Assembly: GCA_001244265.2 (NCBI GenBank)
Contig: CDLV01000011.1
Coordinates: 124,001 to 188,000, forward strand
Length of the DNA: 64,000 nt
Source: Microbotryum violaceum
Taxonomy: Eukaryota
Direction of reading: 5' to 3'
The notes beneath the pieces were generated by a model. It made no database searches. It was not told the DNA's origin and saw nothing but the letters and a program-made list of their open reading frames with translations. Positions 1 through 64,000 of this stretch are shown piece after piece (within the stretch, counting starts at the first letter, position 1; each line of letters begins with the position of its first letter). The position numbers and the translations under genes were made by a program.

Positions 1-2399
1 ATTGCCCCTACCTCTACCAATGGTACGTTGCTCATAGGCTGCCACTTTAGTGCTAGCCCTCAGCTTTTTGTAATGATCGGATCCCGCACGGAAACTGATC
101 GCCGAACTTGAAATGCGGGGACTTTTTAATGATGGCCCGGTTGGCACTACAGCCACGTGAGTTGTGAAAACCCGTTGCCTCACATTCGCTATTTTTTGGT
201 AACAGTTCTCGGTTTCTCTAGCTGACCCATGTTGTTGCTTATACCTTTCCCTCCCGCCTTGATTGGCCCGCTGCCGGATCGCTTGCGCCACCGGCCGCCA
301 CTCCGAACCACGAATAGCTTTTACCAAACTGTTCCCGACGATAAGACCAACGGTCGGGCCGTGGTCGTTGCAGCAGGCGGTTTGCTCGGTGGTGGATCTT
401 CCATCAACTTTGTGAGCCTCTCGTCTGATGGAAGTACTCGATACTGTTCAGCGACGTAATGTTGACGAACCAGGCAAGTTCTTCCGCTCTCGGCCCCGCA
501 GCAACTGTACACGCGTGCTTCAGCATCCGACTACGATGACTGGAACACCGAAGGCTGGGCTTTCAAGGATCTCTTACCCCTCGCTTGTAAGACGGAGACC
601 AACACCCTGCAAGACCAAGACTGGGAAGTCCATGGCAGGAATGGCCCTCTTGGCGTGTCGTACGGCGGGAGCGAATCCGCGCTCGGCGAAGAATGGATCA
701 GGGCTGCTGCTGAGTGCTGGCCCGAGTTGCCCTTCACTTATGATGCTCAGGTTCGTAGGCTTCGGATTATGCAGTGTCTGACTACCACCAATTAACCGCT
801 CTATCTCTTCTGGATTGTCAGGACTTCAAAACGGGCCACGCTGGTGAGTGAGCTCCGCATTGGAAGCGCTGTCGGATTGAGCTAAAAGTGGAGCCTGTCT
901 CAAAATCAGTGTCCAAGTCGGGCAAGTGGATTGATCAAAAGGGGCACCGCTCCGATGCTGCCCATGGCTTCATCCACCCGATCCTCGAGTCGTACCCCAA
1001 ACTCAAGCTCATCACCGAACACAAGACGATCCGCGTCGTTTTCGACGAGTCCGGCGACGAGCCCCGAGCTATCAGCGTCGAAGTGTGCTTCAACCCGTTG
1101 GCTCGCAATGCGATGGATCCCGAGAACCCGCCCAAAGTGAAGAGGCGGAAAATTATCAAGGCGAAGAAATATGTCGTCCTCAGTGCAGGTGCCCTCTCTA
1201 CGCCCGCGATCTTGGAGCGTTCCGGCGTCGGCAAGGCTGGTGTCCTGAAGGAGGCTGGCGTCGACAAGGTCGTTAGCGAGCTCAACGGTGTAGGAGAGAA
1301 TTACAACGACCATCAGCTCGCGAGTGCAATTTATGTTCTTGCTGATGAGGCTGATACCCTTTGCGAGCTTCTGCGCGGCACGCCCGAGGTCGTTGAAGCT
1401 GAGTCTGCTCTGGGGGCGAACGGAGGCGCAGGTCGCATCGCAACCAACGGCATTGATGCCGCGGTTAAACTTCGCCCGACCGATCAAGAAGCGAAGAAGA
1501 TGGGCCCGGATTTTCAGAAACGCTGGGAGGACAAGCTCCGATGCAAAAGATAAGACCGTGATGAGTGGCATGTCGCTTGACAGCATGGTTCGCAAACGAC
1601 TGCGCAGGCACTGACCTCTTTCCACGTTGTAGGCGTGCTGGTCGGAACGTTCTTAGGCGGTCACCACAATCTTCCTCCCCAGGATAAGTATGCTATGATC
1701 TGCCAATTCGACAATCACCGTGGTGACAAGTCCTGTGGCAGCGTGCACATCAATTCAAGCGACCCCTTCGCGATGCCGACCTTCGATGCTGCCTTCTTGC
1801 GCGACCCCGCGGATCTTCCCGTCCACGTGTGGGCGTACAAGCGATTGAGGGAGATAATCCGCCGCATGCCTTCTTACCGTGGCGAATTTGCGCCGATCTC
1901 GCCCGCGTTCCCCGAAGGTGAAGCGCGCTGCTTGTCGAAGGAAGAGGCGGCAAAGCTCGTCGGTAAGAAATTGGACGACATCGCTTACACCGCTGAAGAT
2001 GACAAGGCAATCGAGGACTGGGCCAGAAATAACGTAATGATTCTATGCTCGTCGTTCAAGTGATCACCATCAAGGAGCTGAGCCCCAAGTTTGCTTCGTC
2101 ACCAGATTGGTTCGACGTGGCACTCGATGTCGACGTGCTCGATGAAGCCGCGAGATCAAGACGGTGTCGTCGACGCTCGGTTGAACGTCTACGGTACCAA
2201 GGGCCTCAAGGTTTGCGATCTCTCGATCGCGCCCTCGAACCTCGGCACGAATACCTACTCCGTGAGTGCTATACCTGAGGATACTCCTGATGAAACAACA
2301 TTAATTGGGCTCGAGACCCTTCTCTTTGCACAGGCGGCTTTGACGATTGGTGAAAAAGGTGCCGTCTTGTTGGGCGAAGATCTTGGTATCAAGGTCTAG
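1..2399 (+). pseudogene. GMC oxidoreductase / alcohol oxidase-like gene, multi-exon, 5' end outside the window; apparent frameshift near 1535 (pseudogene or sequence error)
   Basis: Motifs GGLLGGGSSINF, YTRASASDYDDW, RSDAAHGFIHP, VVLSAGALSTPAILERSGVG, GVGENYNDH, TWHSMSTCSM, GVVDARLNVYGTKGLKVCDLSIAP, NTYS-AALTIGEKGA; stop TAG 2397-2399. The RWEDK frame stops at 1551-1553 while SDAKDKTVM continues in another frame. Confidence 0.8.
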
Positions 2400-2628
2400 G
2401 CCAACTCGCTTGGAGCCCCTGGTGATTTATCATATGTAGCAGATATCCTTCACGGCTGGGGTATCTTTCTCTGGCGGTATGGGGTTCATGGGTCCCGCCC
2501 GATGTTTGAATGAGATTTTCTTGCAACTGCGAATGAATATACAAAGCTACAGAATGGCCCCGAGTAGAATAAACAAAGTCAAAGGAAACCGATTCTTTGA
2601 AAAGACTGACTTTTTCCGGTTGTTCGAC

Positions 2629-5600
2629 TCAAATCTGACCCTGCCGAGCCAACATCTCAAAGTAATCCATCTGCGAAGGCAGGAATTGCGGCAGCGGCCC
2701 AACGGAATTGATTGTGTTATCGAGGTTGGCCCAATCAACCATCATTGAGCCTCCGTCTCCGACCGGATCGGCGTTCGAACGCGCCGGCTCCAAACCGTAT
2801 GCCATCTCTTGACCAAAGAAAGTCAGGTCGATACCGGAGAGAATCGAGTGCAACATCTCTCCCGCTTCGATGGGTTGGTCAGTCGAGGGCCCCAAGAGGT
2901 CGAACGACGTCTGAGCCGAAGGATATCTTGTCCTGGGCGAGGACTTCGAGTCGGTAGGATCTTTTTGTTGATGCCCGTGATAGGAAGGCGGAGGCTGGCT
3001 AGAGCTCGAGAGCGCAGGCGAATGAGAATTGCTGTGGCTGAGGTCTACGATCGTGGTGGCTTCATCAAGCACTGGCTCTACCACTGAATCGCGTCTTGGT
3101 GTGTTGGGGAGCTGAGAAAGGTCGACCGACCCAAGAACGAACATCGCACGCAAGATGCGGGCGTGGCGTTTCGCTGGATGAGATGGCGTCGGAGCCACGG
3201 CATCAAGGAAGCGAGAACTGAGGTCGAGCAATCGGGCGACCTTTGCACCCTTGATCATGAACTGCGGCTTGTTCAACGTAAGCGATCCACTGTCGTACGC
3301 GTTCTGATCCTTCACCTTCAGTTCGCAGTTGACCAACGCCGCGTTACACATCCGAGACACGAGCAGCAGCGGGTAGACGAAGGCGACACAAATAATGGGG
3401 TCGAACGCTGTGCGATACACGTCTACGACCTTCTGATCGAGCGTCAAGAACGGTCGACCTCCCTTCGGAATATCGAACGGACGGCTCGCCCAGTGCACTT
3501 CCCGACGCTGTGAACCTTCGACACGTGACTCAGCGGAAAGGGCAAAGATCTGCCTTTCTACGGCATCGAGGGTGATCTGGAGACTGTTCCAATCGTCGCT
3601 CGACATCTCGGGCCGTTCATTGAGACCTTTGGCGAGCGAAACACGTCGCTCCCTTTGCCATCGCATGAAGACCGTCGAGTTAATGATGGCGCGGATCAGT
3701 TGGGAGATCACGTAGATCGGATGCATGGCGAGGGCATCGCCTTCCTTGGCCGCCGCCTCGAGTGGCTCGGACCAGTACTGCTCCCATTCGTCGAGGTCTC
3801 GATTAAACTTGCGCAATTCGTAGGCCGGCGCTCGTTTGGTAAAGTCGGTGAACCAAGCCTTGGACACAGAATGCCGCGAGACCGCGTAAAGTTCCACCAA
3901 GGCCGCGAGACGGACATCTCCCGTTTGGAGTTTGAGCGAGGCGAGAAGTCGGGTAGCGCGAAGCACATCGGTCATGTCGAGCGTAGTGGGTCGTCCTATG
4001 GTAAGCGTGGCATGGTTATCAATGACGATTATCCACATCCATAACCGCAAGTCGGCAACGACACTCGCAGGCACGGGCACGTCAGGCGAGTAAAGTTTGG
4101 CGAAGAGGCTCGGAACGGAGGGTAACCCAATACGCGTCGAAACTCGAGCGATAATACCCCAGAGTACGAATGAGGACGTAGTGTTGAGTTTGGCGTACTG
4201 CTCGGCTCGCTCGGCGGTGTGCACGCGTCCAGAGAAGTGGAATGCGGGGAGTTGAACGGGCTTGTACATCATTAGGAGACATAGCGCTCGAAGTAGGTCG
4301 CTGTTGAGGTCGTATACCTGAGTGCTGATTATGATGGGTGCGATCAGCTCGTTGGTGAGAGCGACCAGCGCCTTGTAAACTTTGGTCCCGCGTTCGCTTG
4401 TGCCCATGAGGTAGTAACCCGTCGAGGTCAGGATCGTGTGAAACAGTAGTGGACACCGCTCTCGCACCTCCATCGCATTTGAGTCCTTGGATAGGTCAAA
4501 CACCAGTATCCATGGTGCGAGCATACGGAAAAAGATCAAAAAGTTCGCTTCGACCTCGGCGATGCTGAGGATGCCGCGATCGATCGCATCGGGTCTCATC
4601 GTGTCGGGAAGCATGGATTCGAGAGTCGGGAACGTGGAGCGTGCTGCTTCAGCGAAGCCATCGAGGTCTTGCAACGCGGGCGCCATCTGGGAAGTTTCCA
4701 GTGCCTCGATGAAGTCGATCGTGGCCGAGATGTTTTGCAACGCGTGACAAGGTAGGGTCGAGCTCGGGGCGATCTGTTGGCCGTCTCCGGAATCAGGCGA
4801 ATCACTCGGGGTAGGTTTCGAAGCTTCAGGATACGGTTCGGCGGCAATAAGTAGTGGGTCTGCGGATTTCTCCGATTGCGATGTAGATTCGAACGTGTTC
4901 GAGTTGAGATGCAAGTTTGTGACCGAGGCTTCGAGCGAGCGCAAGCGATCAACAATTTCGCGAAGACTGGCGCGAGCAAAAAGTCAAAGTGAGCATCAAT
5001 ATGTACCGTGTCCCCGGGCTAGATTGACAAAGTAAAGACCATCCAAGGCTTACGTCTCGTTTAACACACTCTCACTGGAGCCTGCAGCCACAAAGGATGG
5101 TTGGTGTGACAGCTGCGAGGTCGGGGGAAGCGACGAACTGGTGCTGGCCACAGCCGGCGCGGCACTCCCTGCTGCTCGAGGGTTGGCGCTCGGCTTGGGG
5201 GGCAGTTGCACGGGAGGATATTCGCATGCCAAGCCATACCTGGCAGCACAGGATAAGGAGGATCGTCAGGAGTATGTCTACGGAACACGATCGTAGAAAT
5301 GGACCTCCGACGAGCCCACTCGGAGCCACGTTCGCCTGTGCTGACACATGTGCAGTGCCCATCGTCGGGCGTCGGGCGTCGGGCAATGGCAGAGGACGAC
5401 CACGCCGCACGTGACGTGGGGCCTCGCCCACGGAGAGGTCAGTCAGGCGAAGGGACAACTCACAACTCGCAGCGGCGACACGGGATCCGCGATGGCCCAT
5501 CGCATTTCTGTTGGAGTGGGCACGATATAATAACGGTCAGTAGCTTGGTTCACCACAAACGTCCGGCTCTACAGTGTGCGCTACGCCTCGGTCACAGCGC

Positions 5601-5819
5601 GTGGGAAGCGGAGTAGTTGAGCCTAGCATTGGCTGAGCTCAGCTGAGCGGGCTCAGGGGCATCACCGCTACGTGCTGTCCGCGGCGTCCCACCATACGGG
5701 GGCAGGTGGTGACTAGCTCCGGTCAAAAGAGATACACTGACCTGTTTCGTGGCTCGACATCCGGCACAGGCTGCCCTCGATCGTGAGGTGCGAAGCTGCT
5801 TGCCTGCGAGCGACTCCAT
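2629..5819 (-). CDS. Zn(II)2Cys6 fungal transcription factor, 4 exons
   Basis: Spliced N-terminus gives CAGCRATKQ|KCDGPSRIPCRRCEL|YGLACEY (six-Cys cluster), then coiled coil LREIVDRLRSLE and a 771-aa exon with a middle-homology-like region (RLWMWIIVIDNHATLTIGRP); GT-AG junctions are in frame. Confidence 0.9.
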
Positions 5820-7799
5820 CCCTGCCAGTGGCCGAAACGCAGCTTAGACAAGGTGCTGGCTGGCACTGGTGCGGGGTCAGCGACTCGGCGCCGGTCCGTT
5901 GTGGGAGTCGAAGGGCGTTGGCTTGTCCGATCGAAGGTTTCCGGGAAGACTGTAGCTCGGGTAGAGGCACGAATATGGCTGTAGCGCACAACGCGTAAGC
6001 TGAGACTGAAACCGGCCGACTGATCCTCGAGAGACCGACGGTCGTGCGGGCCGCTCGGCGCGCAGGTTGCACAAGTCGAACGCTCAGTCGGCCGTTGGGT
6101 ATTCCGAGACAGTCGATCGATGCACTGGTTTTTGCTGGGAGAATCGGCCGTAAAGTTCGCTGAGGGGCGGCGGGAGAAGGGTTGCAGTAAGAAAATCAGG
6201 AGCTTTCAATGGGGGAGGCGGTAGCAGGGCTAAGAGAGTACCCCGGTGGTAATTTCGATCCTGGGTTGAGAACCTGAGCAGGGTCTCCTAGAGCGGCAGG
6301 CGGGCCCGTCCTAGTACCCTCCGATCGCGGAACGAACGTGCGCGGGGCTTCCGGCTCCTCAGTTCTGCTGATCGATCCCTCAGAGCAACCGAGAGCTCAC
6401 TGTAGCTTCGATCTGATCGGGTCAGCGTCTGATCTACTGGGCCCGTATTGTATGCAAACACGCGTTGCTCAAAGTCAACGATGGATATCTGAGGTAAAAT
6501 AATCGCCACTTTGCCGACCGCACATGACCTCCTTGTACTTTTCCCTCACCGAAAAGAGCCGTGGGATATCGAACATGCTCCCCCAGAGCTTATATTAACT
6601 TTCATCACTCGGCCTCGGTTAAAATAAGGATGCCTAAGTGGCACTACACTCCTGTCTGCGCGCCTCCGGCGACTTTCGATCGCCGCTTAGTCTCCTAGGA
6701 GACCCTCCGTGCGGAAGTACGAATCCATTCAACCCGTCATTGAGAGGTCTAGTGGACACGGAAGCATTGGTTGACCTGCGTTTCCCTGTGGATGCGCGCT
6801 CACGACTCACCGTTGGTGAGATACACCTGAAACATATGTCCTGCTTGCACGCGTGGGTCGAAAATTCTGCGACACAATTTCAGCGCACGGGTCCCCTGCC
6901 GCCTCCGAGACCCAACTTGAGCCAAGGGGACTGAGACTGGGGAGCGTGTACGAAACTTATGGTAGTGGTTCTAGATAGGGCTATCATATTGGAATGCTTT
7001 CAACTTTATTAGGCACAAGCTCAGCTTCCACACCCAGCGGACAGCGGCGCCCCTCGCTTGGCCGCGAGAAAGGTAGGTGGAGTGCCGCACAGGCTTTCCG
7101 ACTTGACCTCTATGAATCGGGCCTGAGCAACAAGGGCATTCATGTATTGCATCTTTCAATACGATAGTAGCTACCGACGGGCCCCCTGACTTTGGAGAGC
7201 GTCCCAAAGTCGCGACGGAGGGGACCGAGTCTCCACTCGAACAAAGGCCTCTTAGCGTGGCGGACAAAGGGAGCCTGTGCGTCAACCGCGTCAAGATATT
7301 CGGTCCAGACCTTTCTTTCTTTTCCGATCCGTGGTCGTTCATTGGAAGGAACGGTGTTGTGTCTCTACTCTTTCATTGGAGCGGCAGCTCTGTGTTCTTG
7401 ACAACGATTGTCAAGAAAACCCCTTGTCTGCCGGTCAGATCGGGGTGCTCCACTAGCGATCGATTCGTTCAACGCCGTCACTCCCAATCTTGTACCATCA
7501 GTACTGTCACTACCTGACGTGATCGCCTGGGATGTCTCATCGGGTGAGTAGGGAATTTTTCGTGATATGCAAAGTCCGATTTATGATCGCACGTTGAAAT
7601 CGGACCGCCTCGAAACTCGCCGCAGCTCGACTGCACTCCTCGCGCATTAACTTCGACATGGGTAGCCTTCCAACCCACCACCCCAACACGATCCTCCAGC
7701 TCATTCTCCCTACCCACGGTTCCCCCAGGTCGTAACCTTCGACACTTTCAATCCACCCGCCATCGTACGCCTCGACCACCACCTCTCCTGCTTTCGGAT

Positions 7800-8633
7800 T
7801 TGCTGTCTGTCGATTCTTCGAGTTGGAAGAAGCGTTCCCTTGCGACGGATCACGAAAGATGGGTCGGCGAACAAGATGGTCTTACAACATTCATGCTCTC
7901 ACCCTTCACCTTTGATTTTTACTCTCCTACCGCTTCTCCCGCAAGTCCGAGGACGCCACGCCAACACAACAGCAGTGCGCCTAGCTCCCCTATCCTCGCG
8001 ATGACCTCAACCAGCCGAGCACAGGCCCATAATGTCCGAAAAGAGAAGCGACTGTCCGCCGTTCCCTCAGCAGAACATTCTGAAGACTACAATGGTCTTC
8101 TCCTTACCGAGACGTCTCTTCGTTCCCTTCACGTCCTGGGCTATACTTCCCTGAGTACCTCCCGATCTTCCTGTATCTCAACTACCTCCTCGTCAGCTCC
8201 AAGTCCTCGCACCGCTTCCCCCAATCACTTCAAGACTTCAAGCCCCAAAAGTGGAAGATATCCTTCACCTTCACTCAACAAGAGTCCAGAAGTCGGTATG
8301 GACCCACTGGATGTCTTCTTCGGTCTCTCATCCGCCGCCGAAGCGAAAGCTTTTCGATCGGGCTTGATCGGTTTGGGAATTGAGATTGGTGTCAAAGGTG
8401 GTTGGGAAGGGGTCGAGGATCTCGAACCTTTATTGACTTCGAACGTAAAGGACGTACAGGAAGTGCAACCCCAAGAGATAATCACACCGATTTACGTAGC
8501 CAAAAAGACTAAACAGGACTCCAAGCGACCGGACTCCAAGCGAGCGATTCGAAAGTCCAAGAGCGTCAAGGAGCGTCTGAAGCATCTGTTTGTGGCGAGC
8601 TCGTCTCTTCCCCTATACCAGCAGTGCGATTAA
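7800..8633 (+). CDS. Hypothetical Ser/Pro-rich protein; start uncertain
   Basis: 277-codon open frame with a low-complexity Ser-rich part and a basic C-terminus; no recognisable domain. Confidence 0.45.
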   Translation: MLSVDSSSWKKRSLATDHERWVGEQDGLTTFMLSPFTFDFYSPTASPASPRTPRQHNSSAPSSPILAMTSTSRAQAHNVRKEKRLSAVPSAEHSEDYNGLLLTETSLRSLHVLGYTSLSTSRSSCISTTSSSAPSPRTASPNHFKTSSPKSGRYPSPSLNKSPEVGMDPLDVFFGLSSAAEAKAFRSGLIGLGIEIGVKGGWEGVEDLEPLLTSNVKDVQEVQPQEIITPIYVAKKTKQDSKRPDSKRAIRKSKSVKERLKHLFVASSSLPLYQQCD

Positions 8634-8916
8634 CATTTCTGGAAGGGGTTCGGAACGACAAGGACACGATAGTAGGGCGGCTTGATAAGCGCGTTACTTT
8701 GTAGTGATAATCGGTGTCGGTGTAGTCATTTCTAGTATGTCATTGAAGACGAACTTCAGGCCGTGAGAGGGGTATACACCAACAAACCATGCGAAATCTC
8801 ACGGACCTGAGTCATCAGGGAGAGTCAAGAATAAGAAGTATGTGGCAGCACAGCTCCCGACACGCGATAAAGAAAGTCGGAGATAGATAATGGAAAGTCT
8901 GAGTAAGGCCCGTCTA

Positions 8917-11255
8917 TTATCGCCTGTAAGCTCCGTGGTAACCTTCTCCCTCCTCACGATCAAAATCGTTCAGTCCCCCGTTGACGACACTCAATCGTCT
9001 CGTGGGTCCCCCATCACTTGGAACCGGTCGGGACCCCGTCCAACTCTCGTAACCAGGTAGACTCGTGAGCACCGTCCCACTCGTTCCATTCATCGAGCTC
9101 GCGCCGTCGAACGAGTCCTCATGACGATGCGAGAAGAAGGTTTGCTGTACGTTCGAATTAGTCGGCGTTCCCGATCGAACGATAGGGTAGGACAAGGACT
9201 GTGTATCGGATTCGTGTTCTTCCCTGACCAAAGATAAGCGTGGAGCTTGCTCGTCGCTAACACCTCCTGCTCCGTGCGAGGAGTATCCATTCAGTGCACC
9301 AGCATGAGGTTGGTCCGATCGGGTCGAATAGACCGAGCTGATCGAGCCTTGACGATCAAGACCTGCTGGTTGCCACACTTGACGATCGTTCGAAGGCGCG
9401 CGGTATGGTCCTGAACCGAACGCTCCTCCCGACTCTGAGCGCGATAATCCCGACATCGAGTTGGCATAGTCCAATCCTGTTCCTGCGGCCTGTCCGGTAG
9501 GGTACGCGATCGGGGGTGGCATCGAAGGCAAGACTTGACCCGGACCAAAATTGGGGGGAGCCATTATGTGGTGTTGCTGCTGGTGTTGCTGTTGGTACGC
9601 GACGTGTTGGATAAGGCCCGAAGGTGGCCGCGGTGTGCCGAACGTGCCGTTCCTGGCCAAGGTAGGCAGAGCAAGTGAACCTTGGCTTCCCATCGTGTTC
9701 GATCGATCGAGGTTTCCGTATTCGTTGATTTGCTGCATCTGCACAGCCCCCCCTGCAGCGTAGTAAGGATCCGGACTATGGTGTGCTTCGCTATACGCAT
9801 CCAGATCGTCCTCGAGCATGACCGAGCCACGACGGTATTCGTCACGCTCGAAAGGTGAGGGGTCGTCATTGTCACTGGAGCGACGTCGTCTTTTGAGGAC
9901 TTGAGCGACCAGAGCGGCGACGACGATGACGGCCAGCAACGAGCCCGCGACGATGCCTACGACCGCGCCTGTGGAGGGGCCAGAGGAGGAATTGCTCGAT
10001 TCGCTCGAAGCCAGGGTCCCGCTCGCGGTTGAGGTTTGGGATGCGGACACGACGACGACGGTCACGCTAGCTGATGGCAAGGCGGTCGTAGTGGACGAGG
10101 ACAAGGACGAAGAAAAAATAAAAGGGGTCGGGGTTGCTGATGCTGTCGTCGTTGTCTCCGCAGCCTCGTCCGTCGTTGCGTCCGCAGCCTCATCCGTCGT
10201 TGTGATACGTTCCGCCGTCGTGGTCACGGCTCGAGTTGTGGCGACAGGTGTAGTAGTGGCTACATTGACAACAGACGAGGTTCACGAGAATCAGCACAAC
10301 GGCACCAACGGACGCAGAGTCTGGATGCGCCCCAGGCCCAATCGATTCTACGCGTGGTGGCCCCTATTCCCGCTCCGGATCCATTGATGAGGCGGGGGCT
10401 AATGGAACATAGGCTACACCGGCCAAGCTCCATCCGCACTCAACTCCGAAGGAACCCGGAAAGTAAGGCAGCTCTTGGGAGCTTTCATCAATGGTCATAG
10501 ACGGCGTGCTCGTCCCGTCGGGACCGTCGACCATGACCACGACGCGTGCGTGCTCTGTGCGTAGGCGCGGCAGTCGGCAATTGTCGGACGAACGCAAGAG
10601 CTCGAACACAGACGCAGGAAACATCCTCGGTGCGACGGCAAGATAGCCATCCAGGCTCGAGGTTTTAAGAGATACTAGATGACCCCGCTAGCCTACACCC
10701 TGCGTGGCGTAGCTCGACATCGGCCGGTCGTCGCTGGCTTTTGGCGCCATGCGCTAGGCCGCGAGCACTTGCAAACAAACGACGGGTCGCTGAATCGCAT
10801 CGAAATTCCCCGATCGCGATTATCTTCGCACGCATGTAGTCGATAGAAGCAGTCGTGAAAGCAAATTCCCCCAAGTCGGTTTTCGGTGAAAGAGTATAAT
10901 TCCGAATCCCGAGAGTGAAAAGATGATGTTCTGATTGTTCAGAGCGAGTGAAAGACGACAACTTACTAGTAGTGGTGATCGGCACGATTGCGGACGTCGT
11001 CGCCGGAGTCTGGGAGGGAGTCGTCGATGGAGTGGTTGAAGGTGTCGTCGTCGGAACAAGGTTGGTTGTTGTACTGGCTCGTGGCGTAGGGGAGGCGACA
11101 GAAGCTGGTATAGTGGTGCCGGCTGGGGTCGTGGCATCGTCTCCTGCAGCATCGTCGCCCGAGCCCGGGTCCGACTCGTCGGTGTCGTTGTCGTCGAACT
11201 GTCGCTTGGCTTGTCGATGCAGACGAAGTCGGGCTGATTGGTCATTGTGTGTCAT
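8917..11255 (-). CDS. Ser/Thr-rich single-pass membrane protein (Mid2/Wsc-like architecture), 2 exons
   Basis: Exon 1 11255-10967 (MTHNDQSARLRLHRQAKRQ..., Thr-rich), intron GTAAGT...TGTAG, exon 2 10259-8917 in frame; TM segment GAVVGIVAGSLLAVIVVAALVA followed by KRRRR and a cytoplasmic tail. Confidence 0.8.
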
Positions 11256-12032
11256 GGTGGGCAAATTTATTATGTGGTGGAAAACTTCTGTGATCGAATC
11301 GGTCTGGTGGAGCTGTTGTCGATTACGGCAAGGCGGCCTTTGCGCGTCAATGCCGGCGTACGCGACTTTAGCGGCGTCGGGGACTACGCGTTGACCCAGC
11401 ACGGACTCCGACGACGACGACGAGGAGGACGTTGACTGAATGAAAGTCAGCCTTGCTAAACGAGAGGAGCCAGGGGAGCGGATGCCTGGGCGGGACGAGG
11501 GTCGAAGTCGGGGTGACGGTAGGGGAATGGAAGATTGAATGAACGGTAAACAGGGTCGGTCTGAAATGAGGAAGCGGGGGCAAAGTCCAGAAAACGAAAT
11601 GCAACGGGCGCACCTTGCAGAAACGACCCGGTGCTACGGCAGCGGGCGCGACGAGGCGCGCGCCCATTGTCGGCAGTCGGCATGACACACGCGACGACAT
11701 CATGAGCGACGGCTGACGTACGATTCAGACTTCTGTTGCTCTCGGCTGCTCACCGACAGAAAACTCCAAGTATGTGGCAAGGTCTGGTCACAAGGTACGC
11801 CATGATATTCACTGAGGAACACACTGCAGTGTGATGATAGGCGCATCGATACAGAATTCCTTCGGTTTACCATTCCGGCATCCGACCTGGTCGAATTATA
11901 CAGTTCTACTTTGATGTCCAGGGATATCTAGAGGGATTGTCGAGTAATACTTTATCAAAAACAGTTGGTAAGTTGCCCCGCTCGTAGACCCAACTCGGAG
12001 AACGGGGTCTTTTCCTTAATCTAATAGATTTC

Positions 12033-12420
12033 AACCAGTGGGAATCCGTTAAATTTACGGGAGGGTGAAATTCAAAGAGCAGAAGAATCGAACAATATAC
12101 ATGATTTCAGTATTTCAGCAGAGGCAGAAAGACGCAATACGAAGTACAGCAAGGAAACAGTTCTCCATTCATCGCCCAAACAGCCTGCCCGTTGCTTGTT
12201 GCCAAAAACGTCGTCGTCGCGTCGGTTCAATTTGGCTTCAAACACTCGTGCAATGAGATCCGGTCGGTTGCATGCTGGGTCGTTCGGCCCCAGTGCAGCC
12301 TTGATTTCCGGCCATCCGGGGTCGCACCTCACCGTGATGAACAGCGGAGACCTTCAATATTTGACAACGTACGCCATCGCATCCTGGTAACGCTGCGTGA
12401 TCCCGCGCGGTCTATTCTTG
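12033..12420 (-). repeat. Left arm of terminal inverted repeat; putative Helitron 3' end at 12035
   Basis: - strand ends CCGTAAATTTAACGG-ATTCCCA-CTGG|T; matches 16056-16440 in reverse orientation. Confidence 0.85.
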
Positions 12421-14600
12421 AACGTCAAGCCCGAAATCACCGAACGTCCAATCTGATCCGGGGTCAAGCCGTTGGCAACAGAGTCGGTGATGCTTTGGGC
12501 CGTAGTGAGGCGCAGGTTCTTCCTGGTTGCCAACCGGATGTAGTTGAGTCGAGCGGTCTTGATTTGGGAGTATCCGTCGATCACGAACTCGAAGAAGAGA
12601 CGCTGGGTTCAATGCGGGATTGAGAAGTAGTCGTCGCGATCGTGCGAGTAGTACGCAAATAATCGGGAACGCGACAGGTCGATCCACCTCGACCGCTTTT
12701 CGTTGACCTTCGTTATAGATATTCAAACATTCTATGTCAGTCTGTGCTTGCGTCTCAACAGAATGGAACATGTGAGAGAGAGCCGAAGACGCTTACCTTC
12801 ACCATCACCACTCTCTTCGTCCTCCTCGTCATCTTCATCTTCATCGCGCGGTCTTCGCCCTCCGCTTCGTCTTCTTCATCCGGACAAAGACAGGCAAGTA
12901 CCTCGCCCAAGTGGATACCATTGTCGATCTGCTCTCGGTGTCTGGCGATTGGCGGCCCAGTTTGGTTGAACCCGCAAAGAGGAATGTTGGGGTGGAAGCC
13001 ATCTTCACCTGCGGGGAAGAGTAGTGGCTACCGGAGAGGCATCCCAGACGGATGGAGCGAGCTAAAGATTTGGTACTTGGGCCGACCATCGGGACATCGA
13101 TTACCGTGCACCTGGGGAATAGGATCTTGCGGTCTACGATCTCCTGTGTTGGTGCCGTAATCGCAGATAAGCATCGCCATGTCTGCTCGACGTAGGAAGG
13201 TTGTGGTTGCGTCGGTCTCGGCCAGATGGTTGGCAGAGGCGCAGGACCCACTCTTTGGCCGATGCGAACACCCTCACAAAGCGGCTCGACACTGGGAGTG
13301 CGAAAGGTCCAAGTCGAACGGACACTTCAGCACGGGCTGCTCGCAGGGCAAGGTGTGGCTGCCTTCCCCTCCCCAACCCGATACCGAGTATCGATATCTA
13401 CTTGAAGGCTCGGATAGCGGTCAGTTGCTCCGTCCAACAACATTCGTTTGCTGCAGATCCACATGAACTGTGCGACCCACGCACACAGAAGCTAAAGCAT
13501 TCCGCGAGAATGCCCGGTCGTACAACAACGCGCTGTCGTTCACTTCGCTCGCTACTCACTTCGACCAGACACGACTGGGCACTCTGGGACCCCCCTTGTT
13601 TCGCGTGTTTGGTCGCCTCTATCATCGACTCGACGCCCTGATCCCTGCCGTGAATCAATGCCCAGCCTTTGCTCAGACATGGCTCATCGACCCGGCCGAG
13701 GCCAACGACTTTCGACCTGGACCCAACGGCGCACACAGTCGCATACAAAGATCTACTTTGACCAAGCTCGAGTCCATGTCGCGCACCGGAAATCGCTTTG
13801 TGAGGGAATTCGCATCGGCCAAAGCCCCCTACCACCTGGCCGAGACCGACGCAGCCACGGTACGCAACATGGACTCGAGCTTGGCCAAAGTAGACCTTTG
13901 TATGCGACTGTCTGCGCCGTTGGCCGTTGGGTCCAAGTCGAGTGTCGGTTGCCTCGGCCGGGTCGATGAGCCATGTTTGAGCAAATGCTGGGCGTTGGAT
14001 GACGGCAGCGATCAGGGCGCCAAGTGGATGGTAAAGGCGACCAAACACGCGAGACACGGGGGGTCCTAGCGTGCTCACTTGAGTTTGGTCCCAGCCCTGG
14101 CAGTGGGCAGCGAGCGAAGTGAAGGACAGCGCGTTGTCGTACGACTGAGCGTTCTCGCAGAACGCTTTAGCTTCTGTATGTGGGTTGCACAGTTCAGCAT
14201 GTGGATCTGCAGCAGACGAATGTTGTTGGACGGAGCAACTGACCGCTATTCGAGCCTTCAAGTAGCTGTCGATACTCTGATTGGGCCGGGGAGGGGGGAG
14301 GCAGGAGGAGGCAGGCGCACTTTGCCCTGCGAGCAGCCCGTGCTAAAGTGACCGGTCGACTTCGTCCTTTCGCACTTCCGGTGTCGAGCCTTGCAGTGGG
14401 TGCACACGGCCGTCTGCGGGCCGAGGCGGTCGGCGATTGAAACGTGGGGCTTGAGGGGTTTGAGGCCGGTTCTAGCCCTGCGGGGGCTCCGCTGGCCTTG
14501 ACCAGCTTGACCCGCAGCAGGAGGTGCACGTGGTGGTGGGGCGTGGGACGTTCAGCGCGAGCTTGCTTTAGGTGGCAACCGGCCACGAGCGGCGGCGTGT
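12170..14600 (-). pseudogene. Decayed, truncated Helitron Rep/helicase N-terminal region (intron-containing), interrupted by an inverted copy
   Basis: In order on the - strand: LGPQTAVCTHCKARH...FSTGCSQGKVRLP; AFCENAQSYDNALSFTSL; RVFGRLYH...PAFAQTWLID; RRNHNLPTSS; SLHPSGMPLR*PLLFPAGEDGFHPNIP; IDGYSQIKTARLNYIRL; QRYQDAMAYVVKY; CDPGWPEIKAALGPNDPACNRPDLIARVFEAKL. Stops and frameshifts present; no HUH or helicase motifs. Confidence 0.88.
13283..13858 (+). repeat. Inverted copy of a Helitron Rep segment
   Basis: Encodes FRENARSYNNALSFTSL...GPPLFRVFGRLYHRL...PAFAQTWLIDP...NRFVREFASAK; reverse-complement match to 13859-14390 and to 13203-13283. Confidence 0.9.
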
Positions 14601-14828
14601 GCCTCCACTGTGCCTCCCGCCTCCTCCTGCCTCCTCTTAGTAGCTCGCGTGCGCGTCCTGAACCCTTTGCTCGTGCTCAATCCCAACCCGTCCTGGTCTG
14701 TTCCACGCCTTCTCGTCCGTGCGGGTGTCGTTGTTCGATTTCTGACTTTCTGACTCGCTCATTGACCTTAGAGCGTCACTCCAGCCTGGCACTTGCCACT
14801 GCAGCCACCTCTCCGCACCAGCATAATC

Positions 14829-15802
14829 ATGCCCGAACCCTCCGCTCCAACCCGCTCCAAGGGCATCCCACTGCGAGTACTGATCAACCGAAGAGAGTGC
14901 TTCTTTCCCGACATGATGTTTCGCTTCTTCGAGTACGCGGGTCGCCGGCCGAAAGCCCGCTTTTACAAGGAAGCCGAGATCATCTGGCAGGCCGTCTCCG
15001 AGAAGACGTGGCGAGAGCTCGAGGCCTACAGCAAGGCACTCCTAGATTACTGCGTGGAGATTGAGACTCGACTTGAGCAACGTTCGGGCTGGAACATCTT
15101 TTCTCCACAGGTATGGGCGGCTCGGCTAGAGTTGATGAAGTTCTATTACGGGGAGCGTGGCCTCTGCAACGATTACTGGAAGGTCATCAGGTACTCTGGA
15201 TACGGTAAGTACTTCTGTGTGTATATGTTCTCGTGACCTCCGCGTTGTATCTGCTGCGGTAGTGTCTGACTCAGACTCGCCCTCGCCCCTGTTCACATTC
15301 GATCCTACGAGTCTTACACGCCCTCCGGGACAGATTCATCTCCGAATACAATGCTAAGCACCCCGAGCTCGACCCTCCTCTTCGACGATCCGACAATCTC
15401 ATTCTTCGCCTAGGATCGCTGCCGTCGTTTCGAAGCGATCGCGTGGCCTACTTCTCATTTCCCGATCCAAGGCCCAGTGGACCCTCTGGATTCCTCGAAG
15501 GCGAGCAGGAGCATCTCAAGAGTAGGTCTGGATTTTTACCCATCATCGCCCTGAAGGAAACATCGGACTAAACTCGTTGTGCGCCCTCACCGTGAACGTG
15601 TACATTCGCAGAACACGGTGGTATTGTTTTCGACGGTACGAGTACGGGCTTGCCTACCGACTTCGATGTGGTGGTTGATGCGAGGTCAAATTTCCTGCCG
15701 AAAGACGACGAGATCCTGGGGATCGCGGCTCTCCTCCCCGGTCCCGAGAGCGAGTCGCGCAAGACGGATAGCGAGCGGCTCGCCAGGTTCGAAGGCGACT
15801 GA
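14829..15802 (+). CDS. Orphan 3-exon gene inside the Helitron composite, 246 aa, unknown function
   Basis: Exons 14829-15190, 15334-15521, 15612-15802 (362+188+191=741 nt) join with GT-AG introns into an uninterrupted frame MPEPSAPTRSKGIPLRVL...KVIR|FISEYNAKHPEL...EHLK|KHGGIVFDG...RLARFEGD*. Confidence 0.75.
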
Positions 15803-16055
15803 CAATGACTGAAGGATGGATGCATTATTCGTACCCTACGTTTCTGTCAAGGCTGAATTCGTCACCACTAGCCCTCTGCTTCAGACGAATTCACTTCCTT
15901 CCGTCTCAAATACGACCACTTTATGTCCAATCGTTGTTGTCGTCAGAGCAGCAGTACACTGTAATCAATTCAGATGTCGGATCAGGGCTTGGTCTCCGCT
16001 CTAAGAGCTGTTCAACGCGGTCTACAGCTGCACAGCTGGCTACATAGAGGCGGCG

Positions 16056-16440
16056 CAAGAATAGACCGCGCGAGAACACGCAGCGCTACTAAAGGGGAGT
16101 CAGATGCGATGTGGCGTGCGTCGTCAAATATGGAAAGCCTTCGCGCCGTTCATCACGGTGAGGTGCGACCCCGAATGGCCGGAAATCAAGGCTGCACTGT
16201 GGCCAGACGATAAAGCATGCAACCGACCGGATCTCATTGCACGAATGTTTGAAGCCAAATTGAACCGACGCGACAACGACGTTTTTGGCAACAAGCAACG
16301 GGCAGGCTGTTTGGGCGATGAATGGAGAACTGTTTCCTTGCTGTACTTTGTAGTGTGTGTTCTTAAGCTCTGTTGAAATCATGTAGGCTGTTTGATTCTC
16401 CTCCTCTTTGTCACGTTAATTTAACGGGTTCCCACTGGTT
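16056..16440 (+). repeat. Right arm of terminal inverted repeat; putative Helitron 3' end at 16438
   Basis: Encodes FITVRCDPEWPEIKAALWPDDKACNRPDLIARMFEAKL...GCLG and ends CGTTAATTTAACG-GGTTCCCA-CTGG|T. Confidence 0.85.
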
Positions 16441-16610
16441 TTCTTTAAGAATCGTCATAACAGCATAATTGTATTGAGGCTAGCAATCTTCGTAATGAAC
16501 TCTCAAAAGTCACTTGAGTGAGCGGGTTTTACCTCGCTCTCGCGCCCGCCCTCGTCGTCCCGGCATCATCTTGACCAACTCGGCCGCCATCTACTTCAAT
16601 CCACGACAAC

Positions 16611-19403
16611 ATGAGTGGTCAGTCACCTCGACACCCTTGATTCAGACTGTGCACTGACGCCTAGCTCTGTTCCGAGGGTGTTGCAGACCGGTGCGTGCGA
16701 GCACGGAGCAGCACACGAGGCTTGGCAGAGCACGTGACGGTCACGGTGCATGCTGCATCCTAGACTGATGTATTACCTACTCGATGGGCCTCACAGACCA
16801 ACCCTTCGACACGAGGAAGGCCATTCGAATAGGCGGGAGGGTAGGTTCATCCACACGGCGTTCTACGAGCGCTGGGCAGGTCGACCGGGATGCTGACCTC
16901 ATCCCACCTCTTTACCAGAATACGATGATCGAGACGTAAGCTTTCTTTCTTTTTTTTTTGGTCGCGGCCAGGGTCACCGATGCGGTCCTCTTGTGCTTCG
17001 TGCTCAGCTGACCTGATCGTCCTCGCTCAAAAACACCGCTCCGGTCATGACCATGCCGATACCCATACCCTATTATCGCCCTGTCCCGTGTCCCGAACTG
17101 GCAACACGTTTTCCCCATTGCTCACGCTTGACGCTTGCCTCTTCGCCATCCCATCGGTTCCCCGCGGCCGACGATCGATACCATACAGCGATCGAGCCGC
17201 CACCGACGACGCTCCGAGTCGCGCTCGCCACCTCCAGCCCGTCGAAACCGATCCCGCTCCCGTTCGCCGCGTCGTTCGGCCTCCCCACCGCGCAAAATGG
17301 AAGTCGACCGTGCCGTCGACCCACCCAAGCGCGAGTTCCGCTCATCGCGCTACAACCCCGACCGCGACCACGGCTCGAGGGCAACCGGATCGACGCCCTA
17401 CGACCCTGTGAGGAAGGCAGCGGCGAGACAGACCGCCGCGATTGAAGCGAGCAAGCATTCCAAGAAGGAGAATAGGGTCTACATCACCAACCTCAGCTTC
17501 AACGTCAAGTGGAACGATTTGAAGGACTTTATGCGGGAGGGTCAGTGATTATCATTATTATTATTATGACTTTGGTTGTGCCTCAGTGGGGGAGGGGGTT
17601 AGCGCAAATCCTTTGGGGACGACACCACTCTTTTGGAGCCCCTGCTTGGCGCAGTGGGGCCGGACTGGGACGCGCCGGACAGGCCTAGACACGGTTGGAA
17701 GGGGATCATGAAAGAAGAAAGGCTGATTATGGTCGTACTTTTTTGCTGGGTGTGCGCGCACGTATGGGATGGTCATGGGTGGGGTGATGGAAAACCCGCG
17801 TCAAATCTTGGACGACTTTTACGGCTATCGACTTCCTTCGCCATCTTGTATCGCCAACACGCCTCGCATCACACCAACAGCTGGAAACGTTGTCTTTTCC
17901 GAAATTATGACTCTCCCTAACGGCATGTCGAAAGGATGCGGGTCAGTCTCTTTTCGTTGCTCTTCCGTGCACCGAACTGCGCAATTGACTCAACTACGAA
18001 CGCTGTTACCGATCTATCCAGTGTGGTCGAATTCTCACGACCTGAAGAGGCACAACGTGCGATTAGTCAACTCAACGAACAGCCTTTGTTGGGACGACCC
18101 GTCTACGTGCGCGAGGTGGGTGATCGTCGCAGGCCACTCACGTCACGTCGAGCGGAGATTAACCCCCGAGATTCTCACACTCACAGGACCGAGAAGAAGA
18201 GGCGCGATACGGCTCAGCGGCCGTCTCAGGACCCCGACCTGGGTATACCGGACCCGGTGCGCTCACCGCTCCTACCCGAGGTGGTTTCTCCGCCGGTGTC
18301 GGTCGAGGAGGCGGATTCGCTTCCTCCGCCCCTGCACCAGGTCAAGGACGACATCTCTTCATCCAAGGCCTTCCTGCGAATGCGGGTTGGCAAGAGTTGA
18401 AGGATCTTTTCCGTGCTGCGGGTCAGATCATTCGTGCGGATGTCAAGACTGCTCCTGATGGGACCCCCACGGGTACCGGTACGGTTGTCTTTGAGACGAG
18501 CCAGGATGCTCAGAATGCGATTGGTCAGTGTTGGCCTCGGACCAGCTACTCTGTGATAAGTTGCTGAACCCAGGTCATCGATCTCCTCCAGCGATGTACA
18601 ACGGCTACGAAATCGACGGGGCGATCCTCGAAGTACGTGAAGACCGATTCCCGACCGGGGGTGGCGGAGGTGGCTTCGTACCCCGAGGTGGATTCGCCGG
18701 AGGTCGAGGCGGTTTCCGAGGTGGTTTCAACGGTGGTTTCGGCGCGCCGCCCCCTCACCTTCCTTTCGCTCCTCCTGGGTTCATGCAAGGTGGTTTCAAA
18801 CCGCTTGTGGCTACGCCGAACAAGCAAATTTTCGTTAGGAATGTGAGTCTCGCCCACGCGCGCGCACCCCTCGACTGTGCCAAATCGACAAGAGAGCTGA
18901 CGTCTCCTTCGGCTTATTGGCCTGTAGTTACCTTGGTCTACTGCGGATGAAGATCTGGTCGAATTGTTCCAGACGACGGGAACGGTCGAGGAAGCGGCGA
19001 TGCTTATCGATGAAGCGACCGGTCGAGCCAAAGGATCAGGCGTGGTTCAATTCGCAACGATCGAAGAGGCCCAAACGGCGATCGCTCAGTTCCAGGGTTA
19101 TACCTATGGAGGTCAGTAGTCGGTTCCTAAACTTTTCCTTGATTTCGGGTGGGGCGTGACTCATCCTCTTTTTTGCATTCTTTCCCTACGATTTTTGCCA
19201 AAGGTCGCCCTCTACAAATCGAATTCAACGCGAGGTACAAGAACTTTCAAGGGAGTGGTGTACCCGCGGGTGCACCGACCGGTCCTCGTGGGCATCAAGA
19301 GGCGGATCAGGAGAGGGTTAATAACGGCGAGTACGGTGATGGCAGTGCTGATGCGAGTCATGGGAATAGGGAAGGGAGGGAACCTTTGCCCGAGGGGTTT
19401 TGA
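16611..19403 (+). CDS. SR/RGG-containing three-RRM RNA-binding protein (Gbp2/Hrb1-like), multi-exon
   Basis: RS-rich N-terminus; RRM1 RVYITNLSFNVKWNDLKDFMRE-AGNVVFSEIM...SKGCG-VVEFSRPEEAQRAI; RRM2 LFIQGLPANAGWQELKDLFRAAG; RGG box; RRM3 QIFVRN-LPWSTADEDLVELFQTTG; 5' micro-exons of 7, 4, 44 and 17 nt splice in frame. Confidence 0.88.
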
Positions 19404-19726
19404 GCGGACCATTGGGGAACGGTGGGGGAGATGCAATGGTTTCTGGGCGACTTGGGATGTTTTGATAAATCTGAGGCGGTGTGATGAAAATGGACCACAA
19501 AAATGAAGTTGGTTCCTTTGTCACATACTGGGCTTGGTGTGAGCGTTGTTGAGAGATTGTGCGATAATATCCGCCTGAGGTGATGCCGGGATAGGCCGGA
19601 CTAATGGGAGACGATGGGTTGCCGAGAGCCGATCGACAAGTCCGAAGCTTGGCCTCTGTTTGCTCACTCGTCCTCGTTCTTCACCTCAGACTCCCAAGAA
19701 AACACCGCCAAGTCAAAGCCGCGACC

Positions 19727-21217
19727 ATGTCCTTCTCCCTCGCTTCAACATCAAGACACCTCCTGAGCAAAACCGGGTCCTGCTCCTCCGCCACTACATG
19801 CTATAGCAGCTTCGCCCACGCCATGATCGTCCCCGGGCCGCGGTCACTCCACTCCGGCGTTGTCACACCAGCTTCCGCTTCATCGAGTAACGGGCAGGGG
19901 TTGAAACAGAAGATCCTAATGATGGATGAGATCATTTTGGCCAAGAAGGACTATGCGGATCTGGCTTCGCGTTACGAAATGATTGTCAGTCGAGCCAGTG
20001 GCAGTTTCCCAACTGCAGTGGCTAGTCCAGGTCCACCCCCCCCCCATTTGAATGATGCTTGAGCGTGCTGACCAGCGCCTGAGTTTTTATTTTTTTATTT
20101 TTATTTTATTTTTATTTTTTTCCGCCAACCCGTAGCCACTTTCCTCCAAAACGCGCGAAGAGTTTATTCAAGACTGCGCCTCGGAAAAGAAGTACGCGAG
20201 CGTGGAAGGAATGTATCGTCATTTCAAAGGCGCTTCGACCAAAGTTACGGGCAGGTTTGATCATGAATTGGTGCAGGCGTTGCCGAAGAAGCTGGTCAGA
20301 GAGGTCTTCGATCTACTACGAAAAAGGGAATACGTTATGTATACTTATGATGCTTTGGTGTGATGCCGAGCGCTTTTGACAGAAATTCGTCACCCACAAC
20401 GGAGCTGGCTACGATCAAAGTCAGTACTCGGAGGTCGATCTCACTCTGAGCTTCCCCCTACTCAAGCTGACCGATCTCTTCTTCCCACATAGTCGACATC
20501 CCTTCCTGCACCTCGCGCCACATTCAAGTCTCGAACGTTCCCGTAGCAGTCGACGACGCCACGGCCGATACGGCGCTTTTCCTACTCCTCGGTTCCTTAC
20601 GTCAATTCGGTCTTGCGCAAACCTCCCTCCGATCAGGCACCTTCAACACCGATTTGAAACTGTCCCATGATCCTCGTGGTAAGGTCTTGGGTATCATAGG
20701 GATGGGAGGGACCGGAAGGGCTTTCGCGAAGAGGTGTAAGAGTTTAGGAATGGAACTGAAGTACCATAATCGGAATCGATTGGAGGAGGAATTGGAAGCG
20801 GGGGCGATCTACGTCGCGAACATGGAAGAATTGTTGAAAACGTCGGACGTCGTTTCAATTAACGTTCCTTTGAACCCGAAGACGCATCATCTTATTGGAG
20901 CGAAAGAGTTCAAGATGATGAAGTCGTCTTCGATCCTTATCAATACTTCCCGAGGACCGGTAGTGGATGAAACCGCGCTCGTCGAAGCTTTGGAAAAAGG
21001 CGAGATCGCGGGTTGTGGTTTGGACGTGTACGAATTCGAACCCAAGATCCATGAAGGGCTCCTCAAGTCCGAGAAGGCCTTTCTCTTACCTCATGTAGGT
21101 ACTTTGACGTACGAGACGCAGGAGGAGATGGAAGCGGTCTGTTTGAGGAATCTCAAACAAGGACTCGAGACGGGCAAATTGGGGTTCACGGTCCCGGAAC
21201 AAAAAGGGCAATTCTAG
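19727..21217 (+). CDS. D-isomer-specific 2-hydroxyacid dehydrogenase (glyoxylate reductase-like), with possible mitochondrial presequence
   Basis: HNGAGYDQ, VSNVPVAVDDATAD, GKVLGIIGMGGTG, ILINTSRGPVVDE, GLDVYEFEP, LLPHVGT motifs; Ser/Arg-rich, acid-free N-terminus. Confidence 0.92.
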
Positions 21218-21269
21218 ATGGAAAGTCATGTTAGGATGCTATTACAATACCCATCAAGCCCCTTTAATT

Positions 21270-24200
21270 CTACTTTGCGAAACTTCTCGATACGTTCCCC
21301 TTCTTGGGTGCTTTATTGACCCTCGGTTCCTTCCTGAACTCACTCGTATCCACCACGAAACCCTTCGCCGCTCGACCTATCGTTTCTTTAGCCTTCTTCT
21401 TCCCCTTTTTACCTTGGGTCAGGGAGGCAACGGAGGCAGGATCGGCGTCAAGGATCGATTGCGAGGTAGAGTAGTCGTGCGGTTCGACTTCGAGCATTGA
21501 ACGCTTGGGTTTCTTGGAAGAGGAGGGTTTATTCGGTTTAGCCGAGGATGAAGTCACAGTCGAGGCACTCGGCGCGGTCGATGGGATTAGGTCAATCTCA
21601 TTCGAAGGCGAGGGTAACGCTCGCTTCTTCTTCTTGGGTTTATCCGCGAGGGAGGAAACGACAATCACGTCCTTGTCTGAACGCTTTGGTGCGGGTTCCG
21701 GCTTTGATGTGGATGGTGTAGGAACGTCCTTTGTCGTTCGTTCGCCGAAGGGGATGAAAGAGTGGTCGCCTGTCAGTGCGCTGGCGTGGGTTTGTGGGTC
21801 GTTCGTATCGACGGAAGTATCCACTGGAGGGGGAGCTTGAGGCTCAGGTACCTTGGCGCCTTGCAAAGACTGCGAGCACAGCAAGTGAGAGATCAGCTCT
21901 CTGTCCGAAAAAAGCCCATCTCAAAGCGGTCGACGCGGTCCACTCACCGACGCCAGTCCACCCCCGAGCAACAATGACGAATGAATCCTAGCGATCGCAG
22001 CCGCACGTTGAGGTGTCAGATCCGCCGAATTCTGAACTGTCGGTACAGGAATCTTCTTTGACGAGGAAGAGCCAAAGAATCCACTCTTTGAAGCGACAAG
22101 ATTCTGAGTCGACAAAGTTGACGTTGAAGCCTTGTTCGAGCCTCCAAAAAACGACGACTTGGCAACGACCTTGACCTCGGCCACCTCTTCAACGGCATCA
22201 CTCCACAAGCTCTCCACCACCGGCCTAACGACGGGTTCGCTCGCCGCCTCGCCCCTCTCCTTCATCGCCTCACTAACCACCACCACCTCACCCTCCTTCT
22301 TCTCCCCTCTACTCTCAACCTCTCGTAAAACGCTCAAAATACACTCCACGACTTCCCCCTTCCTCCTCCTCATCACCTCCCCAACGCCTCCTCCATTCCT
22401 CCCCATCGAACCCCCAACAATCCTCATAACTTCCCCTACCTCTCGAGGAGCCTGTGCCGCCAAATTGAACAAAGCCCAATTCGATAAAACCCAACTCGTA
22501 CTTTCATCTTCTTCCCTAGCTACGGCTTCCCTCCAACGATGTAAAACCTTCATCAACTCGAAATGAACTTGACCGGGTCCCCAACCTGATCGAACGGGAA
22601 GCGTAGGTACGCGTAAAGCGGAAGCGTAATGGTGTAATTGACCATTCTTAGCTAGCAGTCCTAACCAACCATTTTCAAAGTGACCGGTTTGAGAGTCGTA
22701 AGGTGCGATGGAGAAGGTGGAGGAGGAGACTGTTTTGGAGAGATTGAATACTCGCACGAGTGGATTGACTTGAAGCTCGTCCGCATCGAGGAGCATCTTC
22801 CCTTCCCTCTCGGATGTCCGATCGGACTCGGTCTCGAGCTCGTGCAAAGCGATCCTTAAATGATCATATACGTCCAAAAGGTAATGCGTATCCGAACGGG
22901 CGTAATGCAGCATTGCCTCGGGGAGGGGTCGGATGCGCCAATCGGCGAGTTGGTAGCGCTTGTCAGGGACAAAGTCGGTATACTTTTCGAGCAGGGAGGC
23001 AAGCGAGTGGTGTGGGTACTCTGAGGGGGGGTTCACGAAGCGTGTAAGAAGAAAGGCATGGAGGTGGCATAGTGATTGAAAAGTGGTACGTACGTAGTAC
23101 TCGCGTCGCATGATAAGTATCGAACAAGCCGACGATGTAGATGCCGAAATCTCTTTGAAGCCAAATGATATCGGATGCGGCACCGTGAAAGACCTTGATC
23201 CATTCGGGATCGGTCGTGAATTCGTTCAGACGTTCGAGGAGGTCGCGGACGATGGGATCGAGCACGTCAATGACGTAGTCTTGGGTTCTTGTGCTCAGCT
23301 GATTTGGACGGCGGAATTGGGTTAGTGAGAAGGACGAGGATTGAACGGATGAATTTGGACTCGGGGACTGACCTGGATCAAACACGTGATTCCTCCCCAA
23401 GTCCTCTGATCATGATGTTCCAAATCGATCGCCAACTCCTTCTTGCCTTGGGCCCCCATCTCTCTGATATGACTGAGCATCGCTTCGAACGCTTGCTCGT
23501 CGTCGACCCATGCGAAGGGTGTGATGTCGAACGAGTGCTCCTTGGGTGTCGGGGGAAGAGGCGGTCGGATCGCATAGTGCGCGGGTGGGGAGAGCTGTTC
23601 AATCTCGGCCTGATACGGATGAAGATAGATGGGGTAGGAGGGTGGTTCGGTGCCGGTGATGGAGGAGAAGCGATCGGTGTGTCGTGTGTGGACCACTCGA
23701 AGCCATGAGGTTCGGTCTTCTGCGTTCTGGTTCGAGTTGGAGAGCGAATGCAGTTTGCGCCGCAAAACCGGTTTCCAAATAGGTTCCTCGAGGGGCAACA
23801 CTTGTTCAGCCAGACGAGGTCTCGGAAGACACAAGCGTTCGGGGAATGCAAGTTGTGGTTTGACAGTATTGGGATCGTGCAGCAGATGAGGCGCGAGTCT
23901 ATCCTTGCTAGGTCCGGCTACAGATTTGGACTTTATTCCTGGTGCGTTCGAGCGTAAAGGAGCGTGTTTGGAGGTGTGGTTCTTGGAGACGCCCAAGTGA
24001 ATCTCGAGCTCGTCATCGGCGGCTTCGAGCAGCGGTTCGAGGCGATCGACGACGTTCGTGTACAGGCCGTCGTGGAGCAGATCGGCATCTAGCCTCGGCT
24101 GGGAAGCGGAAGCCTTGGGTTCGATGTCTTGTGTGGACCAGGACAGGAGGTTCTCTACGAGCGCAAGGACTCGTTCGGAGTGGGCATCGAGCTTCCTGGC

Positions 24201-24344
24201 GAGTGCGCGGGAGAGCGTTCGTTCGAACGAGAGGTCGCTCGAGGCGGGCAGTGAATCGGCTTGAGCGGTCGTCTGCCCGAGCGCTTCACTGAGAGCGGCG
24301 AGGTAGGTTGATGAGAGCTCGAACGCGGCGGGGGTGGACGCCAT
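21270..24344 (-). CDS. RRP6: Nuclear exosome 3'-5' exonuclease Rrp6
   Basis: PMC2NT-like N-terminus, [84 protein letters not shown]-like [12 protein letters not shown]. Confidence 0.95.
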
Positions 24345-24620
24345 AACGCTGCCGTGCAGGGGAGGGGAGCGCGTAGGATCGAGACTGCGAGCTGACAAGG
24401 AGAGAGCTGACTGAGCTACTGAGCTACTGAGCGCGGTTGGTCAAAGCTTGCGAAGCCGGCCCCGAGCTCGATCACCCGCACGCACTAGTACGCCATCGTC
24501 CGAAAATTATGCGAAACGTATAGAGTAGTAAAACGAGTCTTTGAAAACTTTACCGATTGCTCGGAATGCCGGATTGAATTTTCGGGTTTGTTTCGGTCGG
24601 CAGCCGAATCATGGGCAGCA

Positions 24621-24672
24621 ACGAGGCGAGACGAGGCGAGACAGGACGAGACGAGATGAGACGGGATGAGAC
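24621..24672. repeat. Degenerate pentanucleotide (ACGAG)n microsatellite in the RRP6/ZIP divergent intergenic region
   Basis: acgaggcgagacgaggcgagacaggacgagacgagatgagacgggatgagac; a (CCACG)n tract also lies at ~24825-24851. Confidence 0.8.
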
Positions 24673-24865
24673 TCGATTCGGTGAGCACCGTGCACCGCTG
24701 CGGTTACGCAGGCCGTATACTCCGGCTCCGTCTGGGAGCTGACGGTGCTCTGTCGAGAGCACTCGACATCGACTAGGGAGCACTCTGCACCTCTCGGACC
24801 ACAGGCCTACCCACCCTACCCGGACCACGCCACGCTACGCCACGCCACGCCTCGCTGCAGCTGCG

Positions 24866-26269
24866 ATGGGTCTGGCTCGGCTGCTGGTGCTCGCGTCGGT
24901 GATGCTGGTCGCGACCGTCGTCGCGTCGTCGTTGCCGCAGTGGATTCGGTTCTCGCCGCGGAGGCTGCACCAGCTGTCCGTCTACTCGACCGGGCTCTTG
25001 ATCGGTGCAGCACTGACCATCGTCATACCCGAGGGTGAGTCGTCACAGTCGATCCAGCCCTGCGCCTCGATAAGACTACACGCTGAGCTCCACCCGAGTC
25101 CGATCTCGCAGGTGTCGCGGCCGTCTACGCCAACTCGTCCTCGCTCGATCATGACGCTCAACACGAATCGGCGCAGGGCAGCCCGTACCGACATGATGCG
25201 CATTCCAATCCCACCAGCATTGGTCTGGCCCTCTTGGCCGGATTCCTCCTCATGTCAGTGCACATCATCGTCGTCGCCGTGTATACACCGGTGCTGACCC
25301 ATTGCATTGTGCCCCTGTCTCCCGATCAGGTACCTCATCGACACCTACACCCATAGTCATCCCCCAGCCTCCTCGGTCGGCAGGCTAGACCGGTCCGACT
25401 CGCGCCATCGGCACCGCTACCTCACACGTCAATCGTCGTCCATCTCTGAGCTCGAACCCCTCAACGCCAACTCGTCCCACCACCATCACCATTACCGCAA
25501 TGGGTCCGACGAGTATGATTGGGCAGAGAATGGAAACCTGGGCACAGCAAACTCAGATAGGAAATCACTCGCACCGACGAGCTCGAGCTCGATCAACGGT
25601 GGCACCAGTGCCAACCCCTCGAGATCGTCCTCGCCTACCCATCATCATCCCCCCTCTCCGCCAAATGAACCGACACCCTCTTCTTCCCCTTCTTCCTCCG
25701 CTTCGGCGATCTCGACCGTCATCGGTCTGGTCGTCCATTCATTAGCCGACGGCGTCTCCCTCGGCGCCAGTTCTCTTCCCTCAGGCGAGCAAGCAGTCAC
25801 CCAGTTCGCCCCCTCCTCCACATCTTTGGAACTCATCATCTTCCTCGCCATCATGGTCCACAAAGCCCCCGCCGCCTTTGCACTCTCCTCCCTCCTTAGC
25901 TCGAACCGATCCGTAAGCCCTTCCTTCCTGCGAAAATCTCTCCTCGCTTTCTCCCTCGCAGCACCTTTGGGTGCTTTAACGACCTATGGACTCTTGACGC
26001 TCGTGGGGGTCGAATTGGAAGGAGGTCAAGATGGGATTGGTTGGTGGACTGGGTTAGCGTTGGTTTTCTCGGGAGGAACGTTCTTGTTCGTGGCTACGCA
26101 CGTGATCAAGGAGAACGCTGGGACTGAGGGGGGTTCTTCTACCCATGGGAGAAGTAGTGAGTCTGTAGAGGATGGACAGGAGAATGACAAAGGTGGGGGA
26201 CCGGTATGGGTCGTCGCGGGGATGTTGACGCCTTGGGTGCTCGGGCGCTTGGTCGGCCACGGGCATTGA
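24866..26269 (+). CDS. ZIP-family metal transporter (ZIP9/Atx2-like), 3 exons
   Basis: STGLLIGAALTIVIPEG, His-rich loop, GLVVHSLADGVSLGAS, IFLAIMVHKAPAAF, FSGGTFLFVATH. Confidence 0.92.
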
Positions 26270-26506
26270 CCGGTGTGAGGGACGTGTCCTATTGTAGTGA
26301 TCATTGTTTGTTTTTTGGGCCTGAAGTTCCCGTAGCCATTGCAGGAATCGTTTGTCCCGCTAGCTTCTGTACCCCATTAAATTTTTCTTCCTATTTTTTG
26401 CTTTTCCCCCCTGAGGAGCCGAGAGATCTTGGCGTGCGTGGAACAGGAGAGCGTGCACGACCCGCCTGGATTTCGCTCGCGGTCCGGCGTCGTTGAAATC
26501 GTTGAG

Positions 26507-29500
26507 ATGCCGCCCACTCTTGAGGCCCGATCGCGTAGCGACGCGTTCGGTCCTTCTCTTCTGATTCGATCCTTAGCTTCGAATCGTCGTGTAGGCTCCT
26601 CACAGATGGATATTCCACCTGATACGACACCGCACCTACTCAGCTCACACACCATCGTTGGCTCCCCTCCCCTGATGACAGTCGCCCCGATCCGGCCTCC
26701 CAAACCAGCACACCTCAGCTCGGCGCGAAACCTCGCTCAGGTCGGCGTTCGTCATCGGGCGACCAACTCCGAACTGGACGTCGTCGGATCTGAATTAGCT
26801 GACAATAAGGGTCAACTACTAGTCGAGGAGTTCGCGCTAGGAGCTGGTGGTGCTCGTACTGCCTATCCACAGATGCCGAGATGGAGTTTAAGCTCCGATA
26901 CTTGGTCAAGTAGGTCCGTCACTGTCTCCGAGGTGACCGAGAACGAGAACGAGAACGAGAACGAGGTCTGTGCGTCGAATCTCGGCAAGGAGGTACAGAG
27001 TCAAGTCGACGATCTTTCACTCGGGACGATGGGGTTTGTCAAGAGCGGTACAAAATTCGATCATTCCAAGGCATCACCCACGATCTTCTCCAACCGCGAG
27101 ATCGAAGCGTCGACCCTCCGCTCAGCAAGCTCCTCCTCCTCGTCGCCCCCTTCGAGATCCTCCGACTTTTCGACCCTTCGACCCTTCATACCGACATCTC
27201 AAATCCCTTACTTCAACAACTTCCCCTCATCACCTTCCTCCCCTTCCCTCTCCCTCTCCCACCCCTCAGCCCCTCCACTACAAAAAGCCCTCACCCATCA
27301 CCCCTTCCAAGGCCATTCTGAATTCAACGAACTTTCCTTCTCTAAAGGCGAAATCTTATTCATCGAGTTGGAAGATTTGGGTGGGGGTTGGAGTTTGGGC
27401 TTTAGGGAAGTTGAGGGGGTGGAGGGGAGGGGGTTGGTACCGAGGGGTTGGTATGCTTTTGTTGAGGGAGGGGAGGGGGAGGAGGGGAAGGAGGGGGAGG
27501 AGGTTGGGGTGGAGAGGGAGGGGGTTAGGAGGTTGAATGGGTTCGGTGAAGTTATTTCAGAGGGTGTGAAAGCTGAGGAGAAATCTACGCGCACGGAACT
27601 AGGGGGAGATTACGAGCAGGGGTTGGAGAAGGATTCGGATCCACCGACAGGGGCGATTTGCGAGTCGAGTGAACACCTTGTCGAAGCGCATGAGGTCGTT
27701 GCTACACTTCCACCATCCAATAATTTGGATCCAGAGGTCGCATGGTCAGAGATGATCGCTCAAGCTGAAAGAAACGCAGAGGAGGGTATGCATGGGCTGC
27801 ACGAAGGAGCAGAACACTGCTCGGTCGAAACACCGGTGGACAACTTAGGAGCTAGGGACCCTGCCCTCCTTGACTCCCACCAGCCTGAAGAACCGCCCGA
27901 CATCGATCTGTCATCTCCTAACCTGTCGCTTTCACTGGAACCGGAAACCAGGCTCTTGGTAGTCAACGAACTCGTCTCGGAGCCATCACCGTTGACCCCG
28001 TCTCCCTTGGTTCCCAAAACTCGAGCGGACGCCCAGATCCTCGATTGGATCTTGTATGGGGAGGAGGCGACGACGAAGGAAATAGAGGATGCTGACGAGG
28101 TGCAACTGTTCCATATCGAGGTAAGAGATCTTTGACCTGCATTTTGGCTCTTCGAGGAAGAGTCGACTTACGCATTTGGCCTGTGCGTAGTCTGGACCCG
28201 CTTGGGAAGATTCTTTACCAGACCTATCGATCCGCGTCCACGATCCTGAAATATTCCATCCCCCTCGAGGCTCAGCCTACACCCTCTATGCGCTCACCAC
28301 CAACTTTCACTCGGACCCCAACTCTGCCGACGAAAACCTCCTTCCACCCCCCATCACCATCACGCGTCGTTTCTCGCATTTCGTCCACCTCCATACTCTA
28401 CTCTGCTCTTCCTACCCCATCCTCGTCATTCCGGACTTACCGAGCCGCGCTTATGCCCGTCGATTCGAACGCGGATTCGTCGAGTCTCGATGTAGGGATC
28501 TACAAAGATGGATTAGGAGGGTTGTGAGACATCCCGTATTGAAGGGGACGAATGAGTTGAGGGATTTTTTGATGCTTGAGAACGAAGAAGGGGTAAGGTT
28601 TCTTCGGTTTTGAGTCGGATCGGCGCAGCAGTCCTGAAACTGACGGGGTTTGAATTCCGATTCCGGTCATTAGAAATTGGAACACTTTCTCCTGCCATCC
28701 CAACAGTCGGCCGGTCTTCCCACCGGTCCAAGTTTCTTCTCCCGAGTTTACCACCCCGAATATAACATCGATATTGATGAAGCTCGAGAGATGATCGAAA
28801 GGTTCGAATTGCACGCCAAGGCCGTCGAGCTTGGGAATGGAGTCAAGGAGGTCGAAGTCCTCTTGGGGAACTATAGGGAGGCGGTCTTTGGTACGTCACA
28901 TCATTAAGGTTTTTTTCTTCAAAAGTGTTTAAGGGACCTTCGCACTGAACTGAGCGACTAAGCGTACATTAGGTACTGCCCAGACCATATCTTCACTGGG
29001 TCGATCGCTCGTCCGACTCGTAGCAGGACGCGCAATCCCATCCACTTCTCAAGATCCATCATCATTTCGAGCACTTCAAGAGACGTCAACCTCTTCGAAT
29101 GACCGGGCGAAACAGTGGTGCGTCCAAACGGAACAAGGCGCGTTCTCGTGGAAGGAGTCGACAGAGTCTGGTGAGTCAGCTTACCTTTGCGCCGCCCAGA
29201 GACGATTGAAAGTCAGCTGATAAAGGTTTGAAACCATATTTCAGAGAGCTTAAGCATGGCCAAAGCCGTTCAAGCTACGGGGGAAACCTTGGCGACGGTG
29301 GGAGAGGTGTGGGAAGGATCGGTACGTTCTCCGTTTCAAGCTTGGTTCTCCAGTGTTAACGTACCGCTGAGGCGTGCTGCGACGAATGACAGGCACAAGA
29401 CAGCCTTTTGAAGCAGCAAGAGATGCTGAAGGAGTTGGATCGTCCACATACGCAATACCTCGTCAGTACACGGAGGACATTCGTTATTTTTCCGATGAGC

Positions 29501-30254
29501 TCGCAACTGACCCAGTTCTTTCCTCGTCACTAGTCCCTAATCGAAACCCACCGCCTCGTCCTCCTCGAACACGAGCGCCTATCCCGTCTCAACGATCATT
29601 CCACTGAAGAATCCAACCGCTACCAAGATTGTCTCTCGAGATGCGAAACGATCCTCAACATCACCTGCGCCGAAATAGAGCGGGCCCATGTTGAGAGGAG
29701 GGAGGATTTGAAGGAGGTTGCGAGGGGTATGTTGGAGGGGCAGATCAGGGGGTGCGAGGAGGTGATTTGCTGCGCTGCTGTCCGGAGACGAGCTTGAAGC
29801 TCTGCGTAAAAGTTGATCACACCTTTCTTGATCACTTGAATAGGCACTCCTTCATCTCCGATTCGCCCAAGCGCATTTCGACCCTCCACAAGCCTACGCA
29901 GCATTAGCGCTCACCGGACCTCGACTCCTTTCCAAACTCGAAGAATCTTCCGCCCCCTCCGTCTCCGGTCACGAGCTCAGACGAGAGCTGAAACAGCCCA
30001 GCTCTTATACCGGGATGCCAAGTGGGGCTTCGTCAGCTCAAGGTGGGAGGGTCTTGACGAGACCGATTGAGATGGTCGCTGGGGCTGTGGCGTCGGTGAC
30101 TACTAGGAGTAGGAATCCGACGCCGATGGGTCTTCAGAGGAGCAACACGGCCGGAATGGCTTATAGACGGGGCAGGTATGATGATGATATCGCAGCGTCG
30201 GGCTCGAAAACTTGGACCCAAAGTCTTTTTATGGGTACAATCGGTCGTGGTTAA
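26507..30254 (+). CDS. SH3-PX-BAR sorting nexin (SNX9-like), multi-exon; start uncertain
   Basis: SH3 (ALTHHPFQGHSEFNELSFSKGE...GGWSLG...RGLVPRGWY), PX (TITRRFSHFVHLHTLL...IPDLPSR...RCRDLQRWIRRVVRHP), followed by helical BAR-like exons. Confidence 0.85.
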
Positions 30255-30359
30255 GCTTTGGGGCGTGTGCCTGCGCTTTTGCATATACATGTCCTTTACT
30301 GTAGTACATAGATCGCAGCTCGCAACATGCACGCTAGTCCACAAAGTGATAGCCCCCAC

Positions 30360-32642
30360 TCAAATCAACCTGAAGTTCTGTACGACCTCCCCACCCCAAG
30401 CTCTCCATTCCTGCAACACCAGCTTGCTCGGCAACCCAAACCTCCGCGCACCTTCATTCCCCGCACCTGACGATGAGGCCCCTTCCCCATTCCCCAACAT
30501 CAAGGTACCACCATAAGTAGCCAACACCACTCCCGCGACTCCCGCAATGACCAATACGACCCCTACACCAGTTTCCATCCTTTTCCTCCTAGCTTTCAAT
30601 TCCTTCCTCCGTCTAGCCCTTCGTTCCAAAGCATCCTCCACGACTTCCCCACCCCCTTCCTCCACCCCGACCAAAACGATATCCACTCCATTCTCCGCAA
30701 TCAAATCCGCCTCCGTATCCGTCAACGTTCCCTCTATCGAAAGCGGCCACGTGAAGATGCATGATTTAGGTCCCATAATTTGGTCGGCTTGAATCGAGTT
30801 ATCCCTATCTTCTGATGGGAGGTAAGGATGGGTTTCGTAAAGTTTCAAGGTCGTTTGAATCAGGTCCTCGATTGATATCTCGGCGGGGGCGCGGTTCTTC
30901 CTCGCAGGCGTTTTCGCAGGCGTTTTAGGAGGCTCGTCGTCCAACCGTTCGAGCAAGACCGATTTGAGTGAGGAGGGATTGGTTTGCGTCGGAACTTGAT
31001 AGGCTGAACTAGGGAAGGCCAGACCGAAAATATCCGGATCTTCAAAAATCGAGTCGTCGAGGGTTTGTAGGGAGTGAGTTGAACAAGTAGCGAGTTGGGA
31101 TAGGGTCGATGACGATTCCCAATCTGTTGAAGCTTCCGAGGTTGAGATCATGGACGAAGAGAGGAACGAGTCGGATTGTTGGGAGGAGGACATGAGATCC
31201 TCATCGTCGTCTTCGTCCCGAGTCCCCTTCGATCCTTGATTCGCTTCGGGTACCTCCTTGGAAGTTGACGGCCTGTCCAGCACGAGGTTCGGTACCTTGG
31301 ACAACGTGTGGTGGACCATCGCCGGGTCATCATCTTCGAGCTGAGCCAACTGTTCCTGCTTGAGCAAGACGATGGCGACGCCCAGGTAGGAAATCATGAC
31401 GGGGTTGTGGGCGAGCAGGAAATCGAAGAGGCGGGAGATGAGATCGATCGAGGTGAGATCGTGGGACATGAGGGTCAAGACCCACGAGAGTGAAAAGTAT
31501 GGCAGGGAAGCGGCGCTGCAGAGAGGAAATCCAGGTCAGCTGGGTGTGGTGGTGAGAAGTTGGAAATATCTGACTGACGAGTCCACCATTCGAGCCAAGT
31601 CCGCGTCGTGCTTGTACAATATCCGATGCAGAATTCTGCAAAGGTAACAGGACACGGATCCCTCAGCCCAATCCGCAACACTTGGGCGCTGAACAAAGCT
31701 GGCTACGCACTTGAGGTAACCTATCACGGGCTCCAATCCTGTACCCATACTATCTCGTAGTCGATGCAGGCTCATCTTTTCCGCGGCCTGAATGGTCAGC
31801 TCCTCGTCCTTGAAGGTGAGCAACAGGATCGAAATAATCTGTTGGGATACTCGACGAAAATCAGCACTTGAGTCCTTCAAGACGCGGCGCTGGAACGCAC
31901 ATCGTGATATCCCTGAAAGTAGTGCAAGGAAGGATGACGACGTAGAACGGTGACGATCACGTTCTCGAGCTGGTCTCTGAGTCGTTGCTTCTCTTCGGCC
32001 GAGACGTCTGTCAAAGTTGGAGATGTGGGGTGAGTCGGCCGGCTAGCCAGCTTGCTCAACGCGCAGGGTCAGAGGAGAGTTGGTAACGCACCGATGGAAT
32101 ATGATACGAAACTACGAAGGATGTCCAGATGAACTTGATGCTCGTCTTTGTGCGGCGGAAGGTCACCCTTGGACTTGGACGGGCGCGCCACCGAAGCGGA
32201 AGCGGCCTCAGGTTCGTTCGATCGCGGAACACCCAAGAGGATTGGCCTGCGCGGGGGCGTGAGTGCCAAGATACGGTACTATGATGTTGGAGTGAGAGAC
32301 GGACCAAACTTGTGACCGTACTTGATCGGACCGAAAACCGCCTGGTGCGACGGCGAGTTGCTTCAGCCGTGTCCTATCACGTGCTTGCATAGCCTTGGTC
32401 AGTTCATCCTGTGCTGCAGGTGCATCCAGCTCGAGTTGCTTGTCGATTGTGCAGTGGCCATTTGTGTTGCTAGAGGAGGGGCCGAGTTGTTGCCGTGAAG
32501 TGGGGCGAGTCGATGCCGACGACGACGACGACGATGACGATGACGATGCCAGCGAGGAAGAGGACGGGAGGCGAGGCAGCTGCTTGGAAGGTGAGGCGGG
32601 ACGTGGCGTTGTTGTCGGAGTTGGCCCGTACGAGCTGTGCAT
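30360..32642 (-). CDS. TBC-domain Rab GTPase-activating protein (TBC1D20/Gyp8-like) with C-terminal TM
   Basis: PGGFRSDQVRSQVW, DEHQVHLDILRSFV, VLRRHPSLHYFQGYHD-IISILLL, YFSLSWVLTLMSHDL, RLFDFLLAH; hydrophobic GVGVVLVIAGVAGVVLA. Confidence 0.9.
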
Positions 32643-32877
32643 CCTGCGTCGTACAGCCTAGTCCTCCTCGGTCGTACGGCAGGAGACAAGGTCCTCAGGC
32701 GCGCACCCCGTCGCCCCCGTCGACGTCACCGCGGCCGGCAGCACTGCAGCACTCCGCAGCACCCCCACACGCAGGGAGCCATCTACCGAGCTGATCGGCG
32801 TGCTCTCCTCTTTCAAGTTCCCGTGTGCCCCTGACCATTCTTCGCCGCTGCGACACTGCTCCCGGAAGCATGTTGGC

Positions 32878-35800
32878 ATGAATGCTAAACCCATAGATGT
32901 CACTGCACTGGCCTCAGCTGTACTCGTGCGTGCTGCGCCTCTCCCATTTTGCTCATCGATTGCCCTAACCACGTGACTTGCTGACTACGTGTCGAGCTAC
33001 GTCGCACAGGCTCAGCGACATGACCCAGCACAAACACAAGCCCCGCCTTTACCACCGATCGAGCTGATCACCCTGTTCTGTGAGGCCATTCACACAAGTG
33101 AGGTGACTACCGAGACGCGTGTGCTCGTGCTCAAGGCGCTTCGTCGCAACTCGTGGTCGAGCGACGCCAAGGAGGTCAGTTCGGCACTTGTCAGCACCAC
33201 GTCGTCTCGTGCACACCTCAGCCAGAGAGCTGACGAGGAGTGCTCATCACTGGGATCGATCCAGATCCACCCAACACTGCTCTCGACTACGGTCCCTCTC
33301 CTGGCCGACGTCTCCATCGCCGTTCGCACTCAAGCCAGCTCGCTGCTGATCCACGTCGTATCGACCGCGTCGGCTCAGCTGGTGACCGACCTCGTCGACA
33401 CCTTGGCCTCGTCCATAACGAAATCACTATCACCCTACCACCTCGTACCTCCGACATCGTCGGCGCTGCGGCTCGTTTCACTCTCGCTTCGACTCCTAAA
33501 TGCTGCGCTGCTCAAGCTTCCTTCGAGCGCCTTCACGGCTCTGCGAGTTGACGTCGTACTGTCCATCATTGCCCATTGGATATACTATGATCGTGCAAAC
33601 CCAGGATTACAAGGCGCTGGCCTCACCGCTCCACCTGATCGGCTCATCTCGCATCCGACCAACTCACCGTTCACCTCGACCACCACGCCCAAACCCCTGA
33701 GCGGCGCCATGATGTCATTCGGTGCCATGGGTTCGTTTTCACCTACGTCGTCCCCTTCTTCCAAAAAGACCCTGTCTCGCTCCTCCTCTCAGAGCTCGCT
33801 CAATACAGTCAGCTTGGTTCACGCCGACACGTACAAGTCCGACTCGGAAACCGACGACGACCAAGCCTCTGTCTCATCCGAGCAAGCGCCGCGTCTCACC
33901 TCGGTTCATGTTCGTCTCGATGCGCTTGCGGTGCTCAAAACCCTAGCATCGGCTCAACCGAAACTATTGTACCCGAAATGGAATCTCTTCTTCTGCGATT
34001 CGGCCTACGTGCGGTCCAAGCCGACTCTGTTAGGCTTGATCGAAACCGATCGTTCGGTCACTGTCAAACTGAGGGCGGCGAGAGTTTTGGATTTGATGTT
34101 CAAGGAGTCGAGAGCGTTCTTGGCGATCGCAGAGGACCGGTGAGTTGGTTGGCGAGTTTAATTGCAGGAATGGCCGCAGAGGCCTGAATCAACTCCGCCG
34201 TCCGAATTACAGACCGACCAAAGCCTCCTTCACTTCACTCTCCTCCAAGCTCGGCACGCTTCTTGCCGAGCTTCACCTCAAGCTCACGTCGCTCTTATCC
34301 GCGCCGTCAGTCGCGTCCAACGATGAACTATTGTTCGCGCTTCTGACACTCGTCGAGACGCTGGGTAACAATGTACCATACGCTCGACTACGCCAAAAGT
34401 CTTTGACGAGGGGTCTCGCCAAGACCTTGGTGCAGTTGACGGTCCATCACGGTGTGTGACTATAACCCGTCTTCGCTTCCCACTCTTTGCACGTACTCAA
34501 GCGAGCTTCCTGCAGAACACTCGGTTGCGCTCGCAGCTATGGCGGGCTTGATCGCTGTCACTCGATCCGAGCTCCTGTCCTCCGATCCCGCCTCGCTCGA
34601 TCTCTCCTCGATGATTCGCCAAGTAATGTTACTTGCACCGCAATCTTCCGACCCCAGCATCGTCAAGAGTGCTTGGGAGCTACTGTGTGTCATCACGCCT
34701 CATATTCCAGTAGCAGATCTGATCCCGGCCGTCGCTTTGGTCGACGCCATCATTTCGACATCCGACGCAACATTGACGCCGGAGCAAATTTCGTTCTATT
34801 CTGCGCTGTTCAAATCTTCGACTGCCTTTGTCTCTCCCCCATCAGAAAGCGAGAAGGAGCGACTGCTCGAACTTGTACGAGTCGCCCTACGACACCCTTC
34901 TCCAGTTCTCAAGGTCACGACAGCTCAGGTGCTCGTTTCCGAGAAGTTCCTCGGTTTTCTCCGGTCATTATCTTCTACACGTACAATAGACGTGATACAA
35001 GAGCTCCTCGACCTTACCCCACTCACCTCAATGGCTACTGAAGAAGAGCAAGACCTCGTCGCCGCAGCCGTTTATCGCTCTCTCGGCCAAGTCATCAAAT
35101 CCGATTATTTTAATACACTACTCAACGCTACCTCACGCTTGAGGAACCAAATTTTGCCAGTTTTGATGAGGCGGTGCCCAATATCGTGTTCCGAATTCGT
35201 CGCCTCGATGGCGAGTTGGGCTTTTGCGAACTCGATCGATTTACTCTTCCCTTCATCTTCGACATCAACACCGAAAGATCTAGCGTTCACTTTGGAAGAA
35301 ACTTCAACGATGTTCAACATTGCCGATACTTTCCTCAAGACGGAAACGTGCGAACCGATTCAAACGAATGGTATTCGATCGATCTGTCTCCTCTTACGCA
35401 ACCCAGCGTTCTGCGGCACGCGGTCGTTCGAGGAGAACGTGACGCATACTTTGATTACCATCCTTCGGTGTCACGAAGGGAAGGGGTTTAAATTGAGGTG
35501 GAACGCTGCCACAGGGTTAGGTCATTGGCTCGTTGGGCTGAAGGATCGTAAACCAACGACCTGGCGAGGAGTGTTGAGGGATTTAATCCTGGACGCCCTC
35601 GTTCAGGTCGGAATCGAATCGATCGTGATCCATCTACAACAGCAGTCACGATCGGCTGAATCCTCAGCGTCGCATGTACACACGATTGAAACCTATGCGT
35701 CGTGCGTACCGCCCTCGCCACCACTCATCAAGTTGAACTACAAGATCTCGATTCAGTGCGTCCGAGCGCTCCGACAAGCTGCTCCACTAACTGTATCAGA

Positions 35801-35954
35801 AGTCGAGCGAATTAATCGAACCACGAAAGGCCGCCCAGCCCCGGACCTGTTCGCTTTCTTGGATCAGGTCAAGGGGAAGGAAGGAGCTCATGCGCAGACG
35901 TTGGGTCAGGAGTTGAGAGCGTTGTTAGTGGTGGATGCCGGCGATGGCGCATAA
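32878..35954 (+). CDS. HEAT/ARM-repeat protein (HEATR6/DUF4042-like)
   Basis: Exon 1 MNAKPIDVTALASAVL; motifs FLAIAED-RPTKASFTSLSSKLGTLLAELH, NVPYARL, KLRWNAATGLG, NYKISIQ; leucine-rich helical composition. Confidence 0.75.
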
Positions 35955-36235
35955 TATTATGCGCAAGAGCTGCTTCCCGACCCTTGTTCGCGTTTCTTTG
36001 TTTCACTTGTTTGATTACAGCAATAGTAGAAAAGCACAAGCAGCGGTTTTTGATCAGGCGAGAAGAGATAATGATAGGGATACTGTCGGATCGTCACATC
36101 ATAAAGCAACGAGGAGCCACAAAAGCTCATCATAAAGGGGCCAAACCTCACAGCGGTTGCCCCCGCATGCATTCTTTAGTTTTCATTCTGGAGTCGACGT
36201 CGTGACGTTCGAGAGCGACTCGCATATTCAAGCGA

Positions 36236-39200
36236 TCACTTGGCGTAATGCTGTATCGACAAACAACGAATAAATGAAACATTAGTGACTGTGGCATGCA
36301 ACCCTCCCAGCATGAGTTCGTTCCCCTCACCAAAGTCCAAGTACTCAACCACCTCCGATGATTGACTTGTTCCGGTTCCAACCCAGGGAACCCATAAGTC
36401 AGAGGTGCGAACCAACTATAGCCCACCACCAACAAGCCTACGATCCCCATCACGCCCAATATCATCCCTTTGCCCACTTCGGCGAATTGTTTCCTCTGTC
36501 TCCTGAACGTCGTCGCTCCGATAGCCATGGTTGGGGGTACGGAGATGGCGGAATTGATGGTTTCCGAAACGACGAATTGGAAGACCGCGCCTGTCAACAA
36601 GGCAGAACATACGTGGGCGGGGAGGTAATGGTGGAGAAAGAGTTGGCGCGACATGGTGAAGAAGGGAATGTAATGGTATAGCCAGGCGATCATGAAGAAG
36701 CCACCAGAGTTGTAGAGGCGGTTGCGGACGGCTGCAAAGGAGCAAAAGATACTTGTGGCGTCAGCTTTGAAAAAGGTCAGCAAGGATTTAAGTGAAGTAA
36801 GGACCTACGCCTCGGGATGGGGTACATCCCCCTTCGTTCGGCTAATCGATCGGCGCCCAAGATCCCTACAAAGACGCTCATCGCAATAACGCTCAACCAC
36901 CAACTCGCCGGATTTCCAATCAAATAAATCTGCTGCTTCAGCTCGCTCTGACCCGTCCAAAACGAGATGCCCGAGAGCATGAAGGGCCAATTGATGGGTC
37001 CGGAGGCGTAAGGGTGGGAATCGGTCAAGCCGGCATTGTGTTGGAGCATGGCGATTTGGAGTTCGAAGAATTTGCGCAGGAAGCTGAGCTGGACGATCGT
37101 CTTCTCCTTTTTGGGATGCGAGAGATTGATCATCTCCGCCGCGTCTATAAGGTGTGACCAGATTGGGCTCAGTTCTCGTTTCATGAAGCCCGAAGGAAAC
37201 GAAGGGGTTCTTACCGGGATCCGGAATGACCTCGTCGACGACCCAAAGCGTTGTCCTATCCTTCAGATTCTTATTCCCATTAACCTCCTGTTGTTTGAAA
37301 GCCCAATCTGGCAACGCAGGATCGGTATGACTCCACAGCGCAACGCGCGTCGGTACATGGATCAACTTGAAATGACTCGACTTGGACATCCACTGCGACC
37401 CTTCGTGGGCTTCTTCAATCTCGAGTTGGAAATGGGTGTTGGGTTCGGCGGCGAGGTCGACGCCGTCCCAGGTTGTGAATTCGGTGTTGGTCGCCATGGT
37501 CGGACATGCGACGTCGTGGGTCAACAAGGTCGTGTTGGTCACGACGTGGCGCAGTTTGATGATATCATTGTGTCGGACGATACGGCCCCGTCCAGACTCG
37601 GGGATCTCGCCCGTCGGCTCAACGATCCAATGGTTGTTGGTATCGTTGAAAGGGTAGCCCGTGACTTGTTGACCCGCACTCGAGATCCTCCCATCGTCGT
37701 ATTTGAGCGGGTATCGATCGGGATGCGAGTGGAGGAACGATTTGGTCGTTCGGTGTTGTAATGTAATCGTATCAAAGTAGTGGATCTCCTTCGCGGTGAG
37801 CGTCATGGGGGAATCTAATAGGGTCTGTTGGAACGCCGATGACATGAATTCGTCGCCGGTTCCGGAGCGGTTGAGGACCTTGAAGTGGACCCAGAACCAG
37901 AAGAGGTAGACGATGGCAGGAACGACGATCAGTCCGAAGGCCCTCGCGGCAAAGTGTTTGACGACGTGTTTCTATCGAGAACGAACCTTCGTTCAGCGTC
38001 AAAATCCTGGGGATAGAATCGCATCCATATGTGCTCACCAGTGTGTGCCCTCGCTTGATGTCGAGCAATCCCCAGAGATCAATCAAGACGCAGGTCCCGA
38101 CGGTCAAGAAGGCGAACAATCCCACCATTTTGCACGAGATGGTCAAGCTCAAAAAGACACCTGTCAAGATCATCCATGTCCACCACGATTTGGTGAATTC
38201 GCTGTGGGGCGTGAGAAGATAATTGATCAGCAAAATTTCATGACTCGTTGTCTCGCGTGCAGTATGTCACCTACTTGTAGCGTAATTTGTGGAAGCGGAT
38301 GTAGCAGTAGAAAGCGAGCGACATGAACAACACCAAGGGTGCGTCGAGAAGGATTAATCGAGTTTGTGCGACGTGGGCGTTGTCTGGGTGTGCGTTTAGA
38401 TGACCAGCATCAGGGGCACCGCCATCGCAACGTATCACGTACCCGATTACGACTCACCAAAGAGGACAAGCGAAGCTGAAAGGATCGCAATCGCCTTGGG
38501 GTACCCACTCTCCCTCATGATGGCGTACACGACCGGAGGGACCAAACTTCCCAACAAAGCGGGGAGCGACCGCAAAGCGACGTAAGGGACTTTGTTCTTG
38601 ATGTAGTCGTCGCCGATATTTTCGAATTCAAACGCGCCGTCGTGGCCAATGACCCAACCGGCGAAAGCGAGCAAAAGCTTGGCACTGATGCACCGAGGGG
38701 GCGTCAGTCATTATCGTGGGCTCATAGGGCGTACAGCAAAAGGACGACGTACAGAGGGGGGTGCACATCGAAGAAGTACTCCCTCCGCAGATAGTAGGAT
38801 GCGAATTTGCCGAAATGGACTTCATCGAAACTGCAAGTGGAGTATCACGAGGTCAGCTCGACGGAAGCAGACTTTGCGGTGAGAATGGAAGCGAGTATGA
38901 CTTGCACTACACTGTGGGGATGACCGATCCTCCAGAACCTCAACACTGCCGAGACGATAGCTATGAGGCCCAACACGACCCACTCGACGCTGGCGTTGGT
39001 GTTGGCCAAGTCATCCGAGGACTGCGGCGGGTGAGGGGCAAGTGCGATTGGTTGCCAAAGGTGCGGACACGCCAACGCCACAGCGCGCAGGCAAGCGGCA
39101 GGCAGGGTGATAGCATTCTGGACTCAGCCTTCTGGAACGCCCATTTGGAGCTCCCACTCTCACAGATGAGTACGGAGGTAGAACTCACGCCTGAAGGCTT

Positions 39201-39452
39201 GGACGGAGTGTTTCTGCGAAGTGGGTTGGTGCTGCTGTCCCTCCAAGCGAGGCCAACGTCGTCCCGCTCACGTCCACGCGGCAAGGTCGAGCTGCTCGCC
39301 GTCGCAGTCGATGCCGAGGTTCCGGCCATGAGAGGTTGCGTGTCGGAAGGTACGCCATCGTATTTTGGAGGAAAGACCTGGCTTTGAGGGCTGAGATGGT
39401 TGGCATGGGATGCGATGGCTGCCTTGCGATGCAGCAGCTTGTCGTTCGACAT
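36236..39452 (-). CDS. PMT4: Dolichyl-phosphate-mannose:protein O-mannosyltransferase, PMT4 subfamily
   Basis: [71 protein letters not shown] domains, [11 protein letters not shown]; last exon HYAK*. Confidence 0.93.
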
Positions 39453-40081
39453 GATGATGCTGATGGTGACCGGTCGGCGGGCGGCGGGTTCGGAGGCCGT
39501 AGTACTAGCTGGCTAGTGATGCGCAGCAGCAGCAGCAACCCACAGTCGAGGCTGGGAGAGGCCTGATTTGACGCGAGCCACGCGGTCGAGCTCGAACGGA
39601 GTAATAGCGAGCTTGCTATTGACGAAGAAGAGTGGCTGGCTGACTGGAACTCGACCGACCAGCTGGCAGCTGCTGCGTGAGGAGCGAGACGCGACGGGCA
39701 GCAGCGGGAGCCGGAGCGCGCGAGACGACGGAATCCGAAGTTCTCCTGTTTGTAAGGTCCAATTTCACCCATCAGAGCATTCCCTCCGTCTTTTCCAAAG
39801 GTTTCTACGTAATAATACTGCTGTTGAAATCTATCGAATAAAAATATATAAAAAGCGGTAATTCGACGCGTTTAGCCGAGCACGCGCGGCGATTGCCGGC
39901 TCTGATTCGAACATTGGACGCGCGCGGACACGTTCGTAATTGGATTGAGGTTTCGGCCAAACCGCAGTGAGCCGAAGTGTGAGTTGTAATCGATCAGGCG
40001 ATCTGCCGCCTTTCGCGGTGCTTCGTGGCCCCCCTTTCTCTACTCTCCCACCGCATAGATATACCACGTACTCCACGCACC

Positions 40082-42466
40082 ATGTCTGCCAACGGATCCT
40101 CTTCCCCATTCCAACCTTTCGAGCCTCGACCGGCTGAACGACCCAAGGATGTCGGCATTCGTGAGTGGTCCGCCGTCCATACCCCACGCCGGCGCTTGGG
40201 CGCGTGGTTCGCAGTCGGCGAGGTCATACCACACTAAAACCCTCAAACCCCCACGCCCCGAGCAGGACAGGGGCGGGGCGTGTACGCATCCGCCCAGAGT
40301 ACAGCACTGACACAACCGCTTCTTCCCCCACCTATATTCCCTCTGGACGATCCTTCCGCGGCGTGTGATTGCACCTTGGGATCGGCTACACCGCTGCACC
40401 GCACGACGCGACGCTCCGTTTCCAAACCCCAACCCAACCGCGAAACCCCGTCGGTGTCGGTGGGCCCCTGATTGGAATTCTCGTCCTCGAATCCGATCCC
40501 ACCCGCACCGCGCCCAATGCATCCAATCGATACCAACCCACCTACAATGTCCTCCACCAGATGCGATCGAGTTGTACTTCCCCATGCGCGGTATCTCGCA
40601 AGTCGACCTCGAGCAGTTCGACGGCGTCTCGGCGGGCAAGTACACCATTGGACTCGGCCAAGAAAAGATGACCTTTTGCGATGACCGCGAGGACATTGTC
40701 TCTTTCCTCATGACCGGTCAGTCTCCTGAATCAAGTGGTCTCGTATTGGGTCGAGCTTTGAGGCCCAGCTCTAGTTGTGGTATTCTATCGGTCCTCCGCG
40801 CCGGGGTGTTCCCACTCTCGAGGCCTCGTCTCGCCAGTCCGCGAGTCGGAAAGCAACTTCCGCCGCGCCATCCGACACCTGTCCCTACTCTTCCGCTTTG
40901 AGGAACACATCACCATCCCGAACATGCGCGATCAGAAAAAGCGATCATGGTCACCCAACACACTTCCCTGGTTCCGAGCTGATTCGTGTGCTTTTGCCCT
41001 CGCAGCCACGGCGTCACTTCTCAAAAAGTACAACGTCCCCACCTCGTCGATCGGTCGCATCGATGTCGGTACCGAGACCCTGATCGACAAAGCCAAGTCG
41101 GTCAAGTCGCACCTTATGGACCTCTTCCCTGGCAACACCGACATTGAAGGCCTCGACTCCAAGAACGCCTGCTACGGCGGAACGGCGGCCTTGTTCAACG
41201 CGTGCAACTGGGTCGAATCGTCCAACTGGGACGGTCGATATGCCCTCGTCGTCGCGGGTGATATTGCCATCTACGCCGCTGGAGGCGCTCGACCCGTTGG
41301 TGGTGCTGGTGCCGTCGCTATGCTCATTGGCCCCAACGCTCCGCTCGTCATGGAACGTGAGTGAAAAGCCGGCTCGATTATTACGTTGTGTTGCTGATAG
41401 GTCACATTCACTTCCAGCCATTCACGGTACTCACATGGCCAACGTGTGAGTAGACCCAAAATTCTCATTCTGGCCCCTTGATACTGACCTCCAGCTCTTC
41501 CTGATCCAGCTACGACTTCTACAAGCCCCACCTTTCCTCCGAATATCCCGAAGTCGACGGACCCCTCACCCAAACCTCGTACCCTGGAGCGCTCGAAAAG
41601 TCGTACGACCACTGGCGCCAGAAGGAGGCGCAGCGACTGGGCAAGAAGGGGGACATGTCTGCCGCTTCGGTCGAGGACTTTGATTACCTCGCTTTCCACT
41701 CGCCTTATGGCAAACTCGTCCAAAAGGGTTTCGCTCGATTGGTGAGAACGAGTTCTGCGGGCGGGTTCTCCCTCCCTTCACTTGAAAACTTACTAGTTGG
41801 ATTGCTCGTGTCCTCAGATGTACAACGACTATCTCTCCAACCCGACGGCCGAGCGATTCGCCTCCGTCCCCCCGGAACTCAAGGATCTCGACCGATCCAA
41901 GACCCTCTTGGACAAGAACGTCGAAAAGGCCTTCATGGCCGTCTCGAAGGAGCCTTTCGCGGCCAAGACCGGTCCCTGCATGTTGACGTCCAAGAAGATT
42001 GGCAACATGTACACCGCATCTCTGTACGGTGCCTTGGCATCCTTGTTGGATACCGTGTCGAGCGAGACATTGCAGGGCAAGAGGATCGGGATGTATTCGT
42101 ATGGTTCGGGACTGGCGGCGTCGTTCTTCTCGTTGAAGGTCAAGGGTTCGACGGAGCAGATGCAGAAGCAGTTGGGCTTGCAGCAGCGATTGGCCAAGAC
42201 TGAGGTCAGGTCCTGCCAGGAGTATCTTGATGCTCTTCAGGTAAGTCGATACTCACAGTTCGGCCACTCGTTGTTCTCACATGTCAGCCATACTAAATGG
42301 CATGAACCCTTTCTCTTTCGTCTTGTAGCTCCGAGAAGACAAGCACAACATCGACAACTGGACACCCGACGGCAAGGTCGAAAACATTGCGGAAGGCACC
42401 TACTACCTCATCAAGAATGACGAGAAGCACCGCCGAACCTACGTCTTGCGAGGATCCGAGCAATGA
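40082..42466 (+). CDS. ERG13: Hydroxymethylglutaryl-CoA synthase
   Basis: [87 protein letters not shown]. Confidence 0.97.
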
Positions 42467-43289
42467 AAGAAAAACCTCATTTCATGAAATTCAGCACAGC
42501 CCTGCCCCGACTCACCTACCTGCACCCTTTTCCGCTTACATGATAGTTACTGCTTGGTCTGGTTGTATTTTGTCTCGCGGAGACGTTGCATTGGAAGTTG
42601 TGGATGGCAACGCGGAACCATTTTATAGACCCTTTTCACCCCCCCTCCCCTTTCTTCTCTCTGTCTTCTTTCTTGGATGTCAGAAAAGGAGAACAAAACG
42701 CTCTCGTTCAGGGTTCTTTTAAAAATAGCAATAATATACTTTGACACTAATTTTCGGCTTGTAGCTCCCAGAAATGACAGTGCCCTAGGAGTCTTAAGGC
42801 GGCCGTTATCCCGTCTGCATCTTTCTCCGAGTCCTCCCGTCTCCCTCCCCACTTAAATCCAATAAACCCGGGGCTGCACCAGCACAGTGTTCGCGACTGA
42901 AACGATGTCAGACACCTCAGCTGAATTTCGTCTCGACACATGGCTGGCTTCGGCCACTCCGGTATGCTTGGTTCAAACCTCCCCCGCCTCAAGATAACCG
43001 TGACGACTCAACGGCGCAGCGTTACCCAGCCACTCGGGGGTACGACTACCAGTTTGACTGTGTCTCACGCTTGGGCGAAATGTGCTGAAACGAGGCGTCA
43101 TCCCCTGCAAAAAAGGTCATCGGATCGTTCTACAATGTGCTCGGACAACACCCCAACTCTTCTCGCGCTCTTTGAGGTCAAGATTCGCCGCGCTCGCCTA
43201 GATGGATCCTGGGGTGCCCTCGCTCGCACCTTCGAAACCGGTATGGATCGGGCATTCGCAACCTTGTCAAATTCGGCGTTTGAGCTGAA

Positions 43290-43873
43290 ACGCCGGACTT
43301 GCTCCACCATTGCGCATACCTGATCGAAAGCGAAGTTGGAGTAGCCGGTACTACAACAATTGACCCGTACTCGTTGGAATTGGTCTCGGAGATCGGACGA
43401 ACGGACCGAAGCGAGAGCGATGCCCTGGTTCAATATGTCTACCGTGGGGCAACGCTCGTGTCGACGATCGCGATTGAGTTCAAGCGCAAAAAAAAGTGCA
43501 CCAAGAACTAGCCAAGGGCCACGCAACACGAACGGATCCGACGGTTCTGCCGTGCCTCTTGAAGAAGACCAAGTCGAACGAATCGCGCCGTACCAATGAC
43601 CACCATGACGTCCATTTCGGCATCGACCTCAGCTTCAACTTCGACTTTCAGTGCGCAAATGCCAGACGCATCGACCTCGGTTGCCGTGACCACTTCCGAT
43701 TCGACCGCCCTATACCAAAGGTCCGGCCAGGCTACAGCCTACTCCTACAAGAAATGACGCGATCGGAGAGGTGCATCCAGGCCCGGCCCCAGCAACACGT
43801 TTGCATTGATCGATTCAAGCAGCCAAACCGAGCTCTTCACCATCATCGCGACTGGTCTGGCGATGGAAGGTAA
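43290..43873 (+). pseudogene. Possible degenerate gene relic with a D-x(n)-EFK motif
   Basis: ...SESDALVQYVYRGATLVSTIAIEFKRK then a frame change at an A-run into ...PGYSLLLQEM; no clear start. Confidence 0.25.
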
Positions 43874-44289
43874 GGAAATCTGCCATGGAATGTGATCCCA
43901 GACTAATCAGCTAACGGATCCTGGACCCTTTGTTCAAATCGCAGAATGGAAACGCGAAGAGGAAGAGAAGGGCAGTAAGGGTGGTGCTTTTATCACACAG
44001 GAACATGATCGGGATGGGGATGAAATTCTTGAAGAAGTGAAAAAGATTGATTTTTTTTAAAAATAACCCTAATATCTGCATGGTCCATCTCTGGGCGTTT
44101 TGTTTGTACTCCGTGAATCCGGTCAATGAGTTTCAAGTCTCGGTGTCTTGAGGTGGTTAATTGCAATCGTGAGCTACAATGCACTCTTTAAAAAGTATAT
44201 GTGAACAGATTGTTACATGATTTTCCTGTATGACAAGTCCCAATATGTAGAATACAGCCAACAGCGAAGCCTCCTCACGAGTTCGTAGC

Positions 44290-46968
44290 TCAGAACAGGG
44301 TCGAAAGCGCACGGTGAACCAAAAGACCGACTTTGGAACGGTCCTGATCGTACTCGATGTGTTCGGTGAATTCAGCGTCGTATTTGAACGAGAGAATGTC
44401 GACCTCGCTGGCTCGATAGAAGCGAGTGCGCTTGAGGATCTTCCAGCCCAAGTACAGAGCGATGAAGAGCATTGGCATCATGCTGTTGCAAGAGGGATCA
44501 GTAATCTGCTGTATAGCTTGTACACGTGCCCAGATTAGAGCTCACTAGGCGAACAAGAAGGCCGAGACGTCCCATGCACCCGATAGGAAAACGTAGTAAC
44601 CTTGCATGAGCAAGACGAAAATCGACGAGATGAGGGCGTACCAAGCACCTACACACACCCAAAAACTCAGTTGATCAGCAGTGAACTCCAGTAATCTTTT
44701 GAGCAGATCTCTGATGAGTGACGTACCGAACGGAAGGAAGTGCGATCGAACGGGAAGCGAGTCGCGCGAGATTCCCTGCGCGTTGTGCGCGGCGTTGAAT
44801 CGGATCCAGGTGAATGCCAACAAGATCCAGTTGACCAATTGCGACGACGCGACCAGGTTCGTGAGGTACTTGATGACGACCTGGGCCGACGTCGAGACCT
44901 GGCAGTACGAGAGCAGGCACAAGAGCATGCAAAACCCGACCGCAATCGAGGGGACACCGTGTCTGTTCCTGCGGGCAAAGAACTTGGGCGCTTGGCCATC
45001 ACGAGCCATTTGGGCCAGTCCTCGCGACGAGGTGAAGATGTAGGCGTTACCAGCCGAGAAGACCGAGGTGAGAATCAGACCGTTGACGATGTGGGGGAGG
45101 ACGGGGATCATCATGCGGTTCATCGCGATGACATAAGGCGAGCGAGCACCACCGGGGGCACTGGCCTTTTGCGCGGAGAGCAATCCCGGGTCGTTGTAAG
45201 GGCAGAGGACGCCGACAGCCAGAACAGTACCAATGAAGAAGATGATGAGACGGTAGATCGTGGAGTTAAAGGCGCGATGCATCGTGCGGCGAGGGTTTCG
45301 AGCTTCGCCAGCGACCATGGACAGGCTAAAGTGATCGAGCCAGAAGTCGTCAACACTCGGCGCCGTCGAGGTTATATCCAAGCTTCTCGAGATGTATGCA
45401 CTCACTAGTCAGGACCTGCCATCGTAAACGCAGCGTTCGTGAGGCATGCGAGGTAGCCCTCGAATTTGCCGACGCCGGAGGGATGGTCGGGGTAAGGAGT
45501 CGTGATCATGCCTGCGCAACGAGTCATCTCCAGATTAATGGATTGATCCAGAGGGCAGCACCCAATTCTTCGGGTCGATCACGTCTAAGATTTGACCTGC
45601 CAGGATTTTTCCAGTACCTAAAGCCGAATCGATCGTGCAGGGGGTTACCGCCGAGCATGGCGACGAAGGTGAAGAACAGAAGACCGGTGATCAACAAGAC
45701 TTTGCCGATGGCGAAGCCAAACTCGGCGTTTCCGAAGAAGCGTGTGTTCCAAATGTTGAGGGCGATGTAGGCGACGAGGAGGATCGAAATGAAGACGGCC
45801 GCCTAGGGGATTCGTACCATGCGGGTCAACATCCTGCAGACGAGGGTTTGACTTCAGCCGATCAGGGGTGACTCACGCTAATTTGCTGCGTACTCTCCCA
45901 GAAGCCAATGACGACTCCAAAGGCGACGATTTCAAAAATGGCAAGAGCGACTTGAGAGACCCACTGCAAATTGTCCAAGTCGGAGAATCACCCGCGAGGT
46001 CAGTCTGGAGAGCCCAGCTCGCCGAAACGATCACGTCTGCAACTCAGAGCTTGCGGTTGCCACCACCACGTACAAAGTTGTAACCGGCCGCAAAGCCTGC
46101 GGCATCATCGATGTATCGCGAAGCGTTTCGGGCAAAGGCGACATCGGTCGGCCACAGGCAGCTAAACGGGAGCAGAATGCTCTCGAGATGAGCTCGTGCG
46201 ACGGCGGGGCTTCACGGCATTGGATGGAGATGCACTTACACCATCTCCTTTTGCAGTTCGGCGATCATGAATATGACGCTGGCCCAGTAGATGTAGCTAT
46301 GAAGGGGAAGAAAGCTCAAGGTTCAGTTGTCGCTCTCAAGTCTATGTGCAGATATGAGAGGCATCGTTCGCGAGGCCCGTGCTGGGCTGCGAGACGACTC
46401 ACGCGAGCAGCAACATTAACGGTCCTCCCGCGGTCAGACCAGCGCCAATGTAGACAAAAATGGCCGTTCCGATTGTGCCCCCAATAGCGATGAGGTTGAC
46501 ATGCTATAGGTAGATTGTCGAATGGGACAAGCAATTCAGTACTGTGGATCGCAAAGGCGGTTCGATCGCGGGCGCTTGGATCCATAAGATGAGCGATCGA
46601 AGAGCGCTGCGCCGCGCCTGGCCGCGCGAGGCCCGTGATTTGTGAACGCCGAGGTGCCCGAAGGCGAGGCAGCGAGACGACAGGAGGGTAGAGCAGGCAG
46701 TGGCACCCCGACCGACCACTGCAAGGGCCCACGTACATATGACTCTGTGTGAAGTTTATGGCGGCGAAGGTCAGTGACCAGCTAAGGAGAATACTGCTTA
46801 GTTCCTCTGGCGTTGCACGAACTAACCCAGTGTCCTGTGCTGCGCTGAGGTGGTTGCGAACCGTTCGTTCGAGACGGTGCTCGCGTTGTCGACAAACACC
46901 TTCTCAGCGCCAGCTCCATCGGCACCATGTAAGCTGCCGGTCCTCTTCTCTTCGTCTTTGACACTCAT
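44290..46968 (-). CDS. APC-family (yeast amino acid transporter type) amino-acid permease; 5' exons not fully resolved
   Basis: HVNLIAIGGTIGTAIFVYIG, FGNAEFGFAIGKV, HDRFGFRYWKNPG, AAFTMAGPD-LSMVAGEARNPR, SPYVIAM, LTSVFSAGN...SSRGL. Confidence 0.92.
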
Positions 46969-48956
46969 GATCGTTTTCGTTCAATTGTTATGGTCGAGAA
47001 GGGAGAGCGGACAAGAGTGAACGAGGTCGAGCACAGAGGCAAGTTGGAAAAGACGGCCGGGAGTCTGGGGCGACCGGGCGTTCATGCACATCATCGGTTT
47101 CGCGACGATTTGATGTCCGTGAAGGGACATTTGCCACACGCGTCTCCCGATCTCTCCGGCCTGCCAGACTCGACCGCCAGCCAGCCAGCGCCAGCCTCGG
47201 TCGTAGCCGCACCAAGCCGGCTCCAGTCCCCTTTTGGTCGGCAAGTTCAATTTCGTTTTCACCAGGCCTTTTATTACACTGAAACCTGCGATGTGGTCCG
47301 AGCGAATCATCATCAAGGCCTGCGTTCCGGCTTAGGGCCGCCATCGAGCCACGGGGCTGATACAAAGTTTCACTCGGTCCAAAATCGCCCGAATCCAGGG
47401 TCCTTGCATTTGGCTCATCCTCTTGTGCCCGCGCGGGCTCGGCAACACCGCGACAGCTTCTCTGGCGGCTCGGCCCTGGACTCGATCGTTGCTGCAGCAG
47501 CTTGGAGTGCCCTAAAAAAATAAAAATAAAAATAAAAATAAAATTTGAGGATTATGAAATGTTAGCCAATTGCTGCCACAAGAAATGATCTCTCTACCGC
47601 ATGCCATCCTCCTTGCTGGAACAGCTTGCACCGGCCCATGCAAGCCAACTTGAAATCGCCGCCGCTCTTCGCAACGCGGATGGGAATCATGGGATGCGCG
47701 GCTAACGGGCACAACGAGCTGCAACAGCGAGAGGAAAATCGGCCATCTGCACAGATTGATATCGTCGTCGGTTTTTGTGCAACCGAAGCGACGCAACCAG
47801 CTGCCAAATCACGCGACCGACAAACTCCTCGACTGTTGTCAGTTGAGTCTCAAGTGGCGATTTGCGGCGTCTGGCATGTGCAACCTTTCGATGCGAAATA
47901 ATGAGCCGACTTTCTCGATCAGAGCTTGGGACTTGGGCATCTGTCATCTGGCCCGTGTCTCAAACGGAATTCAAGCCTCGCTGAGTCGCTTACCAGCTGC
48001 TGCCCGTCAATCGACAGCGACTTTACTGGAATGCGGATAATTCTGCTCGTACATGCGGGTCTGCCCATTATAAGCTTATCACTAGGGCTCGGGAGCGCTA
48101 TGCGTCCACCTCCCTGCGAGATTCAAGGCCGTCGCGAGCTCGGCCCCAGCCTCCCGGACCGTGGGGGAAAAGAAAAGTCTGCGCCCGCGCGTGCGCGATG
48201 TTGATTTGATGGAGGTGTTTGCGGTGCAATTTTTTAATTGGTAGACTTAGGTAGGTGGGTAGATAAGCTAGGGGAGAGTGGTATCAGGTTTTTTTCTCCC
48301 TCTTTGCGCTCATGACATGGCGGCTCCTCAACTATATTTACGCATTGCAGTAGCAACTGTGCCAGATCGAATAGGAGGTCCAAGCATCTCTTATGAGACC
48401 GACGAGCTGAAAAATTTGCTCTATCCTCGCACTAGGCTCCTCTCGTTTACGGCTGGCAATCATGCCGAAGTCAATTCGCTGCGAACGCTGTCGAACTCTG
48501 CTCGCTTCACTCGGTGATTCCCACCGGAAAAGGTCGGTTTGCACAGGAGTTGTGGCACCAGGAATTTGTTGCACTGTGGGTGTTGTGTAGTAACCGACGA
48601 CCTTAGCTCTTGTCATCATTGCAGTCCAAGTGGTACAGCCGCTACGAATTGCATCGTCTAGTGCCATCCGCCACCGTTATCTCGGCCCTCTCGCTCGCTG
48701 TTTGAAATACAAGACATGCCGGGGCGATAACAAGGTGGGACGCTGATTCCTTACCGAAAGATAGTTGTACAAGATTAGCGCGTTCGTTTAATGATTGCAA
48801 TGAGCAGAAATCTACTTATCAGTCTAGATGACAACCGTTACTGAAACTAATGACTTTATACGCAAGGTGCAAGAGTGGTACAGTGTCCGTAGCTGATCAA
48901 ACGAGTGTCCTTACCACCTATACAGATGGGTAAAAAAAGACTGCGGTCCGACATCT

Positions 48957-51710
48957 TCAATCCTCGTTCGGTCGCACGATAGCGTTCTTGCTCATCATGC
49001 GAAATTTCTTCCCGTATGTGTAGAGGAGGAAAGGTGCGGGGATGAACAAGATAGCCAAACCACCGAGCAGACTTGAAGCACCCGGGACGCCGAGCTTCTT
49101 GAACATTTCTGAAGGGAAGGGTGAAGACGACGATGCGGCGGTCAGTCTCGATGTATATCCTGCAACACATGTATGCAGGGAAGCGGCGTACGTATAGCAA
49201 ACAACGGAAACGCTGCACCGAACGAAGAACGGCACACAGTGTTGAACGAGAGTGCGGAGGCGGCGTTCATCAGATAGGTGTCAATCAGGTAATTGAAGAT
49301 GCCCAAGAAAATGTAGAGGATCGTGATGCCGAGAAGGAAGATGCCGAGGATGGGAGATGCAATATTGATGCTCGGGTACGAGGTCCAACCGACCCAGAAG
49401 AAGGAGACAGCGAAGAGAGGAGCCGCGAACATCAGAGGCTTGAGGCGGAACTCGGGCTGATAACCGAAGGGGGCCTGTCAGCCTCGGCGGGTGCAACGAC
49501 TGAATGACACAGGATCAGAAGACTTACAGGAACCGGCTTTCCGTTCAACGAGTGGTGATATGCCGTATACTTGGGGTTGAAGTAGAGGACGTAGCCAAAC
49601 ACGGCCGCCACTCCCCCGCCCAAGAGCGCAAGGAAGACGAGACCGCTTTCGCCGGGGTTCAAGCCATGTTGTCTCTAGCAGTATGGAAAGAAGTGGGAGG
49701 AAATAATAGACTCCAACTCTTGTGAAGCGATGGCGTGCAAACCCACCTCAAAGATAATCGGTACGGCTATCACGTCCAGAAGAAACAAGCAAATCCCAGA
49801 ACGGGTTAGCAAATGATGAACGCGGCCAGGGGTGGGCGGCAGTGAGAGCTTACCCTCGAACAAGAGGTAGACGACACCGTAGACTGCAGGAGTACAGTCA
49901 TAAAGGAGTCCCAGCATTAGTTCAAACTCGAGACTGCCCCCACCTGCGCGTGAGCACTCACCGAGACTCATGTAGATCGTGAGCAACAAGAGCATCGGCT
50001 CTTGCGCTATGGAACGCAGAAGAGAGATGAGACTGGTCAGGACTCAGCAGGCGAACACAGATACCTCGAATTCGATTGAAGGTGACTGACCCGCCATCCT
50101 GAATGGTTTGTAAATTGTGCGGTCTAGCAATTCCTTCGTGGTCTCTTTCTTGTTGTCCATCGGCGCGTGCCATCGATCGTCACCCGTCTCCTTGCGCAGG
50201 CGTTTGGCTTCGAGATGCAACAGGTAAGGCACGTACGTTTCGGGCAACAGCGGGCTTATGAACACGAAGCATACCCCAGCGAAGATAGTGAGCACCCAAA
50301 AAATCCACCGAAAGTTGGTCTTGGTTACTTCCATGAACCCGGAGATGATAGGGGCCAAGGCCGGACCAGCGAAAGGCATGAGCGAGAAGAAGGCGAGAGC
50401 GTCACCGCGCTTGTCGGGGCCCCACAAGTCGGCAATAACACCACCACTGCGTGATAGATTCCGGAAGACGGTGTTCAAAAAAGCGGTTGAGACCTTGGCG
50501 TCGAGTGACACTCTCACGGTGACTCACGAGTTTGTCAGCGGCGCGGCGGCAAAGCAACCTCCGAGGAAGCGGAAGACGATGAGGGATCCAATATTCGGAG
50601 CGAGAGCACACCCAACTTGGAACGCAACGTACGGGCCCCAAGCAATGAACATGACTAGTCGTCGCCCATATCGCTCGGACAAAGGGCCCCATACTGTGGC
50701 GCGGCGAGGAAAAAGTCGATACAGGTGTCAATTATGTTCGAGCGTGGGGAACATGCTCGAGCCCCAATTGAATCACGTACGAATAGGGCCGACGCAGTAA
50801 CCGGCGACGAATACTGTGAAAAAGAAGCGAGAAAACGGTGATTGACGGTGATGAGCTGAATGATTAATGGCCTCTCCGGTTTGGCAGCCGTAGCAGTGAG
50901 GAACTCGGCACTGACTAGATATCAAGAGCACGCCCACCTCTTCCGACACGTTATAATGGCGAATGATGCTCGGGATCAAGTTGGATGGTGCAGAGGAGGC
51001 GAAAGCTGCGTATTTGATACAAAAAAGGGAGGTGGTAGTCCGAAAAGCACATCAGCCCAAATCGTGTCAAGGTCAAAGCGTACACTGGTGCTGAATGGCA
51101 GCTTTGGAGCTCTTTCCCACCTCCTCCCCGAAATCACTTCAGCGCCAAGCTTGAAGTCACTTCAGCGCCAAGCTTGAAGTCACTTCAGCGCCAAGCTTGA
51201 AGTCACTGCACGTCGTTGCATTTGAACACGCAACGAGAGAATCTCGTTGAATCAGAGGGAGCAAGAAAACGTACCTGCATTCAGAACCAAGAGACCGGCA
51301 AACGCCGTGATGACCCATCTCCACGGTTCGGACCAAGTATGTGGATCGAGATGTTCGCGCCCCTTGAGCGTGACCAGAAACGGATCATCCGCCCCCAGTG
51401 CGGCTGGACCCGCCGCTTGTGACGACGGTAACGGCTTCTCCGACGAAACACTGCTTTTTTGTTGTGCTTCAAGATCTTTCGAGTCGTTCCGTAACGTGTG
51501 GTCGCTGTGGCTCGAAACGGAACCGTTGCCGCTCAAAAAAGGACCACCGCTGTTGCTGACGTTGGCCCCAGCCGAGGCCTCGTCGTCCGCCGCGTGCGCC
51601 ATCGGGCCCGCCGAGTCGATTCTCCGCTCACTCGAGAAGTTGTTCAGTCGAACGGCGGAAGGTGTAGCGACTTCCAAATCGGAGCGAGCGGTATCGTCCA
51701 CGGTCGTCAT
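48957..51710 (-). CDS. MFS transporter, DHA1 (drug:H+ antiporter 1) family
   Basis: DPHTWSEPWRW, FASSAPS, FVAGYCVGP-WGPLSERYGRR, IVFRFLGGCFAAAPLTNSGGVIADLW, PFAGPALAPII, LPETYVP, PEFRL, YLIDTY...ASALS...RSSFGAAFPLF. Confidence 0.93.
51134..51207. repeat. 23-bp tandem repeat x3.2 inside an MFS intron
   Basis: (TCACTTCAGCGCCAAGCTTGAAG)3 followed by TCACT, copies identical. Confidence 0.95.
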
Positions 51711-52063
51711 CGTCGAAATTATCCAAGTGATGTACGGGCAACAAGCCACAGTGATGAGGTGAGGGAGGAGTGAAACAGACGTTGACACATTCTCGCGACG
51801 ACGGCCAGGTGATAAATTGTGGGGGCACGTGGAGCCCTGGAGGGTAGAGGGGTTAGTCAAGGTGAATGTGTCAATCCATCGCCGAGAACAGGCGACACCC
51901 GCGACCATGCGCATGGTAAGGTCGGCGGGCTTTATGCCAGTTTTCGCCGCCCGCGCCAAAATTGCTTTCAGGATGAGTATTGGCCACTTCGGGGCAGTCT
52001 CCCAGTCTCTTCAAAATTATACCGCTGGTGGCTGAACATGGCGTGGTATTCGACGACCCAAGA

Positions 52064-52113
52064 GATCGTCGATCAAAGCGATCGTCGATCAAAGCGATCG
52101 TCGATCAAAGCGA
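52064..52113. repeat. 16-bp tandem repeat x3 upstream of the MFS gene
   Basis: (GATCGTCGATCAAAGC)3. Confidence 0.93.
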
Positions 52114-53265
52114 CCACATTCAATCGATCCTCCGACCCATTCGATCGGGCACCCACCCTCGCCTTGCTTCATTCATTGAAGTACGCCGACGCCCCCATCT
52201 CGACTCTCGCAGCCCCCACCCCCACTCGATGATGCGAAACCGGCGGAGTCGCGGTCGCTGGTAGATGAGTACTACAGCCTCCGTCATCCATGCTCACGAG
52301 TGCATGCTTGTGCTTGTGCACATAACCCTTGTATACTCGTTTCTCTCCCGGTCAAACGTGTCTGCACGACATTGCACAGCTATGCATCCCCGTGCACGCT
52401 CGGATTGATTCAACCTCCCGCGACCTAGTACTTCGTTGCGAAACCCCTTCCTTCGCCAACCGTCGAATGCACTGCGTCGATCCGATGTGGAAAAGGGGGA
52501 GCAGGGCGAGGACCAAAATCCATGAGGATTGATCACACAGAATGCGGTATGAAGAGTCAGCGATGAATGTCGTGCGACGTTCCCCCCGCCCTCGGTCGGT
52601 CGCACAGGGGGGGTGGGAGGTCCCGAGTCGACTCGGACTCGCCCTCGCTCAATCCTCATCATCCTTATCATCAGCGCCATTTTTCTCATCGCGCATCGTC
52701 CTGCTAACTATTACATAATTTGCTGTTGTTTATCAGGTCATCTCTTGACCTTCTTTGAATACTGGGTGGATCATGTGAGGATTCTCACGGTGAGTTCTTG
52801 ATTGAGCTCGATCACCCGCGCGCGCCTGGGGGCCATTTTGGTCCTTTTTGTCCAGACCTCGCAGAACCAGCTGGCGCGCTTGGCTCTTTTTGTTTGTTTT
52901 GTCCATAGTTTTGTCGTAGACTTTTAACGGGCCACGCGCCTCCGATTGGCCCCCGAGCAGCCTCCCGACGTCTTCCCCAACCCCGGCTCGGAGCGCTTGA
53001 TAGCTTGATCTCGGGCACAGCTGCAGATGGAGAAGAAACGACGCTACCGACGCAGAAGCGTAGGCTCAAACCATGCCTACAACTAGATCAGGATGTGACT
53101 CAGAAGCATATTCCGCCATTCTGTATCGTTTGTCGCGTTGTTTACGTCCTCTCAATCAGTGCCCGAAGCCCTTGTTAATCCGGACTTGTAGGTTATCCCG
53201 CGTGGCCCAAAGAGGAGTCATCTCCGACTCGGCTACTAGTTGCCGGCGCCTCCATATTTAGCAAC

Positions 53266-53266
<1 letters not shown>

Positions 53267-53322
<56 letters not shown>
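53267..53322 (+). repeat. Poly(A) tract, ~56 nt
   Basis: Uninterrupted A run directly left of the MULE TIR. Confidence 0.95.
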
Positions 53323-53323
<1 letters not shown>

Positions 53324-53334
53324 GAAAGATAGCG

Positions 53335-54522
53335 AAAGGACAGAAATGCTCTCGCTTCTTTTCATGAGGACAGAAATGCCCTTCTCTAAAGGACCAAAAT
53401 GCGCTCGGATTCTCGACTTCTGTAATACTTGATATAGCAGCTCATAACCAGAGGGTAGCTTCTTGTAGTCGTTGTGATCAGCGCCGTATACTCAGAATCC
53501 CCAGGAATGCCGTGAGAATTCAGTTATCACGGTCACAAAGTCAGGGGGCCTCATCGATCGTCGACGCGTCGAGGCGCCAGTTCGCGAATCGACGTTGGCC
53601 ACCTTCCGCATTCTCGCCCCAACATCGAAGTCACCACCGCCTTTCGACGATGGAACATTCTTCCAAGAAGTGCGAAAGTCTCTACGAAAAGAAGGAGCTC
53701 ACAGAAGCGGGCCATTGATATGCGCTTGATCACCAGTTTTAGCTCGACATTCGCAAGTCTGACACGCGTCGTGAGCACGAGTGTCCAAGATCCTCCGTGC
53801 GCCTTCTCTGCCACTGCTATCTTCAAAGGAGAATGTAGTGTTTGGGCCATCATTTTCTTCAATGAAGCCCACAGTTACCGATCGCTACTACAAACCGGCG
53901 ACAGCAAGAGCAGACTTACGCGACACCGCTCCAACCTGTTCCATCTCGGGCCGAATGGAAGCTGCATCGTCTTCCTCGTGAGCGTCATGAGGTCACGGTG
54001 AAGTGGGCGATAGTGACTCAACTGGTGACGGAGAGGGTGTCATTATCATGTCGTCATATCTCTCCAAGCGTACACGACGTCCGATCAAGCGCAGGATCCG
54101 GGGTGCGGACGAGAGGTCCAAGCGCGACACGATCTGTGGTCTCTGCGAAGGCCCCGGACACAACCGACTTACATGCGATAAACAGATAGACCATTTGAAT
54201 CTGAGCATAAGGTGTCAAGACTGTCAATGTTACTACAAGCTGAAAGCATGCTGGTCAGTTTCATATGGAATTCACTGCGGTCGTCATCGCTTGCTTTCGA
54301 CTCGCTTCAGTCGCGATAGGGCCCTGACTTTGCGACCGTGATAACTATATGATCACGGCATCTCTGGGGATTTTGAGTATACGGCGCTGATCACAACGAC
54401 TACAAGAAGCTACCCTCTAGTTATGAGCTGATATATCAAGTATTACAGAAGTCGAGAATCCGAGGGCATCTTGGCATTTCTGTCCTCATGGAAAGAAGCG
54501 AGAGCATTTTTGTCCTTTTCCC
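53335..54522 (+). mobile_element. Non-autonomous Mutator-like (MULE) DNA transposon, internally deleted
   Basis: ~200-215-bp TIRs (53335-53550 / 54320-54522). Internal relic resembles a MuDR-type N-terminal domain (KKELTEAGH*YALDHQF*LDIRKSDTRR...DPPCAFSATA...WAIIFFNEAHS) plus the C-terminal RPIKRRIRGADE...CGLCEGPGHNRLTC knuckle; DDE core absent; TSD not identified. Confidence 0.82.
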
Positions 54523-55008
54523 ATAAAAAAACCCTGAAATGGGATGATCTCGGGATCGCGACTCCCATCTGATCTGACTTTGTGGGTGTTGCAGAAGTCA
54601 CAAGCTGGATGAAGGCAGGAGGATAGTCGGTTGAAGGGAAAAAAAAAGAGAACAGCAGTGCACGAGGTAAGGAGGACCTGTGTAAGAGGCCCAATCACAA
54701 ACAAAAAGAGGAAGGAGAAGGACGAAGGGAGTAGTAGTACCCTAGCGTAGCACAGCTGAAGAAGGCCCAAACGATGATAAATTGAGATGGTCGATTACAA
54801 GATAGCTGGACGAGATGAGGAAGTAGACGGAACAATCATAGACAGAACAGGGCAACGGACACAGGAGATGTAGAGGGGTTGAAGGGTGCTATAGGGACGT
54901 AGAGCCTCACAACGATCATGTGCATGAAGACAAAGGTAGAGGCAGTCGAAGGGATGAAAAACATATGTGTCCGTTTCTAGAAGAGAATTCTTGAGTGCAG
55001 ATCCGAAA

Positions 55009-57926
<2,918 letters not shown>

Positions 57927-60120
57927 GATGAACGTGAGCTGGTCTGTTCGGTCAAGTTAGGCGGAGGGAGGCGCGGTCTGCGCGATATGAAGTCGACGTG
58001 TCGTGGAACACCTGGTCCGTCAGCAACGATTGTCTACAAGCCCGAAAATGTCCAGTCGGTAAAGGCAGGGGGATGATCAAGGACGGCAGGTGAGGTCGAC
58101 CAATACGATGATGAGGCAGCGGGAAGAGTAAGACTGCCACAAGTGATCGTTCGGGTGGGGTCCGGTAGTCCGGTAGTACGTTCAGCGCGGACCTCGACAG
58201 TCCGAGAACAGTAAAACCATGAGAGTGTGTGAGAAGAAAGAGGCAGGAAGGGGAGGCCGAGCTCAACCCACCAGGTCCGCATGGCCCAACCAAGGACTGC
58301 TCCCTTCTTCCCCCACTACCATCCCTATCTCCTTTCCACCCCACCCTTCATCCAGGAGGAGCGCGCGCGCCTTGGCTCTGTCCCGAGGCGCAGGCGCGGG
58401 CAAGGCGGGCAAGGCGGAAGGGCCTTCGCGCCAACTTAAAAGACGCGCGCCCGACACCCGCTTCGAGAGGACGGGACCCGTGTTCATCGATCGATACCAC
58501 CGCCTCAACACAGATCCAGTGGCAAAGACCCATACTGGACCGTCCCTGAGATGCACCCAATTCTTCTCCGTCGTGTTGGGGTATCATGGGAGGTGCTCGT
58601 AGGGCCTTGTCATGGCTTCTTTTCGGCGACCGACTCGGACGACCTCGACCACTCGCGGTGCGACCGTCGATGGCGCGCGCGCCTCGAGCGAGATGCCGGA
58701 ATCCGGATACGGGGAACGTGGCACTGGAGAAAGGGACGGTCTAACTCACGTACGAGATATTGGACAGAACGCTTTGAGATTGCTTGGGTTTGAGAAAGGG
58801 AGCGCAGTTGGAGTGACGGGGTGGGGGAGGGAACGCAAGGAAGGAGCAGACCCCAATGATGGCGTCCGGTGCGGGTGGGGGAATTGGAGCAGCTGAACGA
58901 GATCGACTTTCAGCCTCGGGCCGGACTCGTTATCGAGCTTCCAAAGCGTAGATGTATAGTCAGGAACCGCATCGTCTATTTGCTTTTGACAGAGCATGTC
59001 ACGATATTGGCTGAAAAATCAGATGTTGAACGACCGAAAAAAGTCATGCTCAATCGGTACGACCCTGAACGGCCAAAACTCCCGGGCCGCGCTCGCCGCG
59101 CTCCGAGGCGGTGCACTGCTCTCGAGCTCCACCTGGTTTCCGCGAACAACTCGCCATCTTCAACCTTGACCAGCACACAGCCACCGAGGACCACTTTGGG
59201 AGCATATCTCTCCGAAAATCATATTCCGCGAGAGAGGTAGTTATAAGCGTGATGCCGCTACACCGCCTCGAGAGCTGATAGCAAGACGATCGATCTCAAG
59301 TTGTGACGGATCGACTCGGATGGGACCCCGATGAATTTTCGGCCGAGATCGAGGTTGGAGAGGAAAATGGTTGATCGAGGTTCCGTGTTGAGATCCATGA
59401 AGCTGAAGTGAAGCACCAGTGCCACGAACCAGAAACACAGAGGCCGGTGACGTAACTCATGATCCATTCCTGACGACAGCAGCGTTGATCGGTGGGACGA
59501 GGTGAAAGACAGGGGCCTCATCAAAATGTGAAGTTCCAGCAGAGGGCGGCCAAGAGAGCATCCTACACCCAGAGCACTACACCTGTTTCTCGGTTTCCCT
59601 CGGGACCCTTCACAACTTGTGACTAGGGCAGCATCGCAAAGACCTTGAATCCGAGCCGTGGGACTACCCGAGTAACAGCTGGCAGCAAAAGTCCTCCCGA
59701 AGAGGTCCGTGCGAGCGCCTTGTTAATGTCGTCATTGAAAGCCCCGGCCAGCTCTTTTTGAGGTGGAGTGGGTGCATTACAGCACAATGGAGCAATACTC
59801 CACGCCCTTTAAGACTCATGGGCATCCTACTGCATCTTTGCGGAGGTGTGTTGAAGTGATCGAATGTCGTCGAAGGCTCAATGGCTCGGAGAGGCGCGGC
59901 AGGGGCCTCGAGCGTTTCAGCGAGCTCGGGAAATTGTTCCAGCACCTTCCACCCGGCTCCGCTCGATTCGGGCGCCACGCGCGCTCAAAGTCGGTCGCTG
60001 CTGGCTCGCTCGCTCTCTTTCCCTTTCCTTTCACACGCATACACAGTATATCGCACCCCGCACACCGCACACCCACAACACACGCACAACCACCCTCATC
60101 ACCAACTTCCTCTCCCCATC

Positions 60121-62818
60121 ATGTCTGCTGCCCAACCCGAGACCTGTACGTTGCCCCTCCCCAGGCGCTGTCGAGCTGCGACCGATCTCGAATGCTGATT
60201 CTCGCAATGCGATTCTCTCACGTTCCATCACCACCACCACAGTCGGATTCCAGGCCGAGATCAGTAAGTAGCCTTGCCACTGAGTACTACCCCTCTTGTG
60301 TACTGTAACTCAAAATATATTTTCTTCTACCTTACAGCCCAACTCTTGGACCTCATCATCAGTACGTAGTGCATCCCTAGAAGGGAGAAAAGACATCGCC
60401 AAGTCGACGCCTTTCCATGAGCTTCCATCACCCATCCCAGCCTCTTTCCTGCTAGCCTTGTCATGTACTGACGTGCTCTCTTCTCCACTACTTCGTCACT
60501 GCTTTGACCTTCTGCAGACACTTTCTACTCGAACAAGGAGGTGAGTAGGCCGCATCGACAGCTGCTTTTCTTCGACCCTCTTCTGGGCACGCTCCCACAC
60601 TCCGGGGGTTGCCCAGACTGGAGCGAGCCGGCGCCGAGTCTTGGACTGTCTACAGACCACCAAGACTGACTTGACTGCGCGTCCTCCTCCCAGATCTTCC
60701 TTCGAGAATTGATTTCCAACTCGTCCGATGCCCTCGACAAGGTTCGCTACTCGGCCCTGACAGACCCCACACAGCTCGACACCGAGAAGGAGCTTTTCAT
60801 CCGCATCACCCCGGATGTCGCCAACAAGACCTTGACCATCCGTGACTCTGGTATCGGAAGTGAGTCTTTACTGCCCACACCGCTCCATTCTTCCCGAAAG
60901 AATCAAGAATTAACTTTTTCTTTTTTTTTTTTTCCTCTTCTCGCCACACCCAGTGACCAAGGCCGATTTGGTCAACAACCTCGGTACAATCGCCAAGTCC
61001 GGCACAAAAGCCTTTATGGAGGCGCTCTCGTCCGGTGCCGACATCTCCATGATCGGTCAATTCGGTGTCGGTTTCTACTCGGCTTACCTCGTCGCCGACA
61101 AGGTCACCGTCATCACCAAGCACAACGACGACGAGCAGTACATCTGGGAGTCCGCCGCCGGTGGCACCTTCACCATCACCCCCGACACGGTCAACCCTCC
61201 GCTCGGCCGAGGCACACAGATGGTCCTGCACATGAAGGACGACCAGCTCGAGTACCTCGAAGAGAAGAAGATCAAGGACATCGTCAAGAAGCACTCGGAG
61301 TTCATCTCGTACCCGATTCAGCTCGTCACCGTCAAGGAGGTTGAGAAGGAGGTCGAGGACGACGAAGAGGAGGAGAAGAAGGAAGGCGATGATGACAAGC
61401 CCAAGATCGAGGAGGTCGACGAGGATGACAAGAAGGAGAAGAAGACTAAGAAGGTCAAGGAGTCCGTCACCGAGCAGGTCGAGCTCAACAAGACCAAGCC
61501 CCTATGGACACGCAACCCGGCCGACATCACCGCCGACGAGTACGGTGCCTTCTACAAGTCGCTCACCAACGACTGGGAGGACCACCTTGCCGTCAAGCAC
61601 TTCTCCGTCGAAGGTCAGCTCGAGTTCAAGGCGATCCTCTTCATCCCCAAGCGGGCGCCCTTTGACTTGTTCGAGTCCAAGAAGAAGCGCAACAACATCA
61701 AGCTCTACGTGCGCCGCGTCTTTATCATGGACGACTGCGAGGACCTCATCCCCGAGTACCTCAACTTCGTCAAGGGTATCGTCGACTCGGAAGACCTGCC
61801 GCTCAACATCTCGCGAGAGACGCTGCAACAGAACAAGATTCTCAAGGTGATCCGCAAGAACTTGGTCAAGAAGACGATGGAGATGCTCGCCGACATTGCC
61901 GAGGACAAGGAGAACTTTGGCAAGTTCTACGAGGCGTTCGGCAAGAACATCAAGCTCGGTATCCACGAGGATGCGCAGAACCGCTCCAAGCTCGCCGAGT
62001 TCTTGCGCTTCAACTCGACCAAGTCCGGAGAGGAGTTGACCTCGCTCAAGGACTACATCACGCGCATGCCCGAGCAGCAGAAGAACATCTACTACCTCAC
62101 CGGCGAGTCCCTCTCGCAAGTCCGTGACTCGCCCTTCCTCGAAATTTTCAAGAAGAAGAACTTTGAGGTCTTGTTGATGGTCGACCCGATCGACGAGTAC
62201 GCCACGACGCAGCTCAAGGAGTTCGAGGGCAAGAACCTCGTGTGCGTGTCCAAGGACGGCCTCGAGCTCGAAGAGACCGACGAGGAGAAGGCGCAACGCG
62301 AGAAGGAGACCAAGGAGTTCGAGGACCTGACCAGGACGATCAAGGAGATCCTCGGCGACAAGGTCGAGAAGGTGTCGATCTCGAACCGCATCTCGGACTC
62401 GCCGTGCGTGCTCGTCACCGGTGCCTTTGGGTGGTCGGCCAACATGGAGCGCATCATGAAGGCGCAGGCGCTGCGCGACGCCTCGATGTCGTCGTACATG
62501 CAGTCCAAGAAGACGCTCGAGATCAACCCGCACAACGCGATCGTCAAGGAGCTGCGGTCCAAGGTCCAGGAGGACGCCGCGGACAAGACCGTGCGCGACT
62601 TGGTCACGCTTTTGTACGAGACCGCTTTGCTCACTTCGGGCTTCACCTTGGATGCGCCTACGGACTTTGCCGCCCGCATTCACCGCATGATCTCGCTCGG
62701 TCTCTCGATCGACGAGGACGAAGAGCCCGCTGCGGTGGAGGAGTCCAAGGTGGAGGAAGGTTCGGACGCACCCGCTCTTGAGCCCGCCGGAGTGAGCGCG
62801 ATGGAGGAGGTCGACTAA
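60121..62818 (+). CDS. HSP90: Cytosolic heat shock protein 90, 6 exons
   Basis: Exons 60121-60145, 60243-60263, 60338-60361, 60518-60540, 60694-60859, 60954-62818; [44 protein letters not shown]-terminal MEEVD. Confidence 0.98.
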
Positions 62819-63191
62819 ACGCGCAGAAGATTATCGATGAAGAAAGTAATAAAAGGTGGGGAGGACTTGGCTTCTTCCCCTTCCAGACGTTGTTTTTTGG
62901 TTGGGTCCTTTTCCTCTCTCGTGGCTCTAGTTGTCCTTCTTCCTTTTACGCATCATCTCTTTTCTAGACTCGTTTGTTCTTTTGCCTCTTAAAAAGCAAT
63001 GTTTAAAAATGAATGAATGCACCACACACACACCTGGGCCCAAGAAAACCCAAGAGAGAAATCTGGCACCAGAGCTGGCATGGTCCAAGCTCAAATTTGG
63101 CTTTCGCAGGCGCGCGTGGGCGGGGCGCGGGAAGCTCCACCACTCGTTCGCTTGCCTTTCTGCTTTTACCCCTGTCCACATCCACAACACG

Positions 63192-64000
63192 ATGAGTGAA
63201 GCACCTACCGAACCTTCTGCCTCTGTCGCCGCGCCTGCTCTTGCCGTCGATGGCGGTGCTGCTGCTGCTGCTGTTTCCGCTGAGCCGGCTGCTGCTGCCG
63301 CTGGTGCTGCGAAGGACGGCCTGACTCGCGCCGTTGAAGAAGCCGTGGTTGCGCAAGGTTAGTACGAGCTGCAAGACGTCCTACGTGTTACCTGTGATCA
63401 TGTTCGTCTGAGCTGAGCCTGGAACACATCGTACCCTTGTCCGATGATGAACGTGCTCCCGATTCGTCGGTCCAACTTTCAACTTGCAAATTGCCCATCC
63501 CGCTCCTTACACACCCCCTATCTCCAATCCAACCTTCTCCCCTCTCGCCCCACAGTCGAGTTTTACCTCTCCGACTCGAACCTCCCCTTTGACAAGTACC
63601 TGTACGACGTGTGGTCTCGTTCGTTCCACCAACCGGCTTCGATCATCACCTCGACCGCCGACGACCCTTCCTCGAACCCTTCGACCTTGACCGCCCATCC
63701 CGAATCCAAGCACCCTCGTTTCCACCTCGGTTGGATCCCGCTCTCCCTACTCACCTCCTTCAAACGTATGACGCCTTACCTCTCCCCCGCTCCTACGGGA
63801 CTCGGTTCGATCGAAGCCGTCGCGAACGTCGTCAAGGACCATTCTTCCCTCGTCCAAGTCCGTCATTTCGGTTCCGACGATGCCGATGCCGCACAGGAAG
63901 GTCAAGGTTGGTACGTGCGTAAGAGCATCGAATTGAAGCGTCCGCAGGATACGCTCGAACGATCCGTTTACGTCAAGGGGTTCCCCGTCGAAGAAGTTTC
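63192..64000 (+). CDS. La-motif RNA-binding protein (La/Lhp1-like), 3' part outside the window
   Basis: Q|VEFYLSDSNLPFDKYL ... GWIPLSLLTSFKRM, followed by RRM start RSVYVKGFP; intron 63358-63555. Confidence 0.9.

What the first reader, a model, noticed from the sequence alone, without database searches (positions are those of the whole stretch)
12035..16438. Two-tailed Helitron composite: outward-facing 3' termini form long inverted repeats around a cargo gene
Seen: 12033-12420 and 16056-16440 are inverted copies (roughly 80% identical by eye). Similarity stops at the same point in both: a hairpin (consensus CCGTTAATTTAACGG), about 11 nt, CTGG, then T. Known: canonical Helitrons have one 5'-TC end and one 3' end with hairpin + CTRR, insert between A and T, and lack long TIRs. 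Inference: a unit with two 3' ends pointing outward could be a rolling-circle fold-back product that moves as a TIR-like cassette, or two sister elements inserted head to head. Caveat: the hairpin is shorter and more AT-rich than textbook examples, and no 5'-TC end was located.
Basis: partly seen in the sequence, partly recalled or inferred. Interest (0 to 1): 0.85.

Follow-up and report, generated by a model that had tools for sequence, protein, structure and literature searches.

The report
Decayed Helitron copies flanking a resident gene
The long inverted repeats are the tail ends of two decayed copies of a common anther-smut fungus Helitron transposon that sit in opposite orientation on either side of an ordinary resident gene, so this looks like ordinary transposon debris and not a new kind of mobile cassette.

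Summary
The inverted repeat is real: 12033-12420 and 16056-16440 match in 332 of 403 aligned columns (E 1e-114). Both stop at the same ...CCCACTGG+TT end.

The arms are Helitron-derived. Each encodes, reading outward, a fragment of the Rep domain (Pfam Helitron_like_N) followed by a short tail. That same Rep-to-tail junction ends 40 of 49 motif-bearing Microbotryum proteins. The arms are therefore the 3' end of an abundant, non-autonomous, internally deleted Helitron family.

The "composite with cargo" reading is not supported:
- **Left arm.** It is the end of a near-complete, stop-ridden copy on the minus strand (12033 to about 14560). That copy also carries its own 575-bp inverted internal duplication.
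- **Right arm.** It is a 385-bp 5'-truncated fragment.
- **"Cargo".** It is gene MVLG_02646 (100% identity). In M. saponariae its orthologue has a locus tag consecutive with that of the orthologue of the gene to the right.
- **Copy number.** The arms are roughly 50-600x and the interior 1-4x.
- **5' end.** No plus-oriented Helitron 5' end exists in the window.

Not settled: the exact termini, whether the right arm arose by independent insertion or local duplication, and the location of a diverged paralogue of the gene. Interest is low.

The parts
12033..12420 (-). Left arm: the last 388 bp of Helitron copy A. It holds a Rep (Helitron_like_N) coding fragment, the deletion junction, a tail of roughly 150 nt and the 3' terminus.
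   Evidence: Searches show the inverted match. PF14214, profile positions 118-175 of 191, E 1e-5. Searches show the same junction and tail as in P0008, P0010 and P0005.
12033..14560 (-). Helitron copy A: a non-autonomous, internally deleted, degenerate copy. The 5' limit is approximate (between about 14470 and 14650) and no 5' TC end was located.
   Evidence: tblastn places P0005 residues 18-467 in order on the minus strand, at 14449->14375, 14120->13859, 13298->12881 and 12677->12135, in shifting frames; two in-frame stops in 12135-12650; summed depth 27,000-140,000 over 12088-14451 against about 220 in the flanks, falling to 1161 in 14452-14648.
13284..13858 (+). Inverted internal duplicate of copy A's own N-terminal coding segment, inserted at the homologous point. 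It forms the left arm and the 69-nt loop of the inner palindrome.
   Evidence: 13283-14390 is self-complementary, 79% over 1158 columns. P0008 residues 6-124 lie on the plus strand at 13275->13799. One search gives the junction alignments; the arms match in 441 of 536 columns.
13859..14390 (-). Right arm of the inner palindrome. This is copy A's original N-terminal coding segment (CxxC region through FAQTWLIDPAEA).
14829..15802 (+). Resident host gene (the supposed cargo): hypothetical protein MVLG_02646, with no Pfam domain.
   Evidence: 100% identity to P0088; exons at 14829-15206 and 15410-15799; no Pfam hit; the M. saponariae orthologue g08941 has a locus tag consecutive with g08940, the orthologue of the RRM gene.
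16056..16440 (+). Right arm: a 385-bp 5'-truncated fragment of the same family. It begins in mid Rep domain and holds the junction, the tail and the 3' terminus.
   Evidence: PF14214, profile positions 115-175, E 7.9e-9. P0010 residues 349-449, which reach that protein's last residue, map to 16057->16373.
12035..12038 (-). CTGG (a CTRR-type 3' end) of copy A, followed in element sense by TT.
16435..16438 (+). CTGG (a CTRR-type 3' end) of the right fragment, followed by TT.
12046..12060 (-). Weak subterminal hairpin with a 4-bp stem.
   Evidence: -2.5 kcal/mol, z -0.13.
16412..16428 (+). Weak subterminal hairpin with a 5-bp stem plus one outer pair.
   Evidence: -3.2 kcal/mol, z -0.85.

Best explanation
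The region is transposon debris around a resident gene in a Microbotryum (anther-smut) genome. It holds two members of one abundant non-autonomous Helitron family. In this family the Rep domain is cut off after the motif GNKQRAGC(L/F)G and joined to a tail of roughly 150 nt that ends ...hairpin...CTGG. The two members lie in opposite orientation on either side of gene MVLG_02646. Copy A (minus strand, 12033 to about 14560) is nearly full length for the family. It is riddled with stops and frameshifts, and it has suffered a local fold-back type inverted duplication of 575 bp (13284-13858). The right member (plus strand, 16056-16440) is a 5'-truncated solo 3' end. Because the two 3' ends point away from each other, they read as long inverted repeats. 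Shown here: the Helitron origin of the arms, the family-wide junction, the anatomy of the region, the copy-number contrast, the identity of the gene, and its orthologue's consecutive locus tag with the neighbour's orthologue in M. saponariae. Inferred: the right fragment arrived by its own transposition and was truncated later or on arrival; CTGG|T is the true family terminus; and the unit as a whole has never moved and cannot move, because it has no 5' end on either outward-reading strand.
For: Pfam Helitron_like_N is found in both arms, reading outward. There are 86 protein hits among 469 candidates. All but one come from Microbotryum species, the best is 80% identical, and 9 of the 86 carry the PIF1 helicase domain. 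Of the 49 hits that hold the junction motif, 40 switch directly to the DEW/DEC tail seen in both arms and 9 continue as intact Rep, VVLTHTHVIEYQKRGLPHAH. tblastn places one ordered copy on the minus strand, an inverted piece and the right fragment, and finds no other Helitron piece in the 64 kb window. At the junctions, A[..p] at 13859 abuts the reverse complement of E[x0..p+69], and A resumes at p+6 at 13283. The gene is 100% identical to MVLG_02646. Its M. saponariae orthologue is Chr6-3g08941, and the right neighbour's orthologue is Chr6-3g08940. Summed contig depth in run X15 is 224 in the flanks, 27,000-140,000 over 12088-14451, 241-957 over 14649-16027, 12,000-19,000 over 16028-16421 and 219 beyond 16619; the other three runs show the same pattern. 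Contigs that run from flank into arm are listed for both sides in X15, X7 and X11, and for the right side in X14. The Helraiser experiments showed that deleting the 5' terminal sequence abolishes transposition, while deleting the 3' terminal sequence only lowers it (PMC4778049, passages read). [quoted passage not shown]
Against: The exact termini rest on only two copies, plus a depth step resolved to 197-nt bins. No other copy with its flanks could be read, because no whole genome is held. The depth bin 16422-16618 is raised (4113 against 219 in X15, and likewise in all four runs), which could mean that repeated sequence runs past CTGG on the right. The gene region has at least one diverged second copy in the same runs: X15 records 18 and 19, and X7 record 26. 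Its flanks are unknown. At 3 of the 8 best-supported family-versus-window differences inside the arms, both arms share the non-family letter. Arm divergence at ungapped sites (10.3%) is similar to that of the inner palindrome (12.3%), which fits a single local rearrangement about as well as two events. In M. intermedium the two orthologues are on one contig but not adjacent (BQ2448_5391 and BQ2448_5042). The 5' end of copy A was not found.
Confidence: 0.6

Rival explanations
1. Local rearrangement. There was only one Helitron insertion, copy A. Both the inner inverted duplicate (13284-13858) and the right arm (16056-16440) were copied from it in inverted orientation by replication template switching or break repair, perhaps in a single complex event. 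The unit is still not mobile.
For: The two inverted pairs are about equally diverged: 10.3% and 12.3% at ungapped sites, with transition:transversion ratios of 26:12 and 40:22. The arms share the non-family letter at 3 of 8 informative sites. The inner duplicate has the geometry of a fold-back: its end lies only 69 nt from the homologous insertion point.
Against: A local segmental copy would have to end exactly at the element's last base, yet similarity stops at CTGGTT in both arms and includes none of the left flank. That point also carries the canonical CTRR+T signature. The right arm lies 1.67 kb beyond copy A's 5' region, with a resident gene in between.
Confidence: 0.2
2. Head-to-head pair in which the right member is a gene-carrying Helitron. 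On this reading a plus-strand element runs from about 14650 to 16440, has captured MVLG_02646 and ends in the right arm.
For: Helitrons do capture genes; a fungal example, ToxB-HLE, is described in 10.1101/2025.11.13.688278 (abstract and outline read). The gene region has a second diverged copy, and depth over 14649-15830 is 2-4x.
Against: No plus-oriented copy of the family's 5' region exists anywhere in the window. The stretch 15831-16027, between the gene and the right arm, is 1.1x in X15 and X11 and 0.9x in X14, so the proposed element is not repeated as a whole. The gene's M. saponariae orthologue has a locus tag consecutive with the RRM gene's orthologue. Only one homologue per species was found among proteins of 80-258 aa: 3 hits among 16 candidates.
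Confidence: 0.07
3. A two-tailed fold-back product of rolling-circle transposition, bounded by two outward 3' ends, moves as a TIR-like cassette and carries the gene.
For: Two outward 3' ends are really present. The same 3 bp, TTC, lie directly outside both ends. The gene has a diverged second copy somewhere in the genome.
Against: The interior is not symmetrical about the arms. The inner palindrome is centred near 13836, while the arms are centred near 14236. The arms are roughly 50-600x and the interior 1-4x. The locus-tag adjacency argues that the gene is resident. The unit has no 5' end, which is essential in the tested Helitron (PMC4778049). A 3-bp flank match has a chance of about 1 in 64 per register and is weak evidence. 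No joint skipping 12033-16440 is among the 15 of 66 joints shown.
Confidence: 0.04

Closest known systems
Non-autonomous (internally deleted) canonical Helitrons, Helitron1 type, with a 5'-TC...hairpin...CTRR-3' structure inserted at AT
   Same: The arms carry coding sequence derived from RepHel. The 3' end reads CTGG, followed by T, with a small palindrome 6-8 nt upstream. The family is multi-copy. The helicase and most of Rep are lost.
   Different: The hairpin is very weak. The 5' TC end was not located. Termini were not confirmed on further copies. Whether the Microbotryum RepHel groups with Helitron1 or Helitron2 was not tested.
Helitron content of Microbotryum lychnidis-dioicae (Perlin et al. 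2015, PMC4469406; passages read)
   Same: [quoted passage not shown] This locus fits that picture.
   Different: The passages I read do not describe the Rep-truncated family, its termini or this locus. Supplementary files were not seen.
5'-truncated Helitron copies and Helitrons adjoining other Helitrons in bats (Grabundzija et al. 2016, PMC4778049; passages read)
   Same: Those authors describe pre-existing 5'-truncated copies and neighbouring Helitrons as ordinary outcomes. They show that the 5' terminal sequence is essential and that the 3' hairpin acts as a termination signal.
   Different: Those cases are head-to-tail or adjoining arrangements that create new 3' ends. Here the two 3' ends face outward and nothing indicates that they are used together.
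Helitron2 / FoHeli elements of Fusarium with asymmetric terminal inverted repeats (Chellapan et al. 2016, PMC5148889; passages read)
   Same: They are fungal Helitrons with short inverted repeats between the 5' end and a site 20-40 bp from the 3' end.
   Different: Those repeats are 12-16 bp and lie within one element, not 390-bp arms. Here only one 10-mer inverted match was found (12086-12095 against 14731-14740; 8 of 500 shuffles do as well). It lies outside the high-copy part of copy A.
Gene-carrying fungal Helitron-like element ToxB-HLE (10.1101/2025.11.13.688278; abstract and outline read)
   Same: It is a fungal gene associated with Helitron-like ends.
   Different: There the gene is amplified together with the element. 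Here the gene is low-copy and its orthologue keeps a consecutive locus tag with the neighbour's orthologue in a related species.

Membership tests
Helitron (any type) | Coding sequence derived from the RepHel transposase | tested here: met
   PF14214 is found in both arms and in copy A. The best hit is 80% identical to the 1584-aa RepHel protein P0002, which carries PF14214 and PF05970. tblastn gives an ordered map.
Helitron (any type) | Multi-copy family in the genome | tested here: met
   Summed contig depth over the arms and copy A is roughly 50-600 times the flank depth in all 4 runs laid. Dozens of related gene models exist in sister species.
Canonical Helitron (Helitron1) | 3' end CTRR followed by a host T | tested here: met
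   Both copies end CTGG followed by T, in fact TT, and then unlike flanks. This rests on only two copies.
Canonical Helitron (Helitron1) | Hairpin about 10-12 nt before the 3' end | tested here: inconclusive
   A 4-5 bp AT-rich stem lies 6-8 nt before CTGG. It folds at -2.5 and -3.2 kcal/mol, no better than shuffles.
Canonical Helitron (Helitron1) | 5' end TC after a host A | tested here: inconclusive
   Copy A's 5' limit lies between about 14470 and 14650 by protein similarity and depth. No terminus could be defined without further copies.
Canonical Helitron (Helitron1) | Other copies end at the same nucleotide; an empty site confirms the ends | not testable with these tools
   No whole genome is held. 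Two metagenome scans found 0 matches. Contig tables give no flanks of other copies.
Autonomous Helitron | Intact Rep (HUH and two tyrosines) plus a PIF1-type helicase | tested here: not met
   The Rep match stops at profile position 175 of 191, there is no helicase, and stops and frameshifts are present.
Helitron2 / Helentron | Asymmetric terminal inverted repeat between the 5' end and a subterminal 3' site | tested here: inconclusive
   Only one 10-mer was found, and 8 of 500 shuffles do as well. The 5' end is unknown.
Mobile two-ended (TIR-like) composite | Interior amplified together with the arms; same layout at other loci | tested here: not met
   The interior at 14649-16027 is 1-4x and the arms roughly 50-600x. 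No second copy of any part exists in the window. Other loci could not be inspected.
Mobile two-ended (TIR-like) composite | Target-site duplication and an empty-site allele | tested here: inconclusive
   TTC lies outside both ends, a chance of about 1 in 64 per register. No skipping joint is among the 15 of 66 joints shown, and flank-to-arm contigs are present in all 4 runs on at least one side.
Helitron gene capture | Captured gene lies between a 5' and a 3' end of the same orientation | tested here: not met
   There is no plus-oriented family 5' region in the window. The gene's orthologue has a locus tag consecutive with its neighbour's orthologue in M. saponariae.

The most novel reading that the evidence does not exclude
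The 575-bp fold-back duplicate inside copy A and the outward-facing second 3' end could both be products of strand switching by the Helitron replication machinery itself. On this reading a rolling-circle copy turned back on its template, so Helitrons in this fungus would now and then generate palindromic, two-tailed derivatives. Such derivatives could place resident genes between long inverted repeats, where they might form hairpin RNA or undergo inversion.
Probability: 0.07. Interest if true: 0.5.

Novelty: new member of a known kind. Interest (0 to 1): 0.15.

Why it matters
It matters little beyond annotation. It shows that a striking 390-bp inverted repeat around a gene can be explained by two decayed Helitron copies of an abundant Rep-truncated family. 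It also gives a recognisable signature of that family: the junction GNKQRAGC(L/F)G followed by a DEW/DEC tail, ending CTGG. That signature could help to mask the many spurious "genes" of 370-530 aa in Microbotryum annotations. Inverted repeats of 82% identity that flank a gene could in principle promote inversion or read-through hairpin RNA. Neither possibility was tested here.

Tried and rejected
1. Whole-genome search for other copies was not possible because no genome is held.
3. Cluster members and locus tags for more synteny points, including the left neighbour, could not be obtained because the database was switched off. Synteny therefore rests on one adjacent pair of locus tags in one species.
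4. Two exact-pattern scans of metagenome contigs found 0 matches. One used a 30-nt core of the tail and the other a 26-nt degenerate terminus.
5. Laying contigs of four runs gave no listed loose ends at 12033 or 16440 and no listed empty-site joint. Only 24 of 498 loose ends and 15 of 66 joints were shown, and contigs break at repeats, so this is not evidence of absence.
6. A CACTA or other TIR-transposon reading of the arms was rejected. The arms are Helitron Rep coding sequence, no DDE transposase lies inside, and the CAGTG at the left end is in the wrong orientation for a CACTA end.
7. RIP-like hypermutation as the main source of arm divergence was rejected. Only 5 of 26 and 6 of 40 transitions are in TCG context, and CpG observed/expected is 1.0-1.2.
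8. I tried to explain the interlocked layout by a single inversion between two clean copies. No single inversion restores two intact copies (reasoning).
9. The gene model P0084 reads ...AVLRIV NPTGD... before a Copia-type polyprotein. This might be a third terminus junction, but an annotated intron cannot be excluded, so I did not use it.
10. The hairpin as a significant structure is not supported by folding energy.
Full report
**Observation.** The reported inverted repeat exists. blastn of 11001-17500 against the window pairs 12033-12420 with 16440-16056 at 82.3% identity over 402 columns, E 1.2e-114. A global alignment gives 332 of 403 identical columns, 38 mismatches (26 transitions, 12 transversions) and 33 gap columns. 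The core of 218 nt is 94% complementary. Read in element sense, both arms end ...CCCACTGGTT, after which the flanks are unlike. The 26-nt terminal motif occurs only at these two places in the window, with none expected by chance.

The hairpin is much weaker than the finding implies. It is a 4-5 bp AT-rich stem, 6-8 nt before CTGG. It folds at -2.5 and -3.2 kcal/mol, and 76 and 46 of 200 shuffles fold at least as well.

**What the arms are.** Both arms encode a fragment of Pfam Helitron_like_N (PF14214), reading outward. The left arm does so on the minus strand (12332->12072, profile positions 118-175 of 191, E 1e-5). The right arm does so on the plus strand (16104->16376, profile positions 115-175, E 7.9e-9). 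The left copy continues upstream at 12584->12354 (profile positions 30-109).

I read 12135-12650 on the minus strand through its two TGA stops as X and searched the protein collection with it. That gave 86 hits among 469 candidates. All but one come from Microbotryum species, and the best is 80% identical. Nine carry the PIF1-type helicase domain, among them P0002, a 1584-aa RepHel.

Of the 86 hits, 49 hold the motif GNKQRAGC(L/F)G or a close variant. In 9 of those the Rep domain goes on (VVLTHTHVIEYQKRGLPHAH...). In 40 it switches at once to a short tail (DEWRTVSLLYF.../DECRMNGF...), and 38 of those 40 end within 45 residues. Both window arms have exactly this junction and tail.

The arms are therefore the 3' portion of an abundant, internally deleted, non-autonomous Helitron family. 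The family is shared by M. silenes-dioicae and M. saponariae, going by the names the sources give to the hits.

**Anatomy of 12033-16440.** tblastn with five of these proteins finds Helitron pieces only in this cluster within the 64 kb window. On the minus strand, P0005 residues 18-42, 30-111, 109-257 and 296-467 map in order to 14449->14375, 14120->13859, 13298->12881 and 12677->12135, in shifting frames. This is copy A, near-complete for the family but degenerate.

Between 13859 and 13283 lies a plus-oriented copy of the same N-terminal segment (P0008 residues 6-124 at 13275->13799). Alignment of the junctions shows that copy A reads up to an element position p at 13859. It then meets the reverse complement of element positions x0..p+69 (13858 down to 13284), and resumes at about p+6 at 13283.

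Copy A is thus intact apart from an inverted duplicate of its own sequence, inserted at the homologous point with a 69-nt spacer. That geometry is what a fold-back or template-switch event would give. The mechanism is my inference and is not shown. The arms of this inner palindrome match in 441 of 536 columns.

The right arm covers only P0010 residues 349-449, reaching that protein's last residue, at 16057->16373. It starts abruptly in mid Rep domain, so it is a 5'-truncated solo 3' end.

**The "cargo".** The ORF at 14793-15233 is 100% identical to the protein named MVLG_02646 of Microbotryum lychnidis-dioicae p1A1 Lamole. It is 87% identical to BZ3500_MvSof-1268-A1-R1_Chr6-3g08941 of M. saponariae and 47% identical to BQ2448_5391 of M. 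intermedium. These are the 3 hits among 16 candidates of 80-258 aa. Its exons map to 14829-15206 and 15410-15799, and it has no Pfam domain.

The next gene to the right encodes an RRM protein at 17297-19400. Its best hit is M. saponariae Chr6-3g08940, at 98% identity. The two orthologues therefore carry consecutive locus tags on one contig in M. saponariae. This argues that the gene is at home here and was not carried in. In M. intermedium the two orthologues are on one contig but far apart (BQ2448_5391 and BQ2448_5042), so the adjacency is not shown for the deepest comparison.

**Copy number and presence in other runs.** Twenty coded DNA-type runs from 6 studies hold the stretch or a part of it. 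I laid the contigs of four of them (X15, X7, X11, X14; organism labels A, B, C, C) on 11300-17200 at 80% likeness. Summed depth in X15 was:

| Window coordinates | Summed depth in X15 |
|---|---|
| 11300-11890 | 224 |
| 12088-14451 | 27,000-140,000 |
| 14452-14648 | 1161 |
| 14649-16027 | 241-957 |
| 16028-16421 | 12,000-19,000 |
| 16422-16618 | 4113 |
| from 16619 | 219 |

The other three runs show the same pattern. Copy A and the right arm are therefore high-copy, while the gene region is 1-4x.

Long single-copy contigs run from the flank into the arm on both sides in X15 (to 12167 and from 16319, 0 differences), in X7 (0 differences) and in X11. In X14 this is seen on the right side only. 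No joint that skips the unit is among the 15 of 66 joints listed.

Several listed joints are what ordinary, non-palindromic family copies would give when laid on this locus. Examples are a skip of 692 nt from 13249 to 13942, and "opposite strands" joints at 13261/13791 and 12252/16142. A loose end at 13283 in X14 (TGTGCACCCACTGCAA) is the normal family sequence upstream of the inverted piece's start. Together these mark 13283/13284 as a breakpoint specific to this locus.

**Points against, or left open.**
- The bin 16422-16618 is raised in all four runs. One very deep contig covering the last 19 nt could explain this, but so could repeated sequence beyond CTGG. One X15 joint (12192 / 16447, opposite strands, 34 letters on the short side) is ambiguous in the same way.
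- The gene region has a second, diverged contig copy: X15 records 18 and 19, with 45 and 52 differing letters in 442 and 361 nt, and X7 record 26. Its flanks are unknown. The stretch 15831-16027, between the gene and the right arm, is 1.1x in X15 and X11 and 0.9x in X14, but 1.8x in X7.
- At 3 of the 8 best-supported sites where the other contigs differ from the window inside the arms, both arms share the non-family letter. At the other 5 sites, one arm has the family letter. The arms are therefore close relatives within the family.
- The arms and the inner palindrome are about equally diverged, at 10.3% and 12.3% of ungapped sites.
- Divergence is not dominated by the TCG-context transitions described for this genus. 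Only 5 of 26 and 6 of 40 transitions are in that context, and CpG observed/expected is 1.0-1.2 (background from PMC4469406, passages read).

**Most likely explanation.** Two members of one non-autonomous Helitron family lie in opposite orientation around a resident gene. One is a nearly complete but decayed copy with a local inverted duplication. The other is a 5'-truncated 3' end. Their outward-pointing 3' ends make the long inverted repeat.

I put this reading at 0.6, including the inferred step that the right fragment came from its own insertion. The main support for that step is that similarity stops at the very base that carries the CTRR+T signature and includes none of the other arm's flank.

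A purely local origin of the right arm from copy A is the main rival (0.2). A gene-carrying plus-strand Helitron (0.07) lacks any 5' end in the window. The same TTC outside both ends is too short to count for much.

**Comparison with what is known.** The locus has the features of a canonical-type Helitron 3' end: CTRR followed by T, with a subterminal palindrome. The definition is taken from PMC5148889 (passages read). The hairpin is marginal, the 5' TC end was not found, and no further copy could be aligned, so membership of the Helitron1 type as opposed to the Helitron2 type is not settled. The only hint of an asymmetric terminal inverted repeat is a single 10-mer, and 8 of 500 shuffles do as well.

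[quoted passage not shown] Truncated and adjoining Helitron copies are known from bats (PMC4778049). I searched the paper library for head-to-head, inverted or truncated Helitron arrangements and for Microbotryum Helitrons. I saw no description of this Rep-truncated family or of two-tailed Helitron units in the listings. I read only passages of four papers, plus one abstract and outline, and no supplements, so REPET consensus tables in supplements may already hold the family.

**Verdict.** The feature is real but ordinary: decayed Helitron copies flanking a resident gene. It is a new member of a known kind, and interest is 0.15. The one mildly unusual item is the fold-back duplicate inside copy A.

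Noticed in passing
window 13283-14390: There is a non-concentric inner palindrome. It has arms of about 505-530 bp that match in 441 of 536 columns, and a 69-nt loop. It was made by an inverted duplicate of copy A's own N-terminal coding segment, inserted at the homologous position.
   Followed up: yes
window 14868-15730: The gene region (MVLG_02646) has a second, diverged contig copy at single-copy depth in runs X15 and X7, about 85-88% alike. Summed depth over 14649-15830 is 2-4x. The paralogue's location and flanks are unknown.
   Followed up: partly
window 16422-16618: Summed contig depth is raised in all four runs (for example 4113 against 219 in X15) just outside the right arm's CTGG end. 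One X15 joint (12192 / 16447, opposite strands) touches this flank. It could be one very deep terminal contig, or repeated sequence beyond the presumed terminus.
   Followed up: no
window 12030-12032 and 16441-16443: The same three bases, TTC, lie directly outside both outward ends. This is probably chance, at about 1 in 64 per register.
   Followed up: partly
window 12086-12095 and 14731-14740: A 10-nt inverted match (AATCGAACAA) links copy A's subterminal 3' region with a site upstream of its recognisable 5' part. Only 8 of 500 shuffles do as well. The site lies in low-copy sequence and the motif is not conserved in the right arm.
   Followed up: partly
proteins P0012, P0057, P0066, P0084: Some gene models in related Microbotryum annotations fuse Helitron_like_N fragments with host or other transposon domains (SFT2, Copia reverse transcriptase or integrase, xylose-isomerase-like). 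Dozens of 'genes' of 370-530 aa are decayed copies of this Helitron family.
   Followed up: no
window 8917-11402 (-) and 17297-19400 (+): The flanking host genes are a Ser/Thr-rich ORF set on the left and, on the right, an intron-containing RRM-domain gene. The RRM gene is 98% identical over its first exon to M. saponariae g08940.
   Followed up: partly

What the first reader, a model, noticed from the sequence alone, without database searches (positions are those of the whole stretch)
14829..15802. Intact, spliced 246-aa orphan gene preserved inside a heavily decayed transposon
Seen: three exons join in the correct phases (2 then 1) with no stops, while the surrounding Rep sequence has many stops and frameshifts. 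The ORF track shows only exon 1. The protein has an aromatic-rich helical N-half (FRFFEYAGRRPKARFYKEAEIIWQAVSEKTWRELEAYSKALLDY, a faint by-eye HMG-box resemblance only) and no signal peptide. Inference: selection on, or recent acquisition of, an undescribed Helitron-borne gene such as an anti-silencing factor, a transposition accessory or a selfish drive/toxin component. These functions are speculation.
Basis: partly seen in the sequence, partly recalled or inferred. Interest (0 to 1): 0.75.

Follow-up and report, generated by a model that had tools for sequence, protein, structure and literature searches.

The report
Ordinary fungal gene beside Helitron debris
This is a real, spliced gene of the anther-smut fungus Microbotryum lychnidis-dioicae, already annotated as a hypothetical protein and part of a small gene family so far seen only in that genus, and it sits between two broken rolling-circle transposon pieces rather than being carried by one.

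Summary
The three-exon gene at 14829-15802 (+) is real. It is MVLG_02646 of Microbotryum lychnidis-dioicae. Intron-less contigs in three public runs join 15521 to 15612 (3 of 3 runs) and 15204 to 15312 (1 run) or 15334 (1 run).

It is not an orphan. I collected 21 family members (22 with the window's product) from four named Microbotryum species, plus six unnamed proteins, in two old clades. The M. saponariae orthologue is 89% identical.

It is not shown to be Helitron-borne. The flanks are two separate decayed Helitron remnants in opposite orientation, each with its 3' terminus pointing away from the gene. The gene has no second copy in the window, and it lies in a gene-dense autosomal stretch.

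The protein has no Pfam, PDB-sequence or fold match, although the model is confident (pLDDT 83.8). Its molecular function stays open.

Verdict: an ordinary lineage-specific host gene next to transposon debris; low interest.

The parts
14788..15987 (+). Minimum extent of the transcript of MVLG_02646: 5' UTR of at least 41 nt, 3' UTR of about 180 nt
   Evidence: Contigs of runs X1-X3 reach from 14788 (X1 record 5) to 15981-15987 (X1, X2, X3). Contigs cannot show true ends.
14829..15204 (+). Exon 1 coding part (125 codons + 1 nt), followed by a GTAAGT donor at 15205
   Evidence: 100% identical to MVLG_02646 (P0001). Donor used in contigs of X2 and X3, and the X1 contig ends at 15204..
15205..15311 (+). 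Intron 1 (107 nt, phase 1). An alternative acceptor at 15333 gives a frameshifted isoform; the annotated acceptor at 15413 was not seen.
   Evidence: Joints 15204>15312 (X2) and 15204>15334 (X3). Translations of all four models.
15312..15521 (+). Exon 2 (210 nt). Its first 34 codons are missing from the annotated 224-aa model but conserved in homologues.
   Evidence: P0002, P0003, P0046 and P0056 keep the stretch. Run X2 joint.
15522..15611 (+). Intron 2 (90 nt, GT..AG, phase 1)
   Evidence: Skipped in contigs of X1, X2 and X3 (3 of 3). Present in contigs of run X10..
15612..15802 (+). Exon 3 coding part with stop TGA at 15800-15802
   Evidence: Conserved C-terminal motifs in the family alignment.
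12034..14570 (-). Decayed, helicase-less Helitron remnant X. Piece C covers Rep aa 19-194 (14482..13859) and piece A covers aa 192-526 (13298..12108). Its 3' terminus ...CCCACTGG|T lies at 12034-12053. Its 5' side is cut off about 260 nt upstream of the gene's ATG.
   Evidence: tblastn with P0027, P0026 and P0029. Terminus motif. Right-hand limit.
13275..13826 (+). Piece B: an inverted duplicate of Rep aa 47-207, sitting between C and A and forming a palindrome with C (85-92% complementary)
   Evidence: tblastn. (inverted repeats I2-I6).
16056..16439 (+). Piece D: a 5'-truncated Helitron remnant (Rep aa 423-504 plus tail) with 3' terminus ...CCCACTGG|T at 16420-16439. It is an inverted repeat of 12033-12420.
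   Evidence: Pfam Helitron_like_N, E 1.1e-08, 36 bits against a cut-off of 28.9.. I1, 94% over 218 nt; 82% over 402 columns.

Best explanation
MVLG_02646 is a conventional cellular gene of Microbotryum lychnidis-dioicae. It has three exons and encodes 258 aa (about 30 kDa), with no signal peptide or membrane segment. It is one paralogue of a small multigene family so far found only in Microbotryum.

It stays intact because it is a host gene under constraint.

The protein is predicted to be one compact, mostly alpha-helical domain (about residues 11-200) followed by a disordered acidic, serine-rich tail. The near-invariant positions are mainly structural (Pro, Trp, Leu), with one Glu, one Asn and one Arg. 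By inference only, I read it as a non-enzymatic intracellular binding or scaffold protein.

Shown: the gene structure, the spliced form, family membership, and the anatomy of the flanks. Inferred: purifying selection, host origin and molecular role.
For: Identity:
- Exon 1 is 100% identical to MVLG_02646.
- A supplement of PMC4469406 lists that gene as autosomal, scaffold 21, 136453-137426 (974 nt, the length of 14829-15802).
- Its listed neighbours include a gene with an RRM_1 domain and one with an IlvN domain within 6 kb. A Pfam RRM_1 match in the window at the expected place agrees with this placing.

Splicing:
- Intron-less contigs occur in X1-X3; run X10 has the unspliced form.

Family:
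- 10 representatives at E<=1e-3 among 1.84 billion proteins.
- 15 proteins by profile search, all named ones from M. saponariae, M. silenes-dioicae, M. intermedium or M. lychnidis-dioicae.
- Conservation runs through all three exons.
- In the tree the window's protein pairs with M. saponariae P0056 (support 100/98; 89% identity over 195 aa). Two clades each hold an M. intermedium member.
- The fold is confident from 21 sequences: pLDDT 83.8, pTM 0.78.

Not transposon-linked:
- blastp of 3 family proteins against 42 Helitron proteins gives a best E of 0.05.
- None of the 15 family proteins has a recorded Pfam domain.
- The gene segment 14483-16055 matches nothing else in the 64-kb window.
- Rep pieces C and A are contiguous in Rep coordinates (aa 194/192) on the minus strand. 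D is on the plus strand, and both 3' termini face outward.
- Helitrons occupy only 0.04% of the M. intermedium genome (PMC10502011, passage).

No secretion signal:
- The maximum 19-residue Kyte-Doolittle hydropathy is 0.76.
Against: - Pieces B (+) and D (+) have the same orientation and bracket the gene together with piece C. A composite, rearranged Helitron containing the gene is therefore not formally excluded.
- No nucleotide sequences of orthologues were available, so dN/dS was not computed and constraint is inferred from protein conservation only.
- No M. silenes-dioicae protein more than 90% identical is on record. The nearest, P0002, is 76% identical and looks like a paralogue. The gene may therefore be lost, unannotated or fast-evolving in the sister species.
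- One run shows only the frameshifting acceptor 15333.
- Genome-wide copy number was not measured, because no whole genome is held.
- The runs' RNA nature is only the tool's guess.
Confidence: 0.75

Rival explanations
1. Helitron-captured gene. A plus-strand Helitron (front part B, tail D with the 3' terminus at 16439) picked up a copy of a family member, plus the inverted piece C, in place of its Rep middle. The gene is thus a passenger inside a now dead, non-autonomous element.
For: B (Rep aa 47-207, 13275-13826) and D (aa 423-504, 16056-16439) are both on the plus strand and bracket the gene. D keeps a proper ...CTGG|T end. Helitrons of other basidiomycetes carry expressed genes of unknown function (PMC4289320, abstract read).
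Against: C and A join exactly in Rep coordinates (aa 194/192) on the minus strand, so B looks like an intruder or fold-back duplicate of C, not the front of a second element. B starts at aa 47 with no 5' terminus. No Rep similarity was found in 14575-16005. There is no second copy of the gene in the window. The paralogues are old, and the family is present in the Helitron-poor M. intermedium.
Confidence: 0.12
2. The whole family began as a transposon-encoded accessory gene (of Helitrons or another element) and has since been domesticated. The present Helitron neighbourhood would be a relic of that origin.
For: The family is lineage-restricted, with no Pfam match or known fold and several paralogues per genome. 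This copy is flanked by Helitron debris.
Against: No family member is fused to or resembles any Helitron protein. Copy numbers among the annotated proteins found are low: 2 to 6 per named species. Members occur in a nearly Helitron-free genome. There is no transposase-like or nucleic-acid-enzyme motif.
Confidence: 0.08
3. The locus is a decaying or non-functional copy. It is transcribed, but its product is not used, as hinted by the frameshifting isoform and the missing sister-species orthologue.
For: The run X3 contig uses acceptor 15333, giving a stop after 151 aa. There is no M. silenes-dioicae protein within 90% identity.
Against: The in-frame isoform exists (run X2). The 258-codon frame has no stop. 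It is 89% identical to the M. saponariae orthologue over 195 aa. GC3 is 0.68, against 0.51-0.52 GC in the introns.
Confidence: 0.05

Closest known systems
MVLG_02646, hypothetical protein of Microbotryum lychnidis-dioicae p1A1 Lamole (P0001; name as given by the source)
   Same: Same locus and span (974 nt), same start, same stop and same intron 2. Exon 1 is 100% identical.
   Different: The annotated 224-aa model uses acceptor 15413 and drops 34 conserved residues. The contigs and the homologues support acceptor 15311 and 258 aa.
Unnamed Microbotryum family (M. saponariae Chr6-3g08941 = P0056, Chr6-3g08793 = P0046; M. silenes-dioicae C012g06950 = P0002; M. intermedium BQ2448_5391 = P0061; second clade with MVLG_04360 = P0063)
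   Same: Full-length alignment with shared motifs in all three exons. P0056 is 89% identical and is the sister in the tree.
   Different: None of these is characterised, and there is no Pfam family. Whether other members have Helitron neighbours is unknown.
Helitron-captured, expressed genes of unknown function in Pleurotus ostreatus HELPO elements (Castanera et al. 2014, PMC4289320; abstract read)
   Same: A spliced gene of unknown function next to Helitron sequences in a basidiomycete.
   Different: There the genes lie inside the Helitrons' boundaries (abstract). Here the flanks are two remnants in opposite orientation, no 5' end was found, and no second copy was seen.
Gene-proximal Helitron and TIR insertions described for this genome (Perlin et al. 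2015, PMC4469406; passages read)
   Same: Helitron pieces lie within 1 kb upstream and downstream of a gene, the pattern reported genome-wide.
   Different: Nothing beyond the local fold-back rearrangement (pieces B and C) and the inverted pair formed by D and the tail of A.

Membership tests
Helitron-borne (captured) gene | Lies between the 5' terminus and the 3' terminus of one element, both in the same orientation | tested here: inconclusive
   The left remnant (C + A) is on the minus strand and the right one (D) on the plus strand, with both 3' termini outward. No 5' terminus or Rep front was found on the plus strand next to the gene. However, the plus-strand piece B further left leaves a composite reading open.
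Helitron-borne (captured) gene | Amplified together with the element (several copies sharing Helitron flanks) | tested here: not met
   There is one copy in the 64-kb window. The 90% cluster of P0001 holds 1 sequence on 1 contig. The only other member named for this species belongs to the other clade. The whole genome could not be searched.
Helitron-borne (captured) gene | Distribution follows that of the transposon | tested here: not met
   There are two family members in M. intermedium, whose genome is reported to hold 0.04% Helitron sequence (PMC10502011, passage).
Helitron (RepHel) element, for the flanks | Rep domain (Pfam Helitron_like_N) | tested here: met
   window:16065-16373 gives E 1.1e-08 and 36 bits against a cut-off of 28.9. 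tblastn finds 70-82% identity to Microbotryum RepHel proteins.
Helitron (RepHel) element, for the flanks | 3' terminus CTRR followed by T, preceded by a short hairpin | tested here: inconclusive
   CTGG|T lies at both ends (12034-12053 minus strand, 16420-16439 plus strand; 2 matches against 0.01 expected). The short palindrome upstream does not fold better than shuffled sequence (z -1.21 and -0.32). The CTRR rule is recalled, not taken from a call.
Helitron (RepHel) element, for the flanks | Intact Rep plus PIF1-type helicase reading frame | tested here: not met
   Only Rep aa 19-526 of about 1464 are represented. No helicase part matches anywhere in the window. There are frame changes and stops.
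   No Pfam family matches exon 1 at E<=1. No HMG_box match among the 21 members at E<=10.
   No HMG-box entry appears among the rows shown by Foldseek or VIA-align. Absence from a list does not exclude a fold.
Classically secreted effector | N-terminal signal peptide | tested here: not met
   The N-terminus is polar, and the maximum 19-residue hydropathy of the whole protein is 0.76. No signal-peptide predictor was available.
Microbotryum MVLG_02646/MVLG_04360 family (unnamed) | Full-length homology with conserved motifs in the N-terminal, middle and C-terminal parts | tested here: met
   phmmer E-values run from 1.4e-44 to 4.3e-04 for 10 representatives. The profile search gives 15 proteins. 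Alignments A1 and A2. blastp of the 258-aa product hits all 20 other members.

The most novel reading that the evidence does not exclude
The family is a new, genus-restricted all-alpha fold with an undescribed cellular role, and this copy owes its place or its regulation to Helitrons. Either it was moved here inside a composite element (B ... D) that later collapsed, or the cut-off front of remnant X, about 220-260 nt upstream of the transcript, now serves as its promoter.
Probability: 0.1. Interest if true: 0.45.

Novelty: already known. Interest (0 to 1): 0.2.

Why it matters
It matters little beyond housekeeping.

- The public gene model of MVLG_02646 probably uses the wrong acceptor for intron 1 (258 aa rather than 224).
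- The gene belongs to an uncharacterised family, so far seen only in Microbotryum, whose confidently predicted helical domain matches no solved structure. That makes it a modest target for structural or functional work on anther-smut fungi.
- The case shows that an intact gene between decayed Helitron pieces need not be a passenger. In this genome Helitrons are reported to lie close to genes.

Tried and rejected
- Whole-genome search of the window's assembly: none is held, so genome-wide copy number is untested.
- The listing of cluster members for the six unnamed family representatives: the database was switched off, so their organisms are unknown and 'Microbotryum-only' holds only for the named members.
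- The look-up of sequencing runs: no RNA holder listed. The kind of X1-X4 is only guessed as RNA.
- Parts without cover in X1-X3 (both Helitron flanks, and anything beyond 15987) say nothing about silence.
- Summed contig word depth in run X10 is 9-24 over 14576-16047 and 11-14 over 16600-17500, against 148-1600 over 12920-14575. The tool states this is no copy number, so I do not rest on it.
- RIP-like index (TTG+CAA)/(TCG+CGA): 0.31 over the CDS span and 0.44 over the gene segment; neighbouring genes 0.39-0.82; Helitron pieces 0.55-0.85; D 1.54. The overlap is too large to discriminate.
- Function searches all came back empty: Pfam, PDB sequences with the family profile (best E 0.98), Foldseek against PDB (no match at E<=0.001), VIA-align wide (best Z 5.6 over 47 residues, helical hairpins only) and BFVD (no match at E<=0.001).
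- The ESM Atlas feature search suggested DUF3114 and DUF4470 (scores 0.92-0.93). The tool's own consistency check was poor (4 of 10) and Pfam gave neither family, so I rejected the lead.
- Weak tblastn hits of Helitron C-termini on the minus strand at 15724-16079 (E 0.3-1.5, with one at 6e-4 against a 2.2-kb database and low-complexity filtering off). The 6e-4 hit did not recur in the rerun, and I treated these as chance.
- Papers: a full-text search for MVLG_02646 found 0 papers. It is not in the differential-expression table of PMC4469406 (file 15). It is not in the one held supplement of PMC5967549. Files 13, 14 and 16-24 of PMC4469406 were not searched.

Full report
**What the window is.** Exon 1 of the candidate (window:14829-15203) is 100% identical to the hypothetical protein MVLG_02646 of Microbotryum lychnidis-dioicae p1A1 Lamole (P0001, 224 aa). 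A supplement of the genome paper (PMC4469406, file 2) lists MVLG_02646 as autosomal, scaffold 21, 136453-137426, length 974. That is the length of 14829-15802, so the window starts 121,624 bases into that scaffold. The listed neighbours then fall at:
- MVLG_02645: 8918-11255
- MVLG_02647: 16551-17547
- MVLG_02648 (RRM_1): 17768-19402
- MVLG_02649 (IlvN): 19664-21258

The Pfam RRM_1 match I found at 17921-18397 agrees with this placing. The setting is therefore a gene-dense autosomal stretch, not a transposon island.

**The gene model.** Enumerating GT/AG pairs shows that with the strong donor GTAAGT at 15205 only one acceptor (AG ending at 15311) keeps the frame open, giving 258 aa. Intron 2 is 15522-15611. 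I laid the contigs of three small runs, whose kind the tool only guesses to be RNA, and of one DNA-like run on 12000-17500.
- All three small runs (X1, X2, X3) join 15521 to 15612.
- X2 joins 15204 to 15312.
- X3 joins 15204 to 15334.
- The X1 contig stops at 15204.
- Run X10 carries the unspliced sequence across both introns.
- The contigs reach from 14788 to 15981-15987.

Spliced RNA explains the intron-less forms best. The 15311 acceptor gives the 258-aa protein, and the 15333 acceptor shifts the frame with a stop after 151 aa. The public 224-aa model uses acceptor 15413, also seen in no contig, and lacks 34 residues that P0002, P0003, P0046 and P0056 conserve. Both introns are phase 1.

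**It is not an orphan.** A full HMMER scan of 1.84 billion representatives with exon 1 found 10 proteins at E<=1e-3 (1.4e-44 to 4.3e-04). A profile search found 15 proteins. All those that carry a name come from M. saponariae, M. silenes-dioicae, M. intermedium or M. lychnidis-dioicae, and none has a recorded Pfam domain. Six representatives have no name, and their organisms could not be looked up. The alignments show conservation across all three exons.

In a maximum-likelihood tree of 21 rows the window's 258-aa product is sister to M. saponariae P0056 (support 100/98; blastp 89% identity over 195 aa). M. silenes-dioicae P0002 and then P0003 follow. A second clade holds MVLG_04360 (P0063) with its near-identical M. 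silenes-dioicae partner P0058. Each of the two clades has an M. intermedium member. The family therefore predates the split of these species and has several old paralogues per genome.

**The flanks.** The ORF at 16065-16373 matches Pfam Helitron_like_N (E 1.1e-08, 36 bits, cut-off 28.9). Its 42 database relatives are all Microbotryum proteins with that domain, some of them full RepHel proteins of about 1400-1600 aa. tblastn with three of these maps only the front third of Rep in the window:

| Piece | Strand | Rep aa | Window coordinates |
|---|---|---|---|
| C | minus | 19-194 | 14482..13859 |
| A | minus | 192-526 | 13298..12108 |
| B | plus | 47-207 | 13275-13826 |
| D | plus | 423-504 | 16057-16316 |

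No helicase part matches anywhere. C and A abut in Rep coordinates (194/192), so they read as one minus-strand remnant interrupted by B. B is an inverted duplicate of C, with arms 85-92% complementary. The pieces are decayed: A is split over four HSPs in three frames, and D changes frame and shows two in-frame stops.

Both remnants keep the same end, TTTAACGG(A/G)TTCCCACTGG followed by T, at 12034-12053 (minus) and 16420-16439 (plus). That is 2 matches against 0.01 expected. Loose ends of X10 contigs at 16439 and 16443 are in keeping with a repeat boundary at the plus-strand end. That CTRR|T is the canonical Helitron 3' end is recalled, not tested. The small palindrome before it does not fold better than shuffled sequence.

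D and the tail of A are inverted repeats of each other: 94% over 218 nt and 82% over 402 columns.

The arrangement is therefore: outward-facing 3' end, then minus-strand remnant, then gene, then plus-strand remnant, then outward-facing 3' end. A Helitron has no inverted ends, so a passenger gene should sit between a front and a tail of the same orientation. That is not what directly flanks this gene.

Between 14575 and 16005 no Helitron protein gives a credible hit. The segment 14483-16055 matches nothing else in the window. blastp of three family proteins against the 42 Helitron proteins gives nothing better than E 0.05.

[quoted passage not shown] A later study reports that Helitrons occupy only 0.04% of the M. 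intermedium genome, and that the RIP-like process in Microbotryum targets TCG (PMC10502011, passages read). The family has two members in M. intermedium, so its distribution does not follow the transposon.

**The protein.** The 258-aa product is about 29.9 kDa with pI 6.5, and no 19-residue window is hydrophobic (maximum 0.76). It therefore has no classical signal peptide or membrane segment. Because a spliced product cannot be handed to the folding tool, I folded the 62%-identical paralogue P0046 with the 21-sequence alignment. The result was pLDDT 83.8 and pTM 0.78, with ten helices between residues 15 and 197 and a disordered tail. Searches gave the following:
- Foldseek against PDB: no match at E<=0.001.
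- VIA-align over 48,161 chains: best Z 5.6 over 47 residues, helical hairpins only, which the tool rates as common for helical models.
- BFVD: no match at E<=0.001.
- PDB sequences with the family profile: best E 0.98.
- Pfam: no family for the three exons at E<=1 and only scattered weak single-member matches, best E 0.026, among the 21 members at E<=10. The HMG-box idea has no support.
- ESM Atlas leads (DUF3114, DUF4470) failed the tool's own consistency check and were not matched in Pfam.

The near-invariant columns are Pro, Trp, Leu and Ile/Val, plus Glu, Asn, Gly and Arg, which gives no catalytic pattern. My reading, by inference only, is a non-enzymatic intracellular protein that acts by binding.

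**Verdict.** It is wrong in detail on the intron 1 boundaries, the protein length and the intron phases.

Constraint on the gene is the natural reading, but the gene is neither an orphan nor shown to be Helitron-borne. The best explanation is an ordinary lineage-specific host gene whose intergenic flanks received Helitron insertions that have since rearranged and decayed (confidence 0.75). A composite, collapsed Helitron that once carried the gene remains possible (0.12).

Still open are synteny in other species, genome-wide copy number, dN/dS, and any function. The gene was not in the differential-expression table searched. Other supplements of that paper were not searched, so expression values may exist there.

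That agrees with the many truncated front-end proteins seen, although I did not test that note itself.

Noticed in passing
window 13275-14482: Near-palindrome made of two inverted copies of the Helitron Rep front (B plus strand, C minus strand; arms 85-92% complementary, centre near 13823-13858). It interrupts an otherwise contiguous minus-strand remnant and looks like a fold-back duplication.
   Followed up: partly
window 12033-12420 and 16056-16440: The two Helitron tails that bracket the gene region are inverted repeats of each other (94% over 218 nt; 82% over 402 columns). They are much more alike than either is to other species' copies, so they may be recent sister insertions or a local inverted duplication.
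   Followed up: partly
window 15205-15333: Intron 1 has alternative 3' splice sites (15311 in frame, 15333 frameshifting), seen in different runs of one study. The public 224-aa model uses a third acceptor (15413) seen in none of them.
   Followed up: yes
window 16317-16376; proteins P0005, P0016, P0037: Many annotated Microbotryum 'proteins' are truncated Helitron fronts that end with the same read-through tail (...LGDEWRTVSLLYFV...) as piece D. This points to a recurrent short, helicase-less Helitron form whose tail begins right after Rep aa 505.
   Followed up: no
proteins P0021, P0030: Gene models in M. silenes-dioicae and M. lychnidis-dioicae (MVLG_05961) fuse a D-like Helitron fragment to ordinary host domains (SFT2; xylose-isomerase-like barrel). 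These are probably annotation artefacts of Helitron tails sitting just upstream of genes.
   Followed up: no
runs X13-X15: Runs under two other organism codes hold 65% of the sampled 31-letter words of 14400-16400, so near-identical DNA exists outside this strain. Yet no protein more than 90% identical is on record for the sister species, so an orthologue may be unannotated there.
   Followed up: no
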